64,000 nt of DNA, taken from positions 310,001-374,000 of the forward strand of contig OX337240.1 of the NCBI GenBank assembly GCA_946965045.2, in the 5' to 3' direction. A program made the translations under genes and the position numbers. The notes below the pieces were generated by a model. It made no database searches and was not told where the DNA came from. It saw only the letters and a list, made by a program, of their open reading frames with translations. Shown here piece by piece: positions 1 to 64,000 of the stretch; position 1 is the stretch's first letter, and each line of letters begins with the position of its first letter. This DNA comes from Epithemia pelagica. Its lineage: Eukaryota; Protista; Bacillariophyta.

Positions 1-177
1 GACACGACGTTCCGCAAATCGTCATCTCTCCCCTTTATTGCTGGTAAATCCTATGTGGATACCTTGTTTACACCGGCCGAGCAAGTGGCCATGGGCCGTT
101 ATATTCAAACCTTGGCCAATCCAACGAGTCCCGTCTGGTCCCTCATGCAACACTATTTTGCCACCATTCTCGACTAA
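1..177 (+). CDS. 3' end of sulfotransferase-like gene, copy A (starts upstream of window)
   Basis: Frame 1 reads DTTFRKSSSLPFIAGKSYVDTLF...FATILD*, the same C-terminus as 5771..7285 (offset 7108). Confidence 0.8.
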   Translation, partial: DTTFRKSSSLPFIAGKSYVDTLFTPAEQVAMGRYIQTLANPTSPVWSLMQHYFATILD

Positions 178-1090
178 CTGGTCGCATGTATATATAGTGG
201 AGAGAGGAACAAACGAATGGTATTTGTATCGCATGGTGCGAAACGAGGATCATGACTCTATACCTATATTCTCCTATTCGTCTTGGAGGAGGAACTCAAG
301 AATGACCCCCTCTCTCTCTGTATAGTATCCGAGAGGGGGAGTGTTTGCTGGTGAGCCAGTTCCAGCGAGTGTTTGTACCCTCGCTCCCTCTCTATTCCTA
401 TAATATAGCTTGTGGCACTCGGTGGTTTGAAACAACTTAGGTACAATTATTAGACACCTAGTAGTAGAGGATTGTGGGCGGGGCAGACATCTAGTACTCC
501 TTCTCTCTCGTTATGGCGACCAGCACCAGGTTGCAGGGTCGTCCAGTGCGTGATCGAGCGAGCTGCTCACATGATCCTTGCAAATGCCTTGCCAAGACTG
601 GTACTACTCGGACCCTTATGATTGGACGGCTCCGAGTGTATCCGGAGGCGAGGGAGAAAGTAGGAAGGAGAGTTTGCACATGGAGTGGCTTTTTTGTCGT
701 GTTGTTGTTGTTGGTGGTGGGAGTGGATCTCCGCTCAACCACGCAGTCCGAACCAACCGAAAACCCTTGTGTGGACTAAGGGTAAAACGTCAGGTAGGAG
801 TACTGCAGAGATTTCACAGGTTCTTCTTGCTCAAGCTCAACCTCCTTCACATTTCGAATCTAGAAGGGGGGGGGGGGGGGACCTTACGCGCGTTCGATGC
901 GTTCGTAGACTTTCTCTCCCACAGGCCACATTCCGATCTTTTTCCTAGAGTAGAGCGACTCACCAAAAAAGCGCCAGTAGTGTCATGAATCCCAAACACT
1001 CTCTGTGTTTCTGTCTCATGGGACGGTTCCACTTGAAGCATTGGTTGTACCTTGTCATGATATTGTCGTCATGTTTTGGTCCACTTGTTA

Positions 1091-2934
1091 CTAGTCGATA
1101 CTCCTAGTAGGAATGGCCATGGGTGGTAGTTCTAGAATGCTGCCAAGCGAATTGTCATTGGGAGCGGCGTCCTCCGCATCTTGTCGGATACTAATAGTAG
1201 TATCATCAACATCGTCATCCACATACCAGATCCACGCCTTGGGTATTGGGCAAGACGGCCGACGTGACGAGAATGGGCAAGACGCCCACCACGGCACCCC
1301 CCAGGGCCGACCTGGTTGGCATCCATGAGGGTTCCCGACACGGTATCCGTGACCAGGTAGGCCACTCCAAAACACGTTCCAATAAGGGACAAGCCCGTGC
1401 CCCGTTGGGCTGTAGGGAGAAGCTCGGCCGTCCAGAGGCCATTGACGGTACCGGAAACCGTTCCGACTATGGTTCCTACCGATGAGGCTACCACCAACAG
1501 GATTGTGGCCAATCCCATGGAAACCGCCTGATTGTTATTGTGCTTGTTGTTGCTGTCGTCTCCATCCTTTGTCGTAGTAGCCAGTGAGGCCACGGCCATG
1601 GCAATGACTGCTCCACACGCTGCTCCCACCAAGTGGCCTCCACAAAAGAGGACCCGTCGGGAGATGCGGTCGATATAGACTAGGTTAAACACTTTGGCCA
1701 CGAGACCCAGCAAGGAAAACCAAATACCGAGCTTGTAGACATGGTTCGCGAGCCATGGGGAGGTGTGGTCCCGAAGAATGGTCAAGTGCCAGGGACTGGA
1801 CAAGGCGCCCGGAAAGATAATGAGGGTTCGTAGAACCATGAGGGCCAACAGGGTATGGCGCAATTGGACACTTCCCCGAAACATGTCCAGGTAGCCTTGG
1901 AGCAGAGATTGGCACGTCACTTCATTGTCTCGTTGTTGTTGTTGTTGTTGAGGTGGAAAATGATGCTGTACTTCCTCGAGCTGCAACGGTTGGTAGGGAA
2001 CCGCAGCACCAGTGCTAGTACAGTCGTCCTGCAGCTCGTCGTCGTCGTCTTGGTCGTCGTCCCTGGACCGGGTGGCCCGAATTCCCCCACGCAGAGCTGT
2101 GGCCAGGTAGTTGGCTCCCGCCACGGCTTGTCCGTATCGTCCCGTACTGGCCAGATAGCGTGGACTTTCTGGAACGAGCCAGAGTGCCAACACAAGGCCC
2201 ACCAGACTGGGAGCTGCCGTGGCCAGAAAATAGGCACGCCACCCCGCGACACTCGTCATTCGAGTCGAGCAAGCAGATTCCGCAGATTCTGCATTGGCAA
2301 AAGTGTCCGGAATGTCGTTGTCGTCGTTGTTGTTGTCGTTGTTGGTGGTTGCTGTTTCCTGAATGAGCCACATGGCCATGAGACTCGTGTAAATGCCACC
2401 CAAGGCCCAAAAGACATCGGCCACCACAGCGTAACGACCGCGACAGGAGGATGGAAAGAGTTCCAGCAAGAGGACCGATCCCCCGTTATACGAGAGAGAT
2501 GCCCCCAATCCAGCCACGAGCCGCCAAAGCCACAGCCACCGAAACGAAAGGGACAGGGCGCTGCCCACGGAACTGAGAATGTCCAACAGGAGGCCCGTCA
2601 CAAAGGTCCACCACCGTCCCACGTGGACGTGGTCCATGAGGCGACCGCCCAACAGATTGCCCGTCAGGCTACCCACGGACAGGGCCACAAAGAGTTGAGC
2701 CCCCAATTCGTAATTGTCCGCCAAAAAGCACTGTCGGAACCGTTGATCGGAAACGACTGTGCCCATGGCGGTGTATTCCACTTCTTCGGCCGCCGAAGAA
2801 AAGGCAATGGCAAAGATCACCAAGTAATAGCGTCGTCGTCTCCATAGCGTAGCCGGTCCAAAGCCACTGCCGTGTGCTTCTTCGTAAAAGAGATTGATGG
2901 TCCGTGGGGACGAAGATTCTGGTAATGTTTCCAT
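1091..2934 (-). pseudogene. SV2/SVOP-like MFS transporter, copy A, frameshifted near the C-terminus
   Basis: Near-identical to 8424..10298 but lacks 20 nt (at 1309/1310) and 11 nt (at 1224/1225). The last hydrophobic segment VLLLALAALGGAVVGVLPILV is out of frame; the open frame ends at 1132. Confidence 0.75.
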
Positions 2935-4777
2935 CGGCGTGTGGTGTTCTTGTGACTTTTGACTTTAGTGTGACGATTTTCTTTTGGGTTTTCGGTCGGC
3001 CGACGTTGCGCGACCGACAATCACACAGAGTGAAGCTTCTGGCTACTAGGTGGGTGTCCTTGTCGGGTTCATACTAAGCTACTCCATCTACCTGACGTTT
3101 TGCTCGTAAGGTTAGATAGTCCCTTCCGCTTTTTTTGTGTCCAGGCCCTGGCATACACAACTCTGGACGAATCTGCGGTTTCCGATGGCCTGCACCCTCC
3201 GTACGGTCCGGCATTCATACAATCCAGCACGCATCGTACCGCTACTACCTGTACATTGGAAGGAAGGATCCGCTTTCTAAACACTCATCCAGTGGCAAGA
3301 TACAGAATGTGATCCTGGCAATGACAGAGAATGGCATGGCACAAGGTTGTCCCATGGATCAGTCGTGTGGGACCCGCACACATTCCAGAAAGCACAGCCA
3401 CCGACCGTAGCAGCAGCACTTTGGAATACATTCCCCACTGCTACTAGAGTTGAAGTGAGCAGGAGGTTGGATTGGAGCAACAAGAACCTGTGAAAATCTC
3501 CGTATCGAACCCCATGATTCGAAGGAGCCAGATTGTTGCATCCTGGTACCGTCCCTTTTAGCAAAAACATGCATGTCCGATCCCTGCATCTCTCAACTCT
3601 GTGGAACCCGATCCAGATGTTTGGTTTTTGTGTTGTCCATTGTAGAAATGCCTTGGATTTACGATCCTGGGTCTTTCGTGGTTTCATTGATGTGCATCTC
3701 AGAGTGTTGTACATCTCTACCTGACGTCTCTCGTGGAATGCTGCTGGGCTGGACCACCACAAAGAAATCGGCACCAGGAGGGTGGTCATGCCATGGTGGT
3801 GGACCGACACACCACACAAATTCTTGTCGTCGTCGTCACACTCGTTTGCCGCAGGGCCCACATGGTTGTTTCCTGTAACCCTGTCCAGCAGCAGTAGCAG
3901 CACCAGCAGCAGCAGCTGTCTGGCATTGCACTACTCCTACGTAGTTTCTCGCTGGCAGTGTGGAAAGGAATCGTGTGTTCTCGGAGTACCTAGTTTCTAT
4001 AGTTTTGCGGGTTCTCTCATCGGGACGTGTTCTCTCCGTTTGTTTGCGATTACGACGACGACGACGACGACGACATGTTCTTTTGGGCCGCACCACAGAA
4101 AAAAAAGGGAGAAAGGACCGAGTCGCCCTCTATTCTTCTAGTATGGATCTTATGGAACGCTGTTTCGGTTGTGGTGTTGTGGTTTGTGCGTTTGTGGCAC
4201 GAGTGTGTGGCACTGGTAGCATGGCTGGTCGGCGCTCTTCCGGTAAATCTAATCTTGGTCGTGTTCACCATTTCACGCACCGGCCGTTCAGTCCCACATT
4301 CGAGTCGCGTTTGTAACGGATGCGATCGCCAACAAGAATCTCATGGTGGTTCGACATGGTTCCACAATCAATCAACGCATGGTGGTTCGACATGGTTCCA
4401 CAATCAATCAATGCGATCGTGCCTCCCTCCCTCGATCGATAGACCCACACACTCTGGATACAAAGAAGAGAAGACTACGACAACAACAACCACAAAGGCA
4501 AGCCGCCACAACTCCACCACGACAGAGATACGAACGAACCCAATCCTCGTTCGTACCAACCATTGCAGACGATTCTCCATTGTGAACTTGTGTGGCGCGC
4601 ACCAAACGAATCGTCCATTGTCATTCGACTCTTGTCCATCCTTGGCAACCACGAACGAACCAACCAACCACCACTCTCCTCATTGCCCTCGTCGTTGTCG
4701 TCGTCGATACACAGCGACAGACACACACACACGGAGTGTCTCGAAGAAACAAACCACGAAACCATTCCCCAACACAC

Positions 4778-4836
4778 ATGTCGTCGTCGTCCTCGTCGAA
4801 TCCGAACAATCATTACACCGTGTTGGAATTGGAACC
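4778..4836 (+). pseudogene. Truncated 5' fragment of the J-domain gene (copy A)
   Basis: MSSSSSSNPNNHYTVLELE matches the start of 12040..13005. Sequence then switches to unrelated DNA before the HPD motif and stops at 4885. Confidence 0.8.
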
Positions 4837-5353
4837 TGTACCCCCCTGGCATTTTCCATGTACATGGTCTTCTAATGTTTCGTAGGATAAGACTAAGAAC
4901 AAATTAGTACTTCCAACGCATTCCTTATTCCTTATATTTTAAGCTTTCGATAGAGCCCCCCGCACGCACCATGCCCGTACACCCAACTGGAGTTACGGTC
5001 GATATTGTTGTCGTTTTGGCGATTGTCTCTTGTTCAAAAAACTGGGGCAATAAAAACGGTGCTCACCGTATTAAGCCTCATGAATCAAACGGTCACACAC
5101 ATGATAAAATTTTTGTCTGGTCATGTCTTACTTATCAATCATTAGCTAAGCCTGACGAATCCACCTCGTGGTCCTCCATTGCTGTTGTTGTGCCCAGGGG
5201 GGGAGGCAAGAATATGAAACCCTAACCCTAAAGGAAGAGTTACTATCATCATTATTGTACGCTCAAATGGAATCTCTTATCAACGAAAGCATATTTTTCA
5301 GAGTCCTGTACCCCTTTTACAAAATCCATGTACATTCCGGGGGTACAGGACTC
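4835..5353. mobile_element. Possible TIR/foldback element remnant at the duplication junction
   Basis: CCTGTACCCC at 4835 is inverted to GGGGTACAGG at 5340-5349. A perfect 14-bp inverted repeat lies at 5301-5314/5340-5353. No TSD or transposase found. Confidence 0.3.
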
Positions 5354-5770
5354 CGCAAATTACGGTAGATATAAAGTAAGCAGATTACTCCCCTGTGATA
5401 TCTCGTCGGGCGCCCGGCTTGTCGGGAGAATGACTCGACGGGCATATGTTGCGCCCTCCTCGAACATATGCCCTTCCCGTCATTCTACCGTCCGCGCCGG
5501 GCGACCCTCCTCTAAAGGATTGGATCACCGTGAACGTACGTGAAGTCGTCTTTCTCACAACCCACAACGGATTCACTCTTCACAATTTTGGCAAGAGCTC
5601 TTCACAATTTTGGCAGGATTTTACAACATCCAACGAAAAACTGAGTCCAGATAGAGTCCAGATAGAGTCCATTTTCCCCTTTGTTGGAATGAGTCCAACT
5701 CGTAGAAGAGTGTTCAACAACCTAGTCTTCGAATCGATTGACAATGTTTGTTTTTAGGAATCCAAGAAGC

Positions 5771-7285
5771 ATGAGACCTATCACGTCAACGCCAAGGGTC
5801 AAGGTCGTGTGGGTGGGTCGTCTCGTGGTGGTACCCCTCCTTTCCTTGTTGTGTTTGCAATGGGCCTTGTTACTATCTTCGCCTTTGGTTGGGTCGTCCG
5901 TGTCGTCGAGACAACAACGAGAACATGATGATGATGATCCAATGAAACACACCACCGCAACACGAAACAACCACAACCACAAGGATCATCCGCCATTCAA
6001 TCCTCATCATGATTGGATCTTGGCCTCCAGCAGTACGGTGGACACTCCTGCTTCCTCCCCCTCCCCCAACAAGAACAACGACCCGGAACTAGACACTCCC
6101 GACCAGGACAAGGACACGACCGAGGCACCACAACAACAGCAACATCCTCAAATTGCCTGGCTCTTGTCCTTTCCCAATTCCGGCACATCCTATACCATGA
6201 TGAATACCCAACACGTCACGGGATACCGGACGGCCACCAATTATGCCAGGGATTGGAACTGGACCACTGCCGACACTAATAATCCAAATACGTCTTCGAT
6301 TGTTGCGTGGACGCCGGAAGGTCCCTTTTCGAAAGCACCCACGACCACTACCACGATTCCCCACTCCTTTGTCTTGACCAAGACGCATTGTACCGGCTAT
6401 TGTACCGCCTGTCCGCCCCAAGCCTATGTCATTCCGACCGTGGACGATTTTGTTCATGGCTGTCACCAAACAGAACTGCCAGTAACGTCCACAGCCACCA
6501 CCACCAAGACAACAACTCGGTCTGGTCACTATTCTCCCGACACGATGCCCGTCGCCCGAGCCATTCATTTGATTCGTCATCCCTTGGACAATCTCGTGTC
6601 GCGGTTGCACTTGGCCTTGAAACCTCATCTTATCGTCCGCAAACCCGAATTGCACGCCATTCTGATGAACAATGACACGGTATCGACGGAACGTCAACGG
6701 CTCGAGGCCTGGTGCGACTGGGTCGATGCCCGGCACCAAGCGAAACTGCAACAAGCGCTCCAACTGTGGTTGCGACAGGATGCGGAGGACGAGGCACCCC
6801 ATCATCCTCCCGCGGCCTGGCCCTTTGTCACCAACCATGAGCACCACAATTCATCGTCCGAATCGTTGCTCCTGTGGGAAACGGATCCTCACTACGTCCT
6901 CAGGTTACTACTCGGTCAACATCCCGTGACCCAAAACAATGTCCTGTGTCGGACCGAATTGTTTCGCTATGTCCAATGGCATGCCCGTGCCTGGCAAATG
7001 ACGCAAGCCCTCCAAATTCCCGTCCATATGGTCCATTACGAATCCTATTCGACCAACTTTACCGCCACGGTCCAGGGCATTGTCCACTTTTTGCATCAAT
7101 CCGACGACGACACGACGTTCCGCAAATCGTCATCTCTCCCCTTTATTGCTGGTAAATCCTATGTGGATACCTTGTTTACACCGGCCGAGCAAGTGGCCAT
7201 GGGCCGTTATATTCAAACCTTGGCCAATCCAACGAGTCCCGTCTGGTCCCTCATGCAACACTATTTTGCCACCATTCTCGACTAA
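5771..7285 (+). CDS. Membrane-anchored (Golgi-type) PAPS-dependent sulfotransferase-like protein, copy B
   Basis: N-terminal hydrophobic anchor and low-complexity stem. 5'-PSB-like motif WLLSFPNSGTSYT, TKTH, 3'-PB-like motif IHLIRHPLDNLVSR, and VHYE. The ORF is open from 5738; ATG 5771 chosen. Confidence 0.85.
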   Translation: MRPITSTPRVKVVWVGRLVVVPLLSLLCLQWALLLSSPLVGSSVSSRQQREHDDDDPMKHTTATRNNHNHKDHPPFNPHHDWILASSSTVDTPASSPSPNKNNDPELDTPDQDKDTTEAPQQQQHPQIAWLLSFPNSGTSYTMMNTQHVTGYRTATNYARDWNWTTADTNNPNTSSIVAWTPEGPFSKAPTTTTTIPHSFVLTKTHCTGYCTACPPQAYVIPTVDDFVHGCHQTELPVTSTATTTKTTTRSGHYSPDTMPVARAIHLIRHPLDNLVSRLHLALKPHLIVRKPELHAILMNNDTVSTERQRLEAWCDWVDARHQAKLQQALQLWLRQDAEDEAPHHPPAAWPFVTNHEHHNSSSESLLLWETDPHYVLRLLLGQHPVTQNNVLCRTELFRYVQWHARAWQMTQALQIPVHMVHYESYSTNFTATVQGIVHFLHQSDDDTTFRKSSSLPFIAGKSYVDTLFTPAEQVAMGRYIQTLANPTSPVWSLMQHYFATILD

Positions 7286-10200
7286 CTGGTCGCATGTATA
7301 TATAGTGGAGAGAGGAACAAACGAATGGTATTTGTATCGCATGGTGCGAAACGAGGATCATGACTCTATAATACCTATATTCTTCCATTCGTCTTAGGAG
7401 GAGGAACTCAAGAATGACCCCCTCTCTCTCTGTATAGTATCCGAGAGGGGGAGTGTTTGCTGGTGTGCCAGTTCCACCGAGTGTTTGTACCCTTGTGGCA
7501 CTCGGTGGTTTGAAACATTATTAGACACCTAGTAGTAGAGGATTGTGGGCGGGGCAGACATCTAGTACTCCTTCTCTCTCGTTATGGCGACCAGCACCAG
7601 GTTGCAGGGTCGTCCAGTGCGTGATCGAGCGAGCTGCTCACATGATCCTTGCAAATGCCTTGCCAAGACTGGTACTACTCGGACCCTTATGATTGGACGG
7701 CTCCGAGTGTATCCGGAGGCGAGGGAGAAAGTAGGAAGGAGAGTTTGCACATGGAGTGGCTTTTTTGTCGTGTTGTTGTTGTTGTTGGTGGGAGTGGATC
7801 TCCGCTCAACCACGCAGGCCGAACCAACCGAAAACCCTTGTGTGGACTACCCTTACGAGCAAAACGTCAGGTAGGAGTACTACACAGATTTCACAGGTTC
7901 TTCTTGCTCAAGTTCAACCTCCTTCACATTTCGCATCTAGAGGGGGGGGGGGGATGCATTCCAAAGTGCTGCTCCAGCAACTGTGCTTTCAAGGATGTGG
8001 TCAATCACTGATGATCCATGAGACAACGATGAACCATGCCATTCTCGTTCATCGCCAGGATCACGCGTTTGTGTTGTGTCTGGGGTTCTGTATCTTGCCA
8101 CTGGATGGAGTATTCTAAAAGTATAGAGATACAGTATAGATCACGTCCGATCGGATCGTCGTCCCTTGCAATGTACAGGTGGTAGTGGTACGATGCGTGC
8201 TGCGGAGATGATGACCTTACGCGCGTTCGATGCGTTCGTAGACTTTCTCTTTCACAGGCTACATTCCGATCTTTTTCCTAGAGTAGAGCGACTCACCAAA
8301 AAAGCGCCAGTAGTGTCATGAATCCCAAACACTCTCTGTGTTTCTGTCTCATGGGACGGTTCCACTTGAAGCATTGGTTGTACCTTGTCATGATATTGTC
8401 GTCATGTTTTGGTCCACTTGTTACTAGTCGATACTCCTAGTAGGAATGGCCATGGGTGGTAGTTCTAGAATGCTGCCAAGCGAATTGTCATTGGGAGCGG
8501 CGTCCTCCGCATCTTGTCGGATACTAATAGTAGTATCATCAATATCGTCATCCACATGATCTTGGTCGACCAGATCCACGCCTTGGGTATTGGGCAAGAC
8601 GGCCGACGTGACGAGAATGGGCAAGACGCCCACCACGGCACCCCCCAGGGCCGCCAGGGCCAGCAGGAGCACCACCTGGTTGGCATCCATGAGGGTTCCC
8701 GACACGGTATCCGTGACCAGGTAGGCCACTTCAAAACACGTTCCAATAAGGGACAAGCCCGTGCCCCGTTGCGCCGTGGGGAGAAGCTCGGTCGTCCAAA
8801 GGCCATTGACGGTACCGGAAACCGTTCCGACAATGGTTCCTACCGAGGAGGCTACCATCAACAGGATTGTGGCCAATCCTATGGAAACCGCCTGATTGTT
8901 ATTGTGCTTGTTGTTGCTGTCGTCTCCATCCTTTGTCGTAGTAGCCAACGAGGCCACGGCCATGGCAATGACTGCTCCACACGCTGCTCCCACCAAGTGG
9001 CCTCCACAAAAGAGGACCCGTCGGGAGATGCGGTCGATATAGACTAGGTTAAACACTTTGGCCACGAGACCCAAACAGGAAAACCAAATACCGAGCTTGT
9101 AGACATGGTTCGCGAGCCATGGGGAGGTGTGGTCCCGCAGAATGGTCAAGTGCCAGGGACTGGACAAGGCGCCCGGAAAGATAATGAGGGTTCGTAGAAC
9201 CATGAGGGCCAACAGGGTATGGCGCAATTGGACACTTCCCCGAAACATGTCCAGGTAGCCTTGGAGCAGAGATTGGCACGTCACTTCATTGTCTCGTTGT
9301 TGTTGTTGTTGTTGAGGTGGAAAATGATGCTGTACTTCCTCGAGCTGCAACGGTTGGTAGGGAACCGCAGCACCAGTGCTAGTACAGTCGTCCTGCAGCT
9401 CGTCGTCGTCGTCTTGGTCGTCGTCCCTGGACCGGGTGGCCCGAATTCCCCCACGCAGAGCTGTGGCCAGGTAGTTGGCTCCCGCCACGGCTTGTCCGTA
9501 TCGTCCCGTACTGGCCAGATAGCGTGGACTTTCTGGAACGAGCCAGAGTGCCAACACAAGGCCCACCAGACTGGGAGCTGCCGTGGCCAGAAAATAGGCA
9601 CGCCACCCCGCGACACTCGTCATTCGAGTCGAGCAAGCAGATTCCGCAGATTCTGCATTGGCAAAAGTGTCCGGAATGTCGTTGTCGTCGTTGTTGTTGT
9701 CGTTGTTGGTGGTTGCTGTTTCCTGAATGAGCCACATGGCCATGAGACTCGTGTAAATGCCACCCAAGGCCCAAAAGACATCGGCCACCACAGCGTAACG
9801 ACCGCGACAGGAGGATGGAAAGAGTTCCAGCAAGAGGACCGATCCCCCGTTATACGAGAGAGATGCCCCCAATCCAGCCACGAGCCGCCAAAGCCACAGC
9901 CACCGAAACGAAAGGGACAGGGCGCTGCCCACGGAACTGAGAATGTCCAACAGGAGGCCCGTCACAAAGGTCCACCACCGTCCCACGTGGACGTGGTCCA
10001 TGAGGCGACCGCCCAACAGATTGCCCGTCAGGCTACCCACGGACAGGGCCACAAAGAGTTGAGCCCCCAATTCGTAATTGTCCGCCAAAAAGCACTGTCG
10101 GAACCGTTGATCGGAAACGACTGTGCCCATGGCGGTGTATTCCACTTCTTCGGCCGCCGAAGAAAAGGCAATGGCAAAGATCACCAAGTAATAGCGTCGT

Positions 10201-12107
10201 CGTCTCCATAGCGTAGCCGGTCCAAAGCCACTGCCGTGTGCTTCTTCGTAAAAGAGATTGATGGTCCGTGGGGACGAAGATTCTGGTAATGTTTCCATCG
10301 GCGTGTGGTGTTCTTGTGACTTTTGACTTTAGTGTGACGATTTTCTTTTGGGTTTTCGGTCGGCCGACGTTGCGCGACCGACAATCACACAGAGTGAAGC
10401 TTCTGGCTACTAGGTGGGTGTCCTTGTCGGGTTCATACTAAGCTACTCCATCTACCTGACGTTTTGCTCGTAAGGTTAGATAGTCCCTTCCGCTTTTTTT
10501 GTGTCCAGGCCCTGGCATACACAACTCTGGACGAATCTGCGGTTTCCGATGGCCTGCACCCTCCGTACGGTCCGGCATTCATACAATCCAGCACGCATCG
10601 TACCGCTACTACCTGTACATTGGAAGGAAGGATCCGCTTTCTAAACACTCATCCAGTGGCAAGATACAGAATGTGATCCTGGCAATGACAGAGAATGGCA
10701 TGGCACAAGGTTGTCCCATGGATCAGTCGTGTGGGACCCGCACACATTCCAGAAAGCACAGCCACCGACCGTAGCAGCAGCACTTTGGAATACATTCCCC
10801 ACTGCTACTAGAGTTGAAGTGAGCAGGAGGTTGGATTGGAGCAACAAGAACCTGTGAAAATCTCCGTATCGAACCCCATGATTCGAAGGAGCCAGATTGT
10901 TGCATCCTGGTACCGTCCCTTTTAGCAAAAACAAGCATGTCCGATCCCTGCATCTCTCAACTCTGTGGAACCCGATCCAGATGTTTGGTTTTTGTGTTGT
11001 CCATTGTAGAAATGCCTTGGATTTACGATCCTGGGTCTTTCGTGGTTTCATTGATGTGCATCTCAGAGTGTTGTACATCTCTACCTGACGTCTCTCGTGG
11101 AATGCTGCTGGGCTGGACCACCACAAAGAAATCGGCACCAGGAGGGTGGTCATGCCATGGTGGTGGACCGACACACCACACAAATTCTTGTCGTCGTCGT
11201 CACACTCGTTTGCCGCAGGGCCCACATGGTTGTTTCCTGTAACCCTGTCCAGCAGCAGCAGCACCAGCAGCACCAGCTGTCTGGCATTGCACTACCTGGT
11301 TTCTTGCTGGCAGTGTGAAACGGAATCGTGTGTTCTCGGAGTACCTAGTTTCTATAGTTTTGCGGGTTCTCTCATCGGGACGTGTTCTCTCCGTTTGTTT
11401 GCGATTACGACGACGACGACGACATGTTCTTTTGGGCCGCACCACAGAAAAAAAGGGAGAAAGGACCGAGTCGCTCTCTATTCTTCTAGTATGGATTAGG
11501 GGGACGGCTGTTTTGGTTGTGTGGTTTGTGCGCGGAACCGAGTTTGTGGCATGGATAGCATGGCTGGTCGGCGCTCTTCCGGTAGATCTGATCTTGGTCG
11601 TGTTCATCAATGAGCGCACCGGCCGTTCCGTGATACATACGAGTCGCGTTTGTAACGGATGGAATCGCCAAGAACCAAGAACCACACTTGCTTGTCGACA
11701 TTCTCTATGAATGAGAGTTCGATCGTGCCTCCCTCCATCGATCGATACAAAGAAGAGAACCACGACAACAACCACAAAGGCAAGCCGCCACAACTAACTC
11801 CACAACGACAGAGATACGAACCCAATCCTGGTAACAACCATTGCAGACGATTCTCCATTGTGAACGTGTGTGGCGCGCACGAAACGAATCGTCCATTGTC
11901 ATTCGACTCTCGTCCATCCTTGGCAACCGCCAACCAACCAACACTCTCCTCATTGCCTTCGTCGTCGTCGATACACTGCGACAGACTGACACACACGGAG
12001 TGTCTCGAACCAACAAACCACGAAACCATCCCCACACACATGTCGTCGTCGTCGTCGTCGTCGTCGTCGAATCCGAACAACCATTACACCGTGTTGGAAT
12101 TGAAACC
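7109..12107 (+). repeat. Tandem segmental duplication, copy B
   Basis: Aligns with 1..4836 and has ~265 nt extra at ~7954-8215. Confidence 0.95.
8424..10298 (-). CDS. MFS transporter, sugar-porter/SV2-SVOP-like (624 aa)
   Basis: Many TM segments. Motifs GGRLMD..GR, LLELFPSSCRG...VFWALG, VPESPRYL and TELLPTAQRGTGLS are typical of SV2-related MFS carriers. Confidence 0.9.
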   Translation of the reverse strand: METLPESSSPRTINLFYEEAHGSGFGPATLWRRRRYYLVIFAIAFSSAAEEVEYTAMGTVVSDQRFRQCFLADNYELGAQLFVALSVGSLTGNLLGGRLMDHVHVGRWWTFVTGLLLDILSSVGSALSLSFRWLWLWRLVAGLGASLSYNGGSVLLLELFPSSCRGRYAVVADVFWALGGIYTSLMAMWLIQETATTNNDNNNDDNDIPDTFANAESAESACSTRMTSVAGWRAYFLATAAPSLVGLVLALWLVPESPRYLASTGRYGQAVAGANYLATALRGGIRATRSRDDDQDDDDELQDDCTSTGAAVPYQPLQLEEVQHHFPPQQQQQQRDNEVTCQSLLQGYLDMFRGSVQLRHTLLALMVLRTLIIFPGALSSPWHLTILRDHTSPWLANHVYKLGIWFSCLGLVAKVFNLVYIDRISRRVLFCGGHLVGAACGAVIAMAVASLATTTKDGDDSNNKHNNNQAVSIGLATILLMVASSVGTIVGTVSGTVNGLWTTELLPTAQRGTGLSLIGTCFEVAYLVTDTVSGTLMDANQVVLLLALAALGGAVVGVLPILVTSAVLPNTQGVDLVDQDHVDDDIDDTTISIRQDAEDAAPNDNSLGSILELPPMAIPTRSID

Positions 12108-13005
12108 ACCACCGGCCGTCCCCACGGAATTGCAAGTGAAGCAAGCCTATCGTCGATTGGCCTTGCACCATCATCCGGATCGATTGCCAGCCACGGCCAC
12201 AAAAGTGGAACGTCGGCACGCCACGCAACGCTTTCAAGACATTAGCCAAGCCTATCATGTTCTGAGTGACACGACGCGTCGGGCCCAGTACGACGCCAGT
12301 CTGTTGCACCACAACAACAACGCCACAGTCTCGACGACAGGAGCACAACAACGCCCCGATGGTGGTGGTTCTCCGTATCAGGCAGCTTCCTCCTTTGTGG
12401 TTCCTCCCTACCACGACACGCACCGGGTGGATCCCTTTGCCCAATTCAATCACTTGTTTCAACACGATGCCTTTTTTCGACAGGCCTTTGACAATCTCGA
12501 ACAAGAATTTGTCCGACACTTTGAACAACAAGACAATAATCCTCCGCACCAACAATCTCCGTCTCCTACTATGGATCCTCCCACACGATCCGGAACAACA
12601 GCAGCAACAACAACAGGAGCAGCAGCACGACAAGCTTCGTCGTCTCGTGCCACCTCGTACCCGAATGCTGGGACTCACCCAGGCATGACCACCAATGGCG
12701 GAGGCGGCAGCGGCGAAGGTTGGTTCTTGTGGGTGTTGCGACAATGTGGCATTCAGGTACACATGACGACCCGGACCGTGAATGCTCACACGGGACACGT
12801 GACGGCCTCGACCTATTCGTCGACTCCACGAACCAGAGGAGGATCGAGTTATACCCACCAACAAATTCGGACGCAAATCGATCCCCGGACCGGACAGCGT
12901 GTCACGATTCGATCCATGGAACGCAATGACAATCGCCTCCAAGAAGCCTACCATGCCACGACGGGACAATTGCTCGAACGACACGTGATTCCCAAACAAG
13001 CATAG
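12040..13005 (+). CDS. J-domain (DnaJ/Hsp40, DNAJB-like) protein
   Basis: HYTVLEL...VKQAYRRLALHHHPD...FQDISQAYHVLSD..RRAQYD contains the HPD motif, followed by a DPFAQFNHLF segment. The upstream extension to 11659 is not conserved in copy A. Confidence 0.9.
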   Translation: MSSSSSSSSSNPNNHYTVLELKPPPAVPTELQVKQAYRRLALHHHPDRLPATATKVERRHATQRFQDISQAYHVLSDTTRRAQYDASLLHHNNNATVSTTGAQQRPDGGGSPYQAASSFVVPPYHDTHRVDPFAQFNHLFQHDAFFRQAFDNLEQEFVRHFEQQDNNPPHQQSPSPTMDPPTRSGTTAATTTGAAARQASSSRATSYPNAGTHPGMTTNGGGGSGEGWFLWVLRQCGIQVHMTTRTVNAHTGHVTASTYSSTPRTRGGSSYTHQQIRTQIDPRTGQRVTIRSMERNDNRLQEAYHATTGQLLERHVIPKQA

Positions 13006-14486
13006 CCATACGAGGGACCACCACCAGAACGACGACAAGAACAACCACCATAGCCCGTGGCCGGATCGTAAAATGCAGTACACGAGTCGAATGGACAAAA
13101 TCCTATTCATGACTTGGTTTCTCGCAAGGCCATATGTCTTGGGGGTCCCAGTCTCTCGAGTTTTTTTTGTGTTGGGAGGGATAGTTGGTATTCCAGGCCG
13201 TTGGTTCGTGTGCCACGGCAAATCACACACAGAGAGAGAACCATGAGCGACACGTGTGTGTGTGTGTGTGTGTGTGTGTATTCATTATCTTCCAGGAAAT
13301 CGAATGGCTCACCCAAGATGCACACATTCACAAGGATACAAACCACCATTGGCCAATCTAGATCTATACATGTCCATGGAATGCGCCGATCCCCCATTTT
13401 GTGGCAGTACTAGGAAACCAATCGGATATTCATTACCCGGTTTCGTGTATCTCGACACGGAATTTATTTTCGCTAGAGTATAGAGCTCTCGTACCACGGA
13501 CTGTAGTTTGTAGGAGTGGCACCCAAAACGATTTGCCGGGGAGCTCCAAAAAATATATCGGGCATGGTACCCGCAGCTTGTGGATGGGAGCACAGTTTGG
13601 AACCTGCGTGCAATCCTTGTGTGTGTGTTCGATCGATGGATTTCCAGCTGCTTCCACTACCATTATGAGTGTAGCACGGACACAGCACCCGGTAACTTTG
13701 TTCTTCTCTCTAGAATATTATATTTAGATCTTTGTGGTGGTTTCATCGACACAACCAAAAGACACTACCTCTCGATTCTGTAGCTAGTAGTAGTAGAGAA
13801 TAGATGCCAGTCGAGGGCGGTTGGAACTATGGTATGGTAGACAAGCAGGATTCCCTGTGAGAAACAATCGTGCAGTGGCGTGCTGGGACAGTCTCCCAGA
13901 GATCTACACCAGCAGGTTCGGACAGAGGACCGCATTCCGAATCATCCACGCACACCTTTTGCTACTCCAGAGAGAAGGCGGTATCCCCATATTGAAGTGA
14001 GAATGGCTGACTGTGTTACTCCGGAATGACAGTCGCCTCGCGCTACCAGCTTCCGGCAGACGGAGCTACCTCCACCGCGCTGGCCGGACCACGGAACTAT
14101 TCCAACCTCCAAACTCCAAGCCGGCGCGCATGTTCCGTGTTCCGTAACAAACATTGGATGGTTTGAAACCAGAACCAAGACAGTAATAACAATAAACAAT
14201 ATGTGTTTGAGATGAGAAACAACACACAACACTACGATATGTGTACACTACTTGTAGATAGTTCTGCTAGGAATGTGATGGTGAACTCCTCTCGTTCATT
14301 CATTCTCTCATTATTTTTGGGCTTTGCCAAGAAAGACAAAAGCAGATTGGTTGCCATTTTGTGTTTCTCGTATCTCTCCCATCCTCCTCCTCTCGTTTCG
14401 GAAGAACCAACGCTCTGTACTCATATTTCGTGGTGGACCCCCAAGAATACTCCAAGACACTTTTTTTCTCAAGCAGTATCATCAAA

Positions 14487-14744
14487 ATGTTGGGCCATAC
14501 TTGTCGTTTGACGCTCTTGGTCTGGATGGTTCTTGTGGTTCTCGATCCAGTCTCGTGGACCGGGGTGGAAGCCGCCCGACGCATTGCCAAACTGGCTCCT
14601 CGGTATCATTACGAAGGAACCGCCACAACGACTGGGACTGCATCGACTGAAACCACTCCACCACGACGTCGTCGCCGTCGTGGTCGTCGTCGCCGCAACC
14701 TCGCCCAACATGCGGTCCCGACCATTCGTCCCACGGCTGCCTAA
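14487..14744 (+). CDS. Putative 85-aa secreted Arg-rich peptide
   Basis: Signal-peptide-like MLGHTCRLTLLVWMVLVVLDPVSWTGVEA, then a Thr-rich stretch and RRRRRRGRRRRNL. No homology evidence. Confidence 0.35.
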   Translation: MLGHTCRLTLLVWMVLVVLDPVSWTGVEAARRIAKLAPRYHYEGTATTTGTASTETTPPRRRRRRGRRRRNLAQHAVPTIRPTAA

Positions 14745-15562
14745 CATCAAGACCCAAACACATGGAGTCCTTTTCATCTCACTTGACGACACTGTGGATC
14801 GACGAGCCGGTGCTCAATAATGTGTATAGTATGATTCTTCCAAGTCGCCAGAGAAACAACCAACACACACACACACACGGCCAAACGAGTGTGCAACCAC
14901 ACACTATATACAAATGTGGAACGACCACACGAACAAGACTGTAGTAACTCTCGTAAATCTTTCTCCACGGCTCTCGTTTCTACTACCTCTATAGTGTAGA
15001 TAGTAGTATTGGAAAATTCCATACGACAGAGACTGCTGGAGAGCAAGGTTTTTTTCGTCCTTGGATGGTTTCTCTAGTGTCGTGGTCCCCCAAGAGACAG
15101 CGACATGGATGTGCGGTGCATATACATTCTGGACCGGAAGCGGACCGGCCGTTCCTCCTGTTTCGTCATTCTCGCCCCACAAGAGCGAGACACAAAGCGC
15201 GAAAAGAAATCATTGTGCTCCTCCATCCAACTACTAAACTCTTCCACAGACAGCGACACCAAAAAGAGGACGACAGTGGACACGAGAATCATACTATAAG
15301 ACACGAACAGGACCCAACGAGAGCTATATACCCAGTAGAGAGAGAATGACATTTGTTGGAGTGCAATTGTCATCTTTATATCGTATCATATCTACCAACC
15401 ATTCTCTCTCTCTATCGTGCTAGTGTAGTATCCGCTCTATCGACCAACCGACCGTCGTTCCATCATGAGCCGTTTGTCATTTCCCGTATATACTAAATTT
15501 TATGGAGGGTTCCAAGATGAAGGACCACCACAACTACAAGAGGATGTTCCTCCTCCTCCTCC

Positions 15563-17449
15563 TCAAAGGGCTTGTTGGGTGTTTCGTCGGGGCACAAAGT
15601 CCATGGCGGGCAAATAGGCCGTCGTCAAAGTTTCCATGCCATATGGCACGTGGGTCCAATGGGTATAGGGAACTTGGCCCGTTTGTGGATCGGCCGCAAT
15701 GGACCATTCCCACTGGACCGCCAAATTGGCCAACAAGGCGGCCAATTCCAACTGGGCGACGCGACTGCCGGGACATTTCCGAGCGCCTTGCGAAAAGGGT
15801 CCCTTGAAAAAGGCATGGTCGACAATTTCCGACCGCGTCCCCTGTCGCGCTTGAATGGCGGCGGGCAAGAACCGTTCCGGATCAAAATCCCAGACATCCT
15901 TATTTGGGTTGTAGTCCTGCCAATACTCGGGTTGCACGCCGGTGGACAGGCTGTCCAAAATGACATTGGTCCGGGCGGGAATTTCCACTCCATGAATCAT
16001 GACGGGGTTCGGAAAGCGCTTGTGGGGAATCAAGGGCGCTGGATTGGCCAGGCGATGACTTTCGCGAATACAGGCATGCAAATAGGGGGCATTGCGGGGC
16101 AGCACCGATTCCGGTGTGACTTGCAAGGTGTCGGCCGATCCTCCATGCCAGTGCAATTGTTCCAAATAAATGCGCTCTTGGGCCTCGGGCGAAAAGGCCA
16201 AGTGCAAGAGTTTCCACGACGCATTGTTGGCGGTCGTATCGACGCCAGCCGCCAAGAAGCCCGGCACCAGTGATTCGGCCTCTTGCAAGGTCAAGGGAGT
16301 TGGCTGGTTCTTCTTGGTATTCTTGTGGTTGTCGTCTTGGTCTTGTTGTTGAGTCTTGGCCCGTTGCAGGGCCGTCATGGTATAGGAATTCCGTTCCAAT
16401 TCCGTCAGGGTCGTGGGATCCTTGGCCACCAAGGCTTGAATTTGTTGGCGGGCATGGGCATCGGCCGCTTGCCAATGCCGTTCAAAGTGTCGATAGCGTT
16501 GCGTCGACAGACCCAAGACTTGGACACATAATTTTTGCCACGGACTGCGCATGAGTTGCGTATTGGTGGAAAAGGCTTGGGACACGTGGTGACAAAAGTC
16601 GGCCGCCGCCGCATCGGTGGTCGTATTGGGATCCGTCAAGCGCGGACACTGACCCATCATGAGATTGGAAAACATGTCAAACGAGGCATGAACCAAAAAG
16701 TCATTCAAGCCGCGATTCGTGTGGGCATACGAGGGGACACCCTGAGCGGCCCAGGCAGCCGCTTGACAAATGGCCGGCAGGTAGCGTTCGCTACTGGTCG
16801 GACTGAGCAAGTCGGATTGGACAAAGGTTCGGACACGTTTCCACTCGGGTCCGCCGGGAGCAAAAAAGTATTGCGCCACACTGTGTTGCTGTTGCAAAAA
16901 TCGACCAAAGGCAAAACTCGATTCGGCCGCCCCACTGGGATGCGGTCCCTCTTGTCGCAACAAGCCCGCCATGACATGCGGATCTTGAATCACGTAGACG
17001 GTACCAAACAAGCCCGAGCCCAATCCGGGCAAGCCAAAGGAATAAAAGTCCCCAAAGCGTTGCCGCATCTCGGGCCAATAGGACAGTCGGCCAAATTTTG
17101 GGGGCGTTCCCGAATACCGCGACACGAGCGATCCGACAATGGGCAATTTGGGAACGTGCACCAAGGTGGGTACGGCCGCAGTCGTTGTGGTAGTGCTGGT
17201 TCGAGGTGGTGAAGTCGTTCGTGCCGTGGATGATGCTGGTGGTGAGGATGCTACGGATGTCGAGAAGAACCCAGCAGCATTCCTGTGGGGATTGGTGGTG
17301 GGGGTGGTGGTCCTCTCTGGCACTGGATGCATCATCGCACCATTAACGACACGGGGGTGGTGACCCGCAAGACGACGACCAAAAAGAAGGGAACCATGGT
17401 GGTGGTGCAGCATGCTTGTTTGTCTCAGTGTCCTCCAGCACCGTGTCAT
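15563..17449 (-). CDS. Cytochrome P450 (mitochondrial-clan-like), divergent paralog 1
   Basis: I-helix FLAAGVDTT, K-helix ESHR, FDPERF, heme motif FSQGARKCPG. The N-terminus is R/S/T-rich and lacks a TM anchor. Confidence 0.95.
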   Translation of the reverse strand: MTRCWRTLRQTSMLHHHHGSLLFGRRLAGHHPRVVNGAMMHPVPERTTTPTTNPHRNAAGFFSTSVASSPPASSTARTTSPPRTSTTTTTAAVPTLVHVPKLPIVGSLVSRYSGTPPKFGRLSYWPEMRQRFGDFYSFGLPGLGSGLFGTVYVIQDPHVMAGLLRQEGPHPSGAAESSFAFGRFLQQQHSVAQYFFAPGGPEWKRVRTFVQSDLLSPTSSERYLPAICQAAAWAAQGVPSYAHTNRGLNDFLVHASFDMFSNLMMGQCPRLTDPNTTTDAAAADFCHHVSQAFSTNTQLMRSPWQKLCVQVLGLSTQRYRHFERHWQAADAHARQQIQALVAKDPTTLTELERNSYTMTALQRAKTQQQDQDDNHKNTKKNQPTPLTLQEAESLVPGFLAAGVDTTANNASWKLLHLAFSPEAQERIYLEQLHWHGGSADTLQVTPESVLPRNAPYLHACIRESHRLANPAPLIPHKRFPNPVMIHGVEIPARTNVILDSLSTGVQPEYWQDYNPNKDVWDFDPERFLPAAIQARQGTRSEIVDHAFFKGPFSQGARKCPGSRVAQLELAALLANLAVQWEWSIAADPQTGQVPYTHWTHVPYGMETLTTAYLPAMDFVPRRNTQQAL

Positions 17450-17555
17450 GTTTGTGTGTTTGTTTGCTTGTTTGTTGGAACTCTTGCTGTTTGCTACGGA
17501 ACGCAAGAACTTTTGTCTTCTTCTTCTTCTGCTGCTGTTTCGTTTCTCTCGGTCT

Positions 17556-17560
<5 letters not shown>

Positions 17561-17594
<34 letters not shown>
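17561..17594. repeat. (CT)n microsatellite upstream of P450 paralog 1
   Basis: Seen directly. Confidence 0.95.
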
Positions 17595-17598
<4 letters not shown>

Positions 17599-18830
17599 CT
17601 TTGAATGGAACCCGACAGATGATGATTCGGAGGATAGAAACTACAAATACCCTCTCTCTCTCTAAGAGTATTATCTATTCGGCATTCGGCATTCTGATGC
17701 TCCAAACCCCAACAGGTATTTGGGGGGGGGTCGATGCCAAAACCACAAACCACGTCAGCAGCTTCTCTACCCCCCCATTTTCAATCCTTTCTCTGCGGGG
17801 GGGGGGGTGGATGGGGAATGGGGAAGCGCATCGACGGCTCGAATGGCTAGGTAGGTAGAATGGTTTCGTTCGAAGGATAGTGTGTCTGCTTTCTAGCTCT
17901 ACTTACTTCGGCTGCTCCTGGATTCAAATCTCTCACACACCATCCATGTCTTTAATGTCTCTTCTTTCATATATTCGAACAATTATTACCGTGAATCCTG
18001 CATATTCAGTGGAATCATGGTATGGGAGATGGATGGGAGATTTTTGGTGCCGTTGGCGTGACGTCGGCAGTTGGCGCGTGGTCGAATCCAAACGGGCGCC
18101 AAATGGAAACTGCTGGAAAGCGTGTGCTGCCTGCGGGTGTGGCGCATCCTCATCCTCATGTTCCTATCCATTCTAGAGTAGAGTAGCCTTACGAACAACC
18201 CTCGGGATACTAATAGAGCGAAGCAGGATTGCGCGAGTAGGAGTAGCTTTGACCCTTCGCGAGCAGACGGAAAACGGGATAGAACAACATAAAACTAGAA
18301 AAGGAGAGGTACAGGAGAGAGAGAGAGAACTGGCACCCAAACAATAGGTCCTGCGCGAACGGTAGATCTTCTACTCGTAGAGAGTGATTGTGATCGAGGT
18401 CTCGACTAGGTTGGACCGACACGAGATTTTCTCCTCCGTAACTATTACAGTCTCGTAGAAATCATTGTACTCCACAGACCAAAACAGTGGACACTTTTAT
18501 CCATACCCTGATACATTATAGTTATTGAGTTCCCCTCTAGAGTAGGATGATGATGATGATTCTTGTGTTCCCCTAGTAGGATGATGATGATGATGATTGT
18601 CGGTTGGATGCTATGCCCAACCCTGGGTTGGTCGTCTGTCTTTCGTATGTGTGTGTGTGTATTCTCATTCATTTGTTCTCTGTAGGAGATCCGATTTTTT
18701 GTGTCGACACATGTAACATGCTGATGGTTGGACCCGCATGATAATAAGATGGGGCATTCCGTAATGAGGATAGTATAGAACCACCAACAGAGATACTAGT
18801 TGTCCACATTCAAGTGGATGGGATGGCAGT

Positions 18831-21800
18831 TCAATTACAACCTTCCGTAAACTGCCAATTGAAAACTTCATGATAGGCCGGTTTCTTGTTTGCTGTGCCC
18901 GCCGTAAAGCCCATGTAGACAGTGGACTGCAGTGGATCCAGTATGGTACTTAGATCAAACGTGGCTTCTTGGAGTGCGGATGCGGATGCACCAGCTCTAG
19001 AATTCCCTTGGTTGTTGATCAAAACGACAAGATTTGTGCTCTTGGTCGGACAGTATTCGATCCATATTTTACCATAATTCGAAGGACTCCCACAGGTATC
19101 CGCTTGGAACGAGGCGCTATTCGCGCTGTTGATGGTCTGCAAGCTGCCCGTATTTGTATTTTGACGTATCGCTAGAAGTCCGCCATCTGAAACGAAACGA
19201 AAAGGAAAAAACAAGCCACGAATGCAATTCGAAAGGTCAGTATTGGTAAAACATCAATATCGTCAAAAAAGAACAATAAGACAGTCATTTTGCGTTACTT
19301 CTTGCAGCCAATTCAACGAAAAAAAACCGGGAGAAATGGCAGTGGTACCGCTCCCGTGACTTCCAAGATCTTCTCCTATCCCACCCAAGGATGTCAAACC
19401 GTCAGAGTCTTGATGCATCACAAACACCAAACCTTCGCCACCACCGCCACCTCCGCCAGCGCTAGTATTAAGTTCGTCTTTGCATATATTGTACTCAAAC
19501 GACGTGGTAAAGCTAAAGGAAGGGTCGCTGAAATCATACGACAGTATGGCGGACGTGGCAACATTTTTTTCGGTGTTGTCTGTCAAACGCAAAAACCACT
19601 TGCCCGAGCCGGCAATCGTCTCCAACTTGGGATGTGTGGTTGTTCCTATTCGATTCTCCGTAAACGTGGAGCCAGAACAATCAAATCCGTCCGAGAAATC
19701 TTGACCCAATGGTGTTCTAGTCGGCGCACTTGTAGGTGCCATGGATGGTTCCTTTGTAGGCGTGCCCGTTGGATTTGTCGTTGTTCGACTAGTCGATTGT
19801 TCCGTTGCAGACAGGGTAGGTCCGTCGGTCGGACTGGACGTCGGACTCGACGTCGATACCACAGGAGCATTGGTTGGTAGCTCCGTGGGGGATTGCGTAG
19901 GCCAACTGGTAAGACTCGCTGTTGGAAGGGATGCTGTGGGGGACACCGTGGGCATGTCGGTCGGCACAGAGGTTGGATTTGACGTCGTTGGAGCTTTGGT
20001 TGGCACACCTGTAGGAGAGAATGTAGGTTGTTTGGATGGATCCGATGTTGGCGGGAACGTTGTCGGGAAGACCGTAGGCATGTCCGTCGGTTCCCCGGAC
20101 GGACTTGACGTCACTGGTGCTATGCTTGGTTCCGGCGTGTCAATCGGGGACAATGTTGGCGACGATGTTGGCCTTGATATTGGAGTTTCGGTTGGTAGAG
20201 AAGTTGGACCAGAGGTTGGCACTGGCGTGTCAATCGAAGACAATGTTGGTGACGATGTTGGCCTTGATGTCGGAGTTTCGGTTGGTAGAGACGTTGGACC
20301 ATAGGTGGGCATTGGTGTGTCAATCGGGGACAATGTGGGTGACGATGTTGGACTTGATGTCGCAGTTTTGGTTGGTAGAGACGTTGGACCATAGGTGGGC
20401 ACTGGCGTGTCAATCGTGGACAATGTTGGTGACGATGTTGGCCTTGATGTCGGAGTTTCGGTTGGTAGAGACGTTGGACCATAGGTGGGCACTGGCGTGT
20501 CAATCGGGGACGATGTGGGTGACGATGTTGGCCTTGATGTCGGAGTTTCGGTTGGTAGAGACGTTGGACCATTGGTGGGCACTGGCGTGTCAATCGTCGG
20601 AGACAATGTTGGTGACGATGTTGGACTTGATATTGGAGTTTCGGTTGGTGTTTGTAGAACGGTTGGATCTTTAGTAGTGGGTGCCGCCGTGTCGATTCGG
20701 GGAGACACCGTAGGACTGTCTGTTGGAGGAGCCACTACTGGTTCCGTGGGAGACACGGTCGGTAGTCCGGTTGGTAAGGAACTTGAAGGTTCACTGGTCG
20801 GCGATTGTGTGGGAGCCGGTGGAGTCAAAAACAAGTCTTCCTCTTCCACGACATTTGCGACTGGAGGCAACCCTGTTGGTGGTTCGGATGGTTGTGTCGA
20901 AGGTTCGGTGGTAGATGGTTCCATGGTAGATGGTGCTGTGGTAGGTGTTTTTGTGGGCTGCCCTGTGGATGGTTCCATGGTGGACGGTGCCTCTGTGCTT
21001 ATTGGTTGTAGTGTGGATGGTTCCATACTGGTTGGTTCCATACTGGTCGGCTCCATGGTTGGTTCCAGTGTTTGCTCCAGAATCGTGGATTCCATGGTCG
21101 TTGGTTCTATGGTAGGCTCAATTGTAGGATCAATAGAGGGCTCCATGGTTGGCTCGATGGTTACTTCCATTGAAGTTGGTTCCAGGGATGACGGTTTCTC
21201 GGAAGGTTGCCAACTGGGACTGGGAGTAGGGTCCATGGCATCCCGTATATATTCCAAAACCGTAGGCAGGGACGTTGGCCAGGGTGAGGTGGATCCAACC
21301 GTAGGACTTGCCGTAGGATCCTTCGTGATACTACTAGTTGGAATGGGGGTATTCGCGCGAGGAGGAGGGTCTGCTTCAAACAAGTCTTGACTTCCACGAG
21401 TCTCACGGACGGCGACGGAGGGTTGTTCGGAGGGCACCATGCTCAGTACCGAACTGGAGTTGGACAGCAAGTCTTGCACCAAGGCGTTGGCAGCTTGGAC
21501 CAATTCGGCTGTTTCTTGAGGAGGAGTAGCATTGGCCGGGACAATGGCGGGAAGCAATTCGTCAATGGTCAAGGGTCCCACCCCCGTGAAACTGGTGACC
21601 GTCACGAGACTCAAAAACAAGACCAACAGCACAATCAAGAGCCAAAGGGACTTTTCTGCCAGAACCATCCACCAATTGTGGAGACTGGATTGTGACGCTA
21701 ACAAGGCGGCTTGACCGACCCCACTTTGTGGATTCAGCGTGACGGATCCGGTACCGGCGGCACCCATCCCCGCAGCAGTGGCCGGAGGAGATAAAATGCC

Positions 21801-22292
21801 TTGACTCAGGGCCTGATTAATCATGCGACTATGTTGCAATTTAAAGTTCCTCAATGCTTGTTGATAGGAGGGAGGAAGGTTGGCGAGCGTTGGGTTGGCT
21901 GGAGGGGTAGCATTGGTAGTAGGGCTGGGAGTAGTAGTATTGGTAGTTGGATTGGTATTTTCCAAGGAATTGTCCAATAAATTATTGTTGTTTTGGTTCA
22001 AGTCGTCAGGATCGAGAGATAGATCGTCGTCTTGTTGTTGTGGTTGTTCTTGCTCTTGTTGTTGTTCTTGGTCTTGTTGGTCTCGATTTTTCTCGTCATC
22101 CTCAGTATTGTCTCGATCTCTGTCCTCGCGGTTCTTGTCATCCGGATCATTGTCGTCGTCATCACTCCTTGTATTATTCGTACTATTGTTCGAATCTTGT
22201 TCGGGTACTTGTGGGGAATCGTTTGGATCCAGCGTAGTGTTGGAAACGAATTAGTCCATAAACTGGGAGGAGGGTTGGACGGTGGACGTCAT
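18831..22292 (-). CDS. Type II membrane mucin-like protein with C-terminal legume-type lectin domain (disrupted as assembled)
   Basis: ATG 22292 is homologous to the start of 23726..28151, with in-frame TAA at codon 14 (22251-22253). TM helix at ~21590-21650, then a PT/PS stalk. Lectin motifs GEGLVFVMHQD and DLSTILD..VYMGFTAGT...HEVFNWQF. The predicted intron 19187..19298 needs one extra T in the run at 19319-19326, or a weaker upstream GT donor. Confidence 0.75.
20131..20640 (-). repeat. Coding tandem repeat, 90 nt (30 aa), ~6 copies
   Basis: Units start at 20131, 20221, 20311, 20401, 20491 and 20581; peptide PTLSPIDTPVPTYGPTSLPTETPTSRPTSS. Confidence 0.95.
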
Positions 22293-23725
22293 GATGATTC
22301 CAATCTAGTAATAATACAAGTAGATTGTTTGCAGGCACCGCAAATGACCACGAGACAGAAACGAGGCGTCTTTCTTCTTCTCTCTGGTCGACACGCAGTC
22401 CCAATGGCTGCCGCACGATAAGGACGAAGAAGATGCAAGGAATGGAATGGAGCGCTCAATCGTTTCGTTGGCTCTTGTGGTTGTTGTTGTTGCTGCAGGC
22501 GTGAATGAGATGACAATACTCTCAACTACTGCGTAGTACACAATCCCATTGAATCTGTATCGTGTACGAGTGGGAGATTACTCGTAGTTGAGGCTTCATG
22601 AAGAAGACGACAATCGTCGTCTCTCATCGGTTTAAGCAAACAAACCAGTTACCCATGAAACACAATGGCCCATGTCCTTACACTTATCAAAACGAGACCA
22701 CGGTTTTAGTCGCCGCTCCGCCTTTTTGGTTTCCCCCAGACTTTGGGTATTCCCGAGTGGTATCTCTCTGTTTATGCCGGATGTTTGTTGGGACATGACC
22801 GTCTGCAAAGCCCCATCCAATTATTCGTACAAGGAAGAGTCACCAGAGTCATGACGAACGGATTTGTTTTCCAGGGCTTATGTAAAAGTCATCGTACTGG
22901 AGCTGGCCCCTGGCATTCCAAAAACTGCAAGAAAGGTTGGGCATCTTCCAGGACTCATTCCGTCACGAGTCACGATGTCGGTCGCGCTAAAAAATAGATG
23001 GGCAAAATGTCGGGAGCTACCCAAGAGATAAACTGCATAGATGTTGGACTTCTTGACAATGCCGGGCAAAGTCTTGTAGAGAAAAATCTGTATGGCTCCA
23101 TGGACACAGGATGAAGCGAACCGGAACGGCAGACACAGCCACGCGCTGTTCTTTTGTAGCATTACTATCCATTGCTTTTCGTAGTTCAGCACAACGTTCG
23201 TATGGTTTTCTTTCGACGACTCGGAAAGTGCATCACCAACGTCGCTGATGGTGGTGAACTTGGAACCGAAGAAACCACGGAAGGACGTGGCTACTGGATT
23301 GACACAGGTGGCACCGTGTTCAGGTCCCGAAACGACTCGCGGACGTTGTTGACATTGAGCAACACACGTATTCCGAACCAAAAGAATTCTCTACCCCGAT
23401 TGGATTATATGTTACCATGCTGGTCCACCAGCATCTGTGCGATTGTCACAACCCAATGTGGTTGCGACTCCTACAACCAAAAAGAGTAAAAGCCTGGCGT
23501 TGTCCAACGTTCTTTCTCGGGAAAAGACCAGCAACGCACCGCCTGACCAAGAAGACAAAAGATGCGCTTCCACGGTGGAAGCGATCTCTCCGTAATAGTC
23601 TGTATTCGTCAGAAGGAAGTTTGCAGTCGCTAAGAAAATCAGGAAAGCTGGCATCAGGTTTAGGTGATGAGTGATTCAAGCGCTATATGGTCCCGGTGAT
23701 GAGCTGCTCCAGTGTTCTAGCGCTT

Positions 23726-26700
23726 TTACGCAAGCGTTGTCAAAAATGGATGAATCCATTGCTCATTACCATTATAAACCCGCGTGTTTGCGAGACCCGC
23801 GGTTTTGAGATCGGAGATGAATTTGTCAAAAGATGCTTGTACGGTTGCCTCTCTCATGCTACCAGATGTGTCAAGAAAGAGACCGATGCCACTAATAGAA
23901 GCCGGATTGAAACGATCCAACCCACAGATATTAAACCAGTCCGAGACCAGACTGGTCCTTCCACCGTCCCTGTTGACGAGCGACACTCTAGTTCGATCAA
24001 TTCCATCAGGATTGTTGACTGCATCCTCGTCAAAGCCAGTTGGACTTTTCGTGTCAAAGGAGCAATGGCGTAGCAGCAGAAGATGATGAGAGAAACCGCT
24101 GAGGCGATTCAACAGACGAGTCCAAATGGAATACTTACAGACGCTCAACTCTGTCTAGAGGAACCAGCAAGCAGAAAGGGCGCTGAGGGAACCTAGCCCG
24201 GAACTTTGACCATACATTGGAGTAGTCACGGTTATCCCATTCATCTATAACAGCGACACAAGGAACAACATTGTCCGTGACCTGACACAAACCGGTAAAG
24301 GCGTCACAGGATTGTCCACCAGGACACTGAACGGGCTCGCGTTGGCAAGTGTCGGTGACCACATCACACACATGATTGGTGCACAGATCATCGTCATCTA
24401 CTGGGCAAGGCCCTCCACATGGATCTATTGGAGATAAGGTTGGCATTGCAGTCGGCCCCGATGTTGGTAACGATGTGGGCGGGGATGTTGTGGGAGAATC
24501 CGTAGGATTGTCGGTCGGCTCACTGGTTGGGCTCGACGTCACTGGTGCTTTGGTTGGCATGTCTGTGGGAGACTGTGTAGGACGTTCTGTCGGACCTGCT
24601 GTTGGTGATGATGTTGTTGGGGAAACTGTGGGCATATCCGTCGGCTCACCGGTTGGGCTCGACGTCACGGGTGCTTTGGTAGGCATGTCTGTGGGAGACT
24701 GTGTAGGACGTTCTGTCGGACCTGCTGTTGGTGATGATGTTGTTGGGGAAACTGTGGGCATATCCGTCGGCTCACTGGTTGGGCTCGACGTCACGGGTGC
24801 TTTGGTTGGCATGTCTGTGGGAGACTGTGTAGGACGTTCTGTCGGACCCGCTGTTGGTGATGATGTTGTGGGGGAAACTGTGGGCATATCCGTTGGTACG
24901 CTGGTTGGGCTCGACGTCACTGGTGCTTTGGTTGGCATGTCTGTGGGAGATTCTGTAGGCCGTTGGGTCGGACCAGCTGTTGGTGATGATGTTGTGGGGG
25001 AAACTGTGGGCATATCCGTTGGTGCACTGGTTGGGCTCGACGTCACGGGTGCTTTGGTTGGCATGTCTGTGGGAGATTCTGTAGGCAGTTCAGTCGGACC
25101 CACTGTGGGACTAGAAGTGGGATTTCGTGTTGGTTGGGACGAGGAGGGACTAGTTGTGGGTTGTGCAGTATCCATCGGAGACAACGTTGGCAACGATGTT
25201 GGACTTGATGTTGGTGCTTCATTCGGTACAGAAGTTGGACCACCTGTCGGTTCCGGAGTGTCCATCGGAGACAACGTTGGTAATGATGTTGGCTCTGAAG
25301 TCGGCGTGTCTGTTGGTGGAGATGTGGGACCGCTGGTTGGCAACGACGTGTCGAGGGGCGACAGAGTCGGTACCGAGGTAGGACCCACCGTTGGTACTCG
25401 AGTATCCATTGGCAGCATGCTAGGTACAGAGGTGGGCTGACCCTCAGGAGAATCTGTGGGTGCAACTGTTGGAGTTTGCGCAGGTGATTGATTCGGTTCC
25501 ACTGTTGGACTACTGGTCGGCGAGTCTGTATCAACGACGGAAAGGGCTGGTGAAGTTGGAAGCATGGTTGGAGTTTTTGTAGGTTCGTCTGTAGGCGATG
25601 ATGTATCTATAGGAAGACGAGTCGGTGGGGACGTGTCAGCAAATATATCACTGACGGTGGGGAGAAGTGCGGGGGATTCTGTCGGCGATGGAGTGTCCCT
25701 TCGAGACAGTGTAGGCACAGCGGTCGGAGAAGAAGTAGGATCTTCCGATGGTTCCAATGTGGGGCTGTTTGTTGGTGCTGGGGTATCCATTGGCGACAAA
25801 GTCGGCAAAGAAGTTGGTTCCCCAGTAGGAGCTTCCGTTGGTTCCAAAGTAGGGCCGTTTGTTGGTGCTGGAGTATCCATGGGCGACAAAGTCGGCAAAG
25901 AAGTTGGTTCCCCAGAAGGAGCTTCCGTTGGTTCCAAAGTAGGGCCGTTTGTTGGTGCTGGAGTATCCATGGGCAACAAAGTCGGCAAAGAAGTTGGTTC
26001 CCCAGTAGGAGCTTCCGTTGGTTCCAAAGTAGGGCCGTTTGTTGGTGCTGGGGTGTCCATGGGCGACAAAGTCGGCAAAGAAGTTGGTTCCCCAGTAGGA
26101 GCTTCCGTTGGTTCCAAAGTAGGGCCGTTTGTTGGTGCTGGGGTGTCCATGGGCGACAAAGTCGGCAAGGAAGTTGGTTCGACAGTAGGAGCTTCCGTTG
26201 GTTCCAAAGTAGGGCTGTTTGTTGGTGCTGGGGTGTCCATGGGCGACAAAGTCGGCAAAATAGTTGGTTCGACAGTAGGAGCTTCCGTTGGTTCCAAAGT
26301 AGGGCCGTTTGTTGGTGCTGGGGTATCGATGGGCGACAAAGTCGGCAAAGAAGTTGGTTCGACAGTAGGAGCTTCCGTTGGTTCCAAAGTAGGGCCGTTT
26401 GTTGGTGCTGGGGTATCGATGGGTGACAAAGTCGGCAAAGAAGTTGGTCCCACAGAAGGACTGAGCGTTTGCTCAACCATTGGACCTTCTGTCGGGGCTG
26501 GAGTATCAAAGGGTGCCATGGTTGGTTCTATTCTGGGTGACAGAGTAGGCCCTTCTGTGGTGATAGTCTCGGGAGTAGCACGCTCTGTGGGAGACACTGT
26601 GGGCAAGGAGGTGCTTGGTTCGGCCGTTGTTGGAGATTGTGTTGGATCCGGAGGAATCAAAAACAAGTCTTCTTTTTCTACTACTACTTCTCCTTTCGAG

Positions 26701-28151
26701 GGTGATACTGTGGGTGATTCTGATGGCAGTAGTGTCGAGGGTTCGTTGGTGGATGGTTCCATGGTAGATGGTGTTTTGGTAGGAATCCCTGTGGGCGTTT
26801 GTGTGGATGGTTCCATAGAGGATGGTTGCTCTGTGCGACCTTCCATGGTGGAGGGTTCCATGGTGGAGGGTTCCATTGTTGGCTCTACTGTTGGTTCCAC
26901 TGTTGGTTCTATTGTTGGCTCTAATGTTGGTTCCAAGGTGGTTGGTCCCATTGTTGGCTCCATTGTCGGTCCCATTGTCGGTCCCATTGTCGGTCCCATT
27001 GTCGGTGCCGCTGTAGTCTCGACAGTTGGTTCTATGGCTGTCGGCTCGACAGTTGGTTGCATGGTGGCCTCCTCGTCGTTGGGTAAATTTTCCAGCATGG
27101 ACGGGATGTTGGAGGACCAGGGCAGTGACAGGGACGGTCCAAACGTGGGGCTTGTTGTTGGAACATTGGTAGTTGGAAACAGGGTACTTGGGAAGGGAGG
27201 AGGGTCAGCTTCAAACAAGTCTTGAGTAGTCCCAGGAGTGTCCACAACGACTTGTTTTTGTTGTTGCGTAGGCACCATGCTAGGTGCTGAGCTCGACAAT
27301 AATACATCCTCGACCACGGCGGCCGCGGCAGCAATCATTTCTTGTTGTTCTTCCGGCGTGGTTATATTGGCGGGGACAATGGCGGGAAGCAATTCATCAA
27401 TCGTCAAGGGTCCCACCCCCGTGACACTGGTGACAGTCACCATACTCAAAAACAAGAGTAACAAGACAATCAAGAGCCAAATGGATTTTTCGGCGAGCAC
27501 GATCCACCAGTTTTGGGAATTGGATTGCGAGGTCAAGAGCGCTTGGCCAACGCCAGTGGAGGGATTGAGCTTGACCGATCCCGTTCCTGAAGCACCAACG
27601 CCGGATGCGGCTGATGGAGGAGACAAGATTGCTTGGCTCAAGGCCTGGTTAATGATGCGACCATGTTGTAATTTAAAGTTTCTGAGTGCTTGTTGATAAG
27701 AAGGAGGGAGGTCGGCAAGTGCTTGTTGATAAGAAGGAGGGAGGTTGGCAAGTGGTGGATTGGTCAGAGTTGGAGGGGTAGCACTGGTAGCATTGGTAGG
27801 ACTGTTAGTGTTGGTATTGTTCAGATTGTTGTCCAAATTACTGTCCAAATTGCTGTCCAAATTGATATCAAGATCATTGTTGTTCATGTCGTCACGATCA
27901 AGAAAAGGATCCTCGTCGTGTTCTTGTTCTTCCGTTTGTTGTTGTTCGTTTTGTTCACGATCTTGCGGATCATCATGATCGCTTTCGTCGCGATTGTCAC
28001 GATCCTTCGAGTTGTTGTCCATGTCGTCGTCACTTGCTTTTGATGTTGTATTATTGAAATCCTGTGGTTGTGAATCATCTTGGTCCATTGTGTTGCTGGT
28101 ATTATTGGAAAAGAATTGGTCGGCAAATTTGGATCGACTGGTCGACGTCAT
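23726..28151 (-). CDS. Type II membrane mucin-like protein with Cys-rich segment and vWA-like C-terminal domain (1443 aa spliced)
   Basis: Exons 28151..24139 and 24044..23726; the 94-nt intron GTAAGT..AG keeps phase. Acidic N-terminus, LPPSY twice, TM IWLLIVLLLLFLSMVTV, ~1000-aa PT stalk, PCVAVIDE and MIDAS-like LFLDTSGSM. Confidence 0.85.
24535..25090 (-). repeat. Coding tandem repeat, 126 nt (42 aa), ~5 copies
   Basis: gacgtc anchor at 24535, 24661, 24787, 24913 and 25039. Confidence 0.95.
25756..26450 (-). repeat. Coding tandem repeat, 90 nt (30 aa), ~8 copies
   Basis: gtcggcaa anchor at 25801, 25891 ... 26431; peptide TLSPMDTPAPTNGPTLEPTEAPTGEPTSLP. Confidence 0.95.
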
Positions 28152-28266
28152 GATGATGATGATGATAAGGATTTCAACCTAATCTTTTTGGGAAGAAGAA
28201 AACGCAACAAGTACAAAATGCCTGTCCAGACTGTGCTTGGTTCGCTTCGCTTCCACTTGTTGTGTT

Positions 28267-28325
28267 GTTGGTGTTGGTGTTGGTGTTGGTGTTGGTGTTG
28301 GTGTTGGTGTTGGTGTTGGTGTTGG

Positions 28326-28370
<45 letters not shown>
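28267..28370. repeat. Compound microsatellite (TTGGTG)n(CTG)n upstream of the mucin-vWA gene
   Basis: Seen directly. Confidence 0.95.
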
Positions 28371-29045
28371 ATGCGTGTCAATCGGTGAGAGTGGTAACAC
28401 CTCAACACATTCAAAAACGGGGACAATAACGAATTAGGCAACCATCGCACACAATGTATAGCCCATCCTTTTTTGAATATATACACTCCTACGAACCTAT
28501 TCGTAGCATTCTCGCCTTACAGGTTTGGCGCATGGTCACTACGAGCTCCGTTGGCAGTTGCCCGTGCTTCACCTCGGTGAAACTTCCGGCCCTACGAGAT
28601 TCACTTCACTATCCATTTTCCTTAAGTAAAATGAATTGCCCCACAGCGACAAGATGTTCTCGTATGAGTACTCGTACGAGTACGAGTATTAATTTGTATT
28701 TCCGAATGTTATTGTCACCCCTGCCTCATTTATGCCTGAGATTGGTTGGGAGATGACAATATTCAAAGCCCCATGCAAATACTAATCGTTTTTTGACATC
28801 GCATACGAAAGGACCATAAAGATGTTGATGAGGGCGATTCAAAGGATATTCCTCCGACAACAAAATCAGTCGCAGAACGAAGAACGAAGCCTACGAGAGC
28901 GATCGAATCCAGAATATATCCAAACCAGGGAGAAAAACCAAACCTTTGACAATGATAAAAAGCATTCAAGGTACCCTGATACATGGCGATGGCGGCGGCT
29001 TCTGCAGCAGCAACAACCACCTGGATGGCTGCTTGTATGTTTCAC

Positions 29046-29655
29046 GGATTTTTCGGCGAGCACGATCCACCAGTTTTGGGAGTTGGATTGCGAGGTCAAG
29101 AGCGCTTGACCAACGCCACTGGAGGGATTAAGCTTGACCGATCCCGTTCCAGAAGCACCAAGTCCGGATGCACCTGATGGAGGAGACAAGATTGCTTGAC
29201 TCAAGGCCTGGTTAATGATGCGGCCATGTTGTAATTTAAAGTTATTGAGTGCTTGTTGATAAGAAGGAGGGAGGTTGGCAAGTGGTGGGTTGGTCGGAGC
29301 TGGAGGGGTAGAGCTGGTAGTTGGTAGGACTGTTAGTATTTGTATTGTTCAGATTGTTGTCCAAATTGTTGTCCAGATCATTGTTGTTCATGTCGTCACG
29401 ATCAAGAGAAGGATCCTCGTCGTGTTCTTGTTTTTCCGTTTGTTGTCTTTCGTTTTGTTCACGATCTTGCGAATCATCATGATCCCCTTCGTCGCGATTG
29501 TCACGATCCTTCGAGTTGTTGTCCATGTCGTCGTCACTTGCTCTTGATGTTATATTGTTGAAATCCTGTGGTTGTGAATCATTTTGGTCCATTGTGTTGT
29601 TGGTATTATTCGAAAAGAATTGGTCGGCGAATTTGGATCGACTGGTCGACGTCAT
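29046..29655 (-). pseudogene. Truncated third copy of the mucin family (N-terminus only)
   Basis: Starts MTSTSRSKFADQFFSNNT, as at 28151. A 2-nt deletion follows SPTN. Homology stops at WWIVLAEKS, just before the TM helix. Confidence 0.85.
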
Positions 29656-30892
29656 GGTGGTGATGATGATGATGATTCCAACCCAATAATCGAAGAAAAA
29701 GCAACCAGTGATGTATGTTGGGCCTCTGCAAAATGCCTGTCCAGACTGTGGTTGGTTCGCTTCGCTTCGACTTGTTGTGTTGTTGTTGCTCTTGCTGTTG
29801 TTGCTCTTGCATGCGTGTTAATGGTGGAGAGTGGTACTACCTCAACATTCCAAAACGGGGACAATAACGAATTATAGGCAACCATCGCACACAATATCAT
29901 CTATAGCCCATCCTTTCGAATATACGAACCTATTCGTTGATCGACAGCGTTCCGATTTACGATTGTGTGAGGCCATCCTTTGGTTTTGCGCACGGTTTCC
30001 CCCAAGGAGACAATGAATATTTCCGTTGTTCTTGTCATCCATCCCCATTTATGCCTAAAATTGGTTGGGACATGACTTTGTCCAAAGCCCCTTCCAAATA
30101 TTCCCGATTTTTAGTCGTCATACGAGTACGAGAGGACATACAGATGTTGATGAGGGCTATTCAACAAATTATGTCACTCCTCCGAGAAAATTCAGTCGCA
30201 GAACGAAGCCTCGAGACAAAAGAGTAAACACACCATGACAACAACCGTCTTGCCTGGCAACGGCGGCGGCAGCAGCAGCAAGAACAACCAACTTGATGAC
30301 TGGTTGTAGTTTTCACAAACGATTTTGAGGGGTCCGACAGCGCAGGAGATGGAAAGGCTGCTAGCTTGCGTAAACTGGAACAACAATAAACGACAGCTCT
30401 ACGAAAGGTTGCATACATAAATGTCTCACGGGTCGGAACAACAAAGTAAGACAGCTCTATGAAAGGTTGCAACCATGAGAATCTCTTACAAGTGTGAGCC
30501 GTGTCCGAAACCAAACGTAGTTTGCTATACGGTATAGTACTTGTCGTTGGTTCCTTGTGCTGCTCTCCGCTGCCGGAGCATCCTCCTCTCTAGATTGGTT
30601 CAGGGACATTACAAATTCCGCAACTCAATAATACTACCTCCATGGGACTCGCGTCGGGAGGATTGCGTCGATAGTCATCCGTCACTCGCACGGTTCTGTC
30701 CAGATTTGGATACCAATCAAACTCTTCCACGTTCCACTACGACGGCCCAGAGATGACTCTTCCATCTGCAAAGGATCCACACCAGAAAATTGAATCGTGG
30801 CTCTTGTTTGGATTGCTAGTGTCTGTGCTCCATGATGAAGCAAGTTGTGTTCACCATGGCTCGAGTCCTGGCATTGGTGGTTTGTCCCCATT

Positions 30893-31836
30893 TTATTTCG
30901 GCACGTAGCAATAGACAATAGGAGGACCCACAACGTGTGCTGGTTCCAATACTAATACATTGTTGGTGTTCCACAACACGGGGGCGGCTGGTGGTAGAGG
31001 AGGATACGGTCCGGTCGTTCTATGCAATGCACCAAGAGACGACACCAAACTTGTAGTATGGCCGTCTCCCAGAATCATGGGATACGAATCCTGCGGCGGT
31101 GATGCCGGAAGGTCGATCCACACACTGTCTGGATGATACAAGGGCGATGACGACGTCGACGTCGATACTGCGGCATTCGTCCTCGTTGCCGTACGAGGGG
31201 GAGGAGGAGAAGGAGAGATTGGGGCCGCTGCGGACATGCGCGCGCAAGAATTTGGTATGAGAAGCGGACATGATTATACTGAATCCAAGTTTGGAAAATA
31301 ATGCACTTACCATGTTTCGTAGTATTTATGGATTCCCATTGCATTTGCCGAGCCGCGATCGCCGAGGAGAGTTGGTGTGCGAATCTTCGTTTGCTCTTGG
31401 CCAAATTGCTCGACCTGTACTTTTCATGGAGGGCATCGCGAAAGCCTTGAGAGGTTTTTTCACGGGCCAACAAGTCTTCCACTATATACCATTGTCCCTT
31501 GTCATCTTGTTTGACAAAATGTCGCACTTGTTTCATGACCTTTCCAATGATTGTGGACTTTTCCACCTTGGTGACTGCCGATCGATAGACACTCAGGAAG
31601 CACTGGACCAGTTGTTGAAACCAAATATTGCCAATGTGACCACTGCATTTCTTGCCTCGTCCACAAATGACATCCACAGAGGATGGAACAAAATCCATTG
31701 GTAAGGCGCATCGCAGGTGATGACGGCTCGATTTGCTCGTACTCGACGTGAGTTGCATCCTTGGGGTCTTGATGGAATCGGCTTGGTGGTTGGGAACAGG
31801 AGGAGGATCCACATTCGCCATGATTGGTTCTGACAT
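30893..31836 (-). CDS. DUF6824-type domain protein (diatom-expanded family), 286 aa spliced
   Basis: DVICGRGK..SGHIGN.WF..LV...Y....K.EKS.II...VR.FVK.D..GQW..V.D..AREKTSQGFRD. The intron 31228..31310 (GTAAGT..CAG) keeps phase. Confidence 0.85.
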
Positions 31837-32021
31837 TTGTCTCTGCTTCTTCTCTTTTGATGCAGTCGCCGCCTTTTAGAAATTGATTACAATCTTGGTA
31901 TGCGGAGCAGGTCTCCTTATTGTTGCGGTAAAGAATGGACGGTTGCAGTTGCACCAATTTTCAATGAATTTGTCAGCGGACAAAAACGCATAAAGGTTCT
32001 GTTTTACTACCTAGTCTTGTA

Positions 32022-32597
32022 AGGGTAGGCTCAGTACAAAAGCTACGTAGAGTACATAAAATCAGATAGTACACGTCACGCCGGAAATGGTCGGAATTTC
32101 AAAAAAATGCAAAAACGCTCGACAATGATGGCGAGATCCGGTGACGCCGTATGCATTCACCCATGCATCGCATAAACATCCAACCACCGTAAGTCCTTTG
32201 CCTTTACCTTTGAAATTGTTGTCTGAAATTACAGAAGATTTGCCAAGTTGGCTGAAAAGGTACGCTCATTTTTCTGCAGTGATGAAATCGAACGACCGCC
32301 CTAACTCATTCATTTTTCAAGGGTGCCTGAATCAAAGTGAAAGCAAAGTTGCTCTAGTAGTAAAGATTCTTATTGTAAAGGTGATTCAGGCAGGCTCAAT
32401 TGTTCAGGAAGTTATTGCCATGGGGGTGATGACTTCCATCATTGTCGAGCGATTTGCATTGTTTCTCGTGGCAGCAAGTTTTCAGTTTGCGACTCGGTGT
32501 GACCATCCGCCCCACTTCTTACACAGACGAAAATAGTACTACGTAGGTTAATGTACTGAGCCTACTTAGCCGAACATGGATCGGCTTACCCAGCCCT
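32022..32597. mobile_element. MITE, family 1 (inverted relative of 48067..48671); left TIR has a 29-bp deletion
   Basis: Right end ...TAGCCGAACATGGATCGGCTTACCCAGCCCT. TA on both sides. The internal sequence is a diverged reverse complement of 48067..48671. Confidence 0.85.
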
Positions 32598-32998
32598 TAT
32601 GGAAGTGGTCCATGACAAATTCATTGGAAAGGGCTTTGGCAATACGCTGGCAAAGAGAGAGGGTCCGTTAGAGGAAATTTTTGGGTCTTACACTTAACAA
32701 GATTGGTCCGACTGTTTGAGCCATAGTAAATTGGAGGTTTCTGTGTGACAACGGTGAAAAGTGAGTGTCGACAGGCGCGCACTATATGCAGCTTCTGCTC
32801 GTATTGGACACCCTTTTGTGAGAATTGGAGTCGCAGGTCCATTCCAGTCACGAGTGGCAATGGTACCTGTCGCGTTGCGGTCGCATATAACCGGGATGTG
32901 TACCCGCGCGTGAATCACAAGTACGACTGGCTTACAAGATAGAGGACAATCTTGGAAACCTATGTATGTGTTCGTGCTCTGTCCCTTGACGGCCATGA

Positions 32999-33440
32999 GG
33001 CCGACCCTTAAGCCTCTACGAAACGAAAGTTGAGAGCTGACATTTCGTTTTGGCGGGATTTTGCTTCCTTACGCGTCTGCGAAACGAAAACTAGAACCGC
33101 GCCTTTTCCCCCATTCATCCCCCATTCCCCCCCCATTTTCACTTCAATAAATTGAATACTAAAATAATTCTCATAGAATTGTGACGTACACAGGACGCAC
33201 CGACCGTTGGAGCTGAACGCCAGTCGATCAATACTCTTGAGCGTTATGAACAACTTCACATTCATACATTGTCTAAACGCTTTGCACATCTGAAACGCCT
33301 TCTACTTTCGTTGGCCTACGAAAGTTGGCGCCAACTTTCGTAGCCCCGAAAGCTGAAAAGCAAGAATACCCGGATATAAGAGGTAAAATGATGACGTGTC
33401 AGCTCTCAACTTTCGTTTCGTAGAGGCTTAAGGGTCAGCC
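32999..33440. mobile_element. MITE, family 2 (PIF/Harbinger-Tourist-like)
   Basis: 44-bp TIRs with 1 mismatch (GGCYGACCCTTAAGCCTCTACGAAACGAAAGTTGAGAGCTGACA), 3-bp direct repeat TGA on both flanks, non-coding, 442 bp. Confidence 0.9.
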
Positions 33441-33831
33441 TGAAACCCCCATCGTTTGTTTGTCGGGAAAATCCTATACTATAATAGGTGTATCATGCTC
33501 TAAAGAGAATTGGCCTCACCACGCGGGACGGTTGCCATGCTATCGTGCCCTTTTCCTTACCTTATTCTTGCTGTTGTCGTGGATCATCCTTATGTACTCT
33601 TGGAAGTTGCAACAATAGCTCTCAAGACGAAACCAAGCGAAACGGCAGCACGTATTCAATGCCTCATAAGAAAAAGGGAGGATTTGTCGATTTCACAATA
33701 CAAGGACGGTAGATCGAGAGCTTGGCACAATCACGGAGGAGTCATCCCTATGATCCATTTCAAACACTTCTTGGTTCTACCAAGTTGCCATCCTTTGCAT
33801 CCTCTTTCCGTTCTCATCATGACAATGACGA

Positions 33832-33832
<1 letters not shown>

Positions 33833-33895
<63 letters not shown>
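33833..33895 (+). repeat. (AAC)n microsatellite just upstream of the first in-frame ATG at 33938
   Basis: Seen directly. Confidence 0.95.
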
Positions 33896-33896
<1 letters not shown>

Positions 33897-33937
33897 CTCC
33901 GAATCATCGTCGTCGAAATCATCGCAACAACAGGCCC

Positions 33938-36900
33938 ATGGGCTATCATTCCCTTTACAAAGAAGCCACCGATCGATTTATAGAGTGGATGAAGACTCAG
34001 GTTCCCATGCGCATCGAATCAGTCGACGATTTACCAAAGGGAGCAGATTGGATATGGCAGAAAACAATGCAGTGGATCGACGAGGATTCAAATGAGAATA
34101 ACCACAACAACAACAACAACAATAATAATAATAGTAATCGGAGGAGGAGGAGGAAAAAGATTGTGGTGATACCCCAAAAAATAATGGACGAGTTGGAAAC
34201 GAGTATTCACTATCGTCAACTCGTGAGTGACACGCATTATCCAGGAATAAGGGGGGATTCTGGTCATGCACACATAATTGAAGTCTTGAAACAATGCCAA
34301 TCCATCCTTACCACAGCACGTCGCATGGCTCGTGGGGCCCTTGATGGTATACCTCAACACAAGAAAGACGAAGAGGAAGACCACGAAGACCAGGAGGAAG
34401 AAAAGGCAAACGAATCAGTGGATGGACTTGGTGTTCAGTTCCCTTCTATCTTTTTTGCATCTATAAATGTTAAAGATTCTCAAGAATACGACAATGAGGA
34501 AGAATATGACAACGAGGAAGAATACGACAATGAGGACGATTTCGAATTCAGCATGGAAAACATTCGAAAGGGCAACAGGTTTCCCACTCCAGAACTCGAA
34601 CCATATGATCATGATTTGGACATAGAAGAGGACTTGATCCAGGGAAGTGACATGTTTCAAGCGGTTTCATTGTTGTGTACCATGGAAAATATGATGAGAG
34701 TTGTCGACGGTCATTGTCGGCTGCTCAAAGATTTGATGCAAGGACATACCCCTATCACACATGCTGGTGCCGACAACATCAACAACAAGGAAAGTGAAAT
34801 GCAATTGCTCTTGGAGGTGACAGCAGTCACCAATCTGGCCATGGAAACTATCCGAGTTGAAGAGAATTTGCTGGCAACCAATCATCCACACTTGTCTAGT
34901 TTTTATCACGTCTTGGCACTTGTCTTCTTTTCGAGTTTTGTAGAAGACTTGGAAGAACAAGTCGTTCCACGACAAGGACAAGGACAAGAACAAGAACAGC
35001 AACAAAACAGGCGTGATGACGAAATCACCAATCCTCGTCATCTGGTCTTGAACTTTGTGGCAGACATGGTTGAATGTGCTTTTCACAACCAAGGTGCCAA
35101 ACGGGTTTCAGAAAAGGTCCTACGCTTCGTCGAAAAAACTGGGTTATCCTATTCCACCGTGGACAAGATTGCGTGTACCATTGTGCCAGTAATGGCATAT
35201 GAAAACATGTTGGCCCGTGAGGTTGGCGTCAATCTCGTGTTGATTCGTAACGCGCAACAAGCGGGTGAGAATCTACCGCATTCCTGGTTTGGTCATAGTC
35301 CCCATATTGGTGGAGACCGGTGTATTTTGAATACCCAAAAATTGGTCCAACACGTCATGGATATGGTGGAACCGAATCAAAAACTGCTTCAAATACCAGG
35401 CTTTTGGGGCAAAAACAATGGGACGAAATCCAACGTCCGGCCAAGTCTATTCGGGGAGATTTGGATGAAGCCTTGGCTGGAAGAATCTTGCCTGAATTGA
35501 TTGCCATTGGGCAAGCAGCTCCTTTGGAACAATTGCCTCATGTACCACAACTCTTGCCTCTTTTACACATGCTGCATCAGCATGTCAAGATGGACTGTAC
35601 AGCACCCATTCCAATCGCTCTTACCTTTGGCCTTCATGCCATGCTCACAGCCATGTTGGTCCTTCAAGGAGGTGGCAATGGCGATTTGGCACGGTTGGCC
35701 TCCTTCACCAAACAATCCTACCACAAACTTTTTTCTCAGCTCCAGGACGTTGAGGATCCAACCAGCAAGTCCCAACCACAGAATGCTCCCACCTTTTATG
35801 ACAACGTACAACTCTTTGGCAATGTGGTGCATCTTGCCGAGCCCATTCTGGTATCCTCCAACAATATTCCTCGTGGACTGGCCGTTTCGGATCCTTCCGA
35901 AACAGAGAGACTCGCCATTTGGAACCCCGTCGTGGGTGGATCGTACCTGCTGTATGGAACCTATATCTGTTCCATTGCTCTTGGTTCCGCTACGATTGAT
36001 TCCTTGGGACAACTTTGTATGACTTTGCACTTGTACAATGCATTGAAATCACAGCTCAGATCGTCACTGGATATTCCCTTTTTGGAACATCTCGGTAAGG
36101 TCTTCAGCAAGACCAGAGCAGTCTGGGCAGCAGGAAGGACAGTAGAAAGCGGTTCTTTTTCGAAAGAGTTTTGGATGGCGTGGGGTATGAGTTCGGAACA
36201 GGCCTTACAGCAACAAAATTACAACAGCTTGGACGACGAGCAGTTTGACACATGGATGCAACGTTCCATAACAAGCCGATTGTCGGGTCAAGGTCTCAGG
36301 TACGATGTGTTCGTACTATCCACTAGTTGGGGCATTTTTGAAACTCTGACAAACGACGGTACTTTTGTGTTTTTCTTTTGCTCGCAGGATACTCCAAGAA
36401 ATCAAGCCCGAAGAGTTTAGTTTGTCCTACCATCGACTCGTGCTACACGATTTCACCTCAGAGGAGGAGGATGATGAAGTGGTTGCGTATACGGTTCGAC
36501 AGAAAAAGACCATTGAAGAACGAAAGAACCTGTCCTCTACAGAACGAATTCTCGTCCAGATCAACACGTTGCGAGATAGTATGGATGAGGATGAAGATTT
36601 TGTACTACCAACCAATTTCCCAGTTGTCAGCAGCATTTTACTCGAGTTCCTCCACCGGCTTGGTGAAGGCATGGTATGTTTGCTCCTCGCATTATCCATA
36701 TCATTCGTGTGGTTTCATTCGTTTCAATCGTTCTCTCACAACTCGTTTTACTGGGTGGGGATACGATTGTAGGGTTGGAACAGGATTATTTCGCGAGCGT
36801 TGCTAGATGCGGCAGATGAAGTACGGCCGGGAGGCTTCGGGGCGCCCGATTTGAATTCTACGATGCTTCCCAATGTGTCGGCATGTTTCTCGCAAAACTG

Positions 36901-37557
36901 GATCAAAATCCTGCAGGCAGTGATGGAGATATGCTGGTCGAACGTGCCGCTGGGATCATGACGGACTTTTTTGGCACTTTGTCCAAAGATCGGTTCATGT
37001 CCTTCGTAGACAGCAGTACCCAACCCACTCGTCATGAGCGTCGGCGACGAAATCCACTAGAGGGAACGTATCCTAGCATGCGCTGTGGCACGACGATGCA
37101 ATATCCGCTTCAAGCTTTCATGCATCTCAAGCACAGTAAGAAGCGGAAACCAGTCGCACGTTTGATCAAACCTGGCAAATATACTCCCTTCCTGCCATTC
37201 GACGAAGAAGACTTTGCAAGATCACCATATGTAGAACAAGGTAGTAAGCTGCCACAAGAGCCAAGTGGTAAATTTCGGCACATTGCAAGCTACAGTATGG
37301 AAGAACTCATTTATCTGGAATGGGACGGGGCCATGTACTGTTCGAGCCAAGGACGACATGCAGCATCTGGTCGCTACGTCCCATTCATTGTGGGCTATGA
37401 CTCCGATTCGGATGACGAATACGAACCAATTGATGTACGAGAAGGCGAACGAGCAGGGATCATTGGCCTCCCCCGTCATGACGTTGGATCGTTCATGGCT
37501 GTGCCAGACATTCACTCCAAGAGCTGTAAGATTGTCAAGCTCAATGGCGGTCGTTGA
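33938..37557 (+). CDS. Large DUF6604-like domain protein, multi-exon, disrupted as assembled
   Basis: N-terminal YHSLYKEATDRFIEWM...IPQKIMDELETSIHYR...DSGHAHIIEVLKQC resembles my recollection of the DUF6604 pattern. Frame switch at 35406-35415. Introns 36300..36387 and 36674..36772/36783. A further lesion lies at ~36817-36870. Confidence 0.6.
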
Positions 37558-38155
37558 GAGTGATTATGGGAGAAACTAAAATGGCAAATAAAGCCTATTC
37601 TTTATGAATAACAGAGTTGGTGCCCGAGTAACGCATATATGCTCGCTGTTTTCCTTGTTCGGGCACGATTCGCATCCTAATTCTGCCATGAGAAAGGCCT
37701 TTCCTCCGTCGCTCCCTTGTATCGCGGTGATATGCTCTTCGTAGCTGTGGATGTTGTTTCGAGACTCTCAAAATGATACTAAGAGTGGTTCGAGTCATTC
37801 AAGGACATGGACATGCGCTACAGACGCGGATTTTTGTGGGAAAGACCACGTGTCGAATGGTTCCCCGCAAAATCTGAATTAGAGACGGCGAGAAAGCAAA
37901 AAAAATCCTCTGCTCCCTGTTGCTACAGTCATGTTGCTCTATAGCCTCCTTTCATACACTACAGAGAGTACCAAAGGCTTCCAGAGTGCGAGTTCCTGTG
38001 TCGTCCTACTTCATGGGATGATAAGGTCCAAGAAGTGTTTGCCGAGGGACCCATTTGTCTTGCAGAACGCTTGTAAGTCGTGTTTAGGTCGCGTTTTCAC
38101 TGTTGGAGTCGCTTTTGCGTCGACAGCGTTCTCACAAAACGCAAAACGCAAAAAA

Positions 38156-38286
38156 CAACACTAAGACACGTTCCCTGTCTTGCAAATGTCAATCTCGACG
38201 GCAGCAGAGAGGCAAACGCTGCCGTGCATTGGTGATTCCTCTCGTCGCGGTGAAGTTAGGTTGTCCTGGCAAAAGTCAACACTAAA
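38156..38286 (+). promoter_or_regulatory. Paired CAACACTAAG ... CAACACTAAA motif upstream of the four clustered P450s (this instance; others at 41624/41744, 48819/48942 and minus strand 47211/47088)
   Basis: Motif, order and 120-123 nt spacing are conserved while the neighbouring sequence diverges. Function is inferred. Confidence 0.5.
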
Positions 38287-38398
38287 GACACACACACAAA
38301 ATCAGATCTCGATCCTTTGCGTGTTGTTGCAATCTTTCTGATTGTGCTAAAGGCGACGAGAAACGAGAACATCGGCACCAACGATCCGAATCAGGAAG

Positions 38399-40210
38399 AT
38401 GATCATGATGCGAATGAAACACTTGGTATTCCCAAAGTATGGCAACAGTGGCAAGACGATTGCCGCCGGGTACACAAGACTGAGGATTCGAACCAAGGCA
38501 ACAACCACTGCGGCGGCCGCAACCACAACGACATCGGCTGCTTGTCCTTTTTCGGGTGCCAAATCCACCACCTCAACCCCAAATCATGGTCGTGCGGCTT
38601 CCACAGCTGTCAACCTCCCAGAGACATCCCATCATGGCATCAACGAGGAGACGGTCCCCTCATTGGTTCAGGTTCCCAAATTACCCCTTGTGGGGAGTAC
38701 GATTCGCCAGTATTCCAACACTCCGGATTTTCTAAAGTTTGAATTTTGGCCGCAAATGCGCAAACTATATGGAGACTTTTATTCCATGGGGTTGCCCGGA
38801 TTGGGTGCCGATATCTATGGCACGGTCTACGTCATTCAAGATCCCTACGTCATGACTCAATTGATTCGACAGGAAGGGCAATATCCCAGTGGTTCCGCTC
38901 AAACAAGTTTTTGCCTTCACAAGTATTTTTATGATCGAAAGCGCTTGGACCAACACTTTTTTTCGGAAGCCGGTCCAGAATGGAAACGATTGCGACACTT
39001 TGTCCAAACGGACATGTTGTCACCGTCTAGTAGTGAACGATACTTGCCAGCCATTTGTCAAGCCGCGCAAAGAGCCGCCCTGGGGGCACCGTCCTATCGC
39101 CACAATCTCAAGGAATATTTAGTCCATGCCTCCTGTGACATGTTTACCAGTCTCATGATTGGATCGTCACTCGGTATTACCGATCCCACCGTGGAAACCA
39201 AACCCGAAGACCGGGATTTTTGTCAGCACATTTCGACAGCCCTACAGACCAACAGTCGATTGCATTGGAGTTTGTCGGATGCCCTTCTCATCAAGTTGTT
39301 CAATATTAGTACCAAGCAATACAAGGTCTTTGAAGAGAATTGGGGTGCCGCTGATGACTATGCAAGGGGCAAAATTAAGGATTTGCTGAAGAAACCCGCG
39401 CACGAACAGACGGAATTGGAGCGCAATTGTTATGCCATGGCCGCTTTTCAACGAGCGCAAAACGAAACCAATCCAGATTATCAATTGACTGACGAAGAAG
39501 CTCAATCCATTGTCCCGGCCTTCATGGCGGCTGGTGTCGACACGACGGGAAACAACGCCACGTGGAAAATCTTGCACATGGCCTTTTCGCCAGAGGCACA
39601 AGAGCGTGTCTATCAAGAACAGTTGCAACTCCATGGAGGACCACCCGAGACCTTGCAAGTAACACCCAACTCGGTTTTGCCACGAAATGCACCCTTTTTA
39701 CATGCCTGTATTCGCGAAAGTCATCGATTGGCCAATCCGGCCATTCCTGTTCCGCACAAACAATTTGCCAAACCGGTCACTATTCATGGAGTGGACTTGC
39801 CGGCACGGACCAGTGTCATTTTGGATGGCTACTCAACCGGCGTGGATCCTCGTCATTGGGACGATGAACAAGATACCATGGCCTTTAAACCTCAACGGTT
39901 TTTGAAAGATGCCGTCCAAGCCCGCAAGGATACACCAGCAGCCGTGGTCGATCATCCTTTTTTCTCAGGACCCTTTTCACAAGGTGCTCGACGATGTCCT
40001 GGAAGCCGTGTCGCCAATTTGGAATTGGGGGCCTTGTTGGCCAATCTTGTGGTTCAATGGGAATTTTCGTTGGCACCAGACCCCAAAACGGGCAAGGTTC
40101 CTTATACACATTGGTCGCAGGTGCCGTATGGAATGGAAACACTCACCACCTCGTATCTTCCCACCATGGACTTTGTGCCTAGACAACCTAGGCGCTCCCC
40201 CGCCATTTAA
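38399..40210 (+). CDS. Cytochrome P450 (mitochondrial-clan-like), paralog 2
   Basis: FMAAGVDTT, ESHR, FKPQRF, FSQGARRCPG; intronless. Confidence 0.95.
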   Translation: MIMMRMKHLVFPKYGNSGKTIAAGYTRLRIRTKATTTAAAATTTTSAACPFSGAKSTTSTPNHGRAASTAVNLPETSHHGINEETVPSLVQVPKLPLVGSTIRQYSNTPDFLKFEFWPQMRKLYGDFYSMGLPGLGADIYGTVYVIQDPYVMTQLIRQEGQYPSGSAQTSFCLHKYFYDRKRLDQHFFSEAGPEWKRLRHFVQTDMLSPSSSERYLPAICQAAQRAALGAPSYRHNLKEYLVHASCDMFTSLMIGSSLGITDPTVETKPEDRDFCQHISTALQTNSRLHWSLSDALLIKLFNISTKQYKVFEENWGAADDYARGKIKDLLKKPAHEQTELERNCYAMAAFQRAQNETNPDYQLTDEEAQSIVPAFMAAGVDTTGNNATWKILHMAFSPEAQERVYQEQLQLHGGPPETLQVTPNSVLPRNAPFLHACIRESHRLANPAIPVPHKQFAKPVTIHGVDLPARTSVILDGYSTGVDPRHWDDEQDTMAFKPQRFLKDAVQARKDTPAAVVDHPFFSGPFSQGARRCPGSRVANLELGALLANLVVQWEFSLAPDPKTGKVPYTHWSQVPYGMETLTTSYLPTMDFVPRQPRRSPAI

Positions 40211-41872
40211 AACTTCATGACAATGCTTGCTGGTGTTGAGTGACAAAAGACGAACAATACATAAAATCAGGTACCGAAACTTCATATACGACATACGATA
40301 GAAACCTTTTCGTTGTGTTCTTGTTCTTGTTGTCGTCGTTCTCCTCGTGGCGATGAGGCAGATTCCCCGAAATGGGCTGGAGACATGAGAGGGGTAGTCG
40401 TAAACTCGAGTTGGAATGAGCCAATGCCGTTTCTTAGGCCTGAGCTGGTTCCATCTTTCTTGCCTGTCTACTAGATCGGACACAAAGGGAATGAGACAGT
40501 ATTTCTGGTAACCTTTTTGGCGTTTCGACAACAACAACAACATGGACAGGCTTGGAAGGAAGGGCGGGTGTCAGAGACGGTGCTCATGTCCTTGTCGTCG
40601 TTGAAACAATTGTGGAGAAAAGAGGAGAAGTGACACGATTGTCCGAGTACGAAAAGGATGGTACCTTGGGAATCATGGTACAATGTGATGTGAATGTGTG
40701 GGTGAGAAGTTTTGTCGAATCGGATTGCTTCCTCGTGATCTAGGTGGTAAGGAATGAGATTAGGTTTCGGGTTTTGGTATTTGGATTGGGTCTTCTGACA
40801 ATGGTTCTTGTTGACCTAGTTTTCGGTTGGATTGCACCTCGGAGGAATGAATCACGGAGGAGAATCGTATCCTGGTCCAAAAGACCTCCAGATAAAGAGC
40901 CATCGACCAACTATGGCGATACCCTCCTCCTGCCAGCCTTGTGTGTCGATTCCCCAGTTGTATGCGTAAAATAGAGAATGGATTAGATACAGATACTACA
41001 AAGAGCACAGAAAACAATGTAGGGCATGGCTTCGGTGCTTATCATTGCTCCACATTAGCCAAAAGGGCGCATCTGTTTCGTCTTTTTGCTCGTTGATTGT
41101 CGTATGATGACATAGGTGTTCTGGAGCAACAAGCTATCCAGAGCTGCGCTTCCCCCACCACATCCACCACTCAAACTCTCTTCTACTACGACTGAGACAA
41201 AGTATAGAAAAGCAGTAAAACAGGGTGTGTGCGAAATAGGCGTAGAACAACGTAAGCTCAGCAGAAAAGAGTCCAAATGGACCAACAACCACTCAGCATC
41301 TCAGAAATACACTTTGATCTCTTCCAGTCGTTGGTTTTTGACAGCAAAACTTACACAGTCTGTCGGTTGCTTACGTTTGGAGACATTCACCAAGCAACGG
41401 TTTCTGGAAGTGTCTTGATCTGATGAACGGCGGCATCGAAAGGGGAGAGCGTCATGGTGCGAGAAGAGGTGGTGACTTTTAACTTTATCCCTATTGGTGA
41501 ATAAAACGTGCAGTCCGTGCGGTGTGCGTTGACCCCACAGGTTTCTGGGGGAGACCGAAACACAGTTCCAGTCGCTCTCAAGATTCGATGACCCCCCTTC
41601 ACAAAACCCAAAACGCAAAAAAACAACACTAAGACGAAGACAAACGAATCACATCTGTCTGAAAATATGCAACCTCTTGCTTCCAAAACGACGAGACCAG
41701 ACACTCAAACGACGCCCAGGTGCGTTCGCACTCTAAGGAAAAACAACACTAAACGGCGAAGCGAGAAAGACGCAAGACGTCCATTGTCCATTGCATTGTT
41801 TCTTGGACAAGGACGACGCGTAACTTTACCCTGTTGACGACAACACAATAGAAGTTGGCGACGACGCCCGAA

Positions 41873-43651
41873 ATGACGATGATGATGCGTCTGAAATATC
41901 TTAACACCAAGACGACGACTACGATTGTCAAACGGCCCTTCCTGATTAGAACCAAGGCAACCACGACCACTGCTGCCGCAACGACAACGACATCATCCTC
42001 ATGTCCTTTTTCGGTTAACAACTCCACAACGACAAACCAAAGTTGTGGTCGTGCGGCTTCCACGGCTGCATCCCATCATGACATCAACGAGACGGTCCCC
42101 CAGTTGGTTCAGGTTCCGAAATTGCCGATTGTGGGGAGTATCATTCCTCAATATTCCAATACTCCGGACGTAAGGTTGCGTGACTTTTGGCCCAAAATGC
42201 ACAAGCAGTTTGGAGACTTTTATTCCTTTGGTTTGCCTGGGATGGGTGCCGATATCTACGGCACATGCTACGTGATTCAAGATCCCCACGTCATGGCTCA
42301 ATTGATTCGACATGAAGGGCAATATCCCAGTGGTAGCACGGAAACTACCTTTTGCCTTCACAAGTACTTTCGTGAACGAAATCACTTGGCGCAGCACTTC
42401 TTTGCCCCAGCCTCTCCGGAATGGAAACGATTGCGACACTTTGTTCAGGCCGACTTGCTGTCACCTTCTAGTAGTGAACGCTATCTACCAGCCATTTGTC
42501 GGGCTGCTCGTATGGCCGCCATGGGCGCACCGTCCTATCGTGAAGACATGAACAAATTTTTGATCCATGCGTCTTGTGATATGTTCTCGAACGTCTTGAC
42601 TGGATCGTCGACCGCTATTATCGATCCCACCGTGGAAACTAAACCGGAAGCCAGGGACTTTTGTAAGCACATATCCACGGCCTTTAAGGCCAACACTGAG
42701 TTGCAAATGAGCTTGTGGGATGCCTTTCTCATCAAGATGTTCAATATAAGTACCAAGAAATACAAAGTCTTTGAAGAAAATTTTGATGCCGCCGACATGT
42801 ACGCTCTGCACAAAGTTCGTGACTTGATCCAGAAACCCAAAACTGAACAGACGGAATTCGAGCGCAATAGTTATACCATGGCCGCTTTCGAACGAGCACA
42901 AAACGAAACCAATCCGGACTATCAATTGACCACGGAACAAATACAGTGCATTGCACAATTGTTCCTGGCGGCTGGAGTCGATTCCACAGCCAACACTGAG
43001 TCGTGGAAGATCCTGCACATGGCCTTTTCACCAGAGGCACAAGAACGTGTCTACCAAGAACAATTGCAGCTCCATGGTGGACCACCCGAGACCTTGCAAG
43101 TAACACCCGACTCGGTCTTGCCACGAAATGCACCTTTTTTGCATGCCTGTATTCGGGAAAGCCATCGATTGGCCAATCCAGCCACTCCCATTCCGAACAA
43201 ACGTTTTGCCAAACCCGTCACCATTTATGGCGTCGAATTGCCACCACGCACTACTGTCATTTTGGATGGCTACTCGACTGGCATCGACCCTCGTTATTGG
43301 GACGATGAACAAGATGCCATGACTTTTAAGCCCCAACGGTTTTTGAAAGATGCAGTTCAGGCCCACAAGGATACACCCGCCGCAGTGGTCGATCATACCT
43401 TTTTTTCGGGACCGTTTTCGCAAGGAGCTCGGCGATGTCCGGGTAGTCGCGTCGCCAACTTGGAATTGGCGGCCTTGTTAGCCAATTTTGTTGTCCAATG
43501 GGAGTTCTCCGTCGCACCCGACCCCGGAACAGGGAAAATGCCCTATACACATTGGTCACAGGTGCCATATGGAATAGAAACCCTCACCACCGCTTATCTT
43601 CCCACCATGGACTTTGTGCCTCGCCAACATGTGCGTTCCCCCGCGATTTAA
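41873..43651 (+). CDS. Cytochrome P450 (mitochondrial-clan-like), paralog 3
   Basis: FLAAGVDST, ESHR, FKPQRF, FSQGARRCPG; first ATG at 41873. Confidence 0.95.
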   Translation: MTMMMRLKYLNTKTTTTIVKRPFLIRTKATTTTAAATTTTSSSCPFSVNNSTTTNQSCGRAASTAASHHDINETVPQLVQVPKLPIVGSIIPQYSNTPDVRLRDFWPKMHKQFGDFYSFGLPGMGADIYGTCYVIQDPHVMAQLIRHEGQYPSGSTETTFCLHKYFRERNHLAQHFFAPASPEWKRLRHFVQADLLSPSSSERYLPAICRAARMAAMGAPSYREDMNKFLIHASCDMFSNVLTGSSTAIIDPTVETKPEARDFCKHISTAFKANTELQMSLWDAFLIKMFNISTKKYKVFEENFDAADMYALHKVRDLIQKPKTEQTEFERNSYTMAAFERAQNETNPDYQLTTEQIQCIAQLFLAAGVDSTANTESWKILHMAFSPEAQERVYQEQLQLHGGPPETLQVTPDSVLPRNAPFLHACIRESHRLANPATPIPNKRFAKPVTIYGVELPPRTTVILDGYSTGIDPRYWDDEQDAMTFKPQRFLKDAVQAHKDTPAAVVDHTFFSGPFSQGARRCPGSRVANLELAALLANFVVQWEFSVAPDPGTGKMPYTHWSQVPYGIETLTTAYLPTMDFVPRQHVRSPAI

Positions 43652-45142
43652 GACTTTGTTTCACTGCTTTTTCTAGTGTCGAGTGAGAAAAGAACAACAA
43701 ATCCCTTTACCACACATCGAATGAAATATTACTTGAAATCAAGTATCGAAGCTTTAGACGACATTTGATAGAAAACTTTTTTCCATGACTTAAACTGTTG
43801 CGCTAAATTACAGCGTTGTCTCTTTGGGCTTGAGAGTTGAGAATGTCGTTTCTATTGTATGGGCTGTTGCCGTTTGTCTTGTTTGGATTTCATTGATTTC
43901 TGATTTCCTTTTGCACCTCTATGCCTTTGGTCATGACTCGCCCGGCGTGTAACGGTCGGTTGTCACAAAAGTGACAAATCGCGCATACCGATCACACATT
44001 GTTTCGCCTCTTCGACAATCGCTCTCATATTTTCTTGGGAGATGAGAGACGAAGGGACGGCTGTTTCACCCGACGACTGCTGCTGCTTGCTGCTTTGGAG
44101 TGTCATGATCGAACACTTTTGCAAGGCCGACAAAACGGAAAAGACCCTATAATATACCAAACAGAGAATCTGAATGGCACTCTAGAGAGTTTGAAATGCA
44201 CCAACATTCAAATTGCTGCTTCATCGGCGGCCATCCTAACAATCACACACATCCATCTGCAAACACCGAAACAAAGAAATAACTTTCGTGTCCCTCAGGA
44301 ACCGTCAGAGCCGGGGTTGGAAACACGTGAAGATTTTGTTGCGAATGCACACAGACCATTGTTGCTCCACTGGCAATCCGCAAACCGTGAATTGGACTGT
44401 CTGATGGTTCTAAGATCTGTCGTGTTTGGTGGGTCGTTGTGACTGTGACTGACGTTTGGGTAACAACACCTGTGCTTCATCTTGCGGCGGCTCGTGTGTT
44501 GTGTTCCATAATGGGGGAACAAAAAAAAGAACGATACGTGGCAATTTTATCCTTCAATTGCTCTTGGAGTGATTCCTGTTTGTCGTCGTCGCTTTAGAGA
44601 GGATCATGTGTATCTGTGTTTTTGTGCTTGTTAGATTCGTCGTCGTCGGTTTGGTAAAACCTATTGTGGCCATGGTTTCATACTGATGCCTAGTAGGCAA
44701 CTTGAATGGGCACAAGACTGTGAAATGGCCAGGCGGTGGAAGAAATGAGGGGATAGATAAAGGTGGTCCAATACTCCTTGAATAGTAAAGCGTCATGAGT
44801 GGCCCACAAGAAGGAATCATGACCTACTGCCTTTTGCCAAATGTAAAGGCTCGCACGGCCGGATGACGCTCCAATTTACCAGATCGATGAGAATTCCTTT
44901 TCTTGAAACAGTTGACAGACACGAGCTCAAATGGAATTCAGAGATGGATACGAGAGCACCACATGTCAAACGCCAAGAATCAACAACGAGATTAGATTAT
45001 TTAGTAAGGTGACCCGTGTCTTTGTTGCAATATTGTCATGTTGTATATGCAGGTTTGGTTCTTGATATATGTATCTCATTCTTCATTGTATGGATTCGCT
45101 CTTGTACCGTCACTCCACACAAGCAATGAATGTGCTTGAAGC

Positions 45143-46987
45143 TTATACTTCGGCGGAATTCCCATGTCGTCGGGGCACAAAGTCCATGGCTGGTAGATAC
45201 GAGGTGTTGATGGTTTCCAATCCATACGGCACTTGCGACCAATGTGTATAGGGCATCTTCCCTGTTTCGGGGTCGGGTGCGACGGAGAACTCCCATTGAA
45301 CGACGAGATTGGCCAATATGGTAGCCAATTCCAAATTGGCAACCCTACTACCAGGACATCGTCGAGCTCCTTGCGAAAAGGGTCCCGAAAAAAAGGTATG
45401 ATCGACCACGGCTGCTGGTGTATCCTTGCGGGCTTGGACTGCATCTTTCAAAAACCGTTGGGGCTTAAAGGCCATGGTATCTTCTTCATCTTCCCAATGA
45501 CGAGGATCGACGCCGGTTGAATAACCATCCAGAATGACAGTAGTGCGGGGCGGCAATTCGACGCCAAAAATGGTCACGGGTTTGGTAAAACGTTTGTTCG
45601 GAATGGGAATGGCTGGATTGGCCAATCGATGGCTTTCCCGAATACAGGCATGCAGAAAAGGTGCATTACGGGGCAAGACCGAGTCGGGTGTTACTTGCAA
45701 GGTCTCGGGTGGTCCGCCATGGAATTGTAACTGTTCTTGATACACCCTCTCTTGTGCCTCTGGTGAAAAGGCTAAATGCATGACTTTCCACGATGCATTG
45801 TTGGCCGTGGAATCGACGCCCATCGCCAAGAACAATGGCACAATGCACTCTATCTGTTCTTTCGTCAGTTGATTCTCTAGATTGGTTTCGTTTTGCGTTC
45901 TTTCAAAGGCGGCCATGGTATAACAGTTGCGTTCCAAGTCAGTTTGTTCGCTTTGGGGCTTCCGAATCAACTCTTTAACTTTTTCTTGAGCGTAGATGTC
46001 GGCGGCACCCCAATTGTCTTCAAAGACCTTGTATTTCTTGGTACGTATATTGAACATCTTGATGAGAAGGGCATCCCACAAGCTCAATTGCAATTCACTG
46101 TTGGCCTTGAGAGCCGTGGAAATGTGTTGACAAAAGGCCTTGTCTTCGGGTTTGGTTTCGACGGTGGGATCGGCAATGTCGGGCGAGGATCCAATCAAGA
46201 CATTGGAGAACATATCACAAGACGCATGGATCAAAAATTTGTTCATGTCTTGGCGATAGGACGGTGCGCCCATGGCGGCCATCCGTGCGGCTTGACAAAT
46301 GGCTGGCAGATAGCGTTCACTGCTGGCAGGGGACATCATGTCGGCCTGAACAAATTGTCGCAATCGCTTCCACTCGGGGCCGGCTTGGGCGAAAAAGTGT
46401 TGAGCAAGGCGATTTCGTTCGCGAAAATACTTGTGAAGGCAAAAATTGGTTTCTGTGGTACCACTTGGATATTGGCCTTCGTGTCGAATCAACTGAGCCA
46501 TGACGTGGGGATCTTGAATGACGTAGCAAGTGCCGTAGATATCGGCACCTATCCCGGGCAAACCAAAGGTATAAAAGTCTCCAAATTGTTGCCGCATTTG
46601 CGGCCAAAATTCCAGCTTGAGTAAATCCGGGATTTTGGAATACTCGCGAATCGCACTACCGACAATGGGCAATTTGGGAACATGAGACAATTTGGGGACC
46701 GTCTCGTTGCTGCTGCCATGACTGCGCGTCATGGTCGTTGCTGGTTCGGAATTGGAGGAGGTCTCATGGAGGGTCGTAGCCGTAGAAGCCGCACGACCAT
46801 GACTTGTGTTTGTCGTTGTGGAATTGGCACCCGAAAAAGGACAAGAGGAGGATGTCGTTGTCGATGCGGCAGCAGTGGTCGTGGTTGCCTTGGTCCGAAT
46901 CAGGAGGAGACGTTCGACAGTCATCGTCTTGGTGTTTCTAAGAGCAATTGTCGGCAACATGTGTTTCAGGCGCAGCATCATCGTCAT
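45143..46987 (-). CDS. Cytochrome P450 (mitochondrial-clan-like), paralog 4, inverted
   Basis: FLAMGVDST, ESHR, FKPQRF, FSQGARRCPG; first ATG at 46987. Confidence 0.95.
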   Translation of the reverse strand: MTMMLRLKHMLPTIALRNTKTMTVERLLLIRTKATTTTAAASTTTSSSCPFSGANSTTTNTSHGRAASTATTLHETSSNSEPATTMTRSHGSSNETVPKLSHVPKLPIVGSAIREYSKIPDLLKLEFWPQMRQQFGDFYTFGLPGIGADIYGTCYVIQDPHVMAQLIRHEGQYPSGTTETNFCLHKYFRERNRLAQHFFAQAGPEWKRLRQFVQADMMSPASSERYLPAICQAARMAAMGAPSYRQDMNKFLIHASCDMFSNVLIGSSPDIADPTVETKPEDKAFCQHISTALKANSELQLSLWDALLIKMFNIRTKKYKVFEDNWGAADIYAQEKVKELIRKPQSEQTDLERNCYTMAAFERTQNETNLENQLTKEQIECIVPLFLAMGVDSTANNASWKVMHLAFSPEAQERVYQEQLQFHGGPPETLQVTPDSVLPRNAPFLHACIRESHRLANPAIPIPNKRFTKPVTIFGVELPPRTTVILDGYSTGVDPRHWEDEEDTMAFKPQRFLKDAVQARKDTPAAVVDHTFFSGPFSQGARRCPGSRVANLELATILANLVVQWEFSVAPDPETGKMPYTHWSQVPYGLETINTSYLPAMDFVPRRHGNSAEV

Positions 46988-48066
46988 TTTTTCCCTGGTG
47001 GAGTATCTTGTCGTTGTCGTCAAGAACGTCTAATACTAGAAATGGAATAGACAATGTGTGCGTCTTTGGCGCTTGTCGTTTAGTGTTGTTTTTCCAGAGC
47101 GAGAAGGAGAGAGAGAGTTTAGACTACTTCGTCGTTTGCGTGTCTTGTCTCGTCGCATTGGACAACTGCTGGTCGAACAAATTGTTCCATACGTCTGATG
47201 TCTTAGTGTTGTTTTTTGCATTTTGGTTTTTGTGAGGGGCCTTTTGTGCGTTTTGTGCGTTCTTGACCTCCCCCCGGGAGATTCGGATTTAAAGCGACTG
47301 GAACTTATACTTCGAATCCTCGCCCCTTTTAACGCCCCTTCTTCTTCCTCTCCTTCCCCACCATCTCTCTTGCTCTAAACCCCCTTTTCCTTTTTACTTT
47401 TCTCAGGGTCCCAGGCTGTCCCTTGACCAACCCCCAAGCGCCGGGCGAGTATTGAGTCGCACGTAAAAAGGGCTATTTTTCTCCGACTCAGGCGGGATTC
47501 AAAACTCACCCGGCGCTTGGGGGTACAAGCTGAGTTCAGGGAGTGTGTTCCTGTCGTAGACTCCTGTAGAATTTGTACCAGAGGAGTAATCCTGGAAAGC
47601 GTTCTGCGTTATTAGCGTCCGACTAGCGACTTCCTAGTGGCTGAAATAAATATTTTATGAACTTTAGTGTTATGTGTGATTTCTTCCGAACGCTAGATTT
47701 TCATCAAAAATTACGAAAAAACAGTCGACTGTGTTGACCATGGTGGAGGGCCACCCCATCCGTTCGAGATGTTGCGGAGCTGCATCCAGGTGCCTTAGGG
47801 TGTTATTCGACCACCACCAATGGGGCAACAGCTCAAACGGTTGGCATCATCCACAACAACATGATCATCGGATGCACCCCACGCACGATAGTCTCGTACA
47901 AAACAAAGTTTTTCTGGGGGAACGCGAGATTGTCGAGTTTCGGAAGCACTTTGCACAACAGAGGCATAATTATAAGGGCTATATTAACAAAGATGGCTGG
48001 CGCGTATTACGTAGATTTCCCACTGGAGCGCTACGACAGGAACATTCTGTCTGAACTCAGCTTGTA

Positions 48067-48671
48067 AGGGCTGGGTAAGCCGATCCATGTTCGGCTAAGT
48101 AGGCTCAGTACATTAAGCTACGTAGTACTATTTTCATCACTGTAACAAGTGGGGCGAATGGTCACAAATCGAAAACATGGCGCCACGAGAAACAATGCAA
48201 TCCGGAAGCCACCATTAGACAATGGTCGAAGCCATCACCCCCATGGCAATAACTTCCTCAATAATAGAGCTTGACTCGACCGCTTTGACCATTTGATTAT
48301 TTACTACTAGAGTGACTATGCTTTCAATTCGGTCGAGTCAGCATTGAAAAATGAGTGAGTTAGGAAGGTTTTTGGAATACATCACCAAAGAAAAATGAGT
48401 ATACCTTTTGATCCAACGCGACAAATCTTCTGTAGCTGCAGAACGCAGTAATACTAGCAAACCCAAACAACTTACAGTAGTCGGATGTTGATGCGATGCA
48501 TGAGTGAATGCATACGGCATCACCGGATCTCGCCGTCATCGTGGAGTGTTTTTGCATTTTTTCGGACTTCCCACCATTTCAGGTATGACGTGTACTATGG
48601 GATTTTATGTACACTACGTAGCTTTTGTACTGAACCTACTTAGCCGAACATGGATCGGCTTACCCAGCCCT
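48067..48671. mobile_element. MITE, family 1, intact (605 bp)
   Basis: TIRs are perfect for the first 37 bp (AGGGCTGGGTAAGCCGATCCATGTTCGGCTAAGTAGG) and imperfect to ~60 bp. TA flanks both ends. Confidence 0.9.
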
Positions 48672-49067
48672 TATCTACAATATCCCTTGACCTCATAAAC
48701 CGAAACATGACACGTCATCATTTTGCCTCATATATCCGGGTACTGGGGTGTTTCAGGTTTTGTTTCAACTGTTGCCAACAAAAATCGAACCCTTCACAAA
48801 ATCCAAAACGCAAAAAAACAACACTAAGACAAAAACCATGGCGATTTGTTTCACCAGCAGCACACGTCAATGATTGTGGCGAGAGAAGAAAGGCAAACCA
48901 CGCAGTAGTCTGAACGCTCTATTCCTCGCTCTATGGGAAAACAACACTAAAGCGAGAAACACACAAGGAATTACAACATATATCCATTGCATTTTTGGAA
49001 CGACGACAACGCGTAGCTTTATCCTCTCGACAACAACAAACGACGAGATACTTTCAAGTACATAAAG

Positions 49068-50888
49068 ATGACGATGACTGTGATGCACTTGAAACGTCTG
49101 CTGCCGAAACTTACTCCTAGCAACATCCAGATGAAGACGACGACTGCTGTCGAAGGTCTCCTCCGGATTCGGACCAAGGCAACCACGACCACTGCTGCCG
49201 CAACGACAACGACATCCTCGTCTTGTCCTTTCTCGGGTGCCAATTCCACAACGACAACCCCCAGTCAAGGTCGTGCCGCTTCCACCGCTGCAAACCTTCC
49301 AGAGACGTCCCATCATGACATCAACGAGACGGTCCCCCAATTGGTTCAGGTTCCGAAATTGCCCATTCTGGGGAGTACGATTCCTCAGTATTCCAATACT
49401 CCGGACTTTATGCAGCTTGACTTTTGGCCCAAGATGCGCAAACAATTTGGAGACTTTTATTCCTTTGGTTTGCCTGGGATGGGTGTCGACATCTACGGCA
49501 CATGCTACGTCATCCAAGATCCCCACGTCATGGCTCAGTTGATTCGACATGAGGGCCAATTTCCCAGTGGCAGCACGGAAACTAGTTTTTGTCTTCACAA
49601 GTATTATCACGATCGCAACCGTCTGGCTCAACACTTTTTTACAGAAGCGGGTCCGGAATGGAAACGGTTGCGACAATTTGTCCAGACCGACATGATGTCA
49701 CCGGTCAGCAGTGAACGATATTTGCCGGCTATTTGTCAAGCCGCGCGTATGGACGCTCAAGGGGCACCATCCTATCGTGAAGACATGAACAAATTCTTGG
49801 TCCATGTCTCCTGTGATATGGTCTTCAACGTCTTGATTGGATCCTCGACCAGCATTGTCGATCCCACGGTGGACACCAAACCCGAAGCTAGGGCCTTCTG
49901 TCATCACATTTCCACGGCCTTCAAGAAAAACAGTGAGTTGCAGCTGAGCTTGTGGGATGCTCTTCTCATCAAGAAGTTCAATATAAGTACCAAGAAATAC
50001 AAGGTCTTTGAAGAAAACTTTCATGCTGCCGACATCTACGCTCAGGACAAAGTTCGCGACTTGATAAAGAAACCAAAAAATGAACAGACGGAATTCGAGC
50101 GCAATAGTTATGCCATGGCCGCCTTTGAACGAATGCAAAACGAAACTAACCAGGACTCTCAACTGACCACGAAGCAAATCCAGTGCATTGTACCATTTTT
50201 CATGGCGGCTGGCGTCGATACGACGGCCAACAATGCGTCGTGGAAGATCTTGCATATGGCCTTGTCGCCCGAGGCACAAGAACGTGTCTATCAAGAACAG
50301 TTACAATTCCATGGTGGACCACCAGAGACCTTGCAAGTAACACCCAACTCGGTCTTGCCGCGCAATGCACCTTTTCTGCATGCCTGTATTCGCGAAAGTC
50401 ATCGATTGGCCAATCCAGCCGCTCTCCTTCCGAATAGACGCTTCGCCAAACCGGTGAACATTTTTGGCGTTGAATTGCCACCACGCACTACTGTGATTTT
50501 GGATGGCTACTCGACTGGTATCGACCCTCGTTATTGGGACGATGAAGAAGATGCCATGGCCTTTAAGCCCCAACGCTTTTTGAAAGACGCTGTCCAAGCC
50601 CGCAAGGATACACCCGCCGCAGTGGTCGATCATACCTTTTTCTCAGGGCCCTTTTCACAAGGTGCTCGACGATGTCCAGGCAGTCGTGTCGCCAACTTGG
50701 AATTGGCTACCTTGTTGGCCAATCTCGTCGTTCAATGGGAGTTCTCCGTCGCACCCGATCCTGAAACAGGGAAGATGCCCTATACGCACTGGTCGCAAGT
50801 TCCGTATGGATTGGAAACCATCAACACCTCGTATTTACCAGCGATGGACTTTGTGCCCCGACGACACGGGAATTCCACCTTCGTGTAA
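49068..50888 (+). CDS. Cytochrome P450 (mitochondrial-clan-like), paralog 5
   Basis: FMAAGVDTT, ESHR, FKPQRF, FSQGARRCPG. Confidence 0.95.
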   Translation: MTMTVMHLKRLLPKLTPSNIQMKTTTAVEGLLRIRTKATTTTAAATTTTSSSCPFSGANSTTTTPSQGRAASTAANLPETSHHDINETVPQLVQVPKLPILGSTIPQYSNTPDFMQLDFWPKMRKQFGDFYSFGLPGMGVDIYGTCYVIQDPHVMAQLIRHEGQFPSGSTETSFCLHKYYHDRNRLAQHFFTEAGPEWKRLRQFVQTDMMSPVSSERYLPAICQAARMDAQGAPSYREDMNKFLVHVSCDMVFNVLIGSSTSIVDPTVDTKPEARAFCHHISTAFKKNSELQLSLWDALLIKKFNISTKKYKVFEENFHAADIYAQDKVRDLIKKPKNEQTEFERNSYAMAAFERMQNETNQDSQLTTKQIQCIVPFFMAAGVDTTANNASWKILHMALSPEAQERVYQEQLQFHGGPPETLQVTPNSVLPRNAPFLHACIRESHRLANPAALLPNRRFAKPVNIFGVELPPRTTVILDGYSTGIDPRYWDDEEDAMAFKPQRFLKDAVQARKDTPAAVVDHTFFSGPFSQGARRCPGSRVANLELATLLANLVVQWEFSVAPDPETGKMPYTHWSQVPYGLETINTSYLPAMDFVPRRHGNSTFV

Positions 50889-51365
50889 AATTCAAGAACA
50901 TTCATTGCTTGTTCGGAATGATGCTACAAGAGCGTATCCGTACAACAAATGAGATACATATATCAAGAACCCAGCTGCATATAGAGCATAACATATAAAA
51001 CTTTCATCAACGAGTTGGAACATCTTGTGAAATCAGGGTGTCTTCTTGTTGTTTCTTTGTGTTCTCTCTCTAGATACATTCAATTTGCGCGGCTCTGCCT
51101 GTCAACGCTTTCGACAGAAGACCATTCAGAACCCTTCTCTTGTTCATTCTTTTGCCATACGTATCGATCCTGAAAATGGGACGATAATGGGATGATATTC
51201 AAACTCCGCAGGACCAAATTTATCGAAGTCTTGTATCCTCCGGGTGCCCTTTCCGAATATCGGGGTTTTGAAGTGAAAGACCGAGGGCTCGATGTTTTCC
51301 ACCAAAATCTCATGATGGCCGAGCGCTAACGAACCAAAGACAGACAAGGACTGGACCAAAGCATT

Positions 51366-51962
51366 TTGTCCTCGCCTCTGCTGCTCAGCTGTAACGATGA
51401 ATTCTACCATTACATCGCGTGTATTCTTTTCGGTGTGCGGTTCTTGTTCCCTGCGATCCTCTCTTTACTGGTGTCTCTCTTCAACGCCGCCTCTTCCAGT
51501 AAGGGCGCAAGTCGAAAGAGCCACCACCAGCAACGCCGTCCCGCTTGCTTTCTGTGTCAATGCAATTTCCATGACTGGGAAGACACGTCCTGTCGAACCA
51601 CCGGCAGCGACTACAGCCAGTATCTGAAATACCTCGCATGGGGTGCCGGATTGGCCCTTTTCGGGATTGGAGCCTCGGTCTTTGTTCCCTGTGCTGCAGC
51701 GTCCTTGGCTGGGTTTGGAGCCAGCGGCATTGTCGGTGGATCTGCTGCCGCCGCATCTCAAGCGGCCGTGGGAAATATTGCGGCCGGTTCGTTGTTTGCC
51801 TCCTTGCAGAGTTTGGGAGCAACCGGGACCTATATCTCGGGTATGATGTACGGAGGCGCCACTGCCATGGCTGGAGGAGGCACCATGGCCGCTTCCATGA
51901 TATCGAAGGAACAGTGCATGTATTGCATTGTTTGTGGTCGCCCGCTGAATACACCCGAATAA
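51366..51962 (+). CDS. ISG12/IFI6-IFI27 (Ifi-6-16)-like small membrane protein 1; 5' end unresolved
   Basis: LAGFGASGIVGGSAAAASQAAVGNIAAGSLFASLQSLGATG fits the ISG12 motif; C-terminal CIVCGRP. No in-frame ATG precedes the domain. One possible model is ATG 51397 with intron 51499..51620. Confidence 0.75.
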   Translation: MSSPLLLSCNDEFYHYIACILFGVRFLFPAILSLLVSLFNAASSSKGASRKSHHQQRRPACFLCQCNFHDWEDTSCRTTGSDYSQYLKYLAWGAGLALFGIGASVFVPCAAASLAGFGASGIVGGSAAAASQAAVGNIAAGSLFASLQSLGATGTYISGMMYGGATAMAGGGTMAASMISKEQCMYCIVCGRPLNTPE

Positions 51963-52356
51963 TGGGTGCATCGCACAAGCTTCTGAATAAAATGAATCGT
52001 TTGCCTTGTCGTCGTTTGTACTGAACGATACTAAATACTGTAGTTCACGCCCCATTCCGAGTTGCATAAGAACTTTCTGTGTCGTACGTCCATCCGCAAT
52101 CAAAGTGATTCCACCTCGTGCGTGCGATAGAGGTATACGCACACTATACGCACGCAGAGAATACTCTTGTAGAATGGTGACGACACTCAGGAGGAAGAGC
52201 TTTCCAATCCAAATCAATACTATGCACGCAGAGGACAACGAAAAATGGAAATCGTACCAAAGGATCGAGACAGCCCACTCTTGTACCACTCCAAGTCGCT
52301 CATGGTGCACGATCCACAGTCTGCATCTGTGTCCAAAATCGCTTCACTTGGCACAC

Positions 52357-53124
52357 ATGGCGACGCCACCACCACCGCCCTATCCCAGGACTGTCGGGAT
52401 CTGTCATGTCTGTGACCGACCGGTGAATGTGCACGAGCAGGGCGACGATGAAGAATTTCCGCATGAGCCTACAGTCACACTCAAAGTAGCGCCAGAACGA
52501 CTTGCCAGCCGAGATCGACAAGCCCCGCTGAATGTACAACCACAGGGTTCTGATCCTTTTCATAGGAGGGACCAATACCAACCATTCGAAAGCGTTTTGT
52601 CCGAACCACATGACAGACAACGAATTTCCAGTGTATGGGAGGTCCTTGCACTCGTGTGGTGGGCTCTAGTCATGGTGGTCGGACTCCTTGTGTCGGCTAC
52701 ATGTGCCGCAGGCACTCTCTTGGGATTTGAAACCAAGGGCATTGCCTCCGGATCGTGGGCGGCCATGATGCAAGGCCCTCATGTACGCTGCGGTTCCTGG
52801 TTTGCCGTTATGCAAAGTTGGGGAGCAAAAGGCTTGTTTGTCACGGGTATGACGTATGGGAGTGGCCTCACGGTAATTGGTTTGTCCATGGTACTCTCGG
52901 TCCTGTGCGTCCAACAGCACCGCTGCAGCTGCGCCAAACAGATGTCATCCCCCCAACCCAGGCGAAAGTATCGTCTATCTACGGCGGCAATGGTTGACAC
53001 TCCGTCGTTGTTCCGCGAAGAGCCTTTGCCGCAAGGATCAATACATGAAGTAGCATTCATGTCGTGGCATTGTCCTGCCTGTGAACAACCTTGGGAGAAT
53101 GTGTCATCGTTGGGATCGTCGTAA
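52357..53124 (+). CDS. ISG12-like protein 2 (255 aa) with N- and C-terminal CxxC
   Basis: MATPPPPPYP, CHVCDRP, TM, LLGFETKGIASGSWAAMMQGPHVRCGSWFAVMQSWGAKG, TM, HCPACEQPW. Confidence 0.75.
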   Translation: MATPPPPPYPRTVGICHVCDRPVNVHEQGDDEEFPHEPTVTLKVAPERLASRDRQAPLNVQPQGSDPFHRRDQYQPFESVLSEPHDRQRISSVWEVLALVWWALVMVVGLLVSATCAAGTLLGFETKGIASGSWAAMMQGPHVRCGSWFAVMQSWGAKGLFVTGMTYGSGLTVIGLSMVLSVLCVQQHRCSCAKQMSSPQPRRKYRLSTAAMVDTPSLFREEPLPQGSIHEVAFMSWHCPACEQPWENVSSLGSS

Positions 53125-53539
53125 CAGACGGACAAGGTCTCATTGGCAATTGTAACAAGAACTAAGCTTTTATCGCAACGTAACAAAGACGTAGCTCACT
53201 TGTGAAGTAACAAGACGATCTGTAACATCTTTTGCCGTTTTCCTTATAGAAGAGATTGATGTTTTTGTCTCCTTCCCGTCGCTTGTACTGACCGATACTA
53301 AATACTGTAGTTCACATCCCCAGTCCGACTTTCCTGTGCCGTACGTCCATCCGCAATCCAAGTGCGTGAGTGCGTGAGGTATACGCACGCCGAGGATGCT
53401 CTTGGAGAATAATGGTGACGACAGGAGCTTTCCAATCCACATGCACGCAGAGGACAACAATGTACCAAAGGATCGAGACAACACACACTTGCACTCCAGT
53501 TCGCTCATGGTGCTCGATTCACTTTTCAAATCCTCACCA

Positions 53540-54376
53540 ATGCCAAGAGCGCCACCACCACCAACAACAACAACCACATATCCCAGCATGGTTGACATTT
53601 GTCATGTATGTGACCGACCGGTGACTCCTTTCCTTTCGCAAAATGACGACCAAGAAGCACCGCATCCGCATACATACCTACCGGAAGGACGAGAAGAAGT
53701 TGCCGCCGCCGACCGAGATCCACCCGACTTGCTGGATGTCGACCTTCTCGGTCTTTCTCAACCAGTTCCTCCTATTCATGGGAACCAACCACAACTGCGA
53801 GAACCACTTCCAGTCATCCAGGAACACGATGCGAACGGTCCCTCTCGATTCGAGGGTAGTTCGTCCGAGCCCAATACCCAGCAACAAACTCGCACTGTCT
53901 GTTGCGAACGTTTCGCACTCGTTCGGTGGCTGTTAGTGATGGCGGTCGGATTTCTCATGGCGACTGTCAGTGCTGCTGCCACTCTCATTGGATTCGACAG
54001 CCAGGGCATTGCCGCTGGATCCTGGGCAGCCACCATGGAAAATGCTCATGAACGCTCCGGATCCTGGTTTGCCCGTTTGGAATCTTGGGGAGCCCGAGGC
54101 TGGTTTGTTACGGGCATGACGTATGGTATTGTCGTTACCGTAATTGGATTCCTCCTGTATGCGGCTCAACAGCAGCAACCTTGCTGCAGTGACACTCCAC
54201 CAACAGCAGTCAATCTCCACCGACAACAACCACAACATCAACCACAGCAGGTACCAGCATGTACCTATGATCCCCGGGAAAACTACCATCCGCACGAACT
54301 GCCGTCTCATTCCTCGTCGCAATGTCCGGCGTGTCGTCAACCCTGGGAGAGCGTGTCATCAATGGGGTGGTCATAA
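53540..54376 (+). CDS. ISG12-like protein 3 (278 aa) with N- and C-terminal CxxC
   Basis: Tandem paralog of 52357..53124: CHVCDRP, LIGFDSQGIAAGSWAATMENAHERSGSWFARLESWGARG, QCPACRQPW. Confidence 0.75.
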   Translation: MPRAPPPPTTTTTYPSMVDICHVCDRPVTPFLSQNDDQEAPHPHTYLPEGREEVAAADRDPPDLLDVDLLGLSQPVPPIHGNQPQLREPLPVIQEHDANGPSRFEGSSSEPNTQQQTRTVCCERFALVRWLLVMAVGFLMATVSAAATLIGFDSQGIAAGSWAATMENAHERSGSWFARLESWGARGWFVTGMTYGIVVTVIGFLLYAAQQQQPCCSDTPPTAVNLHRQQPQHQPQQVPACTYDPRENYHPHELPSHSSSQCPACRQPWESVSSMGWS

Positions 54377-55194
54377 CAAAAAGACAGGAGTGTTTAGTAT
54401 CATAGCAAGCAAGTTGTTGTACCATCCTTTCGAATACCATTGCGTCTTTTTGTCCTCGAAACAATCATGGCGAGCTTTTCTTCATATAACTTTAGATGCA
54501 TCGACTCTCTTGTTTTCCCACGCCACAATGGTCATATATCGTCCATCGACAAAAACAGGAACGATGAATGGTTCCAGAATCTTTGGTTCCAACTATACCA
54601 CATGCTTCGTGCTTCTCTTGGTAGGTAAAAACAAGTATAACTACTCATGTAGCATTGAAAGGTGATGCGTCGGTTACAACGACGACACGATCTGCTACCT
54701 CCGTTCTACGGAAAATGGTGTGGCATTGTTCAACGGCAGGATGCACCATTGTCCGTGCGTCATGGTCCCTGCTTTTAGGCTAGAGGAAAACTTGTAGCGC
54801 ACCAATGAATAGCTACTCCTATATAGGAGAAGTATGTGTACTCTTTTGTTTATATATGGGGTATTGTAGATATTATTGTATTCCTCAGTAGGACTATACG
54901 ACTTCTTTTGTATTGTACTCCTCCAACTCTGATTCTGACGTGGTACGTGGTTCAATCCGTTCCCGCTTCCAACTCCAGCGGCGGGACTTGATTCCATAGT
55001 ACAGGAAGAGGCATGCTCTCCCATAAGTACTCCTATTGTACACTAGAATAAAACTATCAGGAACGCGGGGCGAACCCCAGAGATTGTAGGGTCAATCGAT
55101 CACTATTATTTTTATTTTTTCCAGCAACGTGTGTCATTTACAACTGCGAGAACAAGGAGGTTCCTCTTCCGTTCATCGAGTTGCACCTCAAGAG

Positions 55195-57079
55195 ATGGCT
55201 GGATCAACCATAATGGTAGCGTCGTGGATTTTGATCTTTTCGGTCCTTTCTTTGGCAAAGGCTGTGGATGTGGATCTCCAGGCCACTCTTTGTACTTCCC
55301 TTGACATCTCCTCGGGTCAACAAACGCAAGCTTCCTTTGACCAATCCAGTTGTGCGGATTCATCGAGTCGAACCAAATGGGAAGAATACATTTGTTCACT
55401 TCCACCCAAGGCCGAAATTCAAGACGCTTGTTGGCCGGGAATATACCGCACCACGGATGGAACATTCGCCAACGCGGTGGCTAGTCAAGACTTGATTGTG
55501 GTCTTTCACGGCTTTTCCTCATGCCCCGGTACGATTGAACCACTGATCAACATGGCTCTCCAACACAACATGGATATCATGGTCCCCTTGCTTCCGGGTC
55601 ATGGATTCAAAGCCGGTGAATGCGTCACCAATGAGGCCTCGCGTCACATTCCCAATCGATGCGCTGGAAACGAACGATCGGATGAGAGCATGCCGACAAG
55701 CCGTCAAGGGTACGTAGACTGGGTCGGCATGGTGAATGACATGGTGATTGATGAAGTTTGCCGCCATGGATATCAGCGCGTGCACACTGTGGGACTTTCC
55801 ATGGGTGCCCCACTCGCATCGTATGCCATTAATACTGCACCACCTGGTATGTACTCGCGCTTGTTTATGATCAACCCAATCTTTGGAGCTTCCTATCCAG
55901 CGGGTGATAAGGCGTTCATGGCATGTCAACTCGCCGGAAACGACAATTGCGTCACCAAAGTGTTGGCCAATGTGGTCAATGGTGCTGTGGGTGGCTCCGA
56001 GGAAATTGCTGAACTCATGGCCGGCAAATTGGACTTTACCTTTGATCAAATGGCTGGTCTCCTAACAGCTTTTATGGGCGACCAAGTCAAATTATTTAGT
56101 GACCTTTCAGACGAGGAAAAGTACATTGGCTTGAACTACCTTGCCAGACGAATGATGTACATGCTTGGTGAAAAACCAAATGAACTATGGCCCGTCCTCA
56201 AGATTGCCCTGGAAAATGCCGTGGTTGAAAACGAGGCCGAATGTTTTGATAGTCAGTCCTTGGGTAGAGGCGGTTACTGTATGGGACGACTTCAAACTAT
56301 TTTGTCCGTGCATTCCTTTGGTCAAATGGCGCTTCGGACGCTCGGCAAGGCCACTTCGTCACAACCCACCGGTGGGTCACCACTGAAACGGATTCCGTGA
56401 ATCAAAATACCATGAACGTCGGACAGGCGGCCTACCTTCTCGGCCAAAAAGCCACTGATGGCTATCAGTGCATGTTTCGTTCCGTTTGTCAAGCCAAGGA
56501 TCGCTTTCCAGCGGTTCTCAATACATGTATGGTGCCCCACTACTTGTTTTCTCGTCGTGAAGCTACACTTCACAAACAGAGCATCGACGCGGGAGAAGGA
56601 GGATTATGGCTTGGCAATACCATTGATGGTCTTGTCGAAGGTATGGCCATGTTCTTCAAGAATGGAGTGGCGTATGGAACAGATACATCCGGCAGAGAAT
56701 TTCCGTCGGTTCTGAAGATCGAAGCATTTGTCAACTTCTCCCCGTAGGCGCGGGCGTGGACGTTCTGGAGGAAAGCGGTCTCATCTTAAACCGTCCACAA
56801 GGTTTGTGGTGTTGGTTCGAACGCGAACGATTCATGGCAGGGTTCCACGAATATACCGAATTGTTGGTTGTGCATGCCATTGAAAAAGAGGTGGGCGTAA
56901 AAAAGGGACAAGTTCATGTCGTGGAGGGCTTTGCCGGACTGAACGGTACCGGCAATCCCTGGGTGTATATTGAAGTTCCAAAGGAAGCAAATTACCGGCG
57001 GCTCACAGAGATTTCGAGCATTGCGGGTTTCCCACTCGCTGGAGTGGAAATTGCTGGAGAAGTGGCCCCCATCAGTTAG
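55195..57079 (+). CDS. Secreted alpha/beta-hydrolase (esterase/lipase-like); two one-base frameshifts as assembled
   Basis: Signal peptide, VVFHGFSSCP, VPLLPGHG and nucleophile elbow GLSMG. The frameshift at ~56714 is confirmed by the paralog (EDRSICQ.LPVG); the one at ~56365 is inferred. Confidence 0.75.
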
Positions 57080-57444
57080 ATACAGCGAATTCACTAGCTT
57101 GCGTTCTTGTTCTGGAACGCGGAATCAAATTTTGTGATCATGCCGTTGGATACACCAAGAGCTTTGGATAGACCGACAGATAGCCTTCCTTTAAACTATG
57201 GTACCTGGAAGTAGGCGATCCACCAGTTCGGGGCCATCCGCAAACCATAGGTGAACTGATTGGACAAGACGGCTTATAGGCTCCATAATTTCAATGGGCT
57301 ATATAGTAGGACGGCAGACTTTCAATATCTTGAAGCTCTAGAAGGGTCCCTTGTTTCACAAAACCAGAAAAGCAATCATATTGTACTGCCAACAGACATG
57401 GTCATGTCACACCGTCAATGTCATCGAGTACACTCTCTCACTTT

Positions 57445-59394
57445 TCATGTATAGCAGATGAGTTCGAGGTTTTGAACATGGTTCTTGACATGCATGATAG
57501 CGTCATTCTTCCCTTGCGGGAATACTTTCTGTCGGGAGGTCCGTGTTGTGATGATTGTCGTCACCATCACGGTACTTATTTTCCGCTCATGGCATTCTAC
57601 CACCACGTTGGCGTCCGCTAGTTGCGACAAAACGCACGACTCCATAGTGGCCTCACGCCGTGATGTTTCTTGGTTTGTGCAATGTGGTTGACCCTCCTCG
57701 TCATTGTAGCATTCGTTGGACAAGCACGACGATTCCTCATCTTGTTCTATGCGCCCACCAACGGTATGGGCCCGAGCATCCAATGGTGTATGACTCACAA
57801 CTGCAAAACTTGGTGTGATGGTAGAAGAGGTTCTCGGTGCAGTCTCGGGTAGTGAATGGGAGGTTGCACTCCTTTCTGTCTCATTCTTCTCTCCACTCGA
57901 ACTGTCCGGCGTAGTAGTTTTTGTCGTCGTCGTTAGAACAGCCATGGATGTGATGGTCTCGGGTGGATGATTTGGTGTCATAGGGTCCTCCTCTATTGCA
58001 GTACCAACCTCCGAGTTGCCAACAGTCGTATTCTCAAGAGTCACTACCGGAACGTCAGTAATACTGGTGATGTTAAGCGTTCCTCCGCCATTTCTCGGTC
58101 GTCCTTCGGCCGCTCCTCGTCGTCGCAAGGACGCTGCCGTTCGTTTGGCGACTCGCTGTTCAATGAATGGTCCAAACAATGGAAGTCGCCGCAAAAAGGC
58201 CAGACTCTTGCCATCTTGAATCAGAGTGTCAAACGTTCCTCGAAAATACAAAATGGCATTGAAAAATCCCTGCAATAACAACAAAGTGTGATTCCAGTCT
58301 TTGGCACACAATAGTACAAACCGCCACCCAAACCAGGCCCTAGATACATACCTGCATGGGTGTAAATGTCTTGACCAAGAGAGCCAACAAGAATTGCAAA
58401 CTTTGTTGGTCCGTGGCATTGTCCCGATTGTCGGGCTGTGCATAGGAAATAATGGGTGGTGCATAGGTAATGAAAAAGGCGGCAATATACCACAATCCTT
58501 GCACAGCCGTCGCCTTGGTGCGAACATAATTGGGTGATGATTCGTTCGAATTGGCCGTCACGGTGTATCGGTGCAAATTCCGTTCAATCTGTCGAACCTT
58601 GTGCACAATCAAAATCATGCACACAATAATCACAGCCCAGGCGGCAATGACCAAAAACACGACACTGCTGTAGGCTTTGAAATTGCTCCCTCGAACGCAC
58701 GTTGTGCTATTCGAATTGTTGTTGTTGTTGTTGTTCTCGTCATCTTCCACGCAAAAGGGAGGATTGTCCGAGAACCAACACCATCCGGGCAAGTCACGTA
58801 CTGGATTAAAGACATCGTCGGCAATGCCAGCAATACCATAGGCCAGCGGCGTGGCAATACTCCAACCATGAAGTTCAAAGTGGTAGGCAACTTTCCTAAT
58901 AGGTACGTTGTAGAAGCGAAAAGATTGTCAGTGACTCATGGGGGGTGGGGGTGGGGGGAATGTTAATCTACAGAGAGACGACTTCCCCTCCCTTCACTAA
59001 CATGCACGTACCGGTCCTTCCATTCCCAGCGCAACAAGAGGACAAACTGAATGGCCAAAAAGGTGGAATACCAAATCGTACCAACATAGAGAGTCAAGAA
59101 AAAACCCGATGCTTCACACGTGGCCACGTGGCCTCGTCCACTTCGTCCATAAGCATAATCGGCAGGAACGGCCCAGGGTCCTAAAATGATCATGGCCAAG
59201 GAGGTGATGAGATTCAAGATACTGAGGGCCAACATGATGCGTTGATACACTTGTTGCAACAAGGTTCGCCGGTCAAACCAAATGGCCCACAAGGTCAAGC
59301 CGGCACCCACCACCGATAGAGGTGCCGTAAAGTAGGGAAGAAAGGCCAATACATCTTCTGGTGTTTCGGTGTACAAGGGGTCTGGATCGGTCAT
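57445..59394 (-). CDS. 7TM GPCR-like receptor (cAMP-receptor-like type), 583 aa spliced
   Basis: Exons 59394..59012, 58895..58352 and 58269..57445; introns of 116 and 82 nt keep phase. Motifs VYQRIMLALS, TCEASGFF, PGWCW and QGFFNAILYFR; long S/T-rich C-tail. Confidence 0.85.
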
Positions 59395-59512
59395 GGATCG
59401 TCGTGAAAGAGGAACGCAGGAGTTTGGTTGTTAGTGCCTGAGTGCTTTTCTGTGGGGAGAAAAGGTGGAATAGGAGTATAGCCGAAAGGAAGTGTGCGTC
59501 GTCGAGTTTTAG

Positions 59513-59515
<3 letters not shown>

Positions 59516-59558
<43 letters not shown>
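59516..59558. repeat. (CT)n microsatellite upstream of GPCR 1
   Basis: Seen directly. Confidence 0.95.
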
Positions 59559-59561
<3 letters not shown>

Positions 59562-60338
59562 GAGACAACACTGCATGCACCCCTTCCTTCTTACAACACA
59601 ACAAATGTAGTTGTGGGAGCTGGGAATTACTCGCTCTTGGTCACACCTTTTATGGTGTCTGTTGTCTAAGACAACAGAACTTGTCTTGTCTTTTTTGTCT
59701 TGATGGTTCGAATTTGTAGCACCAAAAAGACACCAAGGCCCAAAGGAAGGTTTATGTTGCGCAGATGTGTGACACTCTTTGGACTTTCCAGGATTATAGG
59801 GGGCCATTCAAACAGCTGTCATAATAATTACTGGTTGTCGCGTCGCCTTGAGAACTGCCCAAAAATCGCTAATGAGTCGCACTACAATTTCCTTCCCCGT
59901 CGTTGTCGATAGAGGTCGAGCGAGTCGTATCTTTCTTGCCTCGAACAGTGCAAGAGTGGACGATGACGACGACCATGACAGCAACAACAATCATCCTGTG
60001 TGACGACGATGGTCTCAATGACTTTCTCTCAGGAAAAGTATTCCAAACGTGAAGCTGGGTAGGCAGGTAGGAAGCTGGGAAGCTATGCGATGTACTTCAA
60101 GTCTTCAGAGAAACGTGGTTGGAAATGTTGTGGTCTAAATACCAGGTTTAGGATAGTACTGTAACGTGTGTAGTTGTATTCTTGGTTCCAATCTCTTCTA
60201 ATGGGTCTTGAAATACTTTGGGATCCGTGGAACGTCAAAAGTCATCGAACAATGCCTGGACCTTTCGGTAGAGATCACGATTCTTGTGGCCTTGACGCTT
60301 GAATCTTCTTCTTCTTCTTCTTCTTGACCCCTGGTAGT

Positions 60339-60545
60339 TTAGGAGGATTCATCCCACTTTTGCTTGTTGTAACCCAAGACCGCAGCCGCCTTTTGTTGTT
60401 CGGCGTTCAAGTCATCCCAGTCGTAGTCCTCAAAATCGGTTTCTTCATCGGCGTCCCACTTTTTCGCGTTGTATCCCAAGACGGCAGCCGCCTTTTGGAC
60501 TTCAGCGGGAAGTTCGGACCAATCGTACTCGTCGTATTCAGACAT
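60339..60545 (-). CDS. 68-aa protein made of two W-x-x-L-x6-AA-x-x-LGY-x4-WD repeats
   Basis: EYDWSELPAEVQKAAAVLGYNAKKWD / DYDWDDLNAEQQKAAAVLGYNKQKWD; the repeat is conserved at the protein level. Confidence 0.8.
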   Translation of the reverse strand: MSEYDEYDWSELPAEVQKAAAVLGYNAKKWDADEETDFEDYDWDDLNAEQQKAAAVLGYNKQKWDESS

Positions 60546-61692
60546 GGTGAAGATGAAACTGCGGATCAAACAAGAGGTTTCGACTTGGGAGGAGCTCCAA
60601 GGAATGAGACCAAGGACCGAGGAATGAAGAATGAACCGTCGAACAACGAGACATCCAGAATATCCAACGGCTCTCTATGATTCATGGATCGCATGCCAAC
60701 AAATGCCAACGGATCCTTTTGCACACGTGCGATCGCTTTCAACGCCTCTTCGATTCTTCCATACTTAACGAATTCTGTTAATTGGATCCTCGCGGTGCGC
60801 ATTCGACGTGCGACTGGACGCATTCAATCTTAGCACGGCGTGGATAGATGACACGTGCGGCCAATGCGCGCCATAAAAACATATAACAGCGCGAAAAATT
60901 CAAACACCAACGTCACGAGTCACGATCCGTTGGATGCTTCTAGGATTTGAAATTTTAAAGCTGGGGACGGTCATTTGCTTCCGAATTCCTCACAAAGTCG
61001 TCGCAAGCTGTCGCAAGACAAAAGACAGCAAACAGGAAGAAGCGACCGATGAAATGGAACATAGACCATCTCATGAATCATGAATCATGATAGTTACCAT
61101 TGGGAACTCTAGTAGCGTGGGAAGAACCTCCAACCCAAGTAAAAGAGACTGCCAGTCATCTTGAAGAAAACTCGCAAAAGTGAAGAGCTCTTGGATTTGC
61201 AGGAGAGGATGAGCGAGTCCCACAGACAGAAGCTCTGTGTTGATGAAAGGTTCATCTTTGGATGGAATTTGCAACGCAAATGAATTTGTAAGGCTCACTT
61301 TGCTTTAGATTTCGTACTACCTCTAGTGAACTTTCTGACACACTCGCTGATGAGCCTTTCGAATGGCATGGGTGGAGTTACGACCAAGTGCTTTGTGTCA
61401 TAGGAGTAAGATGTATATCGCAGCGGACTTAAAAGGCAGACTTTATACGTTCCTTCTTCCTCTAGAGAAAGAAGCATGTAAGCTTGAGCATCTCCAAAGG
61501 AGTACGTGTACTTCATGGCAATCCCATCTTCGGCAATACTGGAGTAGAAAATGAGTAGGAGTAATACCGTAGCATAGCAGTCCTAGCATCATCGAGTCGC
61601 GGCAAAGATGGCGTTAAATGAAAGTCATCGATCAGCAGCTGATTGATCTGGAAGACTTGAAGAAAGAAAAGGGGTTGGGGTGCCGAAAGGAC

Positions 61693-63245
61693 ATGACCTC
61701 AAGTACGGACCCCGCTCCCCTGTATACCGACACTCAAGCCAATGTTTTGGCCCTTCTTCCCTATTTCACGGCTCCATGGTCGGTGGCTGGTTCATGCCTG
61801 ATTTTGTGGTCGATCTGGTTCGATCGCAAGGAATTGTTGAAATATGTCTATCACCGCTTGATGTTGGCGATTAGTCTCTTTGACTTTATCAGTTCCATGG
61901 GCATATTGGTGTTGGGACCGTGGGCCGTGCCCTCTGATTGGCCCTATGGTCGGAGTGGGCGTGGAACCAATGGAACTTGCGAAGCCATGGGCTTTTTGTT
62001 GAATATGTTGATCGCCTCCATGTGGTATGGAGCCTTTCTCTCCATTCAGTTTGTTTTGGTACTTTGTTTGGAATGGAAGCAACGGTGAGTTGTTGGTTTT
62101 CCGTGAGTTGGGAGACTGTGATGGGTTTTTCTCATGCATTGGACTTCAATCAACCATTCTGTTGACATATGCACAGACGGATTGCCTGGTGTGTCGAGCC
62201 CTTGGCGCATTTGCTCGTTGGTTTGACCGTCATGGCTGGAGCTGGGGCTCTGTACAGTGATGTATTTAATCCACTCCGTCACTTGCCAGGCTGGTGTTGG
62301 TATGCGGATAATCCACCCTTTTGTTCCGATAACAATGAGAAACAATGCAATCGAGGAGACGATAACGAAATTTACAGCAACATTTTTTTCGATATTATTG
62401 GGGCCTGGATAGTCATTATTATTTGCATGACATTGATTGTTCTCAAAGTTCGACAAGTGGAACGAAAACTGCTGCAATACACTTTTGAAAGCATCGCACC
62501 GGCTTTCGGAGCTTCATGGCGACCACAAGGGAATCCTTCTCATGTTGCGTCGTTTACTCGCACCCGGGCCACGGCGTGGCAATCACTCTTGTAAATTGGA
62601 GCCTTCTTTGTTGTATTTTTACCGCCCGTCATTCTCATGTTGCTTCCAGAGAACCCGGAAGATGGGGGGAAGAAGGAAAGAAGAGTCAGGTTCTTTTTTG
62701 CGCTTTTGGTGAAAGTTTTTACTCCTCTGCTGGTGCGTGCTATGTGTCAGTCCCTTTCTTCTGTTGTCGGTGTGCTTGTGGTTTACCTGATACAACGGTT
62801 CTCTTTTGGAACACAACAGGAACAGGGACTCACCCATGTTTTGTATATTTCTTTGATTCAGGGATTGTTCAATGCCATTATTTATTTCCGACGACGGTTT
62901 GCCGACTTGATCAAGGATGGAAAAAGTTTGGCCTTTGTCAAACGTCTTCCAATGATTCGAGAATGGATCCAGAACAATAGGTCACAACGCAGTGATTCCA
63001 ATACAATGTCGAGCGACTCGAGGCCTCGGCCACCACCACAACAAGAGCAACAAGAACAACCAGTACAGGAAGATGATGGCGCAAGGTTGCAGGAGAATTC
63101 TTCACCAGTGGCCATTTCAGATCCTGTCCATACCACCACTGGTTGTGAGAATGGAGGAACGGCCTCTGTCAATGTCGCAGCGGACGATCCGCGTGGTGAC
63201 GACGTTTTGGCGACTTGCAATGAGAGACAGTGTACATCAAGCTGA
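61693..63245 (+). pseudogene. 7TM GPCR-like paralog 2 with an in-frame stop in TM6
   Basis: Collinear with GPCR 1; introns 62085..62176 and 62733..62861 are at equivalent positions. TAA at 62592-62594 aligns with Tyr of the paralog (WQSLL*IGAFF vs VQGLWYIAAFF). Confidence 0.75.
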
Positions 63246-63421
63246 CCGGGTTGAATCACAAAGACCATTCTGAACTGATTGGATTCTAGATTTTATAGGA
63301 GTGAGATATCCACAGCAAGAGAAAGCACAAAACTGGTGGTATCCTTTCGCAAAAGGCCAACACCCAAACGCCCGCATGGCAGAGAAAAAGAGAGAGACAG
63401 AGAGAGAGAGACACGGAGGGT

Positions 63422-64000
63422 TCATTCTTGGATCCCAGCGGCTTCCGCAAATTCCACTTCCACCAATGAGAACCGTCCCAGGCTCGTCTGATTCAGCAGT
63501 TGCCGAGCGTTGACAGAAGCTGGAAGTTCGACATAGAGCTCCAACAGGTTGTTGTTGTTGTTGTGGGTGTCATTGTCTTTGGTACTACTTCTACTACCTG
63601 TTTTTGCTTCCAAGCCCTCCACAATGCGAACAAGACCCGACTGGATTCCCAATGCCTCTCCCATGGCAGTCAAAATCTCCCATTCCATGGCGAGATTGAT
63701 TTCTTCTTGTTCCACTTCGTGTTGCAACCGAATCCATAGTCCTTGAGGACGAGGGAAAATGAGGCCGGTCTGTTCCAGTTGGTCGACATGGGTGCCTACA
63801 GGGAGCTGTTGACAAATGCTTCGATCTTCCAGAGAGGATGGAAATCCAATCCTGGACGTTGTATCGGTTCCGTAGGGTTGTCCGTCTTTGAAAAACGTGA
63901 CGATACCTTGGAGAAGATTGTCCAAGACATGACCCAGCCAATATCCTTGTGGATTGCTCGCATGAAGCATTTGTTCTTGTCGTGAAATCAAGTAATGGGG
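63422..64000 (-). CDS. C-terminal part of alpha/beta-hydrolase paralog 2 (continues beyond window)
   Basis: PHYLISRQEQMLH...FFKDGQPYGTD...EDRSICQQLPVG...RPQGLW aligns with 56397..57079. Confidence 0.8.
   Translation of the reverse strand, partial: PHYLISRQEQMLHASNPQGYWLGHVLDNLLQGIVTFFKDGQPYGTDTTSRIGFPSSLEDRSICQQLPVGTHVDQLEQTGLIFPRPQGLWIRLQHEVEQEEINLAMEWEILTAMGEALGIQSGLVRIVEGLEAKTGSRSSTKDNDTHNNNNNLLELYVELPASVNARQLLNQTSLGRFSLVEVEFAEAAGIQE

Follow-up and report, generated by a model that had tools for sequence, protein, structure and literature searches.

ISG12, IFI6 and IFI27 are prominent interferon effectors, but their biochemical mechanism is still unclear. The animal members of their family (Ifi-6-16, or FAM14) described so far are approximately 100–130 aa long, and we know of no terminal Cys pairs in them. 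FAM14 proteins show a pattern of two transmembrane (TM) and two hydrophilic regions, and IFI6 carries a signal peptide (PMC13705193). LITAF is the other relevant system: two zinc-knuckle halves lie around a membrane-embedded segment, both ends are cytosolic, and the N-terminal region contains PPxY (PMC5095921, PMC5142333).

We investigated a window of the diatom Epithemia pelagica genome, that is, the whole stretch of 64,000 nucleotides presented above. From the sequence and the ORF listing, three ORFs (hereafter G1, G2, and G3) lie in tandem on the forward strand, with the following features:

51366..51962, + strand: G1, a canonical-type Ifi-6-16 paralogue
51397..51399, + strand: ATG at which the reading of the G1 orthologue starts (MNSTIYIAC... 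in the relative's protein P0003)
52000..52356, + strand: 5' flank of G2, containing the alternative ATG 52222 (MHAEDN)
52357..53124, + strand: G2, 255 aa
53271..53587, + strand: 5' flank of G3, a duplicate of the G2 flank
53588..54376, + strand: G3, 262 aa, identical to P0002

A sequence-only reading of this DNA had proposed three adjoining ISG12-type genes and a search with PF06140 (Ifi-6-16) as a check. The proposal was borne out: in a whole-protein Pfam search, PF06140 matched all three genes with E-values on the order of 1e-5 to 1e-6, and the scores reached its curated cut-off of 29.1 bits or fell slightly short of it (G1, E = 2.5e-6, 27.7 bits; G2, E = 9.6e-7, 29.1 bits, the cut-off value itself; G3, E = 1.4e-5, 25.3 bits). 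A six-frame scan gave 31.1, 33, and 27.4 bits for G1, G2, and G3, respectively, and the close relatives of the trio scored 31–40 bits, over the cut-off. By these scores, the membership of G1–G3 in Ifi-6-16 is borderline when each is taken alone and clear via their relatives. In addition, a profile of 20 subfamily members (A5) matched human IFI27L1 (PDB 2LOQ) over the core with E = 3.5e-8; the value for G2 alone was 0.53. Hydropathy and AlphaFold2 helices agreed on two hydrophobic helices around a Gly/Ala-rich segment. The NCBIfam scan gave zero matches, and an ESM Atlas look-up with G2 gave no usable match. On this sequence evidence, the trio is a set of tandem paralogues belonging to a subfamily of the Ifi-6-16 (ISG12/IFI27/IFI6, FAM14) small integral membrane proteins.

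All three genes carry a Cys pair on each side of the core. G2 begins with MATPPPPPY, which holds a PPxY motif, followed by a CHVC knuckle (residues 16–19), a disordered linker, a core modeled by AlphaFold2 as a TM helix (87–121), short helices (126–157) and a second TM helix (160–190), another linker, and finally HCPAC, with the CPAC pair at 239–242. G3 is arranged as an MVDICHVC knuckle, a long Pro/Gln-rich linker, a divergent Ifi-6-16 core, a Gln-rich linker, and a QCPAC knuckle, with CHVC at 5–8 and CPAC at 246–249 of the 262-aa model. These residue positions bear out what the sequence-only reading had stated for G2 and G3, namely CHVC and CPAC (HCPAC in G2) around the core, but that reading overlooked the N-terminal pair of G1. 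In G1, a hydrophobic N-terminal segment precedes CFLC(QC), the core, and CMYCIVCGRP; because G1 also bears CFLC, the pairing extends to all three genes. The C-terminal end of G1 is CMYCIVCGRPLNTPE, as had been stated. However, its CIVCGRP had been likened to the N-terminal knuckle of the other two genes, whereas in our alignment it corresponds to the C-terminal CxxCG knuckle of the family.

The PPPY reported at the start of G2 is present provided that translation starts at 52357, where the protein begins MATPPPPPYP. An alternative in-frame ATG lies upstream at 52222 (MHAEDN...) and is the start of the public gene model P0247, a second public record in which G2 is identical. Only G2 and its orthologue have the motif (PPPPPY), which lies inside a Pro run and hinges on which of these start codons is used; G3 has a degenerate form, and the wider subfamily lacks it.

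We then considered copies elsewhere. In a genome-wide PF06140 scan, the 60.5-Mb genome contained nine Ifi-6-16 copies, all on contig C16 and in two clusters, one with the three copies in the window and the other with six at C16:129.6–149.9 kb, which agrees with the local expansion suggested earlier. The G1 core is 70–72% identical to copies of the upstream cluster. At least five of the nine genome copies have both Cys pairs; a further copy (C16:130819–131417) has both pairs but split over two frames, and a copy without the pairs retains the remnant NVVCGKHP. Among the relatives retrieved, both pairs were found in 29 of 155 and then in 40 of 235, with the median N-terminal pair at residue 9 and the median C-terminal pair 13 residues before the end. 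Across the subfamily, the N-terminal knuckle lies approximately 3–16 residues from the N-terminus and the C-terminal knuckle approximately 10–20 residues from the C-terminus, and the linkers to the core are disordered and often acidic. An alignment of 20 sequences with a mean column identity of 33% shows no variation at any of the four Cys, and the nearest core neighbors of knuckled proteins are also knuckled. A profile search gave 3,521 hits in all. Carriers of both pairs include Epithemia clementina, Synedropsis sp., Cylindrotheca closterium, a Bacillariaceae MAG, and Choanoeca perplexa.

Judging from the retrieved sequences, the layout recurs in many other protists, being conserved among diatoms and present in at least one choanoflagellate. 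Because at least five of the nine genome copies and 40 of the 235 relatives share it, the layout is, at the sequence level, more than local chance; the bracketing of the core by two CxxC halves thereby stands as a conserved and recurrent arrangement. Complete-looking proteins comprised 39 with both pairs, 14 with the N-terminal pair only, 8 with the C-terminal pair only, and 121 with none (co-occurrence odds ratio 42, p = 4e-20, uncorrected for phylogeny). A phylogeny-aware test of co-occurrence yielded one independent pair on supported branches, the core (74 residues) being too short to resolve the tree. A literature search for a zinc-flanked Ifi-6-16 architecture or for diatom ISG12 genes, which covered few subscription journals, found none. 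As far as this literature shows, the finding is a previously undescribed variant within the known Ifi-6-16 family, consistent with the earlier suggestion that the architecture was undescribed.

The knuckles have a predicted structure of their own. In the AlphaFold2 model of the Cylindrotheca member, hairpins at residues 5–16 and 151–166 (pLDDT 83–92), with strands 5–7/14–16 and 151–155/162–166 around the two pairs, enclose four helices (28–48, 54–68, 72–86, and 89–114), so that each CxxC knuckle is modeled within a beta-hairpin, as expected of a zinc ribbon. The knuckle blocks of G2 reached pLDDT values of about 85 (N-terminal) and about 76 (C-terminal), although the models overall had a mean pLDDT of only 63–65 and a pTM of 0.30–0.32. 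Foldseek searches of the PDB and wide VIA-align searches with two AlphaFold2 models yielded nothing for the termini, the hits being isolated knuckles or helical hairpins of a generic kind. There were numerous half-matches to zinc-ribbon profiles, all of them sub-threshold, and none of the zinc-ribbon Pfam families matched across both knuckle halves. No existing profile describes the split module, because an entire membrane domain separates its halves.

The trio had also been called LITAF-like. As homology, this did not stand up to profile comparison and was rejected: in the Pfam scan, PF10601 (zf-LITAF-like) did not match G1, G2, or G3 at E ≤ 10, whereas the genome's own canonical LITAF gene (C11:1953297–1953491), which served as positive control, scored 61.8 bits, and hhalign against LITAF aligned just 13 knuckle columns with a probability of 38%. 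One relative, P0112, showed a sub-threshold C-terminal half-match to PF10601 (21.1 bits vs. a cut-off of 23.8). The resemblance of the trio to LITAF is, as far as these profile comparisons go, one of analogy only.

Our preferred reading, which we hold with moderate confidence, is that the trio consists of tandem Ifi-6-16 paralogues, G1 being apparently damaged, in which terminal CxxC knuckles on both sides of the core jointly bind one metal while the ends are cytosolic, with a likely place in organelles or endomembranes. Both protein ends would face the cytosol: no signal peptide precedes the N-terminal knuckle, naturally occurring fusions attach a RING finger or annexin repeats at the C-terminus, and a two-TM pattern is described for FAM14 (PMC13705193). 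The signal peptide of animal IFI6, however, means that the branches of the family may not all share one topology. A single metal ion, most likely Zn, would be held through the four Cys of the two knuckles, which belong to the CPxCG zinc-ribbon/rubredoxin type, and the metal site would draw the protein into a closed loop above the membrane hairpin, a principle shared with LITAF but of independent origin. PPPY of G2 could recruit WW-domain proteins, and the genome is rich in WW domains (67 matches). We propose that the likeliest role is that of an oligomerizing membrane protein resident in organelles or endomembranes, whose cytosolic metal module might control assembly or turnover.

The metal could instead lie between protomers, each CxxC joining its counterpart in a second protomer in the style of the Rad50 zinc hook and thereby driving dimerization or higher-order assembly. 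Two Cys alone cannot bind Zn, so a single pair would require a partner, which oligomerization supplies, and the long flexible linkers permit either geometry. The N-terminus of the choanoflagellate protein also weakly half-matches Rad50_zn_hook (E = 3e-4, under the cut-off), and single-pair proteins do occur, as among the complete-looking ones above, although many single-pair relatives, not demonstrably all, are fragments or frameshifted gene models. Given the strong co-occurrence of the pairs, the invariance of all four Cys in the subfamily, and the fact that CPxCG knuckles normally pair inside a single zinc ribbon, we consider an inter-protomer site unlikely.

As a pair, G2 and G3 diverge fast and are species-restricted: they are approximately 40% identical overall and 61% in the core, their cores share only 44–48% identity with the rest of the family, and Gly and Ala in their middle helices are swapped for charged residues and Trp. 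Outside the core, the knuckles are the best-conserved parts between the two, with ICHVCDRPV identical in both; dN/dS is 0.38 overall, 0.16 in the C-terminal knuckle, 0.35 in the N-terminal knuckle, and 0.46 in linker 1, and is saturated in linker 2. Their 5' flanks (52000–52356 and 53271–53522) share blocks of 80–91% identity, above that of the coding cores (75%). The duplicated flank is probably non-coding, since the reading frames differ between the G2 and G3 copies; that of G3 contains in-frame upstream ATGs of a long ORF from 53396 and a degenerate Pro-rich stretch, PPPPTTTTTYP. A repeat or transposon origin of the flank was rejected because it was found genome-wide at G2 and G3 only.

G1 appears to be damaged at its 5' end. 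In the present assembly its ORF lacks an in-frame ATG, the one at 51397 being displaced from the frame by a single base; the apparent shift falls at 51410–51415, and the region reads ACCATTACATC here vs. ACCATTTACATC implied by the relative's protein (the DNA change being deduced from protein), which points to either an apparent frameshift or an assembly error. An 81-nt GT..AG intron, considered as a rescue of the start, was rejected by hand because its length leaves the frame unchanged. According to protein alignments only, frameshifts have cost the G1 and G2 orthologues of a close relative their C-terminal knuckle, CPAC in the case of G2, and at core positions conserved in the family the G1 orthologue additionally carries C-to-Y, A-to-P, and G-to-R substitutions. 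Because of these losses and the altered core, constraint on the window trio may be relaxed. All of this, together with the strong divergence of the G2 and G3 cores, would fit a trio that is the remnant of a birth-and-death family, with motifs that were inherited and selection on them gone in the three copies. However, the frames of G2 and G3 are still long and open, dN/dS between them is 0.38 overall and 0.16 in the C-terminal knuckle, G2 is identical in P0247 and unchanged from the relative at core residues 120–211, and the one-base indels may be assembly errors, so that we regard decay as improbable for the trio as a whole.

It is less probable still that the CxxC pairs are redox-active dithiols, heavy-metal (Cu/Cd) sites, or lipidation sites instead of structural zinc sites: CPYC and CPHC occur among the motifs and also serve at the active sites of glutaredoxins and DsbA, and one relative weakly matches a heavy-metal-binding domain below threshold, but no thioredoxin or HMA fold surrounds them, AlphaFold2 gives short beta-hairpins, the CPxCG...F flanking pattern and the zinc-ribbon half-matches suit zinc knuckles, and the geometry is poor for palmitoylation because the pairs lie tens of residues away from the membrane.

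Under the preferred reading of a jointly held metal, the subfamily adds to the same membrane core as that of the interferon effectors a conserved, mutable handle, i.e., four invariant Cys and a probable, predicted cytosolic metal site, which would offer a direct experimental route to the topology, oligomerization, and regulation of the fold. The Ifi-6-16 family has also diversified in unicellular eukaryotes without interferon, and in diatoms, where its genes expand in tandem, diverge rapidly, and lose copies to decay, the pattern is one that might be expected of stress or defense genes. A bolder proposal, which we think has little chance of being right, is that the terminal split zinc ribbon is old, possibly ancestral in ISG12/IFI27, kept in diatoms and choanoflagellates, and lost toward the animal interferon-induced genes. 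A cytosolic metal or redox clasp would then gate the oligomerization of the glycine-rich helices as a switch for permeabilization, cell death, or antiviral membrane remodeling, with G2 and G3 at the arms-race end.

Three known systems come closest to the trio. With IFI6, IFI27, IFI27L1, and IFI27L2 it shares a homologous core, consisting of a hydrophobic helix, GFG-x-GI-x-GS, AAGS-x-FA-x-LQS-x-GA-x-G, and a second hydrophobic helix. Unlike the animal Ifi-6-16 proteins described so far, it places a long linker and a terminal CxxC knuckle on either side of the core, the middle helices of G2 and G3 depart from the animal cores in their charged residues and Trp, and the host organism has no interferon system. 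The knuckles resemble those of zinc ribbons and rubredoxins in being of the CPxCG type and in their modeled beta-hairpins. The likeness to LITAF lies in knuckle halves split by a membrane segment and, in G2, in PPPY preceding the first knuckle. However, the LITAF domain is compact (approximately 70 residues) with a single hydrophobic spacer of approximately 22 residues in CxxC...HxCxxC, whereas more than 200 residues, comprising the four-helix Ifi-6-16 core and two long linkers, separate the pairs here (approximately 220 in G2 and 240 in G3), and HCPAC of G2 differs in spacing from HxCxxC. If zinc binding holds true, LITAF would gain an independent counterpart in this subfamily, a second zinc ribbon whose halves are parted by a membrane insertion.

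All three genes of the tandem trio in Epithemia pelagica (G1, G2, and G3) matched the Pfam profile Ifi-6-16, as the sequence-only reading had expected from their ISG12-like core, with E values of 1e-5 to 1e-6 and scores of 25.3-29.1 bits against a curated cut-off of 29.1 bits. In a six-frame scan of the genome (60.5 Mb, 23 contigs; the window is C16:310001-374000), the trio scored 27.4-33 bits, and taken alone it would be a borderline member. However, relatives of the trio scored 31-40 bits, and a profile of 20 relatives matched human IFI27L1 (PDB 2LOQ, a solved structure; E 3.5e-8); the placement of the trio in the ISG12/IFI27 family is therefore sound. The genome held only nine Ifi-6-16 copies, all on contig C16, comprising the trio and six copies at C16:129.6-149.9 kb. 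The family is thus tandemly expanded in this genome, in line with the local expansion proposed earlier.

Ifi-6-16 genes of the trio (window positions) and of the sister cluster (C16:129639-149926; loci L007, L009, and L008), with Cys pairs before and after the core
51366-51962, plus strand: G1, open reading frame of 198 open codons without an in-frame ATG; CFLC(QC) before, CMYCIVC after
52357-53124, plus strand: G2, open reading frame of 255 aa, N-terminus MATPPPPPYP; CHVC before, (H)CPAC after
53588-54376, plus strand: G3, open reading frame of 262 aa, same sequence as the public record P0002; CHVC before, CPAC after
C16:129639-130181, minus strand: copy with N-terminal CSLC only
C16:130819-131417, minus strand: copy at 131 kb; CPIC in one frame, CPHC in the other, core split over the two
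C16, 132 kb: open reading frame with both pairs, CPIC...CPHC
C16, 137 kb: open reading frame with both pairs, CFFC...CPYC
C16, 138 kb: copy with no pair; NVVCGKHP, which aligns to the N-terminal knuckle, is retained
C16:149474-149926, plus strand: partial copy

The translated frames of G2 and G3 enclosed the Gly/Ala-rich helical membrane core between CHVC and CPAC (HCPAC in G2), as first read. For G1, the C-terminal CIVC was present, but the N-terminal pair CFLC(QC) had been overlooked. We call each such terminal CxxC pair a knuckle. The split frame of the 131-kb copy reflects either an intron or a frameshift.

A profile search over 1.84 billion representatives returned 3,521 matches. CxxC flanked the core on both sides in 29 of the 155 proteins retrieved by then, and in 40 of 235 after an added word search. 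The layout is also common beyond this genome, and its named carriers were diatoms (Epithemia clementina, Synedropsis sp. CCMP1620, Cylindrotheca closterium, and a Bacillariaceae MAG) and the choanoflagellate Choanoeca perplexa. The N-terminal pair usually lay at residues 3-16 (median: 9), and the C-terminal pair, of the forms CPxCG and CxxCG..F, lay at a median distance of 13 residues from the C-terminus. Across 20 aligned compact members (33% mean column identity), none of the four Cys varied. The two pairs co-occurred among complete-looking proteins: 39 carried both, 14 the N-terminal pair only, 8 the C-terminal pair only, and 121 none (odds ratio 42, p 4e-20, a figure that ignores kinship); in a tree-based test of this co-occurrence, the 74-residue core left almost nothing resolved. 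By core similarity alone, the closest neighbours of knuckled proteins were likewise knuckled, indicating that they form a subfamily. The trio belongs to this conserved Ifi-6-16 subfamily of membrane proteins, in which both extreme ends bear a CxxC knuckle. The family itself is known, and the layout is a variant for which, as anticipated, no description was found: a literature search, with subscription journals mostly outside its coverage, returned no paper on zinc-flanked Ifi-6-16 proteins or diatom ISG12 genes. Public data also contained an Ifi-6-16 core with a C-terminal RING finger (P0224, 170 aa) and, in abundance, proteins of approximately 270 aa in which an N-terminal core precedes annexin repeats (PF00191; P0174, P0178, P0184, and P0197).

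AlphaFold2 models from an 83-sequence alignment (mean pLDDT: G2, 63; the Cylindrotheca member P0044, 65) both predicted two long helices, the first of them hydrophobic, with two short Gly/Ala helices in between. The P0044 termini were modelled as hairpins (strands 5-7/14-16 and 151-155/162-166; pLDDT 83-92) joined to the core by linkers below 50, and the G2 knuckle blocks reached approximately 85 (N-terminal) and 76 (C-terminal). Fold searches with these models gave no informative match. Both protein ends are probably cytosolic, because no signal peptide precedes the N-terminal knuckle, natural C-terminal fusions occur (a RING finger in P0224, annexin repeats in P0174 and many others), and FAM14 proteins show a pattern of two transmembrane and two hydrophilic regions (PMC13705193). 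We lean towards a reading in which the N- and C-terminal knuckles would meet in the cytosol, place four Cys on one Zn, and form a single putative zinc-ribbon-like Zn(Cys)4 module clasping the hairpin in the membrane. Alternatively, the knuckles could be intermolecular zinc hooks, or redox or heavy-metal dithiols.

G2 and G3 are approximately 40% identical overall, with ICHVCDRPV the same in both and 13 of the 18 C-terminal residues spanning the knuckle matching. Their dN/dS was 0.16 in the C-terminal knuckle and 0.35 in the N-terminal knuckle (few codons in each), 0.40 in the core, and 0.46 in linker 1, and was saturated in linker 2. As a further alternative, the trio copies themselves may be decaying, and some signs point that way. 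In an ENA assembly of a close relative (2.9 Mb contig), P0001 (orthologue of G2) and P0003 (orthologue of G1) were approximately 95-97% identical where still in frame, G2 differing at 7 of 211 residues and at none in 120-211. P0001 shifts frame past STAA and loses CPAC, and P0003 has lost CIVC through a frameshift, both DNA events as judged from the protein; P0003 also departs from the family at conserved core positions (C-to-Y, A-to-P, and G-to-R). In the window, the ATG with which the relative's G1 begins lies one base off the G1 frame. These losses suggest decay in the relative's lineage, but one-base indels may be assembly errors.

The 5' flanks of G2 (52004-52317) and G3 (53271-53522) share blocks of 80-91% identity, a level that exceeds the coding cores (75%) and, by a wide margin, the linkers, and the element has no further occurrence in the whole genome. 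An upstream ATG (MHAEDN) is kept in both, after which the frames differ, both open; P0247, a public model of G2, starts there, 45 codons upstream, and is otherwise identical to G2, and the open frame of G3 reaches upstream to 53396. Possible explanations are a conserved promoter or 5'UTR, a uORF, and recent gene conversion. Directly upstream of the trio, a 606-aa open reading frame (49068-50888, plus strand) resembles cytochrome P450, with an FxxGxRxCxG-type heme motif, read by eye, close to its C-terminus.

The PPPY noted at the start of G2 is present (MATPPPPPYP) but hinges on the choice of start codon, and is limited to G2 and its orthologue. WW domains, of which the genome has many (67 matches), could recognise it. 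One 2448-aa open frame (C2:3303932-3309562, minus strand) carries an unusually long array of at least 17 tandem WW matches.

The suggestion of a LITAF-like finger did not survive as homology: PF10601 gave no match in the trio at E<=10, and hhalign against LITAF aligned 13 knuckle columns and no more. The genome's own canonical LITAF-domain gene scored well:
C11:1953297-1953491 (L010:479-1225), minus strand: PF10601, 61.8 bits; N-terminal PPAY, CPYC, a hydrophobic stretch, and HYCPRC
LITAF itself binds zinc and sits in the membrane as a monotopic protein, with a Pro-rich N-terminal region and two Cys-rich halves around a 22-residue hydrophobic stretch (PMC5095921, PMC5142333). The trio follows the same logic, two Cys-rich halves flanking a membrane part, in a different family, and the likeness is one of analogy.
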